The translations under genes were made by a program, and so were the position numbers. From Promethearchaeota archaeon (GTDB lineage: Archaea; Asgardarchaeota; Lokiarchaeia; Sigyniarchaeales; SOKP01): DNA of 64,000 nt. Location: the NCBI GenBank assembly GCA_019057865.1, contig JAHLWP010000007.1, positions 32,001-96,000 of the forward strand. Reading direction: 5' to 3'. The notes under the pieces are model-generated. The model did not search any database. It was not told where the DNA came from and was given only the letters and a program-made list of their open reading frames with translations. This document shows, piece by piece, positions 1 to 64,000 of this stretch; position 1 is the first letter of the stretch; each line of letters starts with the position of its first letter.

Positions 1-36
1 CATTTTCTTTTCTGTGAATATATTTTCAAGGATCAT
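1..36 (-). CDS. 5' end of a gene running off the window (MILENIFTEKKM...)
   Basis: ATG at 36-34 on the minus strand, open to the window edge and codirectional with the adjacent genes. Too short to identify. Confidence 0.3.
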   Translation of the reverse strand, partial: MILENIFTEKKM

Positions 37-83
37 ATTTAGATTTTTTTATCATATTAAAAGGAAGTTCATAATCATAAATC

Positions 84-1346
84 TTAATCTCCTTTTAAGC
101 ATTGTTTACTTATTCCATAAAATATTAAAATTAGGAATAAAGTGGGGACAAAATTAATTGGAAACCAATCTTGAGTAAAAAACCAAATTCCCATAAAAGC
201 CAAATCAAAAAAAATTAAGAAAAAGAAACTAGGTTTAATAAAATTTTTTGTTATTTCAGAATGTCGTGGTAAATTAAATATTATTATAATTAAGATTGGC
301 GTTAGAATTAAGAGGTGATGATCCCAGGAATCAAAATATACTAATAACATAATTAAAATACTAAACAAATAGCCATAAATGATAGAGAATTGGTTTTTTA
401 TTCTTAAAATATAAATTAAAAAACCTAAACCACCAATAACAATAATCATAATTAATAGAATTAATATATGATTACAAGGAATGCTGTAAAAAACGCAGAA
501 GTTATTAATTAATTTTGTTATACTAAATGAATGATTTAATAATTTTGCCTCGGAACCAGTAAGATTAATTGTTAAAAATGCTCCCCATAACTTTGGATAC
601 AGTAAAAATATAATAGAATTCAGTAATATTGGAATTATTACTCCAATTAATCGAACTATAGTTGTTGAGAAATTAAAAACGATCTTTTTCCTTTTTAAAT
701 CTAAACTTAAAACTATTAGAAATGGTATCATAAAAACCATTATAGGTTTTACTATAATACTTATTCCTAGTATAATGCTTGCTATTAAATCCCATTTAAT
801 TTTATTATGCTTCAAAAAAATAAAAAGTGAAATTAAGATCATTAGAGCTATATACAAATTAATTTGACCTAAAATATAATTGAAGAGATTAGGTAGACTC
901 ATTAGATATAAGCTAATATATAAAATTACTCTTTTTTCATCTTTTTCATCTTTTTCATGGTTTTCATCACGAATTAAAAGAATTAGCTTATACAGAATTA
1001 TACAGATTAAAATATTTAAAAATAAATTAATAATGTTAAAAAAAATGAACCCTAAGTCAAAACCAAGTAGATAAAAAGGTACAAATAAGATAGCAGATAA
1101 TGGTAAATACCGAAATGGCCACTTATAGTTTGCTGGATTATAAAGATCGTTTATATCATTAATAAATACTTTACCAACTTTATAATAAACTAAGAAATCA
1201 TTTTTATCTCTAAGAAAAATTAGGGTTAATATGATTGATAATATAAAGTAGAATCCATGAACAATTATTGCATATCTAAATATTTTATGTTGCCAAAGCT
1301 CTCTTAATCTTCTTTTTATTCTAAATAAATCCTCTTTTAAATTCAT
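84..1346 (-). CDS. GT-C fold membrane glycosyltransferase (GT87/DUF2029-like)
   Basis: Polytopic membrane protein with DFxVYY..LY..FRYLP, GQIN, IGISIIVKP and SWDHH motifs typical of GT87. Paralog of 2121..3386. Confidence 0.8.
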   Translation of the reverse strand: MNLKEDLFRIKRRLRELWQHKIFRYAIIVHGFYFILSIILTLIFLRDKNDFLVYYKVGKVFINDINDLYNPANYKWPFRYLPLSAILFVPFYLLGFDLGFIFFNIINLFLNILICIILYKLILLIRDENHEKDEKDEKRVILYISLYLMSLPNLFNYILGQINLYIALMILISLFIFLKHNKIKWDLIASIILGISIIVKPIMVFMIPFLIVLSLDLKRKKIVFNFSTTIVRLIGVIIPILLNSIIFLLYPKLWGAFLTINLTGSEAKLLNHSFSITKLINNFCVFYSIPCNHILILLIMIIVIGGLGFLIYILRIKNQFSIIYGYLFSILIMLLVYFDSWDHHLLILTPILIIIIFNLPRHSEITKNFIKPSFFFLIFFDLAFMGIWFFTQDWFPINFVPTLFLILIFYGISKQCLKGD

Positions 1347-1367
1347 ATCTTAATTACCAGAAATTAA

Positions 1368-2117
1368 TTATGAATTAATCACGCGTTTTCTTTTTCTTAT
1401 TATGTAAAATATAATACCAAGAGAAAATATAACTGATAAAATTATTAATGTTGGAATTACATACCAAGGCAAGTAATCAAGGGAAATGTCAAGTATTACT
1501 ACATTATCCTTAATATATAGTTTATAGGAGTTTAACGCTCCATTATCATTATAAATAGCAATAATTTTAATATTTTTAGTTGGATTTCCTGGTGATATCT
1601 CATTCTTTCCTATTTCTACATTCAGCGTGGGTAATACCCTATTATCAACATCATACCATTTATATAGATTTAGTCCTCCCATATATTCACCAACAGGTGT
1701 AGGAAACCAGAATGGTACTAAAGATTTATAATTTGAGAAATTTAACTCTTCAGTGTAATCTTTTGGATTAGAAAGATAGACTATTGTAGAATTACTATCG
1801 ATAGTTCCCCAGTCTACTTCATTTGTCCACTTCCAAATACTAAATTCTATTTTTATATGCGTTTCATTAACCTCTGAATTATTTATCTCCCACCTCATTT
1901 TTGTACCTTTACTTATATTTTCAAATATCCCTGAATCATCCCAAAGATCAAAAGTAGCATCCATCTCAGATTTTTTACATACATTACATTTCCATACTAA
2001 TTTATCGTCTATTCCTATTCCAGTGCTAAATTTCTTAGCATTTACCATTGATATTATTGTAGTCATGCACAATAAAATTATTAATATTAAGCAGATGAGA
2101 GATAATTTTGGTTTCAA
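1368..2117 (-). CDS. Secreted, C-terminally anchored surface protein
   Basis: N-terminal signal peptide, C-terminal TM helix followed by RKRKR, several N-x-S/T sequons. TTG start after GGAGGAG. Confidence 0.75.
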   Translation of the reverse strand: MKPKLSLICLILIILLCMTTIISMVNAKKFSTGIGIDDKLVWKCNVCKKSEMDATFDLWDDSGIFENISKGTKMRWEINNSEVNETHIKIEFSIWKWTNEVDWGTIDSNSTIVYLSNPKDYTEELNFSNYKSLVPFWFPTPVGEYMGGLNLYKWYDVDNRVLPTLNVEIGKNEISPGNPTKNIKIIAIYNDNGALNSYKLYIKDNVVILDISLDYLPWYVIPTLIILSVIFSLGIIFYIIRKRKRVINS

Positions 2118-2120
2118 ATC

Positions 2121-3386
2121 TTAGACTCCTCCATTTATATCAAAATCAAGATTCTCTCTTTTCTTTAACAAACAGAATTTACTTATTCCATAGAAAGTTA
2201 TCAACAAAAAGATGGTACATTCAAAATTATATGGAAATAATGGATATGTAAGATACCATATTCCAACGAAAGCTAAATCAAAAAAACTAAAGAAGAAAAA
2301 GCCAGGTTTAATAGAGTTAGTAATATGTGAATGTCTAGGTAAATTAAAAATAATTATTATTAATATTGGTGTTAAATTTAGAAGGTGATGATCCCACGAA
2401 TCAAAATATGAAAGTAACATGATTAAAATAGCAAATGTATAACCATAAATAATTGAATTTTCGTCAAATCTTCTAAATATGAAAATTAGGAAACCCAATG
2501 CACCTAAGAATCCAACAATGCTTATTAATATAATTAATTGACTAAATGGAATGTTGTAAAAATAGCAAAAATTAGTTATAAGTTTGGAAATACTATATGA
2601 GAAATTTAAGGCTATAGGATTACTTCCTGTAAAGTTAGTCTCTAAAAAGCCTTTCCATAATTTTGGGTACATAAAAAAAACTATAAAATTCAATGACAGT
2701 GGTAATAATACACCTAATAATCTTACCATACTCTTAATAAAATCAAAATTAATCTGTTTTTTGGCTAAATCAAAACTAAATATAATTAAAAATGGAATTA
2801 AGAAAAATGCTGTAGGTTTTATAATAATACTGATTCCTAAAATAACACTTCCTATAAATTGCCACTTAATATTTTTAAATTTAATAAAAATATAAAGAGA
2901 TATTAATATAAATAAGGTTATATATAAATTTATTTGACCATAGATATAATTCAAGACATGTGGTAAGCTCATTAAATATAAACTAATATATAAAATAACC
3001 CTTTTATCATCTTTTTCATGATCCTCATTTCTAACGATAATTATGATTTTGTAAAGAACTACACAAATCAAAATATTTAGGAATAGATTAAATAGATTAA
3101 AAATTATGAAACTAACTTTAAAATCTAAAAAGCCAAAAGGAATAAAAAATAGTGCGGAAAGTGGAAAATAACGAAAATCCCATAAATAATTCGATTGATT
3201 ATACAAATTTTCAGTATCATTCAGAAATATTTCTCCAACTCTATAGAAGATTATGAAATCATTTTTTTCTTGAAAAAACATAAAAAATAAAATAATTGAC
3301 AGAATGAAATAAAAACTATGAAGTACAATAGCATATCGGAAAATATTATACTTACAAAGCTCTTTAATTCTATTTAATATTTTCAA
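2121..3386 (-). CDS. GT-C fold membrane glycosyltransferase (GT87/DUF2029-like)
   Basis: Same motifs as 84..1346 (DFIIFY, FRYFP, GQIN, IIKP, SWDHH). Confidence 0.8.
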   Translation of the reverse strand: MKILNRIKELCKYNIFRYAIVLHSFYFILSIILFFMFFQEKNDFIIFYRVGEIFLNDTENLYNQSNYLWDFRYFPLSALFFIPFGFLDFKVSFIIFNLFNLFLNILICVVLYKIIIIVRNEDHEKDDKRVILYISLYLMSLPHVLNYIYGQINLYITLFILISLYIFIKFKNIKWQFIGSVILGISIIIKPTAFFLIPFLIIFSFDLAKKQINFDFIKSMVRLLGVLLPLSLNFIVFFMYPKLWKGFLETNFTGSNPIALNFSYSISKLITNFCYFYNIPFSQLIILISIVGFLGALGFLIFIFRRFDENSIIYGYTFAILIMLLSYFDSWDHHLLNLTPILIIIIFNLPRHSHITNSIKPGFFFFSFFDLAFVGIWYLTYPLFPYNFECTIFLLITFYGISKFCLLKKRENLDFDINGGV

Positions 3387-3471
3387 ATTAACAAATAATT
3401 ATTTTGATTTTAAATTCTTAAATTAAATTATTAAAATAAAATTATATGATTTCAAATAACTGTTGATATAA

Positions 3472-4908
3472 ATGTCTTTTGTAAGAAAAAATGATACTGA
3501 TAAAAAAACGTCTTTCGGAGTAATAGTTGGAAATAGAGATGTCTTTCCTGATCATTTAGTAAAGGAAGGTAGAAAAGATATTATAGACGTAATGAACGAA
3601 TTAGAATATAAATTTGTTATTCTAGATGAAGAAGATACTCCTCTAGGAGCGGTTGAGACATATTCAGATGCGAAGAAATGTGCAGAACTTTTTAAAAAGA
3701 ATTCTGATAAAATTTTAGGTATAATTTTATGTCTTTGTAATTTTGGAGATGAGAAAGCCGTAGCCAACACTATAAAATTATCAGAACTTGATGTTCCAAT
3801 CCTAATACAAGCATCATCAGATGATATAAACAAAATGGATAGGTCCTCTAGAAGAGATGCTTTCTGCGGAAAGATTTCAGTAACGAGTGTGTTATATCAA
3901 TATGGAATTCCTTTCACTCTTACTTCAAATCATACATGTGTAATTAAATCTGATGAATTTAAGAAGGATTTAATACGATTTGAGAAAATTTGTAAAGTTG
4001 TTAGGAAAATTAGAAGGGCTAGGTTCGGACAGATCGGTACTCGACCTAATGCATTTGAAACCGTGAGATATAGTGAAAAAATTCTTGCATTTAATGGAAT
4101 TTCTATCGAACTTATCGATTTATCTGAAATTTTAGCAGCAATTCAAAAATTAAAAGATGATGATCCTAAAGTTAAAGATAAAATTGAATTCATTAAAAAT
4201 TATACTCCCACTAAAGAATTCCCTAAGGATGGGTTATTAAAATTAGCTAAATTGGCTGTGATCGTTGAAACTTGGGTTCTTGAACTTGACTTAGATGGAT
4301 TCGCCTTTCAGTGTTGGCCTTCTATAGTTTCTAATTTCGGCATCGTCCCATGCGCGGTCATGAGCATGTTTAGTGAAGGGTTGGTACCTGCTGCTTGTGA
4401 AGTTGATATCTCAGGATTAATTGGCATGTATATTCTTCAAGTAGCTACTAATACCCCTTCTGCGATTGTCGACTGGAATAACAATTACGGAGATGATCCT
4501 AATAAAATGGTATTATTTCACTGTAGTAATTTACCCAAATCGTTCTTTCAAGATACCAAAATGACGGTCCATCCTATTATGGCAGAATACGATGGCGAAG
4601 AAAATACATTTGGCGCGATACAAGGAAAGATTAAGACGAAACCTTGTACAATGCTCAGAATAGAAACCGATGATATTTTTGGAGAAATAAAAGCAATAGT
4701 TGTAGAAGGAAAATTTACTGATGATCCTCTTGATACATATGGAGGATATGGTGTCATTGAGATTCCAAATTTACAAGAATTACTAAAGAAATTATGTCGT
4801 AGTGGATTTGCTCATCATGTAGCCGTTTCCCTAAATGAAGTTGGAGATATTGTTTATGAAGCTCTATTTACTTATCTCGGATGGGATATAGATTTCTTTA
4901 ATAAATAA
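3472..4908 (+). CDS. L-fucose/L-arabinose isomerase family protein
   Basis: NFGDEK, RRDAFCGKISV, QCWP, AACEVD, FHCS and GFAHH motifs of the FucI/AraA-like family. Confidence 0.85.
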   Translation: MSFVRKNDTDKKTSFGVIVGNRDVFPDHLVKEGRKDIIDVMNELEYKFVILDEEDTPLGAVETYSDAKKCAELFKKNSDKILGIILCLCNFGDEKAVANTIKLSELDVPILIQASSDDINKMDRSSRRDAFCGKISVTSVLYQYGIPFTLTSNHTCVIKSDEFKKDLIRFEKICKVVRKIRRARFGQIGTRPNAFETVRYSEKILAFNGISIELIDLSEILAAIQKLKDDDPKVKDKIEFIKNYTPTKEFPKDGLLKLAKLAVIVETWVLELDLDGFAFQCWPSIVSNFGIVPCAVMSMFSEGLVPAACEVDISGLIGMYILQVATNTPSAIVDWNNNYGDDPNKMVLFHCSNLPKSFFQDTKMTVHPIMAEYDGEENTFGAIQGKIKTKPCTMLRIETDDIFGEIKAIVVEGKFTDDPLDTYGGYGVIEIPNLQELLKKLCRSGFAHHVAVSLNEVGDIVYEALFTYLGWDIDFFNK

Positions 4909-4957
4909 ACCATTTTCATCTTCATTTTTCTAATTAAATAATGCAAGCTTGAATCTA

Positions 4958-7582
4958 TTAATCAGGATATATATTTTCTTTTAAATAATATCTAAAATAC
5001 CAATACCAAAATTCAGGCTTTTTACAGTTTGAATTTTTTTGCCTAAATAAATCCATATCTCTTAAAAGTAGCTTATAATGATAATTATAAAAATTCGGAT
5101 AAAAATTTTTATAGAACTCTTTATCTGATAAGATTTTACGTGCTTTCCATCTTTTAATCCACTCTTCGATTAATTTTTCAGGAAACTTATTCCATATCTT
5201 AATCTCTTGGCCATCAATCAATATAGTCTCCTTTTTAAATTCCGATTTAATTATATGATCATAATTTTTACGAATATTGTTAATATTTAGTATTCTATAA
5301 AGATGTTTCATTCGAGCATTCAACAACACTTTATTCTTGTTAAATTCCTCTTTATATGCATGAATCTTCCAATGAGATTTTGAAGCAAGAAGTATTATTT
5401 TAAATGTGAAATCCGAAGAATTGTAATCAAAGATTAAATAATATTTCTGATCTTCATCCAGATGATGGCGTGTTATATAAAGCACATATCGCCCCTTTAT
5501 AATTTGACCATCCTTAGTGACAAAAGGATGTGCATCCTCTATAAAATCTTTATCATAAACATCCAATCCTAAACTTAGATCTAATAGTTCTTTGCGCTGA
5601 ATACCTCTTAAATCAATAAAGTGTTTTTCATACACCCTCCAATGTGGATTATTGATATGTGTCTTAATCCTATATATAGCATTATGACATGCTCCAGGAG
5701 CTTTAAAGAATCCTTTTCTAATTTCTTTAATTAATCTTGTACCCTCAGTTTTAGCTAAAATATATCCATTTCTAAACTTGCCAGTAAGAAAATCTCGAGA
5801 ATTTGTTTTAGAAATCAATCTACTTAAATCTGTATAATCATAAACAAAATCACTATTCTTATTACTTCTTCCTCTTTCTATCTTAGTTAACGCTAATAAT
5901 GAATGGATTACAATATCAAACAATTCTCTATTATCAGTATTGACTATTCGCCTTGAATATTTCGACTCACATAATTCTTTTATCATATTCCTATTTTTCA
6001 TTTCCTTAAAAATAAGATTACGACATTCCGCTTTAAGATCGCTAATATTCACGCCATCTTTAAAATCAAATCTCTCCTTATTAATCAAATGTATACTAGT
6101 AAGCAAATTGAAATATTTTGCATAATGTTCAGGACCTCCTTCACCCCTTTCCCCTCTTCTATATTCTAAATCAAAAATATATGCACGGCTTTTTCCCAAT
6201 ATTTGTGAGAGCCAAGATTTTCCTCCTCCTCCTTTAATATACTTGTTAAAAACAGAGACTAAAATATTCAGAAAATCTTTATTGTACTTCTTTTCGTGGT
6301 AATCAGTTAAGACTCCCGAAAAAGAATTATAAATCTCAGGATGATTTGAGAAAATTTCTATGTGCTCACATATTTTTTTAAAAGTTGTTGGACGAACATT
6401 CATATCAAGAGGTTTATTCCTTGGTAATTCAAGTTGATACGACCATCTTTTTGCTGTATCTAAACTGATACCCAGAATCTTAGAAATATCAGTTGCGACA
6501 ATACGGTTTTTAAAACGGCGTAGACTTGTTCCTCCTGTGATATTAAGGTTAAGTTTATTTGTTGTGGTTTTCTCAAACTCCACAAGTTCAATCTCACACT
6601 CATAAATTAAATTTATTAAGCTCTTTATCAACTTAGTATCAAGATTATCATTTTTATTATAATTATATATCTTTTTTTTATTGCCGTTATATTTGTCTTT
6701 ATACAAAACTCTTATATCTTCACTTCTTTTTTCTTGTCTTTTAATATCAGATTTAGTAAATTTCATCGTTAATCCCTCAGTATAAAATTCATGATAAGAA
6801 GAAAACCGATCAAATGCAGTTATTTTAGCCTTCTTAATTTCTTTGCTTTCAGGATTCAATCCAAGAAGGCAACGGCATGTTCCAACATTTAGGATTTGAT
6901 CATAATTACTCTTGATTTCTTTTAAAGTCATTTCATACTTATTTTCTGGCGAATTTATGATCTCATTATGTTTTAATATATAGTTTTGCCAATCTCTCAA
7001 ATAATTCTGGAGGCTTTTAGATAGTGCTCGAAGATTTTGATGATCAGTGAGGACTTCAGAATGAGTTCTTAAATGCTTAAGTATCCTCGTATACTGGATT
7101 GTAATTTCATCCATTCCATTTTTAATTACCTTATTCACGAGATTTGGTTTGGAAGTTCCTCCTTTTTTAATTGCTTTAATCTGTTTCTTGGTCAATTGTT
7201 TAAGATACGTATTTGAAATCACATCCATATAACGTGAAACTATGGGCGCTCCCCTTCCCACTGTGATGCAATATACCCATCCTTCTATAAACAAGCTAAT
7301 TTCATCGGGGAATTTTGATTTTACTCCTTCGAGTAATGCACTTGGTGGGAGTCCTGCTTTATCAAACAAGCAAGCTAAGGCAGCATCAACAAAATCACCA
7401 ATCCTTTCATCAACATAGACTAAAGGAATGTGATGTATCTTACATTTTGGATATTTGTCAAAACCTAAGAACCTAAATTTAAGTGGCTTAACTCGTGTCA
7501 TATGTTCGCATCCAAAATTTGGGCAAATTGCTACTCGATCCTCTCCCACGGTTTTCCGTGATACGTTTGTGTATGCCTTCAT
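4958..7582 (-). CDS. Multidomain protein: N-terminal Cys/His Zn-binding domain, repeated HTH-like segments, C-terminal HNH-like nuclease motif
   Basis: CPNFGC..CKIH at the N-terminus; HTH-like ATDISKILGISLDTAKRW and KSWLSQILGKSRAYIFDLE; RHHLDED...IILLASKSHWKIH at about 5470-5360. Confidence 0.65.
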   Translation of the reverse strand: MKAYTNVSRKTVGEDRVAICPNFGCEHMTRVKPLKFRFLGFDKYPKCKIHHIPLVYVDERIGDFVDAALACLFDKAGLPPSALLEGVKSKFPDEISLFIEGWVYCITVGRGAPIVSRYMDVISNTYLKQLTKKQIKAIKKGGTSKPNLVNKVIKNGMDEITIQYTRILKHLRTHSEVLTDHQNLRALSKSLQNYLRDWQNYILKHNEIINSPENKYEMTLKEIKSNYDQILNVGTCRCLLGLNPESKEIKKAKITAFDRFSSYHEFYTEGLTMKFTKSDIKRQEKRSEDIRVLYKDKYNGNKKKIYNYNKNDNLDTKLIKSLINLIYECEIELVEFEKTTTNKLNLNITGGTSLRRFKNRIVATDISKILGISLDTAKRWSYQLELPRNKPLDMNVRPTTFKKICEHIEIFSNHPEIYNSFSGVLTDYHEKKYNKDFLNILVSVFNKYIKGGGGKSWLSQILGKSRAYIFDLEYRRGERGEGGPEHYAKYFNLLTSIHLINKERFDFKDGVNISDLKAECRNLIFKEMKNRNMIKELCESKYSRRIVNTDNRELFDIVIHSLLALTKIERGRSNKNSDFVYDYTDLSRLISKTNSRDFLTGKFRNGYILAKTEGTRLIKEIRKGFFKAPGACHNAIYRIKTHINNPHWRVYEKHFIDLRGIQRKELLDLSLGLDVYDKDFIEDAHPFVTKDGQIIKGRYVLYITRHHLDEDQKYYLIFDYNSSDFTFKIILLASKSHWKIHAYKEEFNKNKVLLNARMKHLYRILNINNIRKNYDHIIKSEFKKETILIDGQEIKIWNKFPEKLIEEWIKRWKARKILSDKEFYKNFYPNFYNYHYKLLLRDMDLFRQKNSNCKKPEFWYWYFRYYLKENIYPD

Positions 7583-7586
7583 GAAG

Positions 7587-8192
7587 TTAATCTATCCTCA
7601 AGTTGTTTTTTGATATTTTAATCTTCACTCTTGGTGTGTTTTCTAATAATCTCTCTAATTCCCTTTCTAAACTACTGTAGTTTATTTCAAGTTCCTTATA
7701 AAATTCACTGAATTGTGCGTTCAAGCACTTCTTCACTAAAAATATGTTTTGTGCTAATTTAACTATAAATTTGAGAAATTTTGAATGACGATGAAGGCTT
7801 TCTTCTGAAAAATAATGAAGTAACATGGATAGTTTCTCAGCTATTTCTGAGAGTCTATTCAAGGGAGTTCTACAATTGTTATAAAAGAGAGATTGAATTC
7901 CTTGTTCAAGTGATTGTCCGTTTTTCTTGATTTTACTTAACAAAGTCATGAATTCACGAGTTAATGATTCAATTTCTTGTTTTTGGGTATAAAATGTAGT
8001 GTTTATATCTTTTTCGGCAAAACTTAGAGTGGTTCCAAATCGGTATCTTATTACTTCATTCTTGTAATTGAAAAATGTTCGGAGTTGTCGTGAAAGTTCT
8101 TTTATTTTTCTTACTCCCTCAATCTCATACCAATTATTAAAAATATCATCATATTCTAATTCAATATAATATTCTTCATTATTATCCGTCAT
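7587..8192 (-). CDS. Hypothetical all-helical protein, cotranscribed with the 874-aa gene
   Basis: 201-aa ORF ending 4 nt before the next start; a GAGGA site in its 3' end precedes the downstream ATG. Confidence 0.75.
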   Translation of the reverse strand: MTDNNEEYYIELEYDDIFNNWYEIEGVRKIKELSRQLRTFFNYKNEVIRYRFGTTLSFAEKDINTTFYTQKQEIESLTREFMTLLSKIKKNGQSLEQGIQSLFYNNCRTPLNRLSEIAEKLSMLLHYFSEESLHRHSKFLKFIVKLAQNIFLVKKCLNAQFSEFYKELEINYSSLERELERLLENTPRVKIKISKNNLRID

Positions 8193-8323
8193 AATTTACT
8201 ATTTTAAACCTTTTACTAACTAATTAAAACATTTATATTTAAACAAAAAATGTTATTTCTAATAATTACAATTTAGAAAAAATACGATAAAATGTCTTAT
8301 ATCCCGCATAAAATATCATTTTC

Positions 8324-8908
8324 TCTAGTTTTGGGATAGTTCCATGTGCATTTCTAAGCATGTTTAGTGAAGGACTTGTTCCAGCGGCATGTGAAGTAGA
8401 TATTGCAGGATTAATTGGTATGTATATTTTACAGATTGCCACAAATACACCATCAGCAATATTGGATTGGAATAATAATTATGGGGATGATCCTAATAAA
8501 ATGGTATTGTTTCATTGCAGTAATCTCCCTAAATCATTCTTTAAAGATACTAAAATTACAATCCACCCAATTATTTCAGACCTCAAGGGTGGTGAAGTCA
8601 GCTATGGTGCTATACAAGGAAGAATAAAATCTGAACTTGTTACACTTTTAAGAATTGAAACTGATGATTTTATGGGTGAAATGAAGGCTATTATTGCAGA
8701 GGGGGAATACACCGATGATGCACTTGATACATTCGGAGGTTATGGTGTGGTTAAAATCCCTAATTTGCAATATTTATTAAAGAAATTGTGTTATGGGGGA
8801 TTTGCCCATCATGTTGCTGCTACACTGAATGAAGTAGGAATAATTGTTTATGAGGCTCTGTCTAGCTATCTTGGCTGGAATGTAGAATTTCACAATAAAG
8901 ATCAATAA
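8324..8908 (+). pseudogene. 5'-truncated copy of the fucose/arabinose isomerase-like gene (C-terminal ~194 codons)
   Basis: SSFGIVPCAFLSMFSEGLVPAACEVD... aligns with residue 287 onward of 3472..4908. In-frame TAA at 8309 upstream and no internal stops. Could be translated from ATG 8360. Confidence 0.8.
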
Positions 8909-8911
8909 ATT

Positions 8912-10018
8912 CTATTTTTTTCTTCCTATTATTATTTCTTTTTCAAAAAAACCAGAATTAATTACTTTTTTATGCTCTTCAGTGAAATTTGTCAATATAT
9001 CAAAAGGTTTTATCTTTAAGGGTGTATAAATACTTTCATTATGGAAATTAAGAATTCTCCTTCTTGATAAATAAATAGAATATGCAGAAATATCGCAACC
9101 TATCCATTTTCGATTTAACTTATCAGCAACTAATAATGTAGTTCCAGAACCACAAAAAAAGTCTGCAATCAAGTTTTCTTCATTAGAACCTAATTTAATT
9201 ATTTTTTCTAGTAATTTATGGTGTTTCTGAGTCGGAAAACCACTCCATTCTTTTGAGGCAGGTTGCATACAAGGAATTCTCCACACATCATCCATTTTTT
9301 TATCGGTTACAATTCGATATTTTACATGTCCATTTTTATTTTTAACATTTTTCAAAACTCCGTTTATCATTTCTCTCATTAATTGTTTTTCTGGTTTTTT
9401 GCGAGGAATTCTTAGCTCATTAAACGTATATTTATTAGATTTGGAATATACTAATATATCATCGTGTGCACGAGGGAGGTTTCTTTTCCCTGCTGAATAT
9501 TTATTATAATAATACCAAATAATATTATTTATAAACCTCTCTTCTCCAAAAATTTCATCTAAGATTAATCTAACATAATGACTTGCATGCCAATCTAAAT
9601 GAATGAATAGTATACCCGTTTGAGATAATAATTCTTTAAAAAGAATTATCCTCTCATAAAGCATTTGCAAATATGAATCTAAATTCTTCTCCCAATGATC
9701 GAGGTATGCGATAGTATTATAAACATTATCATTATCTTTAATTTTAATCTGATAATTAGTGCCTGAAAAGAAAGGAGGATCTATATAGATCAAATCTACT
9801 TTACCTTTGAAGTTATTTAATAAATGATATAAAACTTCTATATTATTCCCCCAAAATAATTTGTTTCTCCATTCTTTCTTATGTAAATTATTTTGGATTT
9901 TTTTTTTATTAACTTCAGGGTGAACTTCAAAAATTTTATAATAATTCAGAAATTTATTTTTTAAATCTTTTAAATTGACTGGTTTTTCCGATTTTTCCTC
10001 CCAAATTAATTTTACCAT
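8912..10018 (-). CDS. Orphan site-specific DNA methyltransferase (N4/N6, beta class)
   Basis: LIYIDPPF (motif IV) precedes FPTQK and ADFFCGSGTT (motif I). No adjacent restriction gene. Confidence 0.9.
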   Translation of the reverse strand: MVKLIWEEKSEKPVNLKDLKNKFLNYYKIFEVHPEVNKKKIQNNLHKKEWRNKLFWGNNIEVLYHLLNNFKGKVDLIYIDPPFFSGTNYQIKIKDNDNVYNTIAYLDHWEKNLDSYLQMLYERIILFKELLSQTGILFIHLDWHASHYVRLILDEIFGEERFINNIIWYYYNKYSAGKRNLPRAHDDILVYSKSNKYTFNELRIPRKKPEKQLMREMINGVLKNVKNKNGHVKYRIVTDKKMDDVWRIPCMQPASKEWSGFPTQKHHKLLEKIIKLGSNEENLIADFFCGSGTTLLVADKLNRKWIGCDISAYSIYLSRRRILNFHNESIYTPLKIKPFDILTNFTEEHKKVINSGFFEKEIIIGRKK

Positions 10019-10162
10019 TCCTTTATCGAACTATATTTATATTTAGAATTTATATTTAAATTATATTTCAAATAAATCAGTTATTATAAAGTCTATATTA
10101 AATTTTTTATGATGTTGTTTCTGATTTATTAAAATTAGAAAAAAACAAATTTAAAAGTAAAA

Positions 10163-10840
10163 TTATTCAAGGCTTGTTCTTTCCAATAAATCCTCAAATT
10201 CTTTATCTGAAAGGAAACCTTTTTGCATCATAAGATCTTTAATTTCATCCATGAGTTGAGGAGCTCCTTTAGCTTCGGAGATTGTTTCTTCAAGTGCTTT
10301 TATCTTATCATTAAGCGCATCAACTTCTTTTACTTTTGATTCTTTTTCATCCTTAAGGCTTTCAACCTCTACATATTTATCTGAAATTGATTTTTGTAAA
10401 TCCTTTTTAAGACTTTCAATCTCATTATTTTTTTGTTCTAGTTCTGCTTTAAGATCATTTTTTTCATTTTCTAAAGCCTCTATTCTTTCAGATGATTTCT
10501 CTAATTCTATAATTTTTGAATTTGCTACAGATAATTTTTCCTCCAATTCAGTTATCGAAGATTTGAATTTATTGGTTTCGGCATCTACATAAAGTTTTTC
10601 TTCCTTGATTCTCTCAAAGTTTTTTTTCATTTCATCTAATTCGTCAATTTTTTTCTCTGATTCTAATAATTTTCCTTTAGTGGTTCTTAAATCTTCTGTT
10701 GTTTTTTCTAGGTCTTTTCTTTTCTGAGTTAATTGTCTTTCTAAATCATTAATTTTGGATCTAAGGTCTAATAAAAATCTTCCCTCAACTTTTTGTTTTG
10801 CCTCAGGCTTCTCTTTCGCCTTGGCCCAATCAAAAGAAAT
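10163..10840 (-). CDS. Coiled-coil protein with SHOCT-like C-terminus; probable ATT start (225 aa)
   Basis: The frame is open 70 codons upstream of the tracked ATG and encodes ISFDWAKAKEKP..VEGRFLLDLR, homologous to the neighbour's N-terminus. No in-frame ATG/GTG/TTG lies upstream. Ends KGFLSDKEFEDLL. Confidence 0.75.
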   Translation of the reverse strand: MSFDWAKAKEKPEAKQKVEGRFLLDLRSKINDLERQLTQKRKDLEKTTEDLRTTKGKLLESEKKIDELDEMKKNFERIKEEKLYVDAETNKFKSSITELEEKLSVANSKIIELEKSSERIEALENEKNDLKAELEQKNNEIESLKKDLQKSISDKYVEVESLKDEKESKVKEVDALNDKIKALEETISEAKGAPQLMDEIKDLMMQKGFLSDKEFEDLLERTSLE

Positions 10841-10847
10841 TTCAATT

Positions 10848-10854
10848 TCACCTC
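10848..10854 (-). promoter_or_regulatory. Shine-Dalgarno GAGGTGA, 7 nt before ATT 10840
   Basis: Plus strand reads tcacctc. Confidence 0.7.
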
Positions 10855-10988
10855 TATTCTGATATAAATTTAATTTATTTTGTATTAGTATATATTTAAT
10901 TTCTTTAGATTTATTATTTATAAAAATTTTATTAAATTATTTAAACTAATAAATAGTTATATTAATAAAAAATATGTTTCATATAAGG

Positions 10989-11654
10989 TTAATCTTCTAA
11001 TTCTTTTCTTAATTGTTCAAGCTCCTTATCAGTTATAAATCCTTTATGTTCCATTACTTCTCTAATTTTTATCATTATTTTTGGAGATGTTTTAGCCTCT
11101 AAAAACTGACTTTCAAGAACACTGATTCTATTAATTAGCTCATTTGTTTTAATATTTTTCGCTTCTAAGTTACTTTTAAGGCTTTCTAATTCTATATCTT
11201 TTTGTTTTAAATCATTTTTGAGATTTTGAACTTCCTTTTCTTTAAAATTGATTTTTTGTTCCATTTCGGATGCTTTCTCAGAGGTGAAATTTAATTGGTT
11301 CTCTAATGTAGTGATTTTCGCTACAGCTTCAGTTAAATTTTTTTCTAACTCTGATTTCGTTGATTTTAGTTTTGTTACTTCAATATCAGTATGAAGTTTA
11401 TCTTCCTGTACTTTATCTAAAGTCTTTTTCGCTGAAGATCTTTTCTCTGTTAACTCAAGTAAACTTTTTTCACGACCAGCTAATTTTTTTTTTATATTTT
11501 TTAGTTCATTATTTGCCTGTTCTAACTCCTTTTTACTTTGGATTAATTTTTGTTCAAGATCACTAATTTTAGTTCGAAGGTCTAAAAGATACCTTCCCTC
11601 CACAGGTAATTTCTTATCAGGTCTCTCCTCAGCTTTTGCCCAATCTATAATAAT
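10989..11654 (-). CDS. Coiled-coil protein with SHOCT-like C-terminus; probable ATT start (221 aa)
   Basis: IIIDWAKAEERPDKKLPVEGRYLLDLR extends beyond the tracked GTG; an in-frame TGA at 11669-11667 bounds the frame. Ends KGFITDKELEQLRKEL. Confidence 0.75.
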   Translation of the reverse strand: MIIDWAKAEERPDKKLPVEGRYLLDLRTKISDLEQKLIQSKKELEQANNELKNIKKKLAGREKSLLELTEKRSSAKKTLDKVQEDKLHTDIEVTKLKSTKSELEKNLTEAVAKITTLENQLNFTSEKASEMEQKINFKEKEVQNLKNDLKQKDIELESLKSNLEAKNIKTNELINRISVLESQFLEAKTSPKIMIKIREVMEHKGFITDKELEQLRKELED

Positions 11655-11661
11655 TACTTTC

Positions 11662-11668
11662 TCACCTC
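11662..11668 (-). promoter_or_regulatory. Shine-Dalgarno GAGGTGA, 7 nt before ATT 11654
   Basis: Plus strand reads tcacctc; same spacing as in the paralog. Confidence 0.7.
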
Positions 11669-11842
11669 ATAATTTCTCTATACTAATTAGATCTATTATT
11701 TATTATTAAATTCGATCTCATATATTTTATATTTCTTTTTCTATATTAAAGCTTTAAAAAATATTAATTTATTATAAAGACCAATTTTATTAATATTATT
11801 TATTTGATATCTATAAGATAAATTAATTTTTACCTTCTTTTA

Positions 11843-12646
11843 ATGAATAAGATTTCTATAGGATGTGCTGGTTGGGATTATAAAGATTGGATCGGCCCAT
11901 TTTATCCTAAGAGCCTTGAGAGACAATATCATTTAGCGTATTATGCTAAATTTTTTAGGATTACTGAAGTCAACTCAACTTTTTATAATCTCCCCTCTAT
12001 AGATACTGTGAATAAATGGAATTCTCGAACTCCTCCAGACTTCCGTTTCATAATTAAAATGTGGCAAAAAATTACACATTACTTAAATGAACCAGAAGTG
12101 GTTTCTAGAATAAATGAATTTTTACTCCATATGGAGCCATTAAAAGCAAAGATAGTAGCATATCTACTACAATTTCCACCATGGTTTGAATACTCAGAGA
12201 AGCATTTGAATCAATTAAAATTTTTAATAAATGAGATACCCTCTACATTTAGCTTAATAATTGAACTACGACATAATTCTTGGTTAAAGTCAGAAATCCT
12301 TTCTGATTTTATTGATGGGACTCAAAAAATTTTGGGAACAACCTATATACCGAGTGTTTCTCCATTTTATATCCCAAATCAAAAATATTATTATATTAGA
12401 CTCATTGGTGACCGGGAGCTAACGGTTTTTAACCGAATTCAGAGAGATCAAGAAGAAACTATAAATCATCTTGACCAAAATATTCGGAAATTAATTACAA
12501 TGCCTAACGTCTATGAAATCTTTATTATTGTCAATAATCACTTCCAAGACAATGCTCCAACTAGTGTTAATATACTAAAAAAAAGACTAGGTTTAGAATT
12601 TCAAGATTTTGACAAACAGAAAAAATTTTTTGACTATTTAAAATAA
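11843..12646 (+). CDS. DUF72 family protein
   Basis: IGCAGWDYKDWIGPFYP, EVNSTFY, LLQFPP, ELRHNSW, YIRLIG and NNH motifs. Confidence 0.9.
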   Translation: MNKISIGCAGWDYKDWIGPFYPKSLERQYHLAYYAKFFRITEVNSTFYNLPSIDTVNKWNSRTPPDFRFIIKMWQKITHYLNEPEVVSRINEFLLHMEPLKAKIVAYLLQFPPWFEYSEKHLNQLKFLINEIPSTFSLIIELRHNSWLKSEILSDFIDGTQKILGTTYIPSVSPFYIPNQKYYYIRLIGDRELTVFNRIQRDQEETINHLDQNIRKLITMPNVYEIFIIVNNHFQDNAPTSVNILKKRLGLEFQDFDKQKKFFDYLK

Positions 12647-12866
12647 TATTTTTAAATTACTTACAAGCTCTTTTTCAGACGTTGAATTAACTGATGAAAA
12701 TATTGAAAATGAGGAATTCTAGTGTAGATTATATGAATCCTTAAGCTAAATAAAATAGATTTTTTTATTACTTTTTTATAAATTAAAAATTCCGCATAGA
12801 TTAATAGCTTAATAATTAGTTTTATTAAATCCTAATTCAAAAAGTGTCATACTTAATTGTATAATT

Positions 12867-13391
12867 GTGTTTAAAATGAGTAATAATACCAATGTTGAGG
12901 AATTATTTCTTGAAAAATTTGAGAAATTATCCTTAAAAGTTGAGCAATTGACAAATGAAATTTCTAAAATGAAAGAGAAATTAGATAAAAACTATAAAGT
13001 TAATAGAGTTTTTGGCCTTAAAACATTAAGAAATTCAACGCAATTAGAATTTGCTAAGGATGTATTTGGAATAGGGAGCCCAACAAAAAGATATCTTTTA
13101 TCAATAAGAGCTATAACTGAAGAATGGAAAGGAAGGAAAAATGACTTTCTGATATCAATAAGACAACAAGAAAAAGAAACTCAAATGGATTTAAAGGCTC
13201 TCGGAATTAGGATTCCGATTAATGATATTAAAAATATCCATCTTTTAACAAAACAGATCATTTCATTATTGTATATTTCATGTGAATTCAGAGGTCTTGC
13301 AGTTAATGATATATTAAGGGAAATTTTGACTCAAGTAAACAATGAAGGATATAATATGGTTCAAGAAATTAAACATAAAATGATCTTTTGA
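12867..13391 (+). CDS. Hypothetical protein with N-terminal coiled coil (start possibly ATG 12876)
   Basis: 174-aa ORF with protein-like composition; family not recognised. Confidence 0.7.
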   Translation: MFKMSNNTNVEELFLEKFEKLSLKVEQLTNEISKMKEKLDKNYKVNRVFGLKTLRNSTQLEFAKDVFGIGSPTKRYLLSIRAITEEWKGRKNDFLISIRQQEKETQMDLKALGIRIPINDIKNIHLLTKQIISLLYISCEFRGLAVNDILREILTQVNNEGYNMVQEIKHKMIF

Positions 13392-13594
13392 TTCTTATGT
13401 AGATCGTGAAACTTTTAATTTTACGAAATTTTACATATAGAAATAATAATTTTATAAAATAAAGATTAACTAATAGAAGTTGTTTAGAAACAGATGTTAT
13501 AGAATATATAAATTATAGTAACAAAATTATAACTGTAAGAATAAAAACTTTAACCTAATTTGATATTAATTAAAATTCAAAAAAGGCTAATTAA

Positions 13595-14539
13595 ATGGAT
13601 GAATTTAAATGTGAAATTTTAATCATTGGTGCTGGACCCGCAGGATTAAGTGCAGGTGTTTATTGTGCTCGAGCAAACAGAGATGTCATTATTCTTGATG
13701 GAAAAGAATTATCTGCTTTAGCCAAAACGAAAGAAATACAAAATTGGTTAGGAGAAATAGATATTAAGGGAAAAAAACTATTAGAAAAGTTTAGGGCTCA
13801 TGCTTTAAGTTATTCTGAAAATCTAAAAATTATGAAAGGTGATGTAATCTCAATGATGCTTGGAATGGGTGTAAACATGATATCAACGCGAACATCTGAT
13901 ATAACTTCGGATGTTGTTATAATCGCAACAGGCAGTGGACATCGAAAAGAAATAATCAAGGGAGAAGGTGCTTTACTTGGATTTGGTGTTTCCTATAGTG
14001 CATTAAATGATGGACCTTTATATAAAGATAAAGTTGTGTTCTTATATGGTTCAGATGAAGAAGTATTCGAAGATGCATTAACTCTACATCAAATGGGAAG
14101 TAATGTACATATAATAACTAATGTAGGAATCGATGAATTACCTGAAAAGGTTTATGAGGTCAAAGAAAGGGGAATTGATGTCATAGAGAATATGGAAATC
14201 ATTGAAGCTGTACCAGATTCGGAAGGCATAATTCAAAAAATTATATGCAGATTTACTAAACCCGAATCAGAAGATTTTGAAGAATTAATAGAATTTGAGT
14301 TAGATTGCTTATTTATATTATCCCATATTGCATCAAATTCTATATTTAAAAAAGCTGGTGTAGAATTAGATGATATGGGAAATATTATAGTAGATGATGG
14401 ACAACAAACAAATCTTAAGGGAGTGTATGCCGCTGGTGATGTTACAGGTGGATTATTTCAAGTGGTTTTTGCCGCAGCAGAAGGTGCACGAGCGGGAATA
14501 AATGCATGCAAATATCTTCGGCAATTAAAGAAGGAATAA
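13595..14539 (+). CDS. Thioredoxin reductase-like flavoprotein lacking the redox CxxC
   Basis: FAD motifs GAGPAG and TNLKGVYAAGDV are intact. GVSYSALNDG replaces GVSYCATCDG, and YGSDEE replaces GGGxxA. Confidence 0.85.
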   Translation: MDEFKCEILIIGAGPAGLSAGVYCARANRDVIILDGKELSALAKTKEIQNWLGEIDIKGKKLLEKFRAHALSYSENLKIMKGDVISMMLGMGVNMISTRTSDITSDVVIIATGSGHRKEIIKGEGALLGFGVSYSALNDGPLYKDKVVFLYGSDEEVFEDALTLHQMGSNVHIITNVGIDELPEKVYEVKERGIDVIENMEIIEAVPDSEGIIQKIICRFTKPESEDFEELIEFELDCLFILSHIASNSIFKKAGVELDDMGNIIVDDGQQTNLKGVYAAGDVTGGLFQVVFAAAEGARAGINACKYLRQLKKE

Positions 14540-14684
14540 ACTTGATATTATGTTGACATTACACTCTATTATGTATTATTACGATAATTTCCAAGATTAT
14601 TTTATGGCAAGCATTTCAGACAGCTCAATTAATGTTTATGAGTTTAATAGTTTTAATTTTTCTTATTAATGTTAAAAGCGGGCA

Positions 14685-14717
14685 ATGGAGGGATAGATTT
14701 AGAATTTATCTTTCCAT
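14685..14717 (+). other. 15-bp RNA hairpin in the intergenic gap between the two reductase genes
   Basis: atggagggatagatt-tag-aatttatctttccat pairs fully on the plus strand using three G-U pairs; followed by cttatttt. Confidence 0.45.
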
Positions 14718-14890
14718 CTTATTTTATGGTAAATTATATTACCTTGATGTTATATCTTAGTAATATCGAATAATATCATATTGAAATTGAATATATTTAA
14801 CCGAAAAAAAAAAATTTAAAAAAAATATAAACCATTATTAAGATTATTATGTGTAAATTTGAATAAAGCTACAAGGTATGGTGACTAAAA

Positions 14891-15835
14891 TTGTCTGATA
14901 AAAATGAAATAGATCTAGCAATTATTGGTGGTGGACCTGCAGGATTAACAGCGGCAATTTATGGTGGAAGAATGGGTTTAAAGACTGCTCTCTATGAAGG
15001 TAAAGGTTTTGGTGGTTTAGCTGGGACCGCTCCCAAGATTGAAAATTATCCAGGATTTGGTAGTATTAATGGTCTTGAGTTAACGGAAAAAATGAGGGAA
15101 CAAGCTGAAAAATGGGGAACTCCTTTTTATTTTAATGAAGTCTCAGAAATCAATCCGAAGGAAATGACAATAACTACTTATGAAGGAGACACAAAAGCCA
15201 AAGCGATTATAATTGCGACTGGTTCAAAACATCTAACACTTGGATTGCCTAATGAGTTTGAATTAGTAGGTAATGGAATATCTTACTGTGCTACTTGTGA
15301 TGGTCCTATATTTCGAGATCAAGTAGTTGCTACGGTTGGTGGTGGTAATGCCGCTGGTCTAGAAGTAATTTATCTTTCAGGTGTAGCAAGAAAAGTTTAT
15401 CTTATTCATAGACGTCACTGTATGCGAGCAGAAGCATGTATTGCAGATGAGGTCGTGTCATTAAATAATGTTATACCAATGTATAATTGCACTATTGAAG
15501 AAGCTATAACTAAGGATAACAAATTGGGAGCGTTAAAAATCAAAAATCATGAAACTGGCGAAATAACTAAAATAAATGTAAATGCTCTCTTCATTGCAAT
15601 AGGAGTTGAGCCACAGACCGAATTAGCGAAGAAAGCAGGGATAGAACTTGATAAGGATAATTATATTAAAGTCAATAGGAAACAAGAAACTAATATTCCT
15701 GGTATTTATGCAGCAGGAGATGTAACTGGTGGAATAAGACAGGTAGCAACGGCAGTTGGGGAAGCAACAACAGCAGCGATGAATGCGTATCTATTTATTA
15801 AAAAAGGATGGTATGGAGAAGGAGAGAAAAAATAA
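14891..15835 (+). CDS. trxB: Thioredoxin-disulfide reductase
   Basis: GGGPAG, GISYCATCDG, GGGNAA, HRR and GIYAAGDV motifs. TTG start after GGTGA. Confidence 0.93.
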   Translation: MSDKNEIDLAIIGGGPAGLTAAIYGGRMGLKTALYEGKGFGGLAGTAPKIENYPGFGSINGLELTEKMREQAEKWGTPFYFNEVSEINPKEMTITTYEGDTKAKAIIIATGSKHLTLGLPNEFELVGNGISYCATCDGPIFRDQVVATVGGGNAAGLEVIYLSGVARKVYLIHRRHCMRAEACIADEVVSLNNVIPMYNCTIEEAITKDNKLGALKIKNHETGEITKINVNALFIAIGVEPQTELAKKAGIELDKDNYIKVNRKQETNIPGIYAAGDVTGGIRQVATAVGEATTAAMNAYLFIKKGWYGEGEKK

Positions 15836-15935
15836 ACAAAATAAATACCTCTCTGAAATATATCAGACAATTGAAAAAAGAATAATTTAATCTAATTTTT
15901 TAGAATCCTTTTCTACTATTGCTTAAATGATACGC

Positions 15936-15963
15936 AGATATTACTTTATATTATGTAATATCT
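15936..15963. promoter_or_regulatory. 28-bp palindrome, candidate dif/XerA-binding site overlapping the TATA box
   Basis: agatattactt-tatatt-atgtaatatct: 11-6-11 with arms inverted at 10/11 positions; ends 19 nt before the xerA ATG; contains TTTATA. Confidence 0.5.
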
Positions 15964-15982
15964 CGATCATATTGTATGTATT

Positions 15983-16906
15983 ATGGTAAATAGCAAATTT
16001 TCAGATTTTACCGAGGATTTTTTAATTTCCAAAGAAGTAGAAGAAGGTTGTGCCTCCTCAACAATTAAAGCTTATAAATATGACCTTGATAAATTTATTA
16101 GTCTTGTAGGAGATCTTGATCTTAATTCTCCTATGCTTAGACAGAGAATAAGGTTATTTTTAAAAAAAATAAAGGATTTGGGGTATACAAAAAAAGGAAT
16201 CGGGAGAAAAATAGCATTATTACGATCATATTTTAAATTTTTAACTCTAAATGAATTTATAGAGAAAAATCCTATGAGTACTATAAAGTCTCCAAAGATA
16301 AAACTCGAAGAAAATCTGCCAAAATTCCTTAATGTTAACGACATTAAGCTGATTTTTAATAAATTAAAAGATAGACAAATTTTTAATTCCAAAAAAAGCC
16401 AACGATATTATTTAATGATAAGATTACTCTATTCTACAATGGCCAGAGTAAGTGAGTTATGTAATATTAAGATAAATGATGTAGATTTTAATAAAGGGTA
16501 TATTAGATTAAGAGGTAAAGGAAACAAAGAAAGAATAGTCCCTGTGGATCAAAAAACATTGGATATTTTTAAAGAATATCTGAAAAATAGAATTTCCTAT
16601 AGTTCTGAAGATTATTTATTAGTAAATACTAGAAACCTAAAATTAAATCCTCGAGTAGTTCAAGTAGATATTAAAACAATAAAAGAGAAATGTGGATTTC
16701 CAGACTCAAAAATTATTACTCCCCATATTTTTAGGCATACTGGAGCAACCCATCTTAGACGTTCAGGAATGGATATTAGTGAACTTCAGGATATTTTAGG
16801 GCATTCAAATCCAAATACTACAAGAATTTATGCTAAAAATGATATCACTAAATTAAAACAATCGTATACGATGATGCATCCCCTAAATAACTCAGAAAAA
16901 TTTTAA
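15983..16906 (+). CDS. xerA: XerA/XerC-D family tyrosine recombinase
   Basis: ARVSEL, GKGNKER, TPHIFRH, LGHS and TTRIY supply the R-K-H-R-H-Y catalytic set; N-terminal core-binding domain. Confidence 0.88.
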   Translation: MVNSKFSDFTEDFLISKEVEEGCASSTIKAYKYDLDKFISLVGDLDLNSPMLRQRIRLFLKKIKDLGYTKKGIGRKIALLRSYFKFLTLNEFIEKNPMSTIKSPKIKLEENLPKFLNVNDIKLIFNKLKDRQIFNSKKSQRYYLMIRLLYSTMARVSELCNIKINDVDFNKGYIRLRGKGNKERIVPVDQKTLDIFKEYLKNRISYSSEDYLLVNTRNLKLNPRVVQVDIKTIKEKCGFPDSKIITPHIFRHTGATHLRRSGMDISELQDILGHSNPNTTRIYAKNDITKLKQSYTMMHPLNNSEKF

Positions 16907-17028
16907 GAAGCTAATCTTTTTAAATTATTTGATTCTTATCAAAATTTAATAGGCATAAGAAATTTTAAACTTAAATCGTTTTATTAATACATATACATCA
17001 AAATAAAATTTGATAAACTGGAGTTATC

Positions 17029-18222
17029 ATGGATGAGGATGAGTTCAGGAAACAATTCATGAAGAGATCTGTATTTAAGCAAGCTAGCTCTCTTGATCAA
17101 AGCTACGTGCCAGAAAAATTACATTGCCGGGATGAGGCTATAAAAACCTTAATTTACAATTTTAGGAGGATTACAGAAGAAAGTGATCAACCTTCAATTA
17201 ATATCTTATTAATTGGAAAAGGAGGAGTAGGAAAGACAGTTACTGCGAAATATTTTGGAAGGAATTTCAAAAGTATCGCATTAGAACGAGATGTTAATTT
17301 GTTTCTTGAATATTACAATTGCATTAATTTCAATTCAAAAAGTAAAATTATACGAGAATTATTGTCAAAATACACCCACGGAAGCGGCAGAGGCTTTAGC
17401 GATGATGAGGCAATAAAATTAATACTTTCTCAACTAATAAGAGAAAAGGGTTATATGCTACTAATTATCGACGAAGTTTTTCGTTTAAAACCAGAGGATA
17501 TTTTAGCTTTTCTTGACATTGCCGAAACTTTTGGTCATCAAAATGCAAAATTATCATTAATAATAATTTCAAGAACTCATGATTGGATGACAGTTGAAAC
17601 TGAAAGAATTTTAAGCAGATTAAATCAAAAAATTGAACTTAAACCCTATAATTATGATGAAGCTAAGCAGATTTTAGATTATAGAAGTGAACTTGCTTTG
17701 AAGGAAAATATAATTAATGACGATCTTCTAGAAATGATTGCTGAAATAGTATCAGAACATCAAAATATGCGTCACGGTATTGAAATATTAAGGAAAAGCG
17801 GGTTATATTGTGATAAAGAGGGATTAGAACATTTCACTCCTGAGATAGTGAGAGAAGCATCCAATGAAGTGTATCCTACATTTAGAGGAGATGTTATTGA
17901 TCTACTAAAAGATCAAGAACTTTTAGCTTTATATGGAATAGTGAGAGCTTTGAAAAATACTGATGAACCATGTACATTGGTTGATGAAGCTTACGAGGAA
18001 TATCAAGTAATATGTGAAAACTATTCCATTGAACCTCATGTTAAAATGAGTTTTAGGAAATATGTTCGTCACCTTGATGAGCTAAAAATAATTACTTCCA
18101 AAACAGTAAGGATAGAAGAAGCTCAGAGAGGCAGACATAAAGAAATTGGATTATTGGATATACCCGCTGTGAAATTATCTGAATTATTAGAAGGTCTTTT
18201 TGAGAGAAAATTTTTGAATTAA
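17029..18222 (+). CDS. cdc6: Orc1/Cdc6 replication initiator family AAA+ ATPase
   Basis: LDQSYVPEKLHCRD, Walker A GKGGVGKT, Walker B IIDEV, SRL, LKPY and a C-terminal winged helix. Confidence 0.9.
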   Translation: MDEDEFRKQFMKRSVFKQASSLDQSYVPEKLHCRDEAIKTLIYNFRRITEESDQPSINILLIGKGGVGKTVTAKYFGRNFKSIALERDVNLFLEYYNCINFNSKSKIIRELLSKYTHGSGRGFSDDEAIKLILSQLIREKGYMLLIIDEVFRLKPEDILAFLDIAETFGHQNAKLSLIIISRTHDWMTVETERILSRLNQKIELKPYNYDEAKQILDYRSELALKENIINDDLLEMIAEIVSEHQNMRHGIEILRKSGLYCDKEGLEHFTPEIVREASNEVYPTFRGDVIDLLKDQELLALYGIVRALKNTDEPCTLVDEAYEEYQVICENYSIEPHVKMSFRKYVRHLDELKIITSKTVRIEEAQRGRHKEIGLLDIPAVKLSELLEGLFERKFLN

Positions 18223-18327
18223 TACTAATTATGTTCTAAATTGTTTATTACTCTTTGATTTTATTAATAATTCTATGTTTGAATTTAACTTAGATAATTT
18301 TATGGATTATATCTCAAACTTTAATTT

Positions 18328-18558
18328 TTAAAATCCTTCTTTCTCAGATTTGGATTTACTATACCACTCCAACCATTCTTTGCGACGATTTTTTCTTTGT
18401 TGCGATTCATCGGCCTCTATAAAATTCTCACTTCTTATTTTCTTCCAATAATTATCTAACTCAAACCGAGATAAGGATAATCCACATGATTGACAAACCA
18501 TTGCTTTGGTATTTGGAATGTACTTCATCTTTCCTCCACATTCTGGACAGCGACTCAT
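18328..18558 (-). CDS. Small zinc-ribbon protein
   Basis: CPECGG...CQSCG. Confidence 0.8.
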   Translation of the reverse strand: MSRCPECGGKMKYIPNTKAMVCQSCGLSLSRFELDNYWKKIRSENFIEADESQQRKNRRKEWLEWYSKSKSEKEGF

Positions 18559-18691
18559 AATTTTTCTACTTTTTTTTTAAATTATTTTTTCTCTCAAGTT
18601 AATTAATAGAGTTAAATAATGTTAAAATATTTTTTTGTCTTAAATTATAAATTTTATATATTACAACTAAATAAGTAGAAATTTTTATTAA

Positions 18692-19933
18692 GTGAAAAAT
18701 TTGAAATCAGATGTGTTTTATTTTACAGCCCGGACTCAAAGTCATGAAGAAAGCATGAGTAAGGTTAAAGGACCATTAGCATTAGAAAAACTTGGAATTA
18801 AGCAAAAAATTAAAAATGGAGATAAAATCGTTATTAAAACTCACTTTGGGGCACTTGACAACACGCGATATCTTCGTCCAAGTTACATTAGATTTTTATG
18901 TGATTATATAAAAGAGTTGGGTGGAATTCCTGCTGTAGCAGAATCATGCGGATGGGGATTACCCGAAAGCATCTCAGGAATTCATACAGAATATAGCGGT
19001 CGTGCAAATGAGAAAGAATACCTAAATGTGGCATTACAACATGGATTTACGGAAGAAACGATGGGTGCTCCAATATTAATGCTTGATGGTCCCATGGGAA
19101 TAGATTATGAACTTCAAAAGATTAATGGAAAACGATTTAAAGAGGTATTAGTAGCAGGACGTTTGAGAGAATTTGACTATATGGTTATGGCTACTCACTT
19201 TAAAGGACATCCCGGTGCAGGCTTCGGAGGTACTTTGAAGAACTTAGGTATAGGGTCTGTCGCCAAGGGTCAAAAAATCCGAGCTCATCTTGGTACAACC
19301 TTTGATTATGATTTAAGTAAATGTGTTAAAGACTGTGATAAATGTATAAAAGTTTGTCCTACTGGTGCTTTAAGTAAAGGACCAGATAAAATTCTTAAGA
19401 AGGATTGGAATAAATGTCGTTATTGTTATATGTGTAGATCAATATGTGATAAAGGTGTGATTAGTGCTGGATCATCTACAAGAGAGGATTTTATTACTAG
19501 ATTCATTGACAATGCCAAGGGAGTAGTGGATTATTTCGGAAAAGATAAAATATTCTATGTTAATTATGCTATAGATATAACGTATCAGTGTGATTGTTCA
19601 GGAGGGTCAGATGTCCCATTTGTTCCAGACATAGGGATTTTAGCTTCTTTGGATCCTGTTGCTTTGGACCAAGCAACGGCGGATTTAATTCATAAATCTT
19701 CAATTAGTCCTCAATCAGTTCTTTCTGATGTAAAAAATATTCCAACACAAGGACCTTTTGAGTGGCTTTCATACCTCCCTCGTTTTGATCCAGAATCAGG
19801 CGAATTTGACTTTAATCAAGATGGAAAAGAATCAAAACATTGGGAATTGCAACTAAAATTAGCTGAGGAAATTGACCTAGGTAATAGAAATTACAATTTA
19901 ATTAAAGTTAATATAGAAAAAAAAGAAAAGTAA
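18692..19933 (+). CDS. DUF362 domain Fe-S protein
   Basis: IKTHFG, HFKGH..GFGG.LKNLGIG, two 4Fe-4S motifs, CDC, and DIGILASLDPVALDQA. Confidence 0.9.
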   Translation: MKNLKSDVFYFTARTQSHEESMSKVKGPLALEKLGIKQKIKNGDKIVIKTHFGALDNTRYLRPSYIRFLCDYIKELGGIPAVAESCGWGLPESISGIHTEYSGRANEKEYLNVALQHGFTEETMGAPILMLDGPMGIDYELQKINGKRFKEVLVAGRLREFDYMVMATHFKGHPGAGFGGTLKNLGIGSVAKGQKIRAHLGTTFDYDLSKCVKDCDKCIKVCPTGALSKGPDKILKKDWNKCRYCYMCRSICDKGVISAGSSTREDFITRFIDNAKGVVDYFGKDKIFYVNYAIDITYQCDCSGGSDVPFVPDIGILASLDPVALDQATADLIHKSSISPQSVLSDVKNIPTQGPFEWLSYLPRFDPESGEFDFNQDGKESKHWELQLKLAEEIDLGNRNYNLIKVNIEKKEK

Positions 19934-19934
19934 T

Positions 19935-20411
19935 TTAAAGAAAAGCATTCCACGTGGAGAGGATATCATCTTTTCCAACTTCGAATTTCTTTTCAAATTT
20001 ATTAAAGTTAAGATGAGCAACCATTCCATCATCCCATATAGCATTGATATCTTTGGCAATTGCTCTTACATGATCTTCATTATTAGTATAAATATCTATT
20101 TTGTCAACATGATTATCTTCACTACGAAAATTTCTCCCAGATGTTTTATCAGCTACTTCGACGTAAATATTTATTCCAGGTGCTATATAATAATAGCCGC
20201 TACTTCTACCACTACCACTAAAAGATTCATCCATTTTGCTTGAAGGATCAATACTAGTCATCCAATTTTCTAATTCATATGCAATATCTGGTTTTATTTT
20301 TGAAAATTTCCATTTAATTTCTCTTGGTTGCGCATAAAAAGTATATTTTGGCAGATCAGTTAACCCTAATTTCTTAGCTTCTTTTTGAAGTTTTTTTCCC
20401 ATAGTTTTCAC
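19935..20411 (-). CDS. Hypothetical protein, tandem paralog 1
   Basis: Closely similar to 20540..21016; both are 158 aa. Confidence 0.8.
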   Translation of the reverse strand: MKTMGKKLQKEAKKLGLTDLPKYTFYAQPREIKWKFSKIKPDIAYELENWMTSIDPSSKMDESFSGSGRSSGYYYIAPGINIYVEVADKTSGRNFRSEDNHVDKIDIYTNNEDHVRAIAKDINAIWDDGMVAHLNFNKFEKKFEVGKDDILSTWNAFL

Positions 20412-20539
20412 CCATTTAATTTATTTTTTAGTTAATTGGTGATTAATAATAAGTTATATGGAAATTTAAATCTCTTTTCATAAAAATTTAAAATACTAAA
20501 GAAGAAACTTGATTAAATTTAATATAAAAAAAAAATAAT

Positions 20540-21016
20540 TTAAAGAAAAGTATTCCAAGTGGACATGGCATCTTCTTTTCCAACTTTGAACTTCTTTTCA
20601 AGTTTTTCAAAGTTAAGATGAGGTATCATTCCATCATCCCATATAGCATTAATGTCTTTGGCAATTGCTCTTACATGCTCTTCGTTATTTGTATAAATAT
20701 CGAATTTGACGACTTGTTTATCTGCGTTATACATAGTAAACCGTGATTTAGCAAACAATCTACTAGTTACTTCGGCGAAGGTATTTATTCCAGGTGCTAG
20801 ATAAAAATATTCAGTAGTTCTACCAGAAGTATCATCCATTTTGGTTGAAGGATCAATACTAGTTATCCAATTTTCTACTACATATGCAATATCTGGTTTT
20901 ACTTTTGAAAATTGCGCTTTAACTTTTTTTGGTTGGCAATAAAATGTATATTTTGGGAGATTCATTAACCCTAATTGCATAGCTTCTTTTTTAGTTCCTT
21001 TTCCCATAGTTTTCAC
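20540..21016 (-). CDS. Hypothetical protein, tandem paralog 2
   Basis: Shares LPKYTFY, KPDIAY, APGIN and HVRAIAKDINAIWDDGM blocks with paralog 1. Confidence 0.8.
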   Translation of the reverse strand: MKTMGKGTKKEAMQLGLMNLPKYTFYCQPKKVKAQFSKVKPDIAYVVENWITSIDPSTKMDDTSGRTTEYFYLAPGINTFAEVTSRLFAKSRFTMYNADKQVVKFDIYTNNEEHVRAIAKDINAIWDDGMIPHLNFEKLEKKFKVGKEDAMSTWNTFL

Positions 21017-21160
21017 CCTTTTTATTTACTTTTTGAATTTGTTTTTCAATTAAAAGGTGATTAATATTAATTTATATAGGCTTATAAATTTCTTTTTATA
21101 TAAATCAAAATATTTAGATTATTTAAGAAATTAAAGTTAAAAAAAAACCAATAAAATTAT

Positions 21161-22501
21161 TTAGAAAGAAACAGTTAAATCTGAAAACACCATATATGGA
21201 AACAGCGAATTTGATGAAAATTCACGTTCTTTTGATATATATCGACAACTTTTAATCATTTCCAAAACATTTCCACTGACGTTTCCGAGTTTTATCGGGT
21301 TTTTGAATTCACCATTTTTTATATAATATCCATTTCTTATTTCCGCCCCGAAAAATCCTGATAATTCTTCAGGATTCAACCATGAAAATTTTTCTATATA
21401 ATAACCATCTTTTATATCCGAAATAATATCATCTAAAGACGTAGTTCCTGGCATAATTTGGAAATTACTGACTCCATTAATAACTGAGCCAGTTTCACTT
21501 CTTATTCCATTCCCAGTTGGCTCTTTGTCATTCAAAATTGCATATTTTTGATCATATAACCGTTTTTGGAATATACCGTTTTTTATCACTTCTGTTTTCT
21601 GATGAGGATTTCCTTCCCCATCCCAAGGGTTAGATTTTAATCCCCCTTCAAGTAATCCATCATCTATAATTGTGATTTCATCAGATGCCACCTTATCATT
21701 GATATTATAAGAAGAAACCTTCTCACTAAATGCTCTTCCTAATACTTGAAATCCAATTACAGGAATAATAGCTTCTCTTAAGACATGTGGTGGGAATATT
21801 ACAATTGCTTCTTTATTAGGTTTGGGTGGTTCTGCTATTAAAGTATCTTTTGCTATTTGAGCCCAATTCTCAACTCTTTTCTTAAAATTTAAATGTTCTT
21901 TTTCTTTGAAATATTCTGTAGTCCAATATTCAGATAATTTCCCATTTCCCTGTGCCTTCAATGAATGCTCTAGATAAAAGAATGTTTTTATAGAATCAAG
22001 ATTTACTCCATTACTATTTCTTAAGTAATTATTATTAATGTGTACTCTTAATCGACCAAAGGTGGGAACCACATTCTTTTGGTCTTCAACTAAACTCATT
22101 AATTCTTCACAAAGATCATTCTTTGTCCCTATTGGATCTTTTAATATCGTTTTATTAGCTATAACTGTACTTGATATTGGTTTCTCTTCTGGAAATTGAT
22201 ACCTCGAAGAAATATTATTTTTAGAAAGTAAATAGCAGGTATCTATATTTTTATTTATTTCTTTTGAATCCAAAGAATTTCCTTTAACAACACCTACTCC
22301 CGTCTGATCTCCTTTTTGAGTAAGGACTCGTATAAAATACTCAAAATCTTCAACTTCTCTCTCTGTTTCTGGCTTATTTTTTAAGAAAATTGTTTCATAG
22401 ATTTCTTTTTCGACAAAAAAGATTTCATATTCTTTAATATTTTTCGCTTTAAGATTTTTTTCAATCAAATCAATTTTTACATTTATCATCTTTAATATCA
22501 C
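21161..22501 (-). CDS. tldE: TldE/PmbA family protein
   Basis: WDGEG, TGNG and SGFF..GYYIKNGE motifs; no HExxxH; overlaps tldD. Confidence 0.85.
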   Translation of the reverse strand: MILKMINVKIDLIEKNLKAKNIKEYEIFFVEKEIYETIFLKNKPETEREVEDFEYFIRVLTQKGDQTGVGVVKGNSLDSKEINKNIDTCYLLSKNNISSRYQFPEEKPISSTVIANKTILKDPIGTKNDLCEELMSLVEDQKNVVPTFGRLRVHINNNYLRNSNGVNLDSIKTFFYLEHSLKAQGNGKLSEYWTTEYFKEKEHLNFKKRVENWAQIAKDTLIAEPPKPNKEAIVIFPPHVLREAIIPVIGFQVLGRAFSEKVSSYNINDKVASDEITIIDDGLLEGGLKSNPWDGEGNPHQKTEVIKNGIFQKRLYDQKYAILNDKEPTGNGIRSETGSVINGVSNFQIMPGTTSLDDIISDIKDGYYIEKFSWLNPEELSGFFGAEIRNGYYIKNGEFKNPIKLGNVSGNVLEMIKSCRYISKEREFSSNSLFPYMVFSDLTVSF

Positions 22502-23880
22502 CCCGGACTAATTAATGCTTCTTTAATTCGAACGTATGTACCTCCACTCCCCACGGGAACGTGATCTTCGGCGCCTTTACCGCAGGTCCCCCCATCTATT
22601 TCTATAGATCCCTTACTAATGGCATCAATTTTAGGTAATGTTTCCAATACGGCGCCACTTAATAATACTGACTTTAGCAATTTGGTTTTTTCTCCATTTT
22701 CGATTAAATAACCCTTCTTAGAGCTATTCTGCATAGCTCCACCGAGTGGATCCTCCATACCGAAGTATCCATGGACCAACATCACTCCATATTTGATTTC
22801 CTTAATCATTTCATCAAGCGAGTAATCTCCGGGTTCAAAATAAGTATTTGTCATCCTTGGATGAACTGGATGAGCAAAACTTTCCCTTCTTCCGTTCCCC
22901 TTTGGAATGGCATTTAATGCGGAAGCAGTTCTTCTATCATATATGAAATCTTTCAATATTCCATTTTTAACCAATATATTTTCACCTGCTTTAATCCCCT
23001 CATCATCAAAAAAGTATGACCCAATAGTACCTTCAATTGTTGGTGAATCACAAATAGTACAAATTTCGGATGCAACTTTTTGATTTAATTTTTCTTTTAA
23101 ATAACTCCTTTCGCGTATAACTTGATCTGCTTCAAGACCATGTCCAAAACTTTCATGTGCTATCATTCCTGCCATAGTGGGATCTATAATAACAACATAT
23201 TTTCCCGAAGGAGCTAATTCTGCTTTTAGCATTTCCAAAGAATTTTGACAAATTTTATCTAACTTATTATTATCAATCTTATCAAAAATTTCAAAGCCTA
23301 TTTCACCAGAATCCTTATAATAATCAAAATCTGCAACAGGACCTTCTTTCGCAATAGGAATAATATAAAGGTTAGTCCTTGGAATTACTTGTCTTAATTG
23401 ACAGCCTTCGTTGTTAAAAAAAATCCGTTCTGTATATTGTTCCATGTATTTAAGTTGTGAATTAATTATTCGTTCATCAAATTTCATAACATAGTCATAG
23501 ATAAATCTGATTTTCTGGATTTTCTCATCAATGGGAACTTCAAGTGGATTGATTTTCGGTTTGACTTCTTTATTTAGTTTCCATCCTTCATATTCTTTAA
23601 GATCTTTACCTAGATTTGAAACTCTGGGTAATTTTTCTTCGATTTTTTCTATATCTGAAAATTCAGTTACAGTTGTCTCTTTCCATGTTCCTGTGAATGT
23701 TCTCGCTACTATCCCTGATTTTTTTGCATTAACAACAATATTTTCTGATGTACGCGTTTTTGTAATTAAAACAGATGATTTGGAATCATAAAGCACATCG
23801 AAATATTGATTACTTCTTTTATAGCTATTAGAGACCTCTTCAAAAATAGAAAATATCTCTTCGAATGATTTCTCACTCAT
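22498..23880 (-). CDS. tldD: TldD family metalloprotease
   Basis: HESFGH, FDDEG, GNGRRE, PRMTNTY and CGKG motifs. Confidence 0.9.
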   Translation of the reverse strand: MSEKSFEEIFSIFEEVSNSYKRSNQYFDVLYDSKSSVLITKTRTSENIVVNAKKSGIVARTFTGTWKETTVTEFSDIEKIEEKLPRVSNLGKDLKEYEGWKLNKEVKPKINPLEVPIDEKIQKIRFIYDYVMKFDERIINSQLKYMEQYTERIFFNNEGCQLRQVIPRTNLYIIPIAKEGPVADFDYYKDSGEIGFEIFDKIDNNKLDKICQNSLEMLKAELAPSGKYVVIIDPTMAGMIAHESFGHGLEADQVIRERSYLKEKLNQKVASEICTICDSPTIEGTIGSYFFDDEGIKAGENILVKNGILKDFIYDRRTASALNAIPKGNGRRESFAHPVHPRMTNTYFEPGDYSLDEMIKEIKYGVMLVHGYFGMEDPLGGAMQNSSKKGYLIENGEKTKLLKSVLLSGAVLETLPKIDAISKGSIEIDGGTCGKGAEDHVPVGSGGTYVRIKEALISPG

Positions 23881-23964
23881 ATTTAACCAATTTAGAAAAG
23901 AAATTAATTATTTAATTTGGTTACAATTATGATATATTTAAAACCTTCTTATTTCACTTAAAAC

Positions 23965-25410
23965 TTATTCAATATCAAGAATTTTTTTTATAAGCTTTTT
24001 CTTTTCTTCTAAGTTTGCTTGACGCGAAATCATGATTCTTTGCGTCATGGGGCTACCTGCTCCATGCATAGATTCTGTTCTATAACTCACAGAGGCAACA
24101 CCCATAGTTAAATTTTCAATAAATCGTAAAAGCTTATAGCGATCATCAGGGCTTATCCCTTCACATGTAGAGAGATATTTGCTTATTAAGGGTCCAATTT
24201 CTTCAGATTTGAAGTCTGCCTCTGAAGGTAGTGTACAAATAATTCCTCCGGCAATATCTTCAGCTAATCGTCCAATTTCATAGGGAAAACGAGTTACATT
24301 TTGTTTACATACATTTGCTAATAGCATATCCATTTCATAATTTCCTGCCTCTCTTTGGAATCCTAAGGAGCTACATGCTATTCCACAACTATAAAGTGTT
24401 TCATTTAGGTGTACCATCTCAACTAACTTATCTCGAATATGAGAAGCTCTTTCTGTCCCATTATATTCTGATATTAGGGCTGATGCTCCAATTAACACGT
24501 CTCCGACTCCAACTTTACAGCCACCATATGATTGGCGATGGAATCCTGCAAAACGGTTAACTAGATCTCCTGAAAATTTGACTTCGCCTTTCATAAAGAT
24601 ATTTTCATTAGGTATAAAAACATTATCAAAAATTACGAATATCTCTTGTCCTCCATATTTATAATTTCCTATATCTAATTTTCCTTCCTCCATTTTACGA
24701 GTATCACATGATTGTCTTCCATAAACTAATGTTATTCCTTTTTCATTTGTGTCAACTCCAAAACTTATTGCATAATCCTCCTCACCTGGACGTAATGTAA
24801 GAGTAGGCATAATAATAGCTTTATGCGAATTTAAAAATCCTGTTTGATGTACTTTTGCTCCACGAACGATAATTCCTTCATCATTTTCATCTACGATACG
24901 TAAGTAAGCATCCGGATCAGGTTGTTGAGCAGGTCTTTTACTACGATCTCCCTTTGTGTCAGTCATAGCACCGTCAACCATTAAATCTTGGTTCTGAACC
25001 TCAATCCAATACTTTTTAAATCTTTCATGGTAATTAGTGCCTATATTCTCATCTATTTCATAAGTAACACTATATAATGCATTTGCGGCATCAAATCCCA
25101 CACATCGTTGAAAACAACAGGCCGTTTGTTGACCTAATAACCTTTGCATCTTAATTTTTTTGATTAAATCATCTACAGATTGATGAATATGAGTAAAACG
25201 ATTGATAATTTCACCAGTTAAATGAGAAGTTGCTGTCAATAAATCTTTATATTCCTCTTTTTGAGCTAGTTCATAAATTTTCATAACTGTATTAATTGAA
25301 GGTTGAATAATAGGATGATTCCAAAATTCTTTGATTTTTTCTCCAAACATATATAAATTTACTGGTCTTTTTATGCTTTCCAAATATTCTTCCGATGTTT
25401 TTAACGGCAA
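23965..25410 (-). CDS. abfD: 4-hydroxybutyryl-CoA dehydratase / vinylacetyl-CoA isomerase
   Basis: CFQRCVGFD, AMTDTKGDRS, HRQSYGGCK and ESMHGAGSP motifs. Confidence 0.92.
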   Translation of the reverse strand: MPLKTSEEYLESIKRPVNLYMFGEKIKEFWNHPIIQPSINTVMKIYELAQKEEYKDLLTATSHLTGEIINRFTHIHQSVDDLIKKIKMQRLLGQQTACCFQRCVGFDAANALYSVTYEIDENIGTNYHERFKKYWIEVQNQDLMVDGAMTDTKGDRSKRPAQQPDPDAYLRIVDENDEGIIVRGAKVHQTGFLNSHKAIIMPTLTLRPGEEDYAISFGVDTNEKGITLVYGRQSCDTRKMEEGKLDIGNYKYGGQEIFVIFDNVFIPNENIFMKGEVKFSGDLVNRFAGFHRQSYGGCKVGVGDVLIGASALISEYNGTERASHIRDKLVEMVHLNETLYSCGIACSSLGFQREAGNYEMDMLLANVCKQNVTRFPYEIGRLAEDIAGGIICTLPSEADFKSEEIGPLISKYLSTCEGISPDDRYKLLRFIENLTMGVASVSYRTESMHGAGSPMTQRIMISRQANLEEKKKLIKKILDIE

Positions 25411-25578
25411 TTTTCTTAATCACCAATTTAAAAATATGTATCTTAATTTAATTTAAGAAGTTAATATTAATTAAAAGTAATCTTAATAAATCTAAGGCTA
25501 AAATCAGAAAATATAAAGATTAATTAAGAAGAAATTTAAAACTGTTAATTTTTTCGGGGAATCAAGAACTAAAATAGG

Positions 25579-26529
25579 TTATTTTTCTTGACTAGATTTT
25601 TTATCAATGAATTCGTTAACATCTGGATTTTTTGTCAAAACATTTGATTTTTGTTCAATAACACTTATTCTTTTTTCTAAAATTGTCATTGATTCAATGA
25701 TATTGTCAATTTTTTTATTAATATTTTTCATTTCATTTTGGATTTCTCCTAATTGATTGAGGGTAAATTTAATCAACTCAGGTTCTTTTACGGGTTCAAT
25801 CAACCATTTAAATATATTAGTTATTAACAATTGATTATCTAGTTGATTCAAACCAATATTAGAATCGTTTGTAAATATATCTATATCTCCCAGTGCGACT
25901 ACTCTACCTTGACCATATTCAGTATATGCTCCTACAATTTTTTCTTCCTCTTCTTCCTCTCTAATCCATTTTTCATTAGAACTATTATATTTCTCTGACC
26001 ACACTTTTTTTTTATTTGTTAATAATAAAGGTTTAGCATCCCTACTCAAGGATAGGGAACAAGCTCCTCCAATTATAACTTCTCTTAACCCATTTCCTAT
26101 CTGTTTATTATTAAATCTTTGAATTTGTACTATACTTGTACTATTGTGGTTCACACTATTTAGTTCTTTTATTAAATTTTTCTGGAAATATATTCCAAAA
26201 TGCGTTCCTGATATATCATTAAGATTTGTTTTTTGTAAATAATCTGCTCCATATTCACTTAAAATTAGTAAATTACCACCAATTCGGACAAAATCAACAA
26301 TAGCTTTAATCTCAATATTCGAAAAATAATCATCTATAGGATTTCCTATAATTAAGATATCTATATCTTGTAATAATTCCTGAGATAAATCTCTATTCTC
26401 ATTTTTCGTAATTTTAGTATTAAATCTCTGGAGAAGTTTAAAGAATTCAGAAAATTCCTCCTCTTCAATATTTAACATCTCGTTATGACTCAAATCAATA
26501 AGTGTAGTAGTTTTTTTCAGAAAAGGCAT
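25579..26529 (-). CDS. GIFT/DUF4350-like (IFT52 N-terminal-like) domain protein with C-terminal coiled coil
   Basis: IDLSHNE, DILIIGNP, FVRIGGNLLIL, TNLN..FGI and GRVVALGD pattern of a class-I glutamine amidotransferase-like fold. No signal peptide. Confidence 0.65.
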   Translation of the reverse strand: MPFLKKTTTLIDLSHNEMLNIEEEEFSEFFKLLQRFNTKITKNENRDLSQELLQDIDILIIGNPIDDYFSNIEIKAIVDFVRIGGNLLILSEYGADYLQKTNLNDISGTHFGIYFQKNLIKELNSVNHNSTSIVQIQRFNNKQIGNGLREVIIGGACSLSLSRDAKPLLLTNKKKVWSEKYNSSNEKWIREEEEEEKIVGAYTEYGQGRVVALGDIDIFTNDSNIGLNQLDNQLLITNIFKWLIEPVKEPELIKFTLNQLGEIQNEMKNINKKIDNIIESMTILEKRISVIEQKSNVLTKNPDVNEFIDKKSSQEK

Positions 26530-26729
26530 TTTTGATAATACTTAGTTTGTTAAAATAAGTCTAAAATCTTAAAGAAAATTCTAATATAAAAATTATTACA
26601 TATAAAGCCACTAACTAAAAACTTTTTAAATCTTAATGTATAATGATTTTTGGAACACACATTTAACAAATCTTTAGGAGACTTGGAATTTAGAATTTAA
26701 AATATCAAATCTTGATGTGAATTGCTGGA

Positions 26730-28052
26730 ATGAATGTTATGAGTGAGGATAATAATACAATTGCTTTAATTGGACTTTCTTGGGGGGACGAAGGGAAGGG
26801 CAAAATGACGGATTATTTTGCACAGAAAGCAGATATCGTTGTAAGATATAATGGAGGAAGCAACGCAGGACATACAATTAATGCTAATGGTATTAAGTAT
26901 AAATTTAAATTAATACCATCAGGAGCTCCATTAGAGAAGGAGGTCATTATTGCTAATGGATGTGTCATTGATCCTAAAATATTACTCGAAGAAATTGAAA
27001 ATTTAAAAAAATTAAAGAAAAAAGTTAATCTTAAGTTAAGTTCCACTGCCCATGTAATCTTTCCTTTCCATAAGATATTGGATGGACTTGAAGAAACTTC
27101 CAAGGGTGAATATAGAGCGGGGACCACTAAAAGAGGAATCGGTCCTACATATTCAGATAAAGCAGCACGTTGGGGAATTAGGATTTTTGATTTAATTCAT
27201 CCAGAAATATTAAAACCAAAATTAGAAAAACTATTTAAAATAAGGAAAGAATTAATTAGAGTTTATGATCCTAATTGGGATGCTGATTTCGAATCAATAT
27301 ATAATGAATATAAATCTTATGGAGAACAATTAAAATCTTATGTTATCGATACAGCATATTATTTGAACAGGGCTGTTGATTCTGGAAAAAAGATTGTATT
27401 TGAGGCTGCACAGGGAAACTTGTTAGGTATAGACCATGGTATGTATCCTTTTGGAACGAGTTCTAATGCTAATGCTTTAGGTATAAGTGCTGGGACAGGA
27501 ATTCCTCCTAAAAAAATTAAAAATGTGTTTGGAATCATCAAAGCTTATACTTCGAGGGTTGGAGAGGGTAAATTTCCAACTGAATTAGTCAATGAAACAG
27601 CTGAAAAAATTCGAGAACAAGGTCATGAATATGGTACGGTTACCGGACGACCTAGAAGAGTTGGATGGATTGATCTTTTCAATATGAAATATGGAATAAT
27701 GATCAATGGTATCGACAAGATTATTATAACGCTTTTAGATGCCTTACAAGGTGTAAATCCAGTTAAAATATGCACTACCTATGAATTAGAAGGCAAAATT
27801 TTAGAAAGTTGGCCTATTCAACATGAAATTATTGAAAAATGTGTCCCAATCTATAAAGAATTCAAAGGTTGGGATGAAAGAACAAGAGAAGATTGGTCAG
27901 AAATAGCGCGAGAGGGATATGATGCCTTACCAGAAAATATGAAAATATATATTAAAGCAATTCAAGAAGAATTGAAAACAGATGTTTCAATAATCTCTAT
28001 TGGTCCGGATCGTAATGATACCATTACATTATTTTCATCTAAACTGTTCTAA
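26730..28052 (+). CDS. purA: Adenylosuccinate synthetase
   Basis: WGDEGKGK, GGSNAGHT, GTTKRGIGPTY and EYGTVTGRPRR motifs. Confidence 0.97.
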   Translation: MNVMSEDNNTIALIGLSWGDEGKGKMTDYFAQKADIVVRYNGGSNAGHTINANGIKYKFKLIPSGAPLEKEVIIANGCVIDPKILLEEIENLKKLKKKVNLKLSSTAHVIFPFHKILDGLEETSKGEYRAGTTKRGIGPTYSDKAARWGIRIFDLIHPEILKPKLEKLFKIRKELIRVYDPNWDADFESIYNEYKSYGEQLKSYVIDTAYYLNRAVDSGKKIVFEAAQGNLLGIDHGMYPFGTSSNANALGISAGTGIPPKKIKNVFGIIKAYTSRVGEGKFPTELVNETAEKIREQGHEYGTVTGRPRRVGWIDLFNMKYGIMINGIDKIIITLLDALQGVNPVKICTTYELEGKILESWPIQHEIIEKCVPIYKEFKGWDERTREDWSEIAREGYDALPENMKIYIKAIQEELKTDVSIISIGPDRNDTITLFSSKLF

Positions 28053-28202
28053 ATTCACAATTTGGCTAAGGACTAATAAGAAGATAAGATTAAGTAATTT
28101 CATTCATATTATAAAGAAAGCTAGTAACGACCACTCAACAATAATAAAAATGATGAAAGATGCAAAACTTAGGAAGACGTCCCGTCCTTTATTTTACTAT
28201 GA

Positions 28203-28544
28203 CTATCTCCAATCATAACAATCTCTACAGAACCAAAATAAAGAACAGGGATCTTGTATCAAATCTTCCATACGGTTACCACACAAAGAGCAATTGATAG
28301 AATACTGACGGAAAGAAATATCCAAATTCTCTCTTTCTTTTATGAGCTTTTTTAATCTCTCTGTTCTACCATCAAAGCTAAGAGAACTATCAACTCGAAC
28401 TTCACCTAATTTTATATTTAATTCTCTTTTTCTTCTCTTATAAACTAGAAAGAACAATGTTCTCAACTCATACCTAATTTTTCTTAGCTTTAGGCTTTTT
28501 AAACTCCGAATCTTCTTCTTAACGATATGTCCTTGTGAATTCAT
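28203..28544 (-). CDS. Hypothetical basic protein with C-terminal CxxC..CxxC zinc finger
   Basis: CSLC...CRDC. Confidence 0.65.
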   Translation of the reverse strand: MNSQGHIVKKKIRSLKSLKLRKIRYELRTLFFLVYKRRKRELNIKLGEVRVDSSLSFDGRTERLKKLIKERENLDISFRQYSINCSLCGNRMEDLIQDPCSLFWFCRDCYDWR

Positions 28545-28648
28545 TACTTAATCACTTAATTTATAACATACATAAACTTACACTATTTTAAAATTTAGGA
28601 GAAAAAAAGTTTTATAAATAAAAAATTAAGTGGAAGTGAATAAGAATA

Positions 28649-29017
28649 ATGTATGATGAGAAGTTTGACGAAAGAATGAAAAAATCATTGGTTTTAGATG
28701 AAGTTCAAAGGGCTATGAAGAAAAAGGATATATCTAGCGAAGATATGGAAATAGTAATAGAATCAGTTAAAGCTATGAGACAACGAGCAACTGAACAGAA
28801 TTATGTGGAAGAATATCCAGATGAGGAATTCTTCACTGTAATGATTGAAAAGGAAGCAGAAAAAATATCTCATTATAGAGAGCAGATGGATGATTTAGTT
28901 AAAGCGGGGGCAGTTATTCTATACGAGAGTACTCTAACCGATGGAAGACATTTGGTTATTATAGACAATAAAGAATGCAATTACGAAGAACTATATACTT
29001 GCAGACCAACAGTATGA
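28649..29017 (+). CDS. Hypothetical acidic protein
   Basis: 122-aa ORF with protein-like composition. Confidence 0.65.
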   Translation: MYDEKFDERMKKSLVLDEVQRAMKKKDISSEDMEIVIESVKAMRQRATEQNYVEEYPDEEFFTVMIEKEAEKISHYREQMDDLVKAGAVILYESTLTDGRHLVIIDNKECNYEELYTCRPTV

Positions 29018-29140
29018 AGAGATAATTGAAGTATGATACTGTACTTTTTTTAAATTTAACAAAAGAATAATAATTAAGTTTAAAATTTAATAAGGAACTC
29101 TTACAATTAAGTTTCATTTCTTTAATATTTTGATGAAATT

Positions 29141-29335
29141 ATGAGTTCTAATTCAGAAAAAGATGAGCTTCTTTTTAACTTCCTAAACGATTTTTTACAG
29201 AAAGAATGTAAATTAGGAAAGATTACAGCGACTAAAATCGCCACCCAATTTACAGATTTGGAAAATTTTGTAAAGTTTAGATTCAATTCATTTAAAAAAT
29301 TTCGGTCTGCTGATGGCAGTAAATTAATTTTATAA
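29141..29335 (+). pseudogene. Probable truncated N-terminal gene fragment
   Basis: 64-aa ORF ending abruptly at an A-run next to the GC-richer flavodoxin gene. Confidence 0.4.
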
Positions 29336-29415
29336 AAAAAATGCTATAGCCTATTTAGAGTAAAATATGGTAATTTGCCTTCATTCACCATGATTTTTAT
29401 CAGGGAAGAGTAACA

Positions 29416-30204
29416 TTATTTGGTATCAAATTTTTTATCAAAGCCTCTTGAAGATAAGCTGAGCATACGCTTAGCAACAAAAGTCTTCAGTGGGTTCACC
29501 TTTGTTTCATAAAAGAAATATTCCTTGTCCTTATAGAAATTATAATCCGCAGGAAAATGATGTTTGTTCCTTTCCGATGTGGTTTTAAACGCTTGAAACC
29601 ACAAGACATTCCAAAACGTGGGTGGAAGCGGTTTGTCAGACTTGAGCGCTCTATAGAATTTACGGGACGCTTTTTGAATATCTCGAGTAATCCTTTCTTC
29701 ATATTTGGGCTTGTATTTAAATGGAGGTGTTTTTACGGCCAGTTTAGACACCAGATAACCACCTCCCATGGTATTAGAAAGGGCTTTAAGTGTTGGTTTA
29801 ATTCCAACTTCACCAGCTGTTACTAGCAACATGAGCTTTTGGTTGACGTATGTTGGACGGTGAAGTGTGTAAGCAAATCTATCCATAAAGTTTTTCATCA
29901 ACCATGTCACATTCATAGAGTAAACAGGTGAAACAAGAATAATGCCGTTAGAAGCAAGAATTCGATTCTCGATATCGGCCCGAGAATCCTTCAAGGGACA
30001 TTTTTCCTCGCCACGAGGAATACAAGCAAAACATCCCCTACACATTTCTAGATTGGCATCCTTCAGGAAGAGGTAATCGAATTCTAAATCCACTTTTCCC
30101 TTTTTATCACTATTGGCAAAAGATTTTAGGTGATTTTCTACCTGTTGAGTAATTCTGTAACTATTTCCTTTTTTCGGGCTACCGATTATGGCAAGAACTT
30201 TCAT
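29416..30204 (-). CDS. Iron-sulfur flavoprotein / NADPH-dependent FMN reductase family
   Basis: GSPKKGNS, CRGCFAC...CP, SPVY and MKNFMDR motifs. Confidence 0.88.
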   Translation of the reverse strand: MKVLAIIGSPKKGNSYRITQQVENHLKSFANSDKKGKVDLEFDYLFLKDANLEMCRGCFACIPRGEEKCPLKDSRADIENRILASNGIILVSPVYSMNVTWLMKNFMDRFAYTLHRPTYVNQKLMLLVTAGEVGIKPTLKALSNTMGGGYLVSKLAVKTPPFKYKPKYEERITRDIQKASRKFYRALKSDKPLPPTFWNVLWFQAFKTTSERNKHHFPADYNFYKDKEYFFYETKVNPLKTFVAKRMLSLSSRGFDKKFDTK

Positions 30205-30576
30205 TATCTACTCTCCTTTTTCATTTATTTTATTGTTTTAATTATACATTATATATATTTTATATAATATGAATTCATTTTGTCTTCAATAATTTGTCAA
30301 TCCAACAATCAAAATATCTAACATTTATGAACATATGAGGGATAATATTCTTAAAACCTTCAGTTTGTAGTTCTTCTAATCTTATCAAAATTATATATCA
30401 TAATTATTTGATTAAAAGATGACTACTTGTTTAACTATTTATATGTAAATGAAAAATATTTTTTTTCAGGTCAGTACCTGACAGGAGTTCAAATGAATTT
30501 TCCAGAATATTAGTTCTTTTTTATTTTTTCTCCTTTAATTTTATAAGTGTTTATTTCAAGGCAATAATGTTTTGTT

Positions 30577-31077
30577 TTAACTATTTCTTTTTTTCTTTAA
30601 AATCTTTTCCAATTCAATTTCATCTCGTATTTCTATATCATTTAATCCTCTTAATGCAATCTCTGGTTTTAATTTTCTTGATTCTTTTATAGCATCAGTA
30701 TAAATTGCTTTTATTCTAAAACCTTTCATTTGGTAGAACCGTAATGCATTTGTGTTATCATTCGTTGTAATAACCCATAAACGTTTACACCCTTTTGAAG
30801 TTGCGAAATTTTCAAGTTCTTCGAATAGAGCTGTTCCAATTCCTAAATTTTCCTTTAAGCTGTTTAAAGTAATAATTTCACATTCATCCTTAGAGATACT
30901 AAATGTTATTAATCCTACCTTTTCATTATCTTGTATGGCTACATATCCAGGTAACTTATCAATATGATGTACTTTTCCTCGAGTTACAACCTTGATTGAA
31001 GCCCACTCACTAATAATTAATCTTTTTAACCACTCTTTATCATTATCATCCAAGGAACGTATTTTAATATCTCCCAT
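30577..31077 (-). CDS. GNAT N-acetyltransferase
   Basis: LGIGTAL and TTNDNTNALRFYQMKGF motifs. Confidence 0.9.
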   Translation of the reverse strand: MGDIKIRSLDDNDKEWLKRLIISEWASIKVVTRGKVHHIDKLPGYVAIQDNEKVGLITFSISKDECEIITLNSLKENLGIGTALFEELENFATSKGCKRLWVITTNDNTNALRFYQMKGFRIKAIYTDAIKESRKLKPEIALRGLNDIEIRDEIELEKILKKKRNS

Positions 31078-31141
31078 CTTCTTTCATATAATGAATTCTT
31101 AATAAAATATCATAGGTAATTATGGATAATAAATCATAATA

Positions 31142-31702
31142 TCATTTAAGGCAAATTAATCCAAATCTATATAAAAATTTTACAGGGGGCCACTCTAAAT
31201 TAAAATTCAATTTTCTAACAGATTTAGTTACATCAATCCCTACAGCTTCCATTGAATATCTTATTTTATTAGGATAACGACAAGGTTTACCACTATCATA
31301 AATACATCCTAATTCTTTGTCATTATAACATAACCGACAAAAGCCATCCCATAAAATAAGTCTATCTTCAAATTTTTCAGAATAATCTTTAATAAATCCC
31401 AAAATTTCATTCTCTAATTCATTTCGCAATAAATTTTTCATATATAGAGCATTCCTTATGCTATTTTCACTCTTTTTTGGGTGTCTAATTTGAATTTTCT
31501 TTACATATTTCTCTACATCAAATTTTACATATATAAGGAAGAATTTGCGGAACTGAGAAACTAATTCTTCTAAATAAGGAGCTTCAGGAGGACATGCCCA
31601 TGAATGAGCATAGTTAGGACATTGGAAATCAGAGTTGATACAATAAGAACGCACTTTTGGATTAAAAACTATATCTCCAAATTCTATCTCTACAAAGGGC
31701 AT
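31142..31702 (-). CDS. DUF2284 metal-binding protein
   Basis: CPNY..SWACPP, CRLC and CRYP...RYSMEAVGIDV motifs. Confidence 0.88.
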   Translation of the reverse strand: MPFVEIEFGDIVFNPKVRSYCINSDFQCPNYAHSWACPPEAPYLEELVSQFRKFFLIYVKFDVEKYVKKIQIRHPKKSENSIRNALYMKNLLRNELENEILGFIKDYSEKFEDRLILWDGFCRLCYNDKELGCIYDSGKPCRYPNKIRYSMEAVGIDVTKSVRKLNFNLEWPPVKFLYRFGLICLK

Positions 31703-31892
31703 TGCATTATCTCAAATTAGTGTATGAGTAATTATTGCATATTTAAAAGGTCGCATTTTAATAAATTTGCTTGAAAAACTCCAGTAATGAAATCTATCGC
31801 GTTATTCATAATTTTTAAAAAACTTTTATGTAATTAAATCTTAATGATTAGTATTATATATCCTTGGAGAAAAAAAATAATTAATTCTTGAT

Positions 31893-32549
31893 GTGAAAAG
31901 AATGAAATTTAAAAAAGATAAAAGAAGTGAATTACTAAATGCTGCAAAAGATTTTCACACCGAAGTTTTGAAAGGTTCGGACTTGCTTTATGAATGCATT
32001 AACGATCTTATTGATGGAAAGCTAAATAAGAACAAATTAGAAGAAGTAATACAATGTGAACATATAGCGGACCAGGCAAAAGAAAATTATATTAATATCC
32101 TTTATAAGGATAAGCGAGCTCTCCCATTTTTAGTTGAAGATCGTTATAGAATGATTAAATATCTTGATATTGTCTCGGATAACTCAGAAGAGCTTGCTCG
32201 TGGTTTAAAAGTTTATCCTTATGAACTCTTTGATGATATAAAATTGGATATGAAAACAATTAACGATTTATATCAAGAAACAATTGAATCATTAGTGGAA
32301 ATGGTCAACCTAATGGAGATGGATTTTAAAACTGCTTATCAGAAAAGCTTCCATATTGAAACTCTAAAAAGAAGTGCTCGCGAGGCAAAATACAAAATAT
32401 TAGGTTTGATTTATCAAAAACCACAAGAAAAATCTCTACGAGTATATCTAACGTCAAAAATAAGCATAAAAATATTTGATATGATTGTAAGAGCTGAGGA
32501 AATTAGTGATTATCTAAGAAGTTTGATTGTAAAATATCCTAGCAAATAA
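31893..32549 (+). CDS. DUF47/PhoU-like phosphate transport regulator
   Basis: EHIAD..K, PFLVEDR and LDIVSD motifs; directly upstream of a PiT transporter. Confidence 0.85.
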   Translation: MKRMKFKKDKRSELLNAAKDFHTEVLKGSDLLYECINDLIDGKLNKNKLEEVIQCEHIADQAKENYINILYKDKRALPFLVEDRYRMIKYLDIVSDNSEELARGLKVYPYELFDDIKLDMKTINDLYQETIESLVEMVNLMEMDFKTAYQKSFHIETLKRSAREAKYKILGLIYQKPQEKSLRVYLTSKISIKIFDMIVRAEEISDYLRSLIVKYPSK

Positions 32550-32570
32550 TATAATTGAAAGGGGATCCAA

Positions 32571-33527
32571 ATGGCTTTGTTAGGTATTCTAGTAGTTTTT
32601 TTAGTAATAGTAATCATAATTTCATTTGGAATAGGTGGGAATGACGAGACTTTTGCTGGAATATATGGTTCAAGAATTCTAAACATGAAACAAATTATGA
32701 TCTTGGCTACAATATTCGCAATAACAGGAGCTCTTTTACTGGGTGAAGCTGTAAGTAAAACTGTGGGTAAAGGCATTTTGGTTAATCTTGATGATGCTAT
32801 CGTCATAACAATTTTAATTTCTACTGCTATTTGGTTGATTTTATCATCTGCTTTGCGCTTACCGATTTCAACTACTCATGCAACCATCGGGGCTGTTATA
32901 GGTCTTGGCATAGCGCTTAATGCAAGTCTTAATTGGATGAAAATTATTGAGTTAAGCATTTGGTGGGTATTATCTCCGATTATTGGCTATGTTGTTTCAT
33001 TTATAGTTTTTAAGCTTATGCGTGCTTATAAAATTAAACACTTGAATGGATTTCAGAGTCTAGAAAAAACCGAAAAAAGTTTCACATATATAGTTCTAAT
33101 AATTATCTGTATCACCGCATTCTCAAGAGCAGGAAATGATTGTTCAAATGCGGTAGGTATTGTAGTTGGTATAGGAGATATACAAGTTAATCTTCTTCTT
33201 TTGATAACAGGTTTAAGTTTAGCGGGAGGATTGTTAGTTTTGGGACGAGGTGTTATTAAAAATGTCGGAAGTATAACAGAGTTATATCCAAGTACTGCTT
33301 TTGCCTCACAAATTCCTACAGCAGCAATATTGTTTCTTGGTACCGCACTAGGAATTCCTTTATCAGGATCTCATATGTTAGTGGCTTCTCTAGTTGGATT
33401 ATCTAAGGCAAGTCATACTCCTGCTAAGAAAGGATTATGGAAAATAGTATTGATATGGTTAGTAACCTTTCCAGCAGCTGCAATACTTTCTATAATTATA
33501 TATATTCCAGTGAATTCATTTTTCTAA
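32571..33527 (+). CDS. PiT family inorganic phosphate transporter
   Basis: GGND, LPISTTHA, AGND and GIPLSGSH motifs. Confidence 0.9.
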   Translation: MALLGILVVFLVIVIIISFGIGGNDETFAGIYGSRILNMKQIMILATIFAITGALLLGEAVSKTVGKGILVNLDDAIVITILISTAIWLILSSALRLPISTTHATIGAVIGLGIALNASLNWMKIIELSIWWVLSPIIGYVVSFIVFKLMRAYKIKHLNGFQSLEKTEKSFTYIVLIIICITAFSRAGNDCSNAVGIVVGIGDIQVNLLLLITGLSLAGGLLVLGRGVIKNVGSITELYPSTAFASQIPTAAILFLGTALGIPLSGSHMLVASLVGLSKASHTPAKKGLWKIVLIWLVTFPAAAILSIIIYIPVNSFF

Positions 33528-33664
33528 TATTAATCTCTTACTTTTTATTTGATTTAAGTCCAAGTCTTTCTTTTTCTTTTTATTTAATGACTTAAATATT
33601 TACAAAAAAAAGGAAATTGTTATTAAAGTTTATATTTGAAGTTATTCAATGTATATTTACAATA

Positions 33665-34132
33665 ATGGCGTCAGATAAAATTGAAATTATAGATTTTTCT
33701 GGTGAAAAATTCTCTCTCATCTCTATACCTTGTTCAGTTAGTTTGCCATTTACTTGTTTGCTTATAATTTTAAATTTTATTTTTATGGTTGCTTTCCCCG
33801 GTTCTTCTATTACAATTGTTTTAAGCTTAGTTTTAATTCTTATAATGGTATTGTTTTTTATCAGTTGGGTAAATAATCCTGCTAAATTGAGAAAATTTTC
33901 TATTTCTGAAGATATTATTGAAATTGTATTACCTCATGTTTCTCGATTTCATAAATATTGGTCTGAATTTGACAAGATTGAAGTAAGGTTAAAATTTCTT
34001 GAAATTAAACCATATAGAGCATATGAATTATATTTTATAAGAGATAATTCTGAAGATTGCTTTATTATTAGCTTATTAGATTTCCATAAAGAAAAAATAA
34101 AAGAAATTTTGGTACTTTTAAAGGAATATTAG
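33665..34132 (+). CDS. Two-TM membrane protein with soluble beta-rich C-terminus; possibly cut short by an in-frame TAG
   Basis: Likely ATG at 33665. The frame stays open after TAG 34130-34132 until TAA at 34211-34213. Confidence 0.6.
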   Translation: MASDKIEIIDFSGEKFSLISIPCSVSLPFTCLLIILNFIFMVAFPGSSITIVLSLVLILIMVLFFISWVNNPAKLRKFSISEDIIEIVLPHVSRFHKYWSEFDKIEVRLKFLEIKPYRAYELYFIRDNSEDCFIISLLDFHKEKIKEILVLLKEY

Positions 34133-34263
34133 CGTAGGAAGAATAAATCTTTTAGTGCAGTAAAGGAAAGAATGATTTCAGGAATTGTTGAGATTGAAGA
34201 TTTAAATATTTAAAATTCAGAGTACGAGATAGAATAAATTTATATTGCTTATAATTTTAAAAA

Positions 34264-35541
34264 CTAATCGATTTTTGCACCACATATAGGACAATTTTTT
34301 GGATTATAAAGTTGGAGTGTCGCACCACAAATTTTACATAGTTTTACTGTTCCTCTTTTCTTTGGAGGATTTAATTTTGTAATAGAAATTTGTTCTTCAA
34401 GTTCAACCGAAGGTGTTACTGATTCTTTTATCTTATTATTGTTATTAACCTTTACTTCTATCTCCCTACCAAAAAACCCTCCTACTCGCACTTTTTTCGT
34501 CATTTCTGGTCGTGGAATAGAAGGAGGTTTTAAAGTTTTTAACTCTATTTCCTCTACTTCTCCATATAGTTCTTGCTCCAATTCTTCATCTACAGGTTGC
34601 TCAATTATAGGTACTTCTCCCAATTTTTCTTCTAGTTCTTCTTCATATATCATATTGACATACTCTTCGTCTAATTTTAATAATGTTTCGCATTGAGGGC
34701 ATCTAAAAAGATGAATAAATCCAATATTTTTAGCAAGTGAATATTTTGCCGCACAACAACTATGAAATTTAGTATTACAGTTAAAACATTTATGTATCTC
34801 ATCAGAATGAGCTTCACAAATTGGACAAACTTCTTGTTCACAGATTGTACAAATTTCTTCATCATCAGGAGAGAGGGTGATTAAATCTACTGCCAATTTT
34901 TCATAAAAAATCTGATCTTCTGCTAAAATTTGATCTTCTTCATCAGTGTGAATTATTTTAAATTCTTTTTTGCTTTGAACTAATGATCCAAGAATATTGT
35001 GGAAGAGTTTTTCATTAGTGCAATAAAAGGTCCCACCATGGGTTTCACTTGAAATTACTTTCAGTTTGACATCATCATCGTAGAATTTCTTGTCTCCAAC
35101 TCGAATAATATCAATAAAAGCTGAAAATCTTTTTGCTTTAATCAACAAATCATAAAGAGCTAAATGATACTCCTCAGATAATGTACTAGGAGTATCTGAA
35201 ATAATAATAACACGATAATCTTTTCTAGCTTTTTGACTTCTTCTAAAAATGTATGCAAGAATTTCATATAATCCATTTTCTAAATAGCTATGTTCGACAT
35301 CGCGAGTATCCCACGCGTCATTTATAGTATTTAAAACTGTTTCTGTTTCCTTTAAATCATAAGCAGTAATAGGATTATCATCTTTTTGAAAAAATACTAT
35401 ACCATAAGAGCTTAAAACGTTAAATTTATTCTTTTCTTTAATAAATGCTCCTATGGCTTTTAGTAGTGGCTTTTTCTTTAGAAAATTCGTCGTTAAATCT
35501 ATGTAAAATATGAATTCCTCAGAATTTATGGTTGTTAACAT
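34264..35541 (-). CDS. vWA domain + C4HC3 RING/PHD-like finger + C-terminal zinc ribbon protein
   Basis: FYIDLT, RVIIISDTP, IDIIRVG and SSETHGGTFY (vWA); CPIC..CFNC..FHSCC..CPQC; CKIC..CPIC. Confidence 0.7.
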   Translation of the reverse strand: MLTTINSEEFIFYIDLTTNFLKKKPLLKAIGAFIKEKNKFNVLSSYGIVFFQKDDNPITAYDLKETETVLNTINDAWDTRDVEHSYLENGLYEILAYIFRRSQKARKDYRVIIISDTPSTLSEEYHLALYDLLIKAKRFSAFIDIIRVGDKKFYDDDVKLKVISSETHGGTFYCTNEKLFHNILGSLVQSKKEFKIIHTDEEDQILAEDQIFYEKLAVDLITLSPDDEEICTICEQEVCPICEAHSDEIHKCFNCNTKFHSCCAAKYSLAKNIGFIHLFRCPQCETLLKLDEEYVNMIYEEELEEKLGEVPIIEQPVDEELEQELYGEVEEIELKTLKPPSIPRPEMTKKVRVGGFFGREIEVKVNNNNKIKESVTPSVELEEQISITKLNPPKKRGTVKLCKICGATLQLYNPKNCPICGAKID

Positions 35542-35691
35542 TTTATCATCAAAGCAATTCTAATTTAAACGCATATTAAAAAGTTATACAAGAATAATAA
35601 TTGAAATTGTATTTATTTTTATTTATATTATTAAAATCTATATTTTTATATTTAACAAAAGTATTATTAATAAGAATTTAATAATTTCAAC

Positions 35692-37011
35692 TTATAATTT
35701 AGTTCCACAATTCGGACATTTGAATTGTTCATTCGATGTTATCTGTGTTCCACATTCCGGACAAATCCTAAAACGGGGTTCCTTTTTCTTATCATTTATT
35801 GGTTCTTTAGATTCACTGATTTCTGTTTTTAAAGCAGGTTCTAAAGAAGTTTTAATAGTTTTTTCATATACTATTTTATCTCCAACTTTCTTCACTGTAT
35901 AAACCCTTCCAAAATATCCACCGATCCGAACTTTTCTAGGTTTTTCTTCAGATACTTGGTCTTTTAATGGATACAATTTTTCCTCTTCTGTTTTTTCTAA
36001 TTCAAATGAAGGTTCTTTCATCTCTTCGATCTCAAAAATTTTCTCTGATTCGCCTATTTGTAGATAATCTTTTACAGATTTTACTTTAGGGTCGCTAATA
36101 GAAGCCTCGACAATTAAATCTTGATCAATTTGAAGTAAAATGTCGCAATTTGGACAACGAAAAATATGTGGGATACCGATATTGTTATGAATTGTATAAT
36201 TAGTAACACAACACTGATGAAAGCTAGTGTTGCATGAATCACATAATAACGGAATATCACTAAGTTCTCCACAGATTGGACAAATTTCTTCACGACAGAA
36301 ATGACATTTTAAACCTGTTGCATTAACAGATTCTTTTAGTTTCCGAGCTAATTTATTATAAAAAGTAAAATCTTCTTTACTAATTTTTATGTGATCTGGT
36401 CGATCTGCAAAAGTGCTTACTAGTTGTTTAGTTTTTACTAACTTTTTTATAACATCAGAAAACTCTTTTTTATCTTGTACATAAAAGATTCCTCCCTTAG
36501 TATCACTTGCTAATACATTTAATTTTACATCATCACTAAAAAACCTAGTTCCCTTCTCAGAGATTCTTATTATATCTATAAAAGTGGGAAAATATTTTAT
36601 TTTTGCTACTAAATTAAATAGTGCTTCTTGATATTCACTACCAAGATCACTAGGAGTATCTGTAATAATAATTACTCGGTTATATTTTGATTTTTTCCTT
36701 ACTGTTTCAGCTATATAAGAGAAAATATAAAATAAACCATTTTCAAAAAAACTTGTCTTTTTGGGTCTAAACTTCCAATTTTCTTCAATAGCATTAGTAA
36801 TTATACTAGCTTCTTTTTTATCAGTTATGAAAATAGGATTTCCTCTTTCTTGAAAAATAAGAAGAGAATAATGACCCTTTATATTTGCTTTATTCTTTTC
36901 CTCAATATAATATTTAATAGATTTTATAAGTTCTTTTTTTCTCAACATTTCCTTAGTTAAATCTAAGTAAAAATAAACATCTTCTGTCGTTATTCTCACA
37001 TCACAATCCAA
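35692..37011 (-). CDS. vWA domain + C4HC3 RING/PHD-like finger + C-terminal zinc ribbon protein (paralog)
   Basis: FYLDLT, RVIIITDTP and LASDTKGGIFY; CPIC..CDSC..FHQCC..CPNC; CPEC..CPNC. Confidence 0.7.
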   Translation of the reverse strand: MDCDVRITTEDVYFYLDLTKEMLRKKELIKSIKYYIEEKNKANIKGHYSLLIFQERGNPIFITDKKEASIITNAIEENWKFRPKKTSFFENGLFYIFSYIAETVRKKSKYNRVIIITDTPSDLGSEYQEALFNLVAKIKYFPTFIDIIRISEKGTRFFSDDVKLNVLASDTKGGIFYVQDKKEFSDVIKKLVKTKQLVSTFADRPDHIKISKEDFTFYNKLARKLKESVNATGLKCHFCREEICPICGELSDIPLLCDSCNTSFHQCCVTNYTIHNNIGIPHIFRCPNCDILLQIDQDLIVEASISDPKVKSVKDYLQIGESEKIFEIEEMKEPSFELEKTEEEKLYPLKDQVSEEKPRKVRIGGYFGRVYTVKKVGDKIVYEKTIKTSLEPALKTEISESKEPINDKKKEPRFRICPECGTQITSNEQFKCPNCGTKL

Positions 37012-37172
37012 ACTTCAGTTAAACTTCACTTAATAATTAATAATCATAAAGATAAAACTTCTTTAAAAACTTTTTATAAAAGATAAATAATTAAAAAAAT
37101 AGTTATTAATAAAAAATCATATGGTTTATAAATTTATTAGTAGATCCCAAAAAAAATGTGTGATATTTCAAT

Positions 37173-39173
37173 ATGGATGAATTTTTAAAACAAATAGGGC
37201 TTTCAGATAATGCTATAAAAATATATATTAAATCATTAGGAAGAACCTCTCTTACGTATTATGAACTCTACTCAATAGTTCCAAAAATATCTGAAGAGGA
37301 ATTTAAAAATTGTATTAATGAACTTATAGATTCCGGCTTAATAATTCAATTGATCCCTCAAAAACCGGAAATCCTTTTAGAACATCTAACTATTCCTCCT
37401 TTTGGACCAATAATTACTTATTACGAAAACATTGATGCGAATTTAACAAACATTAAAAATTCAATTCAGGAATTAATAGCTAATTCGTTAAAACAAATTT
37501 TTAAGAGTAATAGAATAGTTGATATGGATTCGGTTTTCACCGTTTTTCAAGAAATTAAGAAGGATATTGAAGAAGATACTATTATTCAAAAAAGAGAAAT
37601 TGAAGATATTTTTGAGGGTATGGAGGATCTGAATAAGCTTAAAAAAGAGCTTTCTGAAATTCATCAACAGATTAAAAGTATTACACAAACACAATTTTCA
37701 GATCTATTAAAATTAATTTCAAATCTTAAAGATGATTTAACTAAAAAAATTAATTCATTAGAATTTAAGAAATATAAGAAAGAAATTATAGAGATAATTG
37801 AAGAATTATTTAAAACAAGATTAGATGAGATGGTAGGAAATTTTACTAATAAATTACATAATCAAATAGAAGATGAGTTTAGTAATACAAATAAATCTAC
37901 TGATAATATTAGGGAGTCTGTTTTTCAATATCGTGAAGATTTTAAAATGCTACTCTTAAACATGTTAAATAATTTTGAAACAAAAATGAATACTATTTTC
38001 GGTATGATTAAAGATAATAAAGAAAATCTTGTAAATGAAATTCAAACCCTTGAAAGCAAAATCACAGAGAATTTAAATGCTATAGTTAGAAATTCCATAA
38101 ATGAAGTCTCAAAATTAAATAAACCTATTGAAAGTGTAATGAAAAATAGTTTTGAGATGTTGATTTCTTCTGATAAGGCATTGATTAATGATATTTGGAT
38201 GATAAGGAGTATAACTAATGTTAATGAAGAGATTCAAAAGTTAATAAATAACACAAATAAAACTCTCTTTCTTATTATTCCTAATCTTGAAAATCACCTA
38301 GCAATTGAACATTTTGGAAAACAATCTGGAAATTTGAAAATAAAGATCGCCTCTTCAGAAGCACACACTAATAGTCTTGTTAAGAAATTAAAAAACGTAA
38401 AAAATTTAGAGTATAAAACTCTGCAAAATGAAAATATAATTGCTTTGAAAGGGGATGATAAACATATCGTTATAGGTTTAATCCAAGATAATCAAAAAGA
38501 ACCTCTAGAAGATTTTGTTGGATTTGGGAGTAATTTTAAACCTTTAATAAAAATATTCGAACCTATTATAGATACAACATGGGCAGCAGCCTATTCAGAT
38601 ACTTATTTTGCTGCTCAACAAACAAAAATTCAAACAACAGCCCCCAAGAAAGTTGCTGCAATAAAACCTACAGTAATTAAGGAAGTAAAACCTATAACTC
38701 CTACAAAAACGAAGCCCATTAAAACTAATGAAGTATCCACTAAAAAAAAACTAGAAAAAGAAATTCCGAAACAGATTAAAGAACCTATTAAAATTCAAGA
38801 GAAATCTACTCCAAAACCTCTAAAAGTCACTACTGAAAACTCAACACCTAAGGAGAAAATAACAGATTTAACTCAAAAACTAAAGAGAAATTTAACTATA
38901 CTCCCGAAAGCTGGTGATGAAGCAGGTATGTTTATCAATGATGTTTTTAATAGTCTTATTTTGCAATTGAATAATTTAAAGGGAGAAGACTTTAGTATAG
39001 AATTGCAAAAAATAGCGGACTTAATTCTAGAGAAAAAAGGTTTCTCAGTTATTTTACACCAATTAAGAAGTACAATAAATGAATATAAAACACATTATAA
39101 ATTGTTAAATAAGAATGAAAAAAATCAAATAGTCGATTTTATTAATAATTGGAAGCAGAAATTATTTCAATAA
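37173..39173 (+). CDS. TrmB-like N-terminal HTH, long coiled coil, PLD-like domain, low-complexity linker and helical C-terminal domain
   Basis: LKQIGLSDNAIKIY..ELIDSGLI matches a TrmB-type HTH; the IWMIRS..LFLIIP..IALKGD region resembles the TrmB effector domain. Confidence 0.55.
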   Translation: MDEFLKQIGLSDNAIKIYIKSLGRTSLTYYELYSIVPKISEEEFKNCINELIDSGLIIQLIPQKPEILLEHLTIPPFGPIITYYENIDANLTNIKNSIQELIANSLKQIFKSNRIVDMDSVFTVFQEIKKDIEEDTIIQKREIEDIFEGMEDLNKLKKELSEIHQQIKSITQTQFSDLLKLISNLKDDLTKKINSLEFKKYKKEIIEIIEELFKTRLDEMVGNFTNKLHNQIEDEFSNTNKSTDNIRESVFQYREDFKMLLLNMLNNFETKMNTIFGMIKDNKENLVNEIQTLESKITENLNAIVRNSINEVSKLNKPIESVMKNSFEMLISSDKALINDIWMIRSITNVNEEIQKLINNTNKTLFLIIPNLENHLAIEHFGKQSGNLKIKIASSEAHTNSLVKKLKNVKNLEYKTLQNENIIALKGDDKHIVIGLIQDNQKEPLEDFVGFGSNFKPLIKIFEPIIDTTWAAAYSDTYFAAQQTKIQTTAPKKVAAIKPTVIKEVKPITPTKTKPIKTNEVSTKKKLEKEIPKQIKEPIKIQEKSTPKPLKVTTENSTPKEKITDLTQKLKRNLTILPKAGDEAGMFINDVFNSLILQLNNLKGEDFSIELQKIADLILEKKGFSVILHQLRSTINEYKTHYKLLNKNEKNQIVDFINNWKQKLFQ

Positions 39174-39178
39174 TTTTA

Positions 39179-39961
39179 TTATTGGGAAGTTTTTGCCTTA
39201 TTTCTAATCGTTTTCATATAAATAAGAAATCCTCTGATAAAAAAGATTAATGCAAATAGAAAACTACCAAGAAAAAATATTGAAACAATAATTGAAATTA
39301 AATAATTGGGATTCAGAATTCCAATAATCCCAAAAATTGGACACAGGGGGGCAACAATCAAGAAGGTCAAATAGACACTCTTATCTTTTTCACCAAACTT
39401 TATATAAGTAGTTATATTAAACCATCCGATTAATATCATGAAAAAAGGAATCAAATAAGAAGAAAGTGGGAGAAATGGATAATCTATACCTCCCATTGCA
39501 AATGCATAAAAGTAATTTGCATAAAAAAAAGTAATTAATGATAAAGCACTTAACGGAGTAGGCACCCCGGTATATCCTGGAATTTTAGAGATATTAAATC
39601 TTGCTAACCTGAGTATTGCTCCTAATGCGAAACAAATAGAACCAATCACTATGAAAATGTCTATATATCCACCTGTTTTAAAAGCTTGATAAGTTAAAAT
39701 TGCGGGAGTTATCCCAAAAGTTAAAGAATCACTTAAAGAATCCAATTCCTTACCCATTTCGTTTATTGTACCCGTTTTACGAGCAATATAACCATCTATA
39801 AGATCTGTCCCAAGTGTTATAGATATAAGAAAAAATCCTAAAGATAGAAATTCATGAGTTCCTATACATGCACATACCAAAGCTATAATTCCAAGCGTAG
39901 TACCGATAAGCGTTATATAATCTTTGAATTTCAATAGATTAGGGATACTTGGGGTTGACAT
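39179..39961 (-). CDS. pssA: CDP-alcohol phosphatidyltransferase (archaetidylserine synthase-like)
   Basis: DLIDGYIAR..GKELDSLSD signature plus LRLARFN and GVPTP, typical of PssA. Confidence 0.8.
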   Translation of the reverse strand: MSTPSIPNLLKFKDYITLIGTTLGIIALVCACIGTHEFLSLGFFLISITLGTDLIDGYIARKTGTINEMGKELDSLSDSLTFGITPAILTYQAFKTGGYIDIFIVIGSICFALGAILRLARFNISKIPGYTGVPTPLSALSLITFFYANYFYAFAMGGIDYPFLPLSSYLIPFFMILIGWFNITTYIKFGEKDKSVYLTFLIVAPLCPIFGIIGILNPNYLISIIVSIFFLGSFLFALIFFIRGFLIYMKTIRNKAKTSQ

Positions 39962-40094
39962 TCTATTTTCCTAAATAATTTATTATGTATTAATTAAGCC
40001 TTATTGAATAAAAATATTTTCTTAAGAAAAATGTAAGTCTCCTTCAATTCCTTAAATTTATATAAGAGAGTTACCATTTTTAGCATAATAATTT

Positions 40095-40811
40095 ATGAAA
40101 AAAAATTTTATTCCAATGTATTGTAATATATGTGGAGCGGAAATAAAAGACCCTGATCAAAAATTTTGTGAAAGTTGTGGAAATGAGCTTCCATCTAAAG
40201 CTATTTCTGAACAAGGATCGGCACAAACAACGGTAACTCCGACTACAACGCCCCAACATCGCCCTGGTGGACTGTTTGACATTAACCGGAATTATTACAT
40301 CCTTAAAGAAAAGTATTGGGACTGGGGAAGTGGTGAAATCTTAGATGAGAATAATCAAATAATCGGTAGAATGAAAAGAGTTATCTTAAGCATAAGACGT
40401 AGAGTTGAACTTCAAGAAGTTGATGGTACAATTTCAGCTACAATTCATGCTAAACTTGTATCTGCTCGTGGAGCTCAGGATTTGAAAACACCTGATGGAC
40501 AATTGATAGCAAGAATTAAGAAGAAGATTTTATCGTTATTTCGACCAGTCTTTTATTTGGAGGCCCCTGATGGTACTCAATGGTATAGAGCACAAGGTAA
40601 ATTCATGGGATGGTCCTATAAAGTATATGATGTCTCAACAGGAAAAACAATCGCTGAAATCGAGAAAGCTGATAAATGGAGAGACATCTTTTTTGGTGGA
40701 ATGTTAGATTTTAAGGATACTTATGCTTTAAAAATACTAGATAATGAAACTGATCGAAGGATTTTACTTGGCTTTGTCTTATCAATAGATAATATATTAC
40801 ACGATTATTAA
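40095..40811 (+). CDS. Zinc ribbon + LURP-one/scramblase/Tubby-C domain protein
   Basis: CNICG..FCESCG, then beta-barrel repeats ending DTYALKI..RILLGFVLSID. Confidence 0.8.
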   Translation: MKKNFIPMYCNICGAEIKDPDQKFCESCGNELPSKAISEQGSAQTTVTPTTTPQHRPGGLFDINRNYYILKEKYWDWGSGEILDENNQIIGRMKRVILSIRRRVELQEVDGTISATIHAKLVSARGAQDLKTPDGQLIARIKKKILSLFRPVFYLEAPDGTQWYRAQGKFMGWSYKVYDVSTGKTIAEIEKADKWRDIFFGGMLDFKDTYALKILDNETDRRILLGFVLSIDNILHDY

Positions 40812-40970
40812 TTCCTAATAATTTCATTAATTTTTTTTATTCTTTTTTCTATAACAAATTTATAATTAAAAAAATTTTTATTAATGTATTTTAATATTTT
40901 CTTTAAAAGAACTTTATTCATAGACATAGATTTTTAATTTTTGTAGTATTTCTATAGATGAGAAATCAAT

Positions 40971-41918
40971 ATGACTATAACTTATGAAGAATTTCTAGTT
41001 TTTGATTTAGAGAATGATGGAGAAAAAACGAAATTAGATATAAAACAAGAAGATCTCCAGAACTATTTGAATCCTGAGCAGGTCTTAGTTATCATCCGAG
41101 AAGATTTAAGAAGAATTTATATTTGGAAGGGAGCGAAATCCGCAGTAAGAAAGAGATTTATTAGTTCAAGAGTTGCACGTGATTTACAAAAAGAATTGTT
41201 AGATGATCCTCGATATCATCGCTGTAAAATAGTATCTATAGATCAAGGTGATGAACTCCAAGAATTTTTAGACACTTTTCAACTAGAATCAATGGAAGTT
41301 ACTGAAAGATTACCTGATATGCGATACATACGAAATATCGAACGAGAAAGAATGAAAGAAGCAGAACAAATCGCTAAAGGAAAAACTGAAGACGCTTACT
41401 ATTCACCAGCGCTTCAAGATATAAGTAGCGATGTTGTTATGTCCTCTATCGTTCAAAAACCAAAATTGACTATTGGAATATCTGAAAAAGAGCAAAAACA
41501 AATTAAGAAAAAAATACTTAAAACTGAAGTTCCCCTTGATTATAAGAGACAAAATCTAATTCTTGGTCATACATTATTTGCTGCTGTAACCAAGATTTCA
41601 AAAGTTTTCGATGAAGATGTAGAGGAAATTGTATGGGAGCCGGTTAAGAAAGTTCCAAAAGAAACAATGAATTTAGATAACCATAAATTAAGAGTATATT
41701 TAAATATAAAAAAGGGTATTGTTGAGGCTGTAGAAGTATTAAAAAAAGAAGAAAAGCCAAATCAAAACGCTATACCTAAAAAGATAACTTCGAAACCATC
41801 ACCCACTAAGAGTTCTACTCCTAAGAAGAAGACTTTATTGACTCCAATGCCACCAAAACCTGCCTCGATGAAACAAAATTCAAAAGAGACTGAAACTCAA
41901 GAAAAGCAAGACAAATAG
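40971..41918 (+). CDS. Single-gelsolin-domain protein with C-terminal extension
   Basis: LNPEQVLVI..RRIYIWKGAKS..KRF..A..IVSIDQGDE..FL gelsolin-repeat pattern; Pro/Lys-rich tail. Confidence 0.75.
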   Translation: MTITYEEFLVFDLENDGEKTKLDIKQEDLQNYLNPEQVLVIIREDLRRIYIWKGAKSAVRKRFISSRVARDLQKELLDDPRYHRCKIVSIDQGDELQEFLDTFQLESMEVTERLPDMRYIRNIERERMKEAEQIAKGKTEDAYYSPALQDISSDVVMSSIVQKPKLTIGISEKEQKQIKKKILKTEVPLDYKRQNLILGHTLFAAVTKISKVFDEDVEEIVWEPVKKVPKETMNLDNHKLRVYLNIKKGIVEAVEVLKKEEKPNQNAIPKKITSKPSPTKSSTPKKKTLLTPMPPKPASMKQNSKETETQEKQDK

Positions 41919-42053
41919 GAAATATAATTTAGGTGCAAGTCGAAAATTACCAAAAATCCCTAGTATTAAGTAAAAATTAAAAATTCTCCATTAAATGTAA
42001 ATATCAAATAAATACAAATTAGAACCTATTAATCTCATTATATTATCAGATTC

Positions 42054-42596
42054 TTATTCTTCCCTATTCTCAGGTTTTCCCTTATTCTGATCTTCAGGTT
42101 TGTTTTTCTTTTTAATCTTCCTTAACCCTTCAATAGCCCCTTTCCTTACAAGAGGGCTTACATCTTTAAGAGCTTTTGTTAGAACATCTAAACTATATGG
42201 ATGGTGTAAATCTCCTAACTCGTCAGCAGCTTCCATTCGTACATTCTCATTTGGATCATGTAATAATACATATGTTAATACTCCTAATACTTTTGTCTCT
42301 CCAAAATCACCCAACGTATCAACAGCTTCTCTCCTTACCTCAGCATCAGGATCTGTTGTTGCTGTTATTGCTAGTTGTTTTGAAATTTCATCAGAATTCC
42401 CAATTGGCTCTATAGCGCTTAGATCGACACCACAATACTTGCAAAAATTATGATGGATTTTAATATCATTTCCACAGGCAGGACATATCCTTCGTGTGTT
42501 AAAATCTATGAATGATCTTGTTGGCGGGGCTGATACTTTTTTTACTTTATAAGGATTTACATTTGGATCCGGTCTTAAATATTTATCTTTTCCCAT
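42054..42596 (-). CDS. Zinc ribbon + HEAT-repeat protein
   Basis: CPAC..CKYC; repeats DPDAEVRREAVDTLG, DPNENVRMEAADELG and DVSPLVRKGAIEGL. Confidence 0.88.
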   Translation of the reverse strand: MGKDKYLRPDPNVNPYKVKKVSAPPTRSFIDFNTRRICPACGNDIKIHHNFCKYCGVDLSAIEPIGNSDEISKQLAITATTDPDAEVRREAVDTLGDFGETKVLGVLTYVLLHDPNENVRMEAADELGDLHHPYSLDVLTKALKDVSPLVRKGAIEGLRKIKKKNKPEDQNKGKPENREE

Positions 42597-42705
42597 AAAT
42601 ATCTCAAAATTAATTTAATTCTAATAGGATGAATAATGTAATTTAACCTTTTATTTTTAATTCGATCTAAAATGAAAAAATAAAAAAAAGAAAAAAGGAT
42701 AATTT

Positions 42706-43767
42706 TTATGCAATAGTAATATCCTTACTTAAGTAGACATCTTGTACAGCATTCATGATTTTAATCCCTTCAGGTTTTGACTTTTTAAAAGCTTTTCTCC
42801 CAAGAATTAGACCCATTCCACCAGATCGTTTATTAATAACCGCTGCTTTTACAGCATCTTGAAGGTCATTGCCACCAGATTCACCGCCAGAATTAATTAA
42901 ACCCACTCTTCCCATATAGCAATTTGCCACCTGATATCTATTCCATTCTATAGGGTGATCAGTAGCTAATTTTTCATAGACTAATTTATCCGTTTTTCCA
43001 AAATTTAAGTCTAGGAAACCCCTATTTAGAGTGGATATTTTTTGTTTTATGATATCAGCTTCAATAGTAACGCCTAAATGATTTGCCTGAGACTCCAAAT
43101 CATTAGCAGTATGATAATCTTTTCCATCTTTAATGAATTCTTCTTTATTTCTTAAATAGCACCATAGGACACAAACTAATCCTAGCTCATGAGCATATCT
43201 AAAAGATTCACTAATTTCTTGAATCTGGCGTCTAGATTCTTTAGAACCAAAGTAAATTGTTGCACCTACTGCAGCAGCTCCCATAGTCCATGCTTGATCC
43301 ACATTCGCGAAGAATGTTTGATCCGAAAGTTCTGGTTTTGTAAGTAATTCGTTATGGTTTATTTTTACTATAAATGGAATTTTTCTAGCATACCGACGAG
43401 AAATTGATCCTAAAACTCCTAGAGTGGAGGCAACACCATTACATCCACCATCTATGGCCAATTTAATAATATTTTCAGGATCAAAATAGGATGGATTTAC
43501 AGCAAAACTGGCAGACCCACTATGTTCAATACCTTGATCTACAGGTAATATAGAAAGGTATCCGGTTCCGGCTAGCCGACCACGTTGATTAAATAATCTA
43601 ATCATATTATTTAAAACCAAATTAGTACGGTCTGAATGCTCCATAACTCTTTCAATGAAATCTGGTCCTGGAACATGAATAAGATCCTTCGTGATTCCTG
43701 TACATGTATGATTCAGAAGTCCTTCAGCTTCAGATCCAAGGAGGTTTTTAATCTCATTAAAATCCAT
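42706..43767 (-). CDS. fbaB: Class I fructose-bisphosphate aldolase (DhnA/FbaB type)
   Basis: [29 protein letters not shown] and GLILGRKAF motifs. Confidence 0.95.
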
Positions 43768-43904
43768 TTTTTTATATCATCCTCTTTATTATATTTTAAG
43801 ATTAAAGAAGAAATAATCTTCCTAAAATAAAATATTTTTCCTTCTTAATATTTGCTAATCAATAGTTTTAAGAAGAAGTATGCAAATTGAGCCTTGCAGA
43901 TATA

Positions 43905-44189
43905 TTATTCTGATTTACCATTTGAATTAAAGAATTCTTTTAATAGTTCTGAAAGGAGATTATAATTACTTGAATGAACTTTTGAACTTCCACTTTCTAA
44001 TTTAAGTAAAATTTTTCTTTTTTCTATACCATTAATCTCTAACTTTAATAATAATCTCTTCTTTTGATATTTTAAATTTCTAACATCAGAAGTTTTTTCC
44101 CATAAGTTATCTATCTTTTCTGAAAGAACTTCTTTTTCATTGAAGGGTGGCTTTAATTGATTTCTTTTTATTGTATCTGTTTTTTCCAT
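43905..44189 (-). CDS. Hypothetical protein
   Basis: 94-aa ORF filling an intergenic gap. Confidence 0.5.
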   Translation of the reverse strand: MEKTDTIKRNQLKPPFNEKEVLSEKIDNLWEKTSDVRNLKYQKKRLLLKLEINGIEKRKILLKLESGSSKVHSSNYNLLSELLKEFFNSNGKSE

Positions 44190-44337
44190 TTTTCTAAATT
44201 TATCTTGTAATTACTTGCTTTATTATCTATGAGATATTTTCATCCCGCATTTAAAAACCCCATAATAATTTCGGTTAGAATTTTACCTTATGAATTTGAA
44301 CGAGAAACATTAATTTGTATGAGAATTTTTCATAACT

Positions 44338-44667
44338 ATGCCTAATGAATTCGATTTTAAAAACTACAAATCAATAGAAGACTATGGTAAAACAATGGAA
44401 GGTACAAAATATCTTCATGATTTATATTTAAGGGCGGTTAATCATCCAGTTCGCAGACAAATATTAACTATCGTTAATAATGCTAAAAAAATTTCTAAAG
44501 AAAAATTGTTTAGTATTCTTTTGGACGAAAACGTTATCAATGATGAATTTTCACTCAATTACAATATAGATTACTTGATTAAAGCTTTTTGCATTGAAAA
44601 AATTGAGGAAAAAAGTAAAATTTATTATGAAATCACTCAAAGTGGAAGAGTGATTGATTATTTATAA
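44338..44667 (+). CDS. ArsR-like winged-helix protein
   Basis: AVNHPVRRQIL...LNYNIDYL...YEITQSG. Confidence 0.75.
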   Translation: MPNEFDFKNYKSIEDYGKTMEGTKYLHDLYLRAVNHPVRRQILTIVNNAKKISKEKLFSILLDENVINDEFSLNYNIDYLIKAFCIEKIEEKSKIYYEITQSGRVIDYL

Positions 44668-44684
44668 TAAAGCAACCATTATTG

Positions 44685-45140
44685 CTAATCACCCATCAAT
44701 TTTTTATAGCAATTACAACAAGGGATTCCAAAACTAAAATTAATTTTATTTAATTTCTTACTTCTTAAATTCATGAATTTAATTAACTTTTCTTTTAATT
44801 CTCTTTTATCTTCGTCAAAATATAGTTTCTTTAAATTACGATAATGATTGTATTGATAACAAATAGGGCAAATTTGATAGAATTTTATAAAGCTTGAAAA
44901 AAATTCTTTTTCTTCTTTCGAAAGAGCTTTTAGCTTTAAATCAGGATTATTATCGATAAGATTTCTTAAATTATTTAACTCATTTAACATTTCATCTCTT
45001 AATAATGTTGTATTGATTCTCCGATTTTCCAAATTATTTAATTTTTCGCTTATTAGAATTTCTCGAGTATCTGATTTATCAAAATATTCTATAGCCTTAT
45101 AAAAAAGTGGTAAACGTTTATTTTTCTGCTTTTCTCTCAT
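44685..45140 (-). CDS. Hypothetical protein with CxxC..CCxC zinc site
   Basis: CPIC and GIPCCNC. Confidence 0.65.
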   Translation of the reverse strand: MREKQKNKRLPLFYKAIEYFDKSDTREILISEKLNNLENRRINTTLLRDEMLNELNNLRNLIDNNPDLKLKALSKEEKEFFSSFIKFYQICPICYQYNHYRNLKKLYFDEDKRELKEKLIKFMNLRSKKLNKINFSFGIPCCNCYKKLMGD

Positions 45141-45215
45141 ATAAAAAAATCATTTTTTTTATTCGTATTTCTTTTTTTTCATAAAATATCTAGTTTGGTA
45201 ATCTAAAAAATCTTT

Positions 45216-46511
45216 TTAAAGAAATTTCAAATTTTTCTCATTTCGGTTAAAAATATCATTCTTTTGCTCACTAGTTAATCTCCTGAAGTCAATTACTTTG
45301 GAAGGCGCAAAATATTCAAAATTAAAATCAATATCATCACCTGCAAACTTGCCAGGGATTGGCATCAAGCGCGCTGTTAAAGGTTTATTCAACCTAACAG
45401 AAAGTGTACACAAATCTAATAATATATAAAATAATTCTTTTTCTGTAATATCACCAGGTAGAGGAACAACATCTAGACCTGTACCACAAATCGTAGAGTA
45501 TAACAAGAGAGAATCGATGTTGAATTTATTTTCTGATAATCTTTTGGATATAATATAATCTTCTAATACAGGTTGCATAAAACCTGAAAATCCGATGACA
45601 TTCTCCTTATCAATTGGAATGGAATTATTTATTAATGCTATTCCAGTTAAAGTTCCATTAGCTCCAAAATATTCAATACCTAGTTTTTCTATTGCTGTTC
45701 CTATGCTTTTTTCAATTATGGGATATGGGGCAGGTGAAAAATCAACTCCTTTAAATTCAATATTGAATTTTCTTCCCACTTTTATTGAAATTTTAGTTAA
45801 TTCATCATAGATTTCATTAAATTTCATTAATAAATTGTCTTGTACGTCTTTAAATGTAGTAGAAGAATCAATAACATCAATAATTACATCTGCCATTTCT
45901 AAAGCAAGAGAAAAACCTGATTTTTCAGAAAGGTGATATGCTGCCGGAAAGAAGGGAACGTTTGGTTTAACATTAGATGACACACAGAATCTCAAATTAT
46001 TAAAAGGATCGGGCTCTGAAAGTTTTTTGATTATTTTAGCACTAGACTTTATAGCTGAAATATTAATTCCAGTTTCTGTAGACGCTAAAGGTAAAGATGT
46101 GAAAAAGTTTTCACTATTTTTAATGAACTGAGGTACTTCATTTAATAGTAACTTCTCAAAAATTCCTAACTCTTGAATTTGATTTGCTAACATCATGCAG
46201 CAAGCAAAATAGTCTATATCATAATCCTTGAATATAGCTTGTAAAAAACCTAATTGTTCACTTATATCGACTAATGTTTCTTGTAAATTCTTTTCATAGA
46301 ATAATTTGTTATCATAACTAAAAATTGGTTGTGAACAAACTCGTTTAGTATCAACTAGTATGTTAATATCCTCAAATTGGTTGATAATTTCATTATTAAA
46401 GTTAGTAAAATTTTTAAGTTTTTCTTGTAAATAGGATAGTGTTGTTTCATTCCTATATAAAAATGGTATTTCCTGCCCGATAGTAATTGCTCGAATTCTC
46501 ATATTATCCAC
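45216..46511 (-). CDS. DUF711 family protein
   Basis: IRAITIG, PFFPAAYH, D.SPAP, GFSGFMQPVLED, ICGTGLDVVPLPG and KPLTARLMPIPG motifs. Confidence 0.9.
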   Translation of the reverse strand: MDNMRIRAITIGQEIPFLYRNETTLSYLQEKLKNFTNFNNEIINQFEDINILVDTKRVCSQPIFSYDNKLFYEKNLQETLVDISEQLGFLQAIFKDYDIDYFACCMMLANQIQELGIFEKLLLNEVPQFIKNSENFFTSLPLASTETGINISAIKSSAKIIKKLSEPDPFNNLRFCVSSNVKPNVPFFPAAYHLSEKSGFSLALEMADVIIDVIDSSTTFKDVQDNLLMKFNEIYDELTKISIKVGRKFNIEFKGVDFSPAPYPIIEKSIGTAIEKLGIEYFGANGTLTGIALINNSIPIDKENVIGFSGFMQPVLEDYIISKRLSENKFNIDSLLLYSTICGTGLDVVPLPGDITEKELFYILLDLCTLSVRLNKPLTARLMPIPGKFAGDDIDFNFEYFAPSKVIDFRRLTSEQKNDIFNRNEKNLKFL

Positions 46512-46660
46512 TCTGATATTGAATTTAGAATTTTATTCTCATACTATAATATACAATATCAATTAATAAGATTTATAGAGGAATAGCAATAAAACAATAA
46601 AATACTAACAATTATTATACTAAATTAAAATTTTCTTTTTTAAATAAGATAATAAAAATC

Positions 46661-49054
46661 CTATATTTCATCTAACTTAGCTTTATCTATTGCTTTTTCT
46701 TTTCTTGAAATAGGTTTTGTATATTCTTCTGGACGAATTGGGCCTAAATTTTCTAATTCTTCTTTGAATTCAGTTATTATTTGAGCAAATTTTTCTCCTT
46801 CTCCAGCAGATATACTAGTAATTTTAACACGATTCTCATATATCCCTGTCTCCGCTAACATTTGCTTAATACTTTCATAACGTGTTGTTGCTTTTTTAAA
46901 TCCTTCTTGATAATGACAATCTTGAGGATAACATCCAGCAATTAAAACACCATCTGCACCATAAAAAAAACTCTCAAACACTAAAGAGGGATTCAACATT
47001 GCAGTACACATTACATGAATAATTCTTACATTTGTAGGGTAAGTTAATTTACTTATACCGGCAAGATCTGCCCCCAGATAGGAACACCAATTACAAAGAA
47101 AAGCAATAATAAGTGGAAATTCTGATTTATCTTTTAATAATGAATTTATTTGGGCAGAGATCTGATTTTTCGTGAACCCCGGAATATATAGAGCATCAGT
47201 TGGACACATTGCAGCACACGCTCCACATCCAGTACAATTTGCTTGAATAATATCTAAATGATTCTTTTCAATATTTAGTGCATTGAACATGCATATATTT
47301 TCACATAAACGGCATAAATCACATTTTTCCTCATCAAAACACACTACATGTGGATCTAATTCTACTTTCTTTTTAGAGATTAAACTAATTACTTTAGCAG
47401 CTGCGCTTTCTGCTTGAGCAATACTACTTGGAATATCTTTTGGTCCCTGAATTGCCCCAGCTATATATATCCCAAAAATAGAACTTTCAGAAGGATTTAC
47501 TTTTAAATGCTTTTCTAATAAAAAACCATAAGGACCTTGAGAAATGCCTAAAATTTGACTTAATTTGTCTGTATTTTCTGCTGGCTCAATACCTACTGCT
47601 AAGACTGCTAGATCTGTTTTATTTTCAAATAAAGCATCTTCAGTAACATCTTCTCCTCGAATAATTAACTCTTCAGATGTATCACTCTTTAATATTGCTG
47701 ATATATTACTTCTAATAAACCGTATTCCAAAAACTTCACGTGCCCTGTTATAGAATTCTTCACAATTCTTGCTAATAGATCTAATATCTGTGTAATAAAT
47801 ATTAATTTTAATATCAGGATATTCTTTCTTTAGTAAAATTGCTTGTTTTATTGCAACATTACAACAAACCTGACTACAATATTCACGATGAATCTTTTTA
47901 TTTCGTGATCCAACACATAATACAAATGATACCTTCTTTGGTGGTTGACCGTTGGAAGGTCTTATGATTCTTCCATGGGTGGGGCCATCATTATTAAATA
48001 ATCGTTCCATTTGCATTGTTGTAATTACATCAGAATATTTTTGATAATTTAATTCTCCTAAAATGGATGGATCAAATATCTTTAATCCAGTTGCTACGAT
48101 TATTGTACCAACTGTAATATCTAAAAATTCCGGTTTTTGGTCAAAATCAATTGCAAGTCTATCTCCACACGCTTGAGAGCACGCTTTGCATCCTATGCAA
48201 TACTCCTCTAAAATATATGGAAATAGGGGAATAGCCTGTGGATATGGAACATCTATAGCCTTTCTTGGGAAATATGTATCCACTATATCAATAGGGCACA
48301 CATCACGGCAGATATCAACACAACCTACACAATTTTCTTCCACGATAAATCTTGGTTTCTTTTTAATAGAAACATTAAAATTACCAACATATCCCTCAAC
48401 TTTTTCTACCTCAGAATAAGTTAATAATTCGATATTAGGATGATCTTTAACTTCCGTCATTAATGGTCCAAGAATGCAGATCGAACAATCTAAAGTGGGG
48501 AAAGTTTTATCGAATAGAGCCATATGGCCCCCTATAGTAGGTTCCTTTTCTACAAAATACACTTTATAGCCAGCATCAGCTATAACCATAGCCGCTTTTA
48601 TCCCCGCAATACCTCCACCGATTATTAAGCAGGATGGTAGTACACTTGAATATTGGACTTCTAAAGGTTTTAAGAGTTTAACTTGTTCTATTGCCATATT
48701 AATTTGATCAATTGCTTTTTTTGTAGCTTTCTCTGGTTCATTGGCATGGACCCATGAATTTTGTTCCCTTATATTTGCAAAAGATATTAAAAATCGATTA
48801 ATTCCTGCTTTTTCGATAGTTTTTCGAAATAAAAGTCCGTGTAATTTAAATGAACATGCTGCAATAACAACACGATCGATTTTTTTTTCTTTAATTTCTT
48901 CAATAATTTTGTTTAAACCTAATTCTGAGCATAAGTATTGATCTCCAATAACATGAATTTCTGAATAATTGTTGAAGTGTTCGATTAATCTATTATTGTC
49001 AATAACACCTGAGATATTCCTACCACAATCACACAAAAAAAGTCCTATTTTCAA
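46661..49054 (-). CDS. hdrA: Heterodisulfide reductase subunit A fused to C-terminal MvhD/FlpD
   Basis: CDCG, GGGIAG, DKTFPTLDCSICIL, CVGSR..YCSQVCC and ferredoxin motifs, then FLCNWCSY.GADLAG and ADGVLIAGC..DCHY. Probable TTG start at 49054 after GAGGT (the track extends to 49075). Confidence 0.93.
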   Translation of the reverse strand: MKIGLFLCDCGRNISGVIDNNRLIEHFNNYSEIHVIGDQYLCSELGLNKIIEEIKEKKIDRVVIAACSFKLHGLLFRKTIEKAGINRFLISFANIREQNSWVHANEPEKATKKAIDQINMAIEQVKLLKPLEVQYSSVLPSCLIIGGGIAGIKAAMVIADAGYKVYFVEKEPTIGGHMALFDKTFPTLDCSICILGPLMTEVKDHPNIELLTYSEVEKVEGYVGNFNVSIKKKPRFIVEENCVGCVDICRDVCPIDIVDTYFPRKAIDVPYPQAIPLFPYILEEYCIGCKACSQACGDRLAIDFDQKPEFLDITVGTIIVATGLKIFDPSILGELNYQKYSDVITTMQMERLFNNDGPTHGRIIRPSNGQPPKKVSFVLCVGSRNKKIHREYCSQVCCNVAIKQAILLKKEYPDIKINIYYTDIRSISKNCEEFYNRAREVFGIRFIRSNISAILKSDTSEELIIRGEDVTEDALFENKTDLAVLAVGIEPAENTDKLSQILGISQGPYGFLLEKHLKVNPSESSIFGIYIAGAIQGPKDIPSSIAQAESAAAKVISLISKKKVELDPHVVCFDEEKCDLCRLCENICMFNALNIEKNHLDIIQANCTGCGACAAMCPTDALYIPGFTKNQISAQINSLLKDKSEFPLIIAFLCNWCSYLGADLAGISKLTYPTNVRIIHVMCTAMLNPSLVFESFFYGADGVLIAGCYPQDCHYQEGFKKATTRYESIKQMLAETGIYENRVKITSISAGEGEKFAQIITEFKEELENLGPIRPEEYTKPISRKEKAIDKAKLDEI

Positions 49055-49184
49055 TTTGAGACCTCTTATAAACACTAAATTTTCGCAATCTTATGAATAA
49101 TATAAAGTTGAATTAATATTAATTATTCTAATAATTAGTATAAGATAATCTTGACTTTTCGTAATTATAAAGAAGAACTATGAA

Positions 49185-49790
49185 TTACCTATTAGTTATA
49201 TCATTAGGTAGAAATTTATATACTTTAAATATATTAAAATCATTTTTCTTCATTTTCATGAAAAAATTCTTCTCCATCTCATATTCTTGTTTTGCCCATT
49301 TTATAATATCATCTTTAGAGTAAAAATATCCTTGGTTCTCAAGAGATTTTTGAAGAGCGGGACATCTTTTTGAATAGTCTTTAAAGTTTCTTAAACTATT
49401 TATAAGCATATTCCAACCAATAGGAAAAGCTCTACATTGGAAAGGTCTAGCTGTATGAACAGTACATTTATTATCCTTTAAAAAATGGCAATGTTCATCG
49501 TTACCAGTAAATTTAAATCCTAATGTCTTAAATCGATAAGTTTTACCTTTTTTAGTTTTTGGATTCCTCCAAAAGAAGGTATCATTTATTATTTTCAAAT
49601 ACTTTTTAGTAAATTCTCTCAAACCAGATATTCCTTTTAGATTTAAATGATTGGCAAGCGTTTTAATGTCATTTTTATATAAAAATACTTCGCCTTCGCC
49701 TAATCCTCTACAACAAGTGCCACACATCTTGCAGGAAAAGAAAATTCCATTCTCAAACTTTTTAGAGATTTTAATCTCAGTTGAGGTCAA
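49185..49790 (-). CDS. YkgJ / CxxCxxCC cysteine-cluster protein
   Basis: CKMCGTCC and CHFL..CTVH.ARPFQCRAFP motifs. Confidence 0.9.
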   Translation of the reverse strand: MTSTEIKISKKFENGIFFSCKMCGTCCRGLGEGEVFLYKNDIKTLANHLNLKGISGLREFTKKYLKIINDTFFWRNPKTKKGKTYRFKTLGFKFTGNDEHCHFLKDNKCTVHTARPFQCRAFPIGWNMLINSLRNFKDYSKRCPALQKSLENQGYFYSKDDIIKWAKQEYEMEKNFFMKMKKNDFNIFKVYKFLPNDITNR

Positions 49791-49905
49791 AACTATAATT
49801 TATCTTTTTGTTGTTGGTTTTTAAATAATATACAAATATTTAATTAATATTTAAATATTAATTCATTGATTATTTTAGGCAATAATGAAAGAGGAGTTTT
49901 AGTTT

Positions 49906-52155
49906 TTGGTCAGGAATTTAACCATAAATGAATATGTAGATCTTGATCTACAAATTATAAATAAAAAAGTAAAGCAGTTTGAAAGAATTTTAATTAAAAA
50001 TGAGATTCACATCGATAAAAGATTTATTAAATGGATTAAAGACTTTAAAAAGATATATGGGAGTAGATACGCAAATTTACAGTTATATATTGTTTTATCT
50101 TTACTTTATTTATTAAGCCTTGAATTTATTCATAATTATATTCTAAAAAATGAAACCCCTTTATTTAAACAAAAAAATCCCATAAAAAAATATAAAAGAA
50201 TAATAGGACAAGTAGAAGCCATTTATAGAAATATTGAAATTTTTGAATTTGATTATTTTGAACCAATCTTATCATTCTCTGTAAGAGAAGATGCTATTAT
50301 TTTGCGGGAACTCATTGAAATATTGTCCAATCACGTGTTAAATTTAAAAATTGACCCTGAATACTTATTTGATTATCTGATACAAAAAATAATATCTCCT
50401 ATTATAAGACATAAAATTGGTGAATATTATACTCCTCCTTTTTTAGTTAAAATAATGGTCCATGAAGTTTATTCATTTGGAGATACAGTCCTCGATCCTT
50501 GTTGTGGGTCTGGGAATTTTTTAGTTGAAATCTTAAGATATATAAATTCACAAGATAGGAGTAATGAAGAGAAAATAAGCGCAATCAATCGAATATATGG
50601 GTATGACATCAATCCTATCTCAATCTATTTTTCAAAAATTAACTTTTTATATATTTTAAGGGAAAAAGGTCCTTTAATTAAATTCCATTTATATGTTCTT
50701 GATTTTTTATCCCAAAAAGGGAGTAAGTTGGATACAAAATTTGACTTAGTAATAGGAAATCCTCCATGGTATACATATAGAGACATAGAATCAGTATATT
50801 ATCAAAAGCAAATTAAATCTTTAGCAGAAAATTTAGAAATAAAACCACTTCCTAAAAATGTTTTAAATTTAGAAGTCTCTACTCTCTTTTTTTATAAAGC
50901 AAATAAGGTTTTTATGAAAAAAAATGCGAAAATATTTTTTGTAATTACTAAAGGAGTAATCACAGGTTCCCATGCTTCTCAATTTCGTAATTTCAAAGGT
51001 TTTTATAATTTAAAGATTTGGACTTTTGATAAAAAGATTGAAAATGTTTTTAACATTGATTTTATTTGTTTGTTTGCTCAAAAATCTGAAATTGAATTTG
51101 AATATTATGATAAAGAGATTCCTTCTTTACATTTTAAGATTAATGATAAAGCCAATGATATAAATTATTTTTCTCATATAGAATTAAAACAGGAAAAAAT
51201 TAATTATTTAATACCCTATTGCGTTGAAATAAAAGGTGAAAAAAGATATCCAAAAAAATTTATTCTAAAAGAAAGATATGAAGAATTATTCTGTATTAGA
51301 CCTAGCTATTATAAAAAACAATTTCACAAGGGTGCTGATTTAAACCCAAGAAATTTAATATTCATTAAATATAAAAAAGTAGATGATAAATTAGTAAGAA
51401 TTAATCCTGATGAGAGAATTTTTAAAAGAGCCAAATTCCCTTGGAATAAAAATGAATTTAAAGATGAACTTGTTGAAAAAGAATATCTTTTTAAAGTAAT
51501 TAAAAGTACAGAATTGGTAAAATTTTTTGTCTGTAATTATTATTATGTTTTTCTACCACTCTCAAAAAAAGATTTTAGTTTTAATTATTCAAGTTTATCT
51601 AAAAATGCTAAATGCTTTTATGATAAAATTAATGAAATTTATTTGAATTATAAGAAGGAAACTACAAAAAACAATTCTTTAATGGATAACTTAAATAGAT
51701 GGTCAAAATTGATTAATAATAGACAACTCTCAGAGATTAAAGTGATCTACAACAATTCAGGTTCAGTATTGAATTCTGCAGTTGTACAAGGGAATTTCAT
51801 AATAACAGGAGATTTGAGTTTTTATGCTACTCAAAATCTTGATGAGTCATATTATTTATCAACCATATTAAATTCTACGATAATGACAAATCAAGTTCAA
51901 ATAATGAAAAGTTCAAGACATATTTTTAAAATTCCCTTTGATATCCCTATTAAAACATTCAATCCAAATAACCAGAATCATCAAAAGTTAGTTAAATTAG
52001 GAAAAAGAGGAGAAGATATAGCAAAAAATACAGTCGATAAATTCCTCAAAAATAATAATTTTTCCAAAATAAAAATTCAAAATGTATTGTATGCAGAGTT
52101 AGGTAATATTTTAACTCAAATTGATGAAATTTTAAAGAATGAATTTGAAGAATAA
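49906..52155 (+). CDS. N6-adenine DNA methyltransferase (gamma class) with C-terminal target-recognition region; no nuclease domain evident
   Basis: GEYYTP, LDPCCGSGNF, GYDINP and VIGNPPW motifs. Confidence 0.88.
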   Translation: MVRNLTINEYVDLDLQIINKKVKQFERILIKNEIHIDKRFIKWIKDFKKIYGSRYANLQLYIVLSLLYLLSLEFIHNYILKNETPLFKQKNPIKKYKRIIGQVEAIYRNIEIFEFDYFEPILSFSVREDAIILRELIEILSNHVLNLKIDPEYLFDYLIQKIISPIIRHKIGEYYTPPFLVKIMVHEVYSFGDTVLDPCCGSGNFLVEILRYINSQDRSNEEKISAINRIYGYDINPISIYFSKINFLYILREKGPLIKFHLYVLDFLSQKGSKLDTKFDLVIGNPPWYTYRDIESVYYQKQIKSLAENLEIKPLPKNVLNLEVSTLFFYKANKVFMKKNAKIFFVITKGVITGSHASQFRNFKGFYNLKIWTFDKKIENVFNIDFICLFAQKSEIEFEYYDKEIPSLHFKINDKANDINYFSHIELKQEKINYLIPYCVEIKGEKRYPKKFILKERYEELFCIRPSYYKKQFHKGADLNPRNLIFIKYKKVDDKLVRINPDERIFKRAKFPWNKNEFKDELVEKEYLFKVIKSTELVKFFVCNYYYVFLPLSKKDFSFNYSSLSKNAKCFYDKINEIYLNYKKETTKNNSLMDNLNRWSKLINNRQLSEIKVIYNNSGSVLNSAVVQGNFIITGDLSFYATQNLDESYYLSTILNSTIMTNQVQIMKSSRHIFKIPFDIPIKTFNPNNQNHQKLVKLGKRGEDIAKNTVDKFLKNNNFSKIKIQNVLYAELGNILTQIDEILKNEFEE

Positions 52156-52248
52156 GAATTTTTTAAGATTAAAATAAATAGGTGTATTTATTTCTATCAC
52201 TTAATTATACCACAGTATAAAATTATAGGATTTCTTTGGTAAATTCTA

Positions 52249-52767
52249 ATGCGGTCATTTGTTTTTAAGGTCTTAATCGCGGGGAATGGCGGAGTGGGTA
52301 AAACCTCATTGCTACGTAGATATGTAGATGGATTCTTTGATGATTCTACTATTGAAACGGTAGGTGTGGATTTCTTCATTAAAGAAATCGAATTTAACAA
52401 TACTTATTGCATGTTGCAATTGTGGGATTTAGGGGGTCAAGAAAGATTTAGACATTTAATAGAAAATTATGTAATGGGTGCTAGGGGAGCCCTCCTTTTA
52501 TTTGATATAACAAGGATGCCAAAAATCGAAAGTATTTTACAATGGGTGAATATTATAAGAATACATGATTTGAATTTACCTATAATACTTGTTGGAACTA
52601 AACTTGACCTCGAGGATGCTATTGCTGTCGATGATGAAAGTGCAAATCATATAAAAAATGCCTTTAATATGATTAAATATGTCAAAACCTCTGCTAAAAC
52701 TGGTGATGGTGTTGAAGAACCATTTGAAATATTAGCAAAAACCATAAAGAAAGGAATTAAATACTGA
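52249..52767 (+). CDS. Rab-like small GTPase
   Basis: G1 GNGGVGKTS, G2 TVGVDF, G3 WDLGGQERF, G4 TKLD, G5 TSAK. No C-terminal prenylation cysteine. Confidence 0.92.
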   Translation: MRSFVFKVLIAGNGGVGKTSLLRRYVDGFFDDSTIETVGVDFFIKEIEFNNTYCMLQLWDLGGQERFRHLIENYVMGARGALLLFDITRMPKIESILQWVNIIRIHDLNLPIILVGTKLDLEDAIAVDDESANHIKNAFNMIKYVKTSAKTGDGVEEPFEILAKTIKKGIKY

Positions 52768-52917
52768 AATTTTTACTCATACATGTTCCATGCTTAAAAT
52801 ATTTATCTCAACTAAATGTTGTTAAAATGAAAATTCCTTTTATCGAATTATAGAGAAAAAATTATTTGTTTTGTATTATTTAATTTAATAATTATAAAGA
52901 TAGTAAACTTTGACAAG

Positions 52918-53727
52918 ATGCAACAAGATCAACTTATAATTTTAGGGTCTGGTGGCGGGAGGCATCATATAAGGACTCAACATCGAGCAACTGGAGGCAT
53001 TCTTTATAAATTTAATGGGATTCAATCTCATATAGACCCTGGACCAGGAGCAATTGTGCGAATCAATCAATATAAAGAAGATCCCCTTAAAACAGAATTA
53101 TTTATTGTGACCCATGCTCATGTTGATCATTTTAATGATTTAAGCGCTTTAATTGAGAGTTCTAGGGAAATATTGCATGATAAAAATTATAATTATTTCA
53201 AAAAAGGGATCTTAATTACTACAAATGAAGTGCTTAAGCTAATGTCTAATTATCACCTAAATATGCTTGAAAAGATAATCTCTTTTAAAGCTGGAAGCAA
53301 ATATAATTACAAAGATATTGAAATTAGGGGGACTAAAGTCGTTCATTCCCCCAATAACGAAGGATTTGGTGTAATTTTTAAACTAAAAAATTATTCATTA
53401 GCATTTGCAAGTGATACTATGGTATATGACAGTTTTTCTGAACAATATTCGCGAGTAAATATTCTAATTCTTAACTTATTAAGACCAAATTCCGTTACTT
53501 GTAAGAGGCACTTATGTACTGATGAAGTAATCCCATATTTAAATAAAATTGTCCCTCCTCTTAATGGATTAGTTATAACTCATTTTGGTTCTTATATGGA
53601 TGGACCAAGATCTCCTAAAAATTTTGTTCCAAGTCAAGTCAAAAAGCTAAAAGAGAAAACTACCATTAAAAATATTATCGCTGCTGAGGATGGATTAAAA
53701 ATCAAAATTGCTTCTCTATTAGAATAA
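52918..53727 (+). CDS. Metallo-beta-lactamase fold hydrolase
   Basis: LGSGGG, IDPGPG, THAHVDH, SDT and THFG motifs. Confidence 0.9.
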   Translation: MQQDQLIILGSGGGRHHIRTQHRATGGILYKFNGIQSHIDPGPGAIVRINQYKEDPLKTELFIVTHAHVDHFNDLSALIESSREILHDKNYNYFKKGILITTNEVLKLMSNYHLNMLEKIISFKAGSKYNYKDIEIRGTKVVHSPNNEGFGVIFKLKNYSLAFASDTMVYDSFSEQYSRVNILILNLLRPNSVTCKRHLCTDEVIPYLNKIVPPLNGLVITHFGSYMDGPRSPKNFVPSQVKKLKEKTTIKNIIAAEDGLKIKIASLLE

Positions 53728-54088
53728 AATTAAATCCTCCTTCTTTAGGTAAAACTAATAATTCTAAACTTAGTATGTTCTCGATATTGAAACATAAATA
53801 ATTAATAATCACATTATTTTTATAAGAGGATATACCTATATATTCTAGGAAGGGAAATAAAAAACAAGATAATTTGAGCTAACATTGGATTTCGCCCTCT
53901 ATTAAACTCTTTGATGAGTTTAATTCTCTCCCTGATTTTTTTCTAATTGCTCGAATTTCTTCTTCCCTTCACTTCTTTATATTTTTATTAAAAATAAGAT
54001 CGAAATAAATTTAACAGTGAATTTTTATAATTGGGTTATTTTCAAAAAGGATCAAATTAATATATAAAAAGAGCAGGAAATTAAAGAT

Positions 54089-54247
54089 TTATTCTAAAGG
54101 AATCCAATACCTACACACAATACATTGGAGTACCGTCTCAAATTTTTTCTCTTCAGAATTGTTATTGGCAATTTTTCTTGTTATCATTATATTACCGCAC
54201 TTTTTACAAATATATAATTCTTTTGCTTTTATTTTTTGTGCGGTCAT
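54089..54247 (-). CDS. 52-aa zinc-ribbon microprotein (not in the ORF track)
   Basis: MTAQKIKAKELYICKKCGNIMITRKIANNNSEEKKFETVLQCIVCRYWIPLE, with two CxxC knuckles. Confidence 0.75.
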   Translation of the reverse strand: MTAQKIKAKELYICKKCGNIMITRKIANNNSEEKKFETVLQCIVCRYWIPLE

Positions 54248-54481
54248 GCTCTATTTCACGAAAGTTACATTATTATGTTACCATAAATTTTAATCTAAAT
54301 ATTATAAAGGAGAATATTTCTTAATACCAACCCTTTACTTATAATATAGTAAAAATCTATTTATTTAAATTTATTCAAATGGTCTTCTAAGCAAAAATTT
54401 GTCGGATTTTAACATAAAGTTCAATAAATTCAATAATTTAACGAGGTTTTAGGAAGGAAAAGTAGCTTCAAAAATATCAAA

Positions 54482-55393
54482 TTATCTAATTTTTTTATTC
54501 TCTTCCGTTTTTAGAACTGTTATAAGGATTGCTACAAAAACTAAACCACATCCAAGCCAACCTAATATAGTCATTGTTTCATTTCCAATTATAAATGAAG
54601 CAAAAAGAACGGCAAAAACGGGTTCAAGAGTAAAAATTATAGCTGTTTTAGCAGGACCTTGATGTTGTTGCCCCCAATTCTGAAAAATGAATGTTCCTGT
54701 AGTAACAACTATGCCCATATAAATAATTACCACCCAATAGCCTAACTCAATTGATGAGAAGCTATATGATTCATTTATTAAAAAAGAACTTCCAAAACAG
54801 AATAAACTAATAATCAATAATTGAACAATAGAATATAAGTATATATCTATAAGATTTACAAATTTATCGTTCAAAATTATAAATATTGCATATAAAACAG
54901 CACATACTAACACTAAAATGTCACCAATAATTATACCTGCCTCACCTTCCAATAAAAGAAATGCCATACCAATTATGGATACAAAAACTGCAATCCATAT
55001 CCTTTTATTTAGTGATCGCTTGAATCCAAGCCATGCTATAAATGGAACCATTATTGTACTCAACCCTGTAATAAATGCTGCTTTTCCCGCTGTTGTTGTT
55101 TGGAGTCCTATTGTTTGAAATACAATTGCAAGAAAATAAATTAATCCAGTTATACTTCCCCATAATAAAATCCTTTTATTGACTTGTTTTATTTTGATAA
55201 AATATGGGAATAATCCAATAATCGCAATTAAAAATCTCAAACCCAGATAAAGAAAAATAGGAACTTCTTGGGTAAGTATCTTAGTTATTATAAAAGAAGT
55301 ACCCCATAGCAGTGTAGTTAGGATTAGTAATATTGTTGCAATTATCTTAAGTCTATTTGAAGTGAAAGAGCTATCTCGAATGACCATATCCAT
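54482..55393 (-). CDS. DMT/EamA family transporter
   Basis: LLWGTSF, LRF, TTAGKAAFI, GD and LEPVFA motifs; about 10 TM helices. Confidence 0.92.
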   Translation of the reverse strand: MDMVIRDSSFTSNRLKIIATILLILTTLLWGTSFIITKILTQEVPIFLYLGLRFLIAIIGLFPYFIKIKQVNKRILLWGSITGLIYFLAIVFQTIGLQTTTAGKAAFITGLSTIMVPFIAWLGFKRSLNKRIWIAVFVSIIGMAFLLLEGEAGIIIGDILVLVCAVLYAIFIILNDKFVNLIDIYLYSIVQLLIISLFCFGSSFLINESYSFSSIELGYWVVIIYMGIVVTTGTFIFQNWGQQHQGPAKTAIIFTLEPVFAVLFASFIIGNETMTILGWLGCGLVFVAILITVLKTEENKKIR

Positions 55394-55892
55394 CTGTTTG
55401 ATAATTTATTAATTACAGAAATATGTAAAAAATAAAAACTATTCTTATTTTATTATGGAGATCTAATAACTATAAAAACTTACACAATAGAAGTATTTAG
55501 GACCAATACTTAAAGAATTTTAAATCCTTATTTTCATCTCTTAAAATAAATATGTTTATTCTTTTTTTTTTTCAATTAAAATGAATTAAAAGAATAAGGG
55601 ATTAATTTCTACTATTAATGCTTTAATAATTGACTGTATTTGAAATGATAATAAATCTATTAAAAAAATATATGATGAATTACTAAAATATATCGAATTA
55701 TAACTTAATAGCCTAGATGATTTCTAGATTTCGAATAGATGAATTGAATTACTCTTTTATAAAAAAAATTTTTCTTTAATTAAAAGATCTTTAAAATTAA
55801 AAAAATTTAAATATTTTGGGATTGAAATTGATATTAACACCAATGTTTTAAAAAAAATTATTTAAAAAATATTTAATGAGAGTTGAAAAAAT

Positions 55893-56363
55893 TTGGTAGA
55901 TTTTAAAAAAGATACTTGGTTATATGGCTTAATCGCTGCAATTTTAGCAATTATTGGGATCTTAGTTCCTGCAGGTGGCCTTGAGGTGGGTGGCGATACC
56001 ATATGGATATGGTTTGGCGATATAGTCGCTTATAATGCTGATGCTGATCCCACTTGGTTTGATCTGGGATATTTTGGTGGTAATACAGCAGGATTATGGA
56101 CTTTAGTACTTGCTGCAATGTTTGGTGCCTTATTTTTATGGTACGGCATTCATGGTATGAAAGGGATGGAATTCAAATGGGACTGGTTAGTTTACTTATT
56201 AGGTGGAATTGTTTGTGTCATCTTCCCAATCCTTTTCTGGGCTTTTGCTGCTGAAGCACCACTTGGAGCAGAAATAGTATTTGGTCCCGGTCCACTTTTA
56301 ATACTTTTTGCTGGAGCAGTAGCAATTGTAGCATTTGTGATGGACAAATTCATGGGCGAATAA
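55893..56363 (+). CDS. Four-TM membrane protein
   Basis: Four hydrophobic segments; Gly/Ala/Trp-rich; T-rich tract downstream. Confidence 0.8.
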   Translation: MVDFKKDTWLYGLIAAILAIIGILVPAGGLEVGGDTIWIWFGDIVAYNADADPTWFDLGYFGGNTAGLWTLVLAAMFGALFLWYGIHGMKGMEFKWDWLVYLLGGIVCVIFPILFWAFAAEAPLGAEIVFGPGPLLILFAGAVAIVAFVMDKFMGE

Positions 56364-56622
56364 ACCCAAGAAAAAAACAATAATTTCTAAAAATTCTCTT
56401 TTTTTTTTAATTTTTCACTTAATACTTATAATTTAAAATTCAATTTCCTCTCCCTGCTCTATAATCTCTCTCTAACCAGTATCTTTTGACAAGCTATATA
56501 TACCTTATTTATGTATTAAATGCATATTTTCTCTATAAAATATTTATAATAAAGATTTATTATTGTAAATTAATCCCTTAATTAACTAGATATAACTTTA
56601 TTAGATAAAATAAGGTGATCAT

Positions 56623-56989
56623 TTGATTAAAACATATATTGAGATTAATGAAAGAATTAAAAGTGGCAATGTTATAGTAGTAAATGCGGAAGAAATGATA
56701 AAAATTGTGGAAGATAGCGGTATAAAGATCGCTGCAGAGGAAATAGATGTAGTTACAACAGGTACTTTTGGGTCTATGTGCTCAAGTGGTGCATTCTGAC
56801 CCCCCAATAAAATTTGATGTCATCATCGATGATGATAAATGTATTGATTGCGGTGCATGTATATCATTATGTCCGACAGACGCCTTACATTTCAATAGTG
56901 ATGATAGATTAGAATTTTCTTATGAAAAATGTATTGGTTGTTTATTATGTTTAGACTCATGTCCAAGGTATGCAATTGAAGAAATGTAA
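56623..56989 (+). pseudogene. Frameshifted fusion of the N-terminus of L-aspartate semialdehyde sulfurtransferase (MA1821/MJ0100, DUF39) to a 2x[4Fe-4S] ferredoxin (MA1822/MJ0099-like)
   Basis: TTG at 56623 after AGGTGA gives [37 protein letters not shown], then TGA at 56797-56799. The +1 frame continues HSDPPIKF and then CIDCGACISLCP..CIGCLLCLDSCP. Confidence 0.75.
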
Positions 56990-57025
56990 AGAGATATACT
57001 TTAAAATTTTTTTAGGGTTTAATTA

Positions 57026-58039
57026 TTATTGTTGAGTTATTATTTCAAAAATCTCATCTAATCTAGGTGTTTTTCTTCTTAAAGTAATACAGCGGTCTTC
57101 TTCACACCCTCTCAATATCGCAATTAATTCATTAAGATGAATTGTAGGAATATCTAATTTTTCTCCGTACCATTTCTTCATTTTTTCTCTATACTCTGGT
57201 TTACTTAAAGTGTATAAACATGTTGGGCAAGGCATTAATATAAAATCAGCATTAACATTCTCAGCACTTTTTAATTTTTTGAGGGTTACCTTTAAAGCTT
57301 CTTTAGGATGTATTACTAATTGACTAGCACCCCAACCACAACAACTTTCTTTTTCTTGATAATCTACAGGATTTCCACCAAAAAGAGTAATTAGTTCATC
57401 TAATTTTGTTTTATCTTTTAAATAATTTTCAGCAGTTCTTTTATCTCTGCTTAAATTTAAATAGTGACATCCATAATGAACAGCAACTTTAAGATTTTTT
57501 AAATCAAATTTTAATGAATTAAGAACTTCATTTCTAATTAAATATAAAAAATCCAAATCGTGAACTAGTCTTAGGTTTGGATTTTTTAAAACTTCATACT
57601 TACCTGGATAATTCTCAGTGTTATTTTTTTCTTTTAACTGATTTAAAATTTCCTGTGTTTTTTTTCTTACTTCATGATTATTTAAAAATTCTCGTCCTCT
57701 TAAGAGACTATTATAACATCCATTACAACTAAATAGAACTATATCTGCTAATTGGTTCATTTCATTTAGATTTCTTTCATTTATTGCAGCAAATTGAGCT
57801 CTTGTTATTAGATTTCTTTGAAAGAAAGTACCACTACAACAAGATTGATTAATACAAGTCTCTACTTTTAATTGAAGTTCTTCTAATAAATCATGAATCC
57901 CCCATCTTACACCGGGAAAATATTTTTCTAGACAAGCTTTAAATAAGCATAATTTCTTATCTCTGAAAAATTCTATAACATTATTGGGAAATTTTTTTTC
58001 TATTTCATCTAAATTTAAAGCTAAATTGCTAAATTCCAT
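57026..58039 (-). CDS. hdrB: Heterodisulfide reductase subunit B-like protein (two CCG domains)
   Basis: SCCSG..CNGC, VHYGCHY and CCGWG..CPTC motifs. Confidence 0.85.
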   Translation of the reverse strand: MEFSNLALNLDEIEKKFPNNVIEFFRDKKLCLFKACLEKYFPGVRWGIHDLLEELQLKVETCINQSCCSGTFFQRNLITRAQFAAINERNLNEMNQLADIVLFSCNGCYNSLLRGREFLNNHEVRKKTQEILNQLKEKNNTENYPGKYEVLKNPNLRLVHDLDFLYLIRNEVLNSLKFDLKNLKVAVHYGCHYLNLSRDKRTAENYLKDKTKLDELITLFGGNPVDYQEKESCCGWGASQLVIHPKEALKVTLKKLKSAENVNADFILMPCPTCLYTLSKPEYREKMKKWYGEKLDIPTIHLNELIAILRGCEEDRCITLRRKTPRLDEIFEIITQQ

Positions 58040-58054
58040 CTTAATTTTCCTATA

Positions 58055-58576
58055 CTACTTTTTCTTCTTACCTTTACTTTTATTTGATCTACTTGCTTTA
58101 AACACGTATTTTATGCGCGCAAAATTACATATAGTATTTAATTCCTCAATTCTTTCTTGTGATAATTTCTCGCCTAAAGGTTCTTCAACAACTATACCAC
58201 TTGTTAGAAATCTTTCAGCCATTTCTACATATTTTCTTAAATCATTATATTGAGGACCATATCCCTTTTTGAAACTCTCATTCCTAAGATTGATAATTAA
58301 TAACGGAATATTGATGTTATCTTTTGGGCATACACGGGTACATCTTTCACATAAATAGCAATACCAAATATCAGAATCCTTTAATACACTTTTGTCTCCT
58401 CGAAGAACTTTATTAATTATCTTTCTTATATTAAAATTTGAAACTTTTGATGCAGGACAATCTCCAACACATTTTCCACAAGATATACATTGAATTATAT
58501 TTTTATTTTCATCTACATCATCTACAAGTTCTTCATAAAAGTCCCAATTCCAGTCTGAATCAGAATATTCGTCCAT
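58055..58576 (-). CDS. hdrC: Heterodisulfide reductase subunit C-like protein
   Basis: CISCGKCVGDCP and WYCYLCERCTRVCP; directly upstream of hdrB. Confidence 0.88.
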   Translation of the reverse strand: MDEYSDSDWNWDFYEELVDDVDENKNIIQCISCGKCVGDCPASKVSNFNIRKIINKVLRGDKSVLKDSDIWYCYLCERCTRVCPKDNINIPLLIINLRNESFKKGYGPQYNDLRKYVEMAERFLTSGIVVEEPLGEKLSQERIEELNTICNFARIKYVFKASRSNKSKGKKKK

Positions 58577-58737
58577 TATTTTACATTTTAATGATTTAAT
58601 ATTTTGTAATATCTCTTTCTATGAGAGATTCATAATTCATTGTAAAAAAATGTAAGGTTTTTTGTTCATAAAACAAGACTAATAATCCCGAAGAGGAAAA
58701 AATTCAAATTTAATAATAAAAAAAAAAAATAAATAGT

Positions 58738-59496
58738 TTATTCACTTTTTAAAAAGATTTCTTTCATCCATCTTGGTAAAAGAAAACCTCCATAAAATTC
58801 AATCGCACTTGTTATTAACAGTAACCGAACAATAACGACCAATATCGATAGAAGTGGGTCAGCAGGATCTTCAAAAACTGCTCCAAGGGAAGAATCTAAA
58901 ACTGCAGCGACTGTAAAAGTAATGAAAGCAGCACGGAGTAGTTTACCTTTCAATCGTACTTCCCGATCATCGGACTTAACCGATTTTTGAGCGAAAATAA
59001 CTCCAGTAATTAACATTATTAGGATAATAAGTATTAGATAGATTGTTATAAAAATGCCAAAATCTACTGTGAAGGGTCGTGTAGGATTAATTATTCCTAT
59101 TAAATCAATATCTATGAAAAACATAATGAAAAATGTTACTTCAAATATTAACGAAAAAATATAAGTTAAAAGTACTGCTATTAATTGAATCCTTTTATTG
59201 ATCATATCTGTATATGCCACCATCCAGCATAAAAGTGCTATTGGAATAAATACATTACCAATAATGAAGTACCATCTTACTGGTAAGGACTCCCCAACAA
59301 TTAAATTCATTAAGAAGCTAATAGAGTCAGGCCACCAAGGTAAAGAAACTCCTACCCAAGATAAACCCACTAAAAAATATAACCGAGATTTATATTTAGG
59401 GTATTTTGATAAAATTGCAAATCCTAATATCAATGAAATGATAACAAAGATTAAACTAAAACTACCTTGTAAAATATCTACTGGTTCGAGGGTCAA
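58738..59496 (-). CDS. Approximately seven-TM membrane protein
   Basis: About seven hydrophobic segments and no soluble domain. TTG start after GGTGA. Confidence 0.75.
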   Translation of the reverse strand: MTLEPVDILQGSFSLIFVIISLILGFAILSKYPKYKSRLYFLVGLSWVGVSLPWWPDSISFLMNLIVGESLPVRWYFIIGNVFIPIALLCWMVAYTDMINKRIQLIAVLLTYIFSLIFEVTFFIMFFIDIDLIGIINPTRPFTVDFGIFITIYLILIILIMLITGVIFAQKSVKSDDREVRLKGKLLRAAFITFTVAAVLDSSLGAVFEDPADPLLSILVVIVRLLLITSAIEFYGGFLLPRWMKEIFLKSE

Positions 59497-59579
59497 TAAA
59501 TTTCACCAAATTTTTAAAAAATTGCATATAAATTTATTGAATTAAAATTAACTTTTTAGCATAAATAGTTTTGCCTAAA

Positions 59580-60668
59580 TTAAATTACTTCATAATTTAT
59601 ATACGATGGGTGCCCCTCTAATTGATCTAATAGCAATTTAAGATGAGTTAGATATTCATCTAGCGAAAGAGATTGATTCTTATACCTTTTAGTTATTCTT
59701 TCAAATATATAAAAAGGTGTAAATTTAATGAAATGGACATCCGAAAAACTATAAACAAAACCCTTTGCTTCATAAATAAATTGTTTCTCAATTAGTTCCG
59801 TAAATAGATCTTGTTTATTATTTAAAATATTCAAGGATTCATCTACAGAAAGTCTCTTTTTTCTTAACATTTTTAATAATGAAAAAACATCTTTATCTAC
59901 TATTACCGTTTGTAGAATTGTTTTATTCTCAATATCTGTCACAGAATCATAGTTTATAAAAAATTCAATCAACGCTTTCTTATACTTTCTTAAAACTTTC
60001 TCTTCTATTTGTTCATTTGGCAAATTCTTAGGAGGAATTCGTGTACAAGAAAGATCCTTTATTAAGAAATAACATTCTTTGATTCCAGGGATATTCTCTT
60101 TAATAATTAAGTTCTCTTGGATGAAAGAAATTAGTAATAAATCAATATTAATAGTCGAGAATCCATATTCTTGCCTTAAAATATTGGTTAATTCCAATTT
60201 AGATATTACACCATTTCTTAGAATCTCTAGAATAGTGAATTTTATTCTATCTTGGAAAAAGCTAATTAAGTTTTCTTCTTCATCTAATTTAGAATAATTA
60301 ATTATAGTATTAAATGCCTCAGAAATAGCACGAGTAATTTTATTAGTATTGATCAATTCTACTAAATTCCTACTAATAATTGCTAAGATATCAGGAGAAT
60401 CTTTTATAATATTTTCAAACATATTTTTTTTATTATAAACTAAAACTATAAAGTATATTTCACCTTCAAATTTTTGTATAATTGAAGTAAAATGGTAATT
60501 ACCCTCTTCATGAAGGAATTCTATTATTGAATTTTCTTTATTTAATTCATGCTTAGCCCAAATTTTCAAGAATAAATCTTTTGGAGGAAAAGACTTTTCT
60601 GGTGGATATTGGATTATAGGTTCTGGACCTGTTGATTTATTCCAATAAACCAAAATAATTCTTTCCAT
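59580..60668 (-). CDS. Longin/uDENN-like N-terminal domain plus winged-helix domains
   Basis: IILVYWNKSTGPEPIIQYP start and a beta2-alpha-beta3-alpha2 pattern; wHTH-like ILEILRNGVISKLELTNIL..FIQENLI and a second at LLKMLRKK..LIEKQFI. Confidence 0.6.
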   Translation of the reverse strand: MERIILVYWNKSTGPEPIIQYPPEKSFPPKDLFLKIWAKHELNKENSIIEFLHEEGNYHFTSIIQKFEGEIYFIVLVYNKKNMFENIIKDSPDILAIISRNLVELINTNKITRAISEAFNTIINYSKLDEEENLISFFQDRIKFTILEILRNGVISKLELTNILRQEYGFSTINIDLLLISFIQENLIIKENIPGIKECYFLIKDLSCTRIPPKNLPNEQIEEKVLRKYKKALIEFFINYDSVTDIENKTILQTVIVDKDVFSLLKMLRKKRLSVDESLNILNNKQDLFTELIEKQFIYEAKGFVYSFSDVHFIKFTPFYIFERITKRYKNQSLSLDEYLTHLKLLLDQLEGHPSYINYEVI

Positions 60669-60818
60669 ATTTAAATTATAACAATTATTCTATTAATTTT
60701 TATGTAATATACTTAAGATTACATAGTAATATAGTTTTGAATTAAATTAACTATTATATTCTAAATTATGTGTTTCCAATATTTTAAAAATAGATATGGT
60801 TTTCAAATAGAAATGAAT

Positions 60819-61070
60819 TTAAAAAAATTGAGGATAAGTTTGCTCTATTTTATCTAAAGTCAAAGTTAAGAAATTAAGTAAGTCCTTATTATTAGAAATG
60901 TTGATATTATCAATAACATTGTTTAATATTTGATTTCCAATTTTAATGTCATTCTCAGTAAATCCTTCTTTTTTATTTCTGAATAAATAATTGAATTCTT
61001 GTTCTAACCATATGAGTTCTTCTTTTATGGTATCTTCCAAAATTCTATTATAATTTTCATTAACACTCAT
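60819..61070 (-). CDS. Small hypothetical helical protein
   Basis: 83-aa ORF, codirectional with its neighbours. Confidence 0.65.
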   Translation of the reverse strand: MSVNENYNRILEDTIKEELIWLEQEFNYLFRNKKEGFTENDIKIGNQILNNVIDNINISNNKDLLNFLTLTLDKIEQTYPQFF

Positions 61071-61383
61071 TCTAAATCCATTCTGAAATTATATAATTAT
61101 TCATTCTTACTGCTTTATAAATTAAATAGTCTTCTAACTTATAAAATTTCTATGAATAACGTTTTTTTATAATAATGAAACGAACAATTATGAAACTCAT
61201 GAATTATTTATATATGAGATTTAATTCTTTAGTTTTTGTCTTATTATCCGATAGAATTAAATTAATTTTTTTTAAGAACTTACCAAAAGAGAGAAACGAT
61301 TAGGTAATATGAGGTATTAAATAAAATTAATATTAAATAGAATTAGAGATAATAAAGAAATATCATCGAAAAAAAGGAGGAGG

Positions 61384-62211
61384 ATGGTTAATATACCTAA
61401 AATAAAAGTTGACGATATTAATATTTATTATGAAATCTATGGAAATGGGGTTCCCCTTATTTTCATAATGGGACAGAGTGGTCATGTTAAGCATTTCAAG
61501 TCTTCTCTACTATTTCAAGACTTTGAAATATTGATTTTTAAAAAATTTAAGACAATAATTTTTGATAATAGAGGAATTGGACAAACAGATGATGGAGATA
61601 AGCAATATACCATAAAAATATTAGCTGATGATGTAGCAGGATTGTTAGATGCTTTAAAATTTGGGAAAGTGAATATAATAGGTTTTAGTATGGGAGGAAT
61701 GATTGCTCAAGAATTAATAATTAATTATCCTGAAAAAGTTGAGAAAGTAGTTATTGGTTCAACCCATTGTGGAAGACCGAAATATATCATGCCTTCAAAG
61801 GAGATCTTTTCTGGAAAATCTCCTTTCCAAGAAGGTGTATCTCCAGAACAAATAATAAAAAGCCAGATCCCACTTGTATATAACGAAGCTTTCATTAAAA
61901 CCCATCCGGATTCTATAGAGTCAATAATCCAAAACTATATTTCTCATCAAGTTCCTCTTGAAGTGCAACGTAAACAAATTAATGCTGTGTTAAGATTTAA
62001 GTCGCATAGAAGATTGAAAAATATTCAAGTTCCCACTTTAATTCTGCATGGAAAACAAGATCTTCTTGTTCCTCCTCAAAACGCAGAAATTTTGGCTGAT
62101 TTAATCCCGGGGGCAAAATTAAAATTATTTGAAAATAGCGGGCATGGTTTAGTTACTGAGCAAGCGGAAGCTGTCATGAATGCCATCATAGATTTTATGG
62201 GAACTCATTAA
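61384..62211 (+). CDS. Alpha/beta hydrolase
   Basis: FDNRGIG, GFSMGG, HGKQD and SGH motifs; strong GGAGGAGG Shine-Dalgarno. Confidence 0.93.
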   Translation: MVNIPKIKVDDINIYYEIYGNGVPLIFIMGQSGHVKHFKSSLLFQDFEILIFKKFKTIIFDNRGIGQTDDGDKQYTIKILADDVAGLLDALKFGKVNIIGFSMGGMIAQELIINYPEKVEKVVIGSTHCGRPKYIMPSKEIFSGKSPFQEGVSPEQIIKSQIPLVYNEAFIKTHPDSIESIIQNYISHQVPLEVQRKQINAVLRFKSHRRLKNIQVPTLILHGKQDLLVPPQNAEILADLIPGAKLKLFENSGHGLVTEQAEAVMNAIIDFMGTH

Positions 62212-62378
62212 ATTAAAAAAAATATAATCTTTAGTTTGTGTTAAATGTAAAAGGAGTTACCTCATTAAATGGTTTTGTTAAAAATGATAACCTAACTTTA
62301 ATAGAAATTAAATTCTATATAATATTTATTTAATCTAAAATCTTACAATTTAGCACAGAAATGTTGGATTGATGAAGA

Positions 62379-62813
62379 TTGAAAAGAATTTCTCGAAAGA
62401 TAATTGATGTGTTTTCATTAGGACATATAGTATTTGGATTAAATATAAACTCGTTTTTTATGTTATTTTTCCAATTCAATATAACCTACAAACAGGGAAT
62501 TGTTTTATCACCATTCAGTCTTTTGGTATTTATTGGATGGGAATTGATTGAGCATACATTTGTTTATAAATTTATTTACAGTCGGGTTCTAAAAAATTGG
62601 TCGGAAAGCAAAAAAAACTCATTAATGGATGTTGTAATCTCTGAAACTACATTCTACGTAGCTTTTTTAATTTTATACGTTTTAATTTATAATATTTTAG
62701 TTTCAATGGTCAATTTGGCTATTTCATTATCATTAATCCCAATTGTAGTTATAATCATAATAAAAAGTAACAAAAAGAATTTTTTCAATTTTGACAAAAC
62801 TGGAAAGCCTTAA
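62379..62813 (+). CDS. Small membrane protein with H..WELIE..NSLMD putative metal site
   Basis: SLGHIVFG, WELIEH and ESKKNSLMDVV motifs. Confidence 0.65.
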   Translation: MKRISRKIIDVFSLGHIVFGLNINSFFMLFFQFNITYKQGIVLSPFSLLVFIGWELIEHTFVYKFIYSRVLKNWSESKKNSLMDVVISETTFYVAFLILYVLIYNILVSMVNLAISLSLIPIVVIIIIKSNKKNFFNFDKTGKP

Positions 62814-62892
62814 ATATTTTTGAAATTATTTATTTATTTTAATCTTGGGAATAATTTTTAGAAATATTATTAATAAAAATTACTTTACTTTC

Positions 62893-63066
62893 TTAATCTT
62901 CTAATTCTTTAAAATAGTATCTCGTGATAATCTTTGAAAGCTCATAGATAGATTGCAAATTATTTGCATTTATTGCATTTTTCAGCTTTTCATATGCATC
63001 AGATAAACTCATAACAAAATTTTCCCTTAAATTATTTAATGGTATTATTTTTTCTTTTTCATTCAT
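62893..63066 (-). CDS. Possible 57-aa helical microprotein (not in the ORF track)
   Basis: MNEKEKIIPLNNLRENFVMSLSDAYEKLKNAINANNLQSIYELSKIITRYYFKELED, open across very AT-rich DNA. Confidence 0.4.
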   Translation of the reverse strand: MNEKEKIIPLNNLRENFVMSLSDAYEKLKNAINANNLQSIYELSKIITRYYFKELED

Positions 63067-63281
63067 ACGCTACTAATTATGATTAAAAATAAAAAATGGA
63101 GATAATATCTCAATAATATGGCATATGCTAAAAAATCCAAAAATTACGATTATTAATTCTTGAATTTTTTCTGAAATTCAAGGATAATAAAAAAAAAATA
63201 AACAGTTGTAAGTAATTTATAACTAGTAATATAGTATAAATTCTTAAAAACTGTTATTAACTTAGTTGATACTTTAAAATA

Positions 63282-63524
63282 TTACCGGAAGGTATCTCTC
63301 TTCATGCGTGGTCCCTTTTCAGTAATTCGTACATCTTTTGCTTGTTTGCCTTTTTGACCCTCAACTATTTCAAAATCAACTTTATCTCCTTCGTATAATG
63401 TTCTAAAACCACTTTCATCATCAAGAATGCCACTAAAATGGACAAAAATATCTTCGCCTTTATCGGAAGTAATGAATCCATATCCCTTCCGGCTATTAAA
63501 CCACTTTACAATTCCATTAACCAT
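63282..63524 (-). CDS. cspA: Cold-shock domain protein
   Basis: GIVKWFN..KGYGFI, DIFVHFS and GFRTLYEG motifs. Confidence 0.93.
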
Positions 63525-63689
63525 TATTGAAACCTATTAGAGTACATAATAATTAGTATTTATTGCTTCAAATTGAAACAACTAAACCCTTAACATTTTT
63601 CATTATAAATAACTTTATGGTTTTTTAAATCCATTAATATTAAATTTAATCTGTAAAAGAGAGATCTAATAGATAAATTCTTTTATATC

Positions 63690-64000
63690 TTATCTTTTTT
63701 TCTCTAAATACTTAATAAGGATATAATAGAGAATAAACATTAATACAAGAACACCTAAAATGATTAATAATATAATATTGAAATAAATAGATTGTTCCTG
63801 AAGTGCTCCAGGAGGTAATGTATCGAAATCAATTGGTAGGGAAAGGCTATACTTACTAAAAAATAAAGATCCTAGTAATGCATAAAAAAAAGCCCTAAAA
63901 ATTGAACCTATTAAAGTCCCTATTGAATATTTTTTTATGTCAATATCGACTAAGCCTGAAGTGTAAGATATAACATCAAAAGGGATAAAAGGAATAAAAC
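63690..64000 (-). CDS. 3' end of a DedA/VTT (TVP38/TMEM64) family membrane protein; partial
   Basis: FIPFIPFDVISYTSGLVDIDIKKYSIGTLIGSIFRAFFYALLG...KYLEKKR, stop at 63692-63690. Confidence 0.8.
   Translation of the reverse strand, partial: FIPFIPFDVISYTSGLVDIDIKKYSIGTLIGSIFRAFFYALLGSLFFSKYSLSLPIDFDTLPPGALQEQSIYFNIILLIILGVLVLMFILYYILIKYLEKKR

What the first reader, a model, noticed from the sequence alone, without database searches (positions are those of the whole stretch)
3472..8908. Candidate gene-replacing homing element: an HNH cassette that brings a new 3' part of its target gene
Seen: an intact isomerase gene, then two opposite-strand genes, then a stop-free but 5'-less copy of the same gene starting abruptly at about 8324 (equivalent to codon 287, about 4330). 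The two 3' parts are similar in protein but heavily recoded at synonymous sites. Just after the breakpoint the intact gene uses C/G-ending codons (ttc ggc atc gtc cca tgc gcg gtc), while the orphan copy mostly uses A/T-ending codons like the host (ttt ggg ata gtt cca tgt gca ttt). No integrase or transposase is in the cassette. Known: some fungal mitochondrial homing endonuclease genes insert inside a gene and carry a foreign replacement 3' end that displaces the native one. Inference: an intron-less, intein-less homing element that restores its target with a cleavage-resistant allele. I do not know of this being described in Asgard archaea.
Basis: partly seen in the sequence, partly recalled or inferred. 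Interest (0 to 1): 0.8.

Follow-up and report, generated by a model that had tools for sequence, protein, structure and literature searches.

The report
Gene-end-replacing nuclease cassette in Lokiarchaeon
A two-gene nuclease cassette has entered a sugar-isomerase gene of a Lokiarchaeon (Asgard archaeon), bringing its own copy of the gene's last 190 codons and leaving the original end stranded; it belongs to a large family of such elements for which I found no description.

Summary
The isomerase gene (3472-4908) is intact. A 201-aa plus 874-aa gene pair lies on the opposite strand (4958-8192). A stop-free orphan copy of isomerase codons 289-478 follows at 8324-8908.

The orphan is the native gene end. 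It sits 3 nt from the convergent DNA methylase gene, where at least 12 same-genus genomes have an uninterrupted isomerase end with no cassette.

The attached 3' part travels with the cassette:
- Cassette-linked alleles from four genomes plus one footprint allele form one clan (support 96/96).
- The 5' part follows a different tree, and AU tests reject concordance.
- All cassette-linked alleles carry QD->VS/VL at the break; all 15 empty alleles keep QD.

Genome G012 has no cassette but keeps 443 nt of the element-borne segment (1 mismatch) fused to a native end. Independent metagenome contigs bridge every junction.

The large protein has a conserved N-domain, predicted to bind the small protein, and a swappable C-terminal part. 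Here that part is an HTH plus a weakly HNH-like fold. The C-part type tracks the chromosomal site across 52 loci.

Nuclease activity and homing are inferred, not shown. GC3 "foreignness" is only local. First readers of this scan noted sister cassettes on other DNA.

The parts
3472..4329 (+). Isomerase 5' part (codons 1-286), host-lineage sequence. The last ~60 nt (from ~4271) may already belong to a co-converted tract.
   Evidence: Pfam Fucose_iso_C on the whole gene. The 5'-part tree groups G000 with G012, G005 and G010 at 100%. Mismatches to G012 cluster at 4271-4311, where G012 resembles the empty alleles and the window does not.
4330..4908 (+). Attached 3' part of the isomerase gene (codons 287-478), brought in with the cassette. 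It carries the diagnostic VS (GTT TCT) at the break.
   Evidence: It clusters with the 3' parts of other cassette-bearing genomes, not with the host's relatives. Positions 4312-4754 are identical to G012 apart from 1 mismatch, while the flanks differ by 3-12%. QD->VS is fixed in cassette-linked alleles.
4958..7582 (-). 874-aa protein. Residues 1-285 (6728-7582) form a conserved Zn-ribbon plus helical N-domain. Residues 291-874 (4958-6712) form a site-specific C-terminal module, with an HTH-like segment near residues 366-388 (6419-6487) and an HNH-like fold at about residues 655-770 (5273-5620).
   Evidence: The N-domain is 58-88% identical in about 195 proteins whose C-parts vary. AF2 model pLDDT 87 with no fold match. 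The C-module also occurs alone and fused to a group II intron reverse transcriptase. The C-domain model has pLDDT 92, and the top VIA matches are nearly all HNH nucleases at Z<=5.5.
7587..8192 (-). 201-aa helical partner protein, always directly upstream of the large gene.
   Evidence: Present at the loci where the upstream region is held, usually overlapping the large ORF by ATGA. Predicted to bind the N-domain: ipSAE 0.82, best of 3 controls 0.02. No family match.
8193..8262 (-). Conserved cassette promoter region with a TATA-like box (reverse complement of 8230-8244, GTTTAAATATAAATG), about 50 nt before the small gene's ATG.
   Evidence: Aligned across 19 cassettes with different targets. 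Conservation ends about 70 nt upstream of the ATG.
8263..8323 (.). Non-conserved spacer ending at the non-homologous junction with the orphan. No repeat is shared with the left junction.
   Evidence: There is no identical core longer than 4-5 nt between 4325-4335 and 8319-8329.
8324..8908 (+). Orphan: the host's original isomerase 3' end (codons ~289-478 plus 2), stop-free and without a 5' part.
   Evidence: Its stop lies 3 nt from the methylase stop at 8912, as in empty-site relatives. It groups with the empty alleles. The native tail of G012 is 86-87% identical to it, against 76-83% to the attached copy.

Best explanation
The region holds a free-standing, homing-type mobile cassette. The cassette consists of a promoter, a 201-aa gene and an 874-aa gene. 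It lives beside its target, the isomerase gene, and moves together with the adjacent piece of that gene.

The proposed mechanism has four steps:
1. The C-terminal module of the 874-aa protein (HTH plus an HNH-like domain) recognises and cuts cassette-less isomerase alleles at the conserved sequence around codons 287-290 (...TGG CCN WSN ATH CAR GAY AAY TTT GGN...).
2. The break is repaired from a cassette-bearing chromosome. This copies the donor's 3' gene segment and the cassette.
3. The donor allele escapes cutting because it reads VS (GTT TCY) instead of QD, together with nearby silent changes.
4. In the window's lineage the far side of the repair was joined without homology at the break. 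The recipient's own 3' end was therefore kept as an orphan beginning at the break.

Later recombination between the two 3' copies can delete the cassette and leave a hybrid gene, as seen in G012.

The conserved N-domain and the small protein form a complex whose role is unknown.

Shown: the insertion, which 3' copy came with the cassette, empty and footprint alleles, that the family is site-specific, and the predicted N-domain/small-protein complex.

Inferred: nuclease activity, the cut site, immunity through QD->VS, and repair-driven spread.
For: - Position: the orphan abuts the methylase gene exactly as the native gene end does in at least 12 same-genus genomes without a cassette.
- Phylogeny: cassette-linked 3' parts from G000, E44_bin85, CSMAG_616, co196_315 and the G012 footprint form one clan (96/96). 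The 5' parts follow another tree. AU tests give p=1e-60, 0.004 and 0.003.
- Fixed difference at the break: QD in 15 of 15 empty alleles, VS or VL in 5 of 5 cassette-linked alleles.
- Footprint: G012 has no cassette, yet matches window 4312-4754 with 1 mismatch in 443 nt and then switches to orphan-like sequence.
- Same element, same site: L010, L011 and L042 carry the orthologous cassette between the isomerase and methylase genes, with the orphan at different stages of decay.
- Family: 52 loci in Promethearchaeota genomes, three more in this genome. A similar C-terminal part goes with the same flanking genes, while N- and C-part identities are uncoupled.
- Diverged direct repeats of the neighbouring gene flank about 15 cassettes, on either side of the cassette.
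- C-parts of relatives carry homing-endonuclease-type domains: HNH_3, LAGLIDADG_3 and PDDEXK_5 precomputed, and a PHROG HNH match at E=5e-12 in the paralog on contig C60.
- The window's C-module also replaces the endonuclease position of a group II intron reverse transcriptase. Its predicted fold matches HNH nucleases best.
- No conserved ends, inverted repeats or att-like core were found.
- Independent contigs bridge all junctions.
Against: - No cleavage or mobility has been observed.
- For this copy the HNH assignment rests on low structural scores (Z<=5.5, Foldseek E>=0.6). There is no sequence-profile match, and the RHH...H motif is not invariant among homologs.
- A simple homing endonuclease does not need a conserved 285-aa domain plus a partner protein. 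Their role is unexplained and could be the real mobility machinery.
- Classical homing makes no duplication. The orphan needs an extra, non-homologous joining step, which I infer only.
- Part of the 'same C-part, same site' pattern could be vertical inheritance.
- The tree groups were partly chosen after seeing the tree.
- G012 also has an orphan 5' isomerase fragment with no cassette of this family nearby. Gene-end replacement here is therefore not always tied to this cassette.
Confidence: 0.7

Rival explanations
1. The cassette is an integrative or transposon-like element. The conserved N-domain/small-protein complex would be a new recombinase or insertion machinery, and the variable C-terminal part would only aim it at a site. 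The element would carry the gene fragment at one end, as phages 21 and e14 carry the end of icd (from my own knowledge).
For: The conserved core (promoter, small gene, N-domain) is shared by elements with different targets, while the C-part changes with the site. The two conserved proteins are predicted to form a complex. The orphan starts abruptly, as at an insertion point. In the ADH copy on contig C60 both junctions look non-homologous.
Against: The N-domain model is a Zn-ribbon plus helical bundle with no resemblance to any recombinase, transposase or nuclease fold (best Z 5.6, generic helical hits). There are no terminal repeats, no conserved ends beyond the promoter and no shared core at the two junctions. 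The duplicated gene piece lies on either side of the cassette at different loci. The left junction in the window is seamless, with a variable co-conversion edge (~4271 in G000, ~4312 in G012), as expected from homologous repair.
Confidence: 0.13
2. The gene pair is a polymorphic nuclease, conflict or defence module: a conserved 'chassis' with swappable toxic C-termini and a partner. It would be mostly inherited vertically or moved by ordinary recombination. The isomerase duplication would be a by-product of one illegitimate recombination.
For: The architecture (conserved N-part, variable nuclease-like C-part, small coupled partner) recalls polymorphic toxin and defence systems. Several copies occur per genome.
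Against: There is no PADLOC match. The C-parts include LAGLIDADG and site-tracking modules. About 15 independent loci show neighbour-gene duplications. The attached gene segment is transferred horizontally with the cassette, and a fixed change sits at the break. In acr3 the cassette is linked 5 of 5 against 0 of 27 to a precise 31-nt insert at the break.
Confidence: 0.1
3. There was no mobile event: a local tandem duplication of the isomerase gene was followed by loss of the second copy's 5' half and chance insertion of two genes. Alternatively, the arrangement is an assembly artefact.
For: The arrangement alone (gene, insert, partial copy) would allow it.
Against: The two 3' copies are not each other's closest relatives (AU p=0.003). 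No relative has two copies. The same cassette sits at the same site in three other genomes. Contigs from three other studies bridge all junctions.
Confidence: 0.02

Closest known systems
Fungal mitochondrial mobile ORFs that create 'gene hybrids' (Allomyces macrogynus atp6; Glomus atp6, atp9, cox2, nad3; PMC3630166)
   Same: An endonuclease ORF enters a conserved gene together with a foreign C-terminal gene segment that replaces the native one. The native C-terminus remains downstream as an orphan. The native orphan clusters with the host's relatives and the inserted segment does not.
   Different: Those elements are single LAGLIDADG or GIY-YIG ORFs, often in frame with the host gene, in organelle genomes. 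Here the element lies in an archaeal chromosome on the opposite strand. It has its own promoter and two genes: an 874-aa modular protein with a conserved N-domain of no known fold, and a partner protein. It belongs to a multi-copy family with swappable C-parts.
Intronless homing by free-standing homing endonucleases of T4-like phages (seg and mob genes, e.g. mobE; PMC2988022, PMC2790892)
   Same: The endonuclease gene sits between genes, cuts a neighbouring conserved gene in genomes that lack it, and is co-converted with flanking DNA. The donor is protected by sequence differences at the site.
   Different: Phage cases normally leave no duplicated orphan and involve small single proteins. None is known to me in archaeal chromosomes. 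Cleavage is demonstrated there and not here.
Collaborative homing of an ORF-less intron and an adjacent free-standing endonuclease (cyanophage psbA; from my own knowledge; related family paper PMC6083498)
   Same: In sister cassettes of this family (acr3, ADH) a short insert sits exactly at the break or target site of the neighbouring gene and is linked to the cassette.
   Different: The inserts are 29-31 nt and look like archaeal bulge-helix-bulge introns, not group I introns. The window's isomerase copy has no insert and uses substitutions instead. Splicing has not been shown.
Phage 21 / e14 integration into icd, with a replacement 3' end (from my own knowledge)
   Same: The element carries an alternative 3' end of the target gene, so the gene stays intact after insertion.
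   Different: Those elements use a tyrosine integrase and an identical att core. Neither is present here.

Membership tests
Homing endonuclease gene (free-standing, intronless homing) | Encodes a site-specific DNA endonuclease of a recognised family | tested here: inconclusive
   No Pfam or PHROG nuclease hit for this protein. The predicted C-domain (pLDDT 92) matches HNH nucleases best, but weakly: Z 5.5 rmsd 4.4 over 89 residues for McrA, and Z 5.3 rmsd 2.8 over 89 residues for Cap5. Paralogs and relatives have clear HNH, LAGLIDADG and PD-(D/E)xK matches.
Homing endonuclease gene (free-standing, intronless homing) | Presence/absence polymorphism at one conserved site, with empty alleles in relatives | tested here: met
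   The cassette is at the same site in G000, L010, L011 and L042. At least 12 same-genus genomes have empty sites.
Homing endonuclease gene (free-standing, intronless homing) | Co-conversion: flanking target sequence is inherited with the element, discordantly with the host tree | tested here: met
   (clan support 96/96; AU p=1e-60 and 0.004). The G012 tract is identical apart from 1 mismatch in 443 nt.
Homing endonuclease gene (free-standing, intronless homing) | The element-bearing allele differs from empty alleles at the presumed recognition site (immunity) | tested here: met
   QD (15 of 15 empty) against VS or VL (5 of 5 linked), exactly at the orphan break. That this blocks cutting has not been tested.
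Homing endonuclease gene (free-standing, intronless homing) | Cleavage of the empty allele and biased gene conversion | not testable with these tools
   This needs biochemistry or genetics.
HNH (beta-beta-alpha-Me) nuclease superfamily | Sequence-profile match and catalytic His...Asn...His with metal ligands | tested here: inconclusive
   The motif RHH(x~30)SKSHWKIH is present in the window's protein but not invariant in 30 homologs. There is no Pfam match in any of them and no PDB profile match. Only a weak fold match.
Site-specific integrative element (tyrosine or serine recombinase) | Integrase gene and identical att core at both junctions | tested here: not met
   No recombinase family in the cassette. 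No shared core at 4330 and 8324.
DNA transposon / insertion sequence | Transposase fold, terminal inverted repeats, target-site duplication | tested here: not met
   No conserved termini beyond the promoter. The flanking 'repeats' are 45-83% identical gene fragments of 45-580 bp, not short target-site duplications. The N-domain shows no transposase-like fold, although this fold search is itself inconclusive.
Aloposons (Heimdallarchaeum; PMC8813620) | Tandem giant genes (3,000-6,000 aa), integration at tRNA genes, ParA-like gene set | tested here: not met
   Description read. None of these features is present at this locus.

The most novel reading that the evidence does not exclude
Lokiarchaeia would carry a large family, which I found nowhere described, of modular homing cassettes. 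Each has a conserved two-protein core (small protein plus Zn-ribbon/helical N-domain) that can be coupled to many different site-specific nuclease or DNA-binding modules. Each cassette colonises one conserved chromosomal gene. It protects its own allele in one of two ways: by replacing part of the gene, as with the isomerase here, or by a linked 29-31-nt bulge-helix-bulge mini-intron placed exactly at the target site of a protein-coding gene (acr3, ADH). The second route would be an archaeal counterpart of collaborative intron/endonuclease homing, and a source of mRNA introns in the closest prokaryotic relatives of eukaryotes.
Probability: 0.4. Interest if true: 0.92.

Novelty: new variant of a known kind. 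Interest (0 to 1): 0.8.

Why it matters
- Homing endonuclease genes are known in archaea from inteins and rRNA/tRNA-type introns. I found no report of free-standing, gene-end-replacing elements in archaeal chromosomes (literature searches).
- The window gives a very clean natural series: filled allele with orphan, decaying orphans, footprint allele and many empty alleles. This series documents the gain-and-loss cycle of such an element and horizontal transfer of part of a metabolic gene between Lokiarchaeal lineages.
- The family offers dozens of natural, probably very specific DNA-recognition modules on one common scaffold. It also offers a new conserved protein pair of unknown function.
- If the linked mini-inserts are spliced, they would be new cases of introns in archaeal protein-coding genes. 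Until now these are documented only for cbf5 (PMC2738675).
- For genome annotation, orphan gene ends and hybrid genes of this kind can be misread as pseudogenes or paralogs.

Tried and rejected
- Aloposons: I recalled them as a possible match. The paper shows they are giant-gene elements at tRNA genes, so they are unrelated.
- Pfam, PHROGs and PADLOC on the two cassette proteins gave nothing. The ESM Atlas search on the small protein gave no usable hit.
- N-domain fold searches returned only generic helical matches: Foldseek E>=0.3, VIA Z<=5.6. No function can be read from them.
- A profile of the C-domain against PDB sequences gave no hit. Pfam on 30 homologs gave no HNH hit.
- 'Foreign GC3' as proof of foreign origin was rejected as a general argument. 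The rise is local (codons ~271-390) and one empty allele is as high.
- 'Heavy synonymous recoding' as a designed feature was rejected, because dS is saturated between any two lineages.
- Fixed orientation rule (orphan always on the small-gene side): rejected. The HD-gene loci L013 and L016, and L019 and L036, have the orphan on the large-gene side.
- Low-depth metagenome contigs joining 4326->8453 (runs X4, X10) and 4428->8447 (X4) may be empty or hybrid alleles in other populations. Their anchors are only 27-37 nt, so I do not count them.
- Covariation in the acr3 mini-insert: two compensatory pairs, but only four sequences, and 65 of 500 shuffles reach the score. This is suggestive only.
- The paralog cassette on contig C58 (locus L008) shows no flanking duplication.
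Full report
**1. What is in the window**

The ORF list and translations show four features:
- a 478-aa gene at 3472-4908 (+) with a Fucose_iso_C domain;
- an 874-aa ORF at 4958-7582 (-);
- a 201-aa ORF at 7587-8192 (-);
- an in-frame, stop-free copy of isomerase codons ~289-478 at 8324-8908 (+).

The two 3' parts are 75% identical in protein (E about 1e-102). Their DNA homology starts abruptly at 8324, which corresponds to 4330. A DNA methylase gene (N6_N4_Mtase) lies at 8912-10018 (-), 3 nt beyond the orphan's stop.

**2. Which copy is native**

In same-genus genomes the gene order is GT87 glycosyltransferase, isomerase, convergent methylase, two coiled-coil genes. In at least 12 of these genomes the isomerase stop lies 12-20 nt from the methylase stop, with nothing between. 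In the window it is the orphan that holds this position. The orphan is therefore the original gene end, and codons 287-478 of the intact gene arrived with the cassette.

**3. Trees**

I built codon alignments of the 5' part and the 3' part for 17 and 21 alleles.
- The 5' part groups G000 with G012, G005 and G010 (100%).
- In the 3' part, the attached copy groups with G012 and with the alleles of three other cassette-bearing genomes (E44_bin85, CSMAG_616, co196_315). This clan has support 96/96. The orphan falls among the empty alleles.

AU tests give these results:
- the 3' data reject the 5' grouping (p=1e-60);
- the 5' data reject a clade of cassette genomes (p=0.004);
- 'attached plus orphan are sisters', the expectation for a local tandem duplication, is rejected (p=0.003).

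Some of these groups were named after I had seen the tree.

**4. The break**

All 15 empty alleles read WPSI-QD-NFGIVPC. All five cassette-linked alleles read VS (one reads VL) at these two codons, exactly where the orphan begins. This is the best candidate for the change that protects the donor allele.

- dS between any two lineages is already 1-3, so the many silent differences are ordinary divergence.
- GC3 is raised only locally: 0.38 in codons 289-350 against 0.20 in the orphan and a host mean of 0.205. It is 0.07-0.10 at the end of the attached copy.

**5. A footprint allele**

G012 is the closest relative (90% protein identity) and has no cassette. Its gene matches window 4312-4754 with one mismatch in 443 nt, while its flanks differ by 3-12%. 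From about 4755 it switches to orphan-like sequence: 86-87% identity to the orphan against 76-83% to the attached copy. This is what recombination between the two 3' copies would leave after deleting the cassette. Co-conversion without the cassette would give the same result. The left edge of the shared tract differs between G000 (~4271) and G012 (~4312), as expected for homologous repair tracts.

**6. Same element, same site, elsewhere**

L010, L011 and L042 carry the orthologous cassette (C-part 56-88% identical) between the methylase and isomerase genes. Their orphans are at different stages of decay:
- present from 'LVPAACEVD' in L042;
- a 15-aa remnant in L010;
- none in L011.

**7. Not an assembly artefact**

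Near-identical DNA occurs in 20 runs from 13 studies. Contigs from three other studies bridge each junction:
- X7, 3739-4520 and 4501-5840;
- X3, 7537-8470;
- X4, 8089-9094.

**8. The cassette proteins**

*N-terminal domain.* The N-terminal 285 residues are 58-88% identical in about 195 proteins from Promethearchaeota/Lokiarchaeota (and one Helarchaeota) MAGs. Their C-parts differ and carry precomputed HNH_3, LAGLIDADG_3, PDDEXK_5, RNase_T or wHTH domains. The domain folds confidently (pLDDT 87) as a Zn-ribbon plus helical bundle, with no informative structural match.

*Small protein.* It is present at the loci where the upstream region is held, usually overlapping the large gene's start by ATGA. 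It is predicted to bind the N-domain: ipSAE 0.82, best of 3 controls 0.02. The tool's calibration for this mark is 58 of 80 solved complexes and 2 of 110 mismatched pairs. The runs share at least 69% of contacts and partner pLDDT is at least 75. This supports binding but does not show it.

*C-terminal module.* Residues 291-874 are shared by only about 10 proteins of this family. Distant homologs exist as stand-alone ~580-aa proteins and as fusions, including one behind the reverse transcriptase and maturase domains of a group II intron protein. That is the position where such proteins carry their DNA-binding/endonuclease part. Homologs show an HTH.

*HNH-like fold.* The last 235 residues fold with pLDDT 92. 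In an exhaustive structure comparison only 54 chains reach Z>=2, and about 20 of the top 22 are HNH nucleases: McrA Z 5.5, Cap5 5.3, Cas9/IscB HNH 4.2, T4 endonuclease VII 3.3. Sequence profiles find nothing. An HNH-like nuclease is therefore plausible but not established for this copy. The paralog on contig C60 has a clear HNH match (PHROG, E=5e-12).

**9. The family**

The genome has three more cassettes and GTDB representatives hold 52 loci, all in Promethearchaeota-type MAGs apart from two labelled as bacterial bins, with several per genome.
- Cassettes with similar C-parts (above ~55% identity) share flanking genes across genomes. Dissimilar ones do not. N- and C-part identities are uncoupled, which indicates module shuffling.
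- About 15 of roughly 40 testable loci have diverged direct repeats of the neighbouring gene on both sides of the cassette.
- The complete gene can lie on either side of the cassette.
- Only a ~70-nt promoter with a TATA-like box is conserved outside the genes. There are no terminal repeats.

This fits an endonuclease gene that sits next to its target and drags the adjacent gene segment along. It fits an element with defined ends poorly.

**10. Mechanism and its weak points**

The best reading is intronless homing with co-conversion. The orphan would arise when the far end of a repair event was joined without homology at the break. Three points are unexplained or untested:
- why a homing nuclease needs a conserved extra domain and a partner protein;
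- whether the protein cuts, and where;
- whether QD->VS protects the donor allele.

The main rival is that the conserved core is itself a new insertion machinery, which I rate at 0.13. A defence or polymorphic-toxin reading fits the architecture but not the gene-segment transfer or the site tracking.

**11. Comparison with known systems**

The closest known systems are the fungal mitochondrial mobile ORFs that create gene hybrids with an inserted and a native C-terminus (PMC3630166), and phage free-standing endonucleases (PMC2988022, PMC2790892). I found no paper on this Lokiarchaeal family. First readers of this scan had noted sister cassettes in other genomes, and I tested some of those leads here.

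**12. Side finding: short inserts at the break in sister cassettes**

In sister cassettes the neighbouring gene is interrupted exactly at the break by a 29-31-nt insert.

*ADH.* The inserts are 29 nt on contig C60 and 30 nt in L056, lying between CGI and CGSD.

*acr3.* The insert is 31 nt, lying between GTTMGL and FWEVPVML.
- Predicted folds show a 4-bp helix flanked by bulges (3 nt each in the C60 ADH insert). Cutting after the second bulge nucleotide is the rule quoted in PMC2738675. On C60 ADH and on acr3 that cut restores the reading frame. L056 fits only in a relaxed register with one G·A mismatch.
- 27 of 30 acr3 orthologs read GTTMGLFWEVPVML without interruption and have no cassette within 1.5 kb.
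- The five alleles with the insert are all linked to the cassette. In one of them about 7 kb of other genes lie in between.
- Two compensatory base pairs support the fold, but only four sequences were available.

Splicing has not been shown.

Noticed in passing
L007:7296-7345 (own genome contig C60) and L056:13068-13097: A zinc-ADH gene next to a sister cassette is interrupted by a 29-nt (C60) or 30-nt (L056) hairpin insert exactly between TGTGGAATT and TGCGGNTCTGAT (CGI|CGSD). On C60 an orphan ADH 5' fragment (L007:11533-11760) ends at the same point. The fold looks like a bulge-helix-bulge motif; on C60, cuts after the second bulge nucleotide restore the frame, while L056 fits only in a relaxed register with one G·A mismatch.
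   Followed up: partly
L020:12733-12763, L023, L024, L033:4075-4105, L128:2878-2908 (G095): The acr3 arsenite-transporter genes linked to another sister cassette carry a 31-nt insert between GTTMGL and FWEVPVML. 27 of 30 orthologs lack the insert and have no cassette within 1.5 kb, and all five alleles with it are linked to the cassette. Two compensatory base pairs support the fold. This is a candidate mini-intron and collaborative homing; splicing has not been shown.
   Followed up: partly
window 7600-7605: The small gene has an A6 run where L010 and contigs from four independent metagenomes have A7. In the window this shifts the last 9 codons and removes the usual ATGA overlap with the large gene. 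It is either a real variant or a homopolymer error.
   Followed up: partly
L090:3662-6234 (genome G012): An orphan 5' fragment of the isomerase gene (aa 1-94, 63% identical) sits next to the GT87 gene. A 2.3-kb insert follows, containing an ORF that by eye resembles FGE-sulfatase enzymes (no family search run), and then the complete isomerase gene. No cassette of this family is present. G010 and G020 show similar orphan 5' fragments at contig ends. This looks like a second, different gene-end replacement in the same gene.
   Followed up: partly
L091:5088-6635 and 8296-10101 (genome G005); L094 (G022): Other genes (515 aa and 601 aa) lie between the isomerase gene and its usual neighbours in G005. 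In G022 about 1.8 kb lies between the methylase and the isomerase end, and the isomerase gene lacks codons ~125-254. The isomerase locus appears to be an insertion hot spot in this genus.
   Followed up: no
L128:3426-9690 (G095): About 7 kb with six ORFs, one having an HNH-like CxxC...H motif, is inserted between acr3 and its linked cassette. It may be a further mobile or defence island.
   Followed up: no
L079 (G021 contig C230, position 1): A contig of a same-genus genome begins at about isomerase codon 289-291, at the break. This suggests an assembly break at a similar repeat junction, and perhaps another filled allele.
   Followed up: no
L041, L050: Two cassette loci lie on contigs filed under bacterial MAG names (Deferrimicrobium, Nanopelagicaceae). 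These are probably mis-binned Lokiarchaeal contigs.
   Followed up: no
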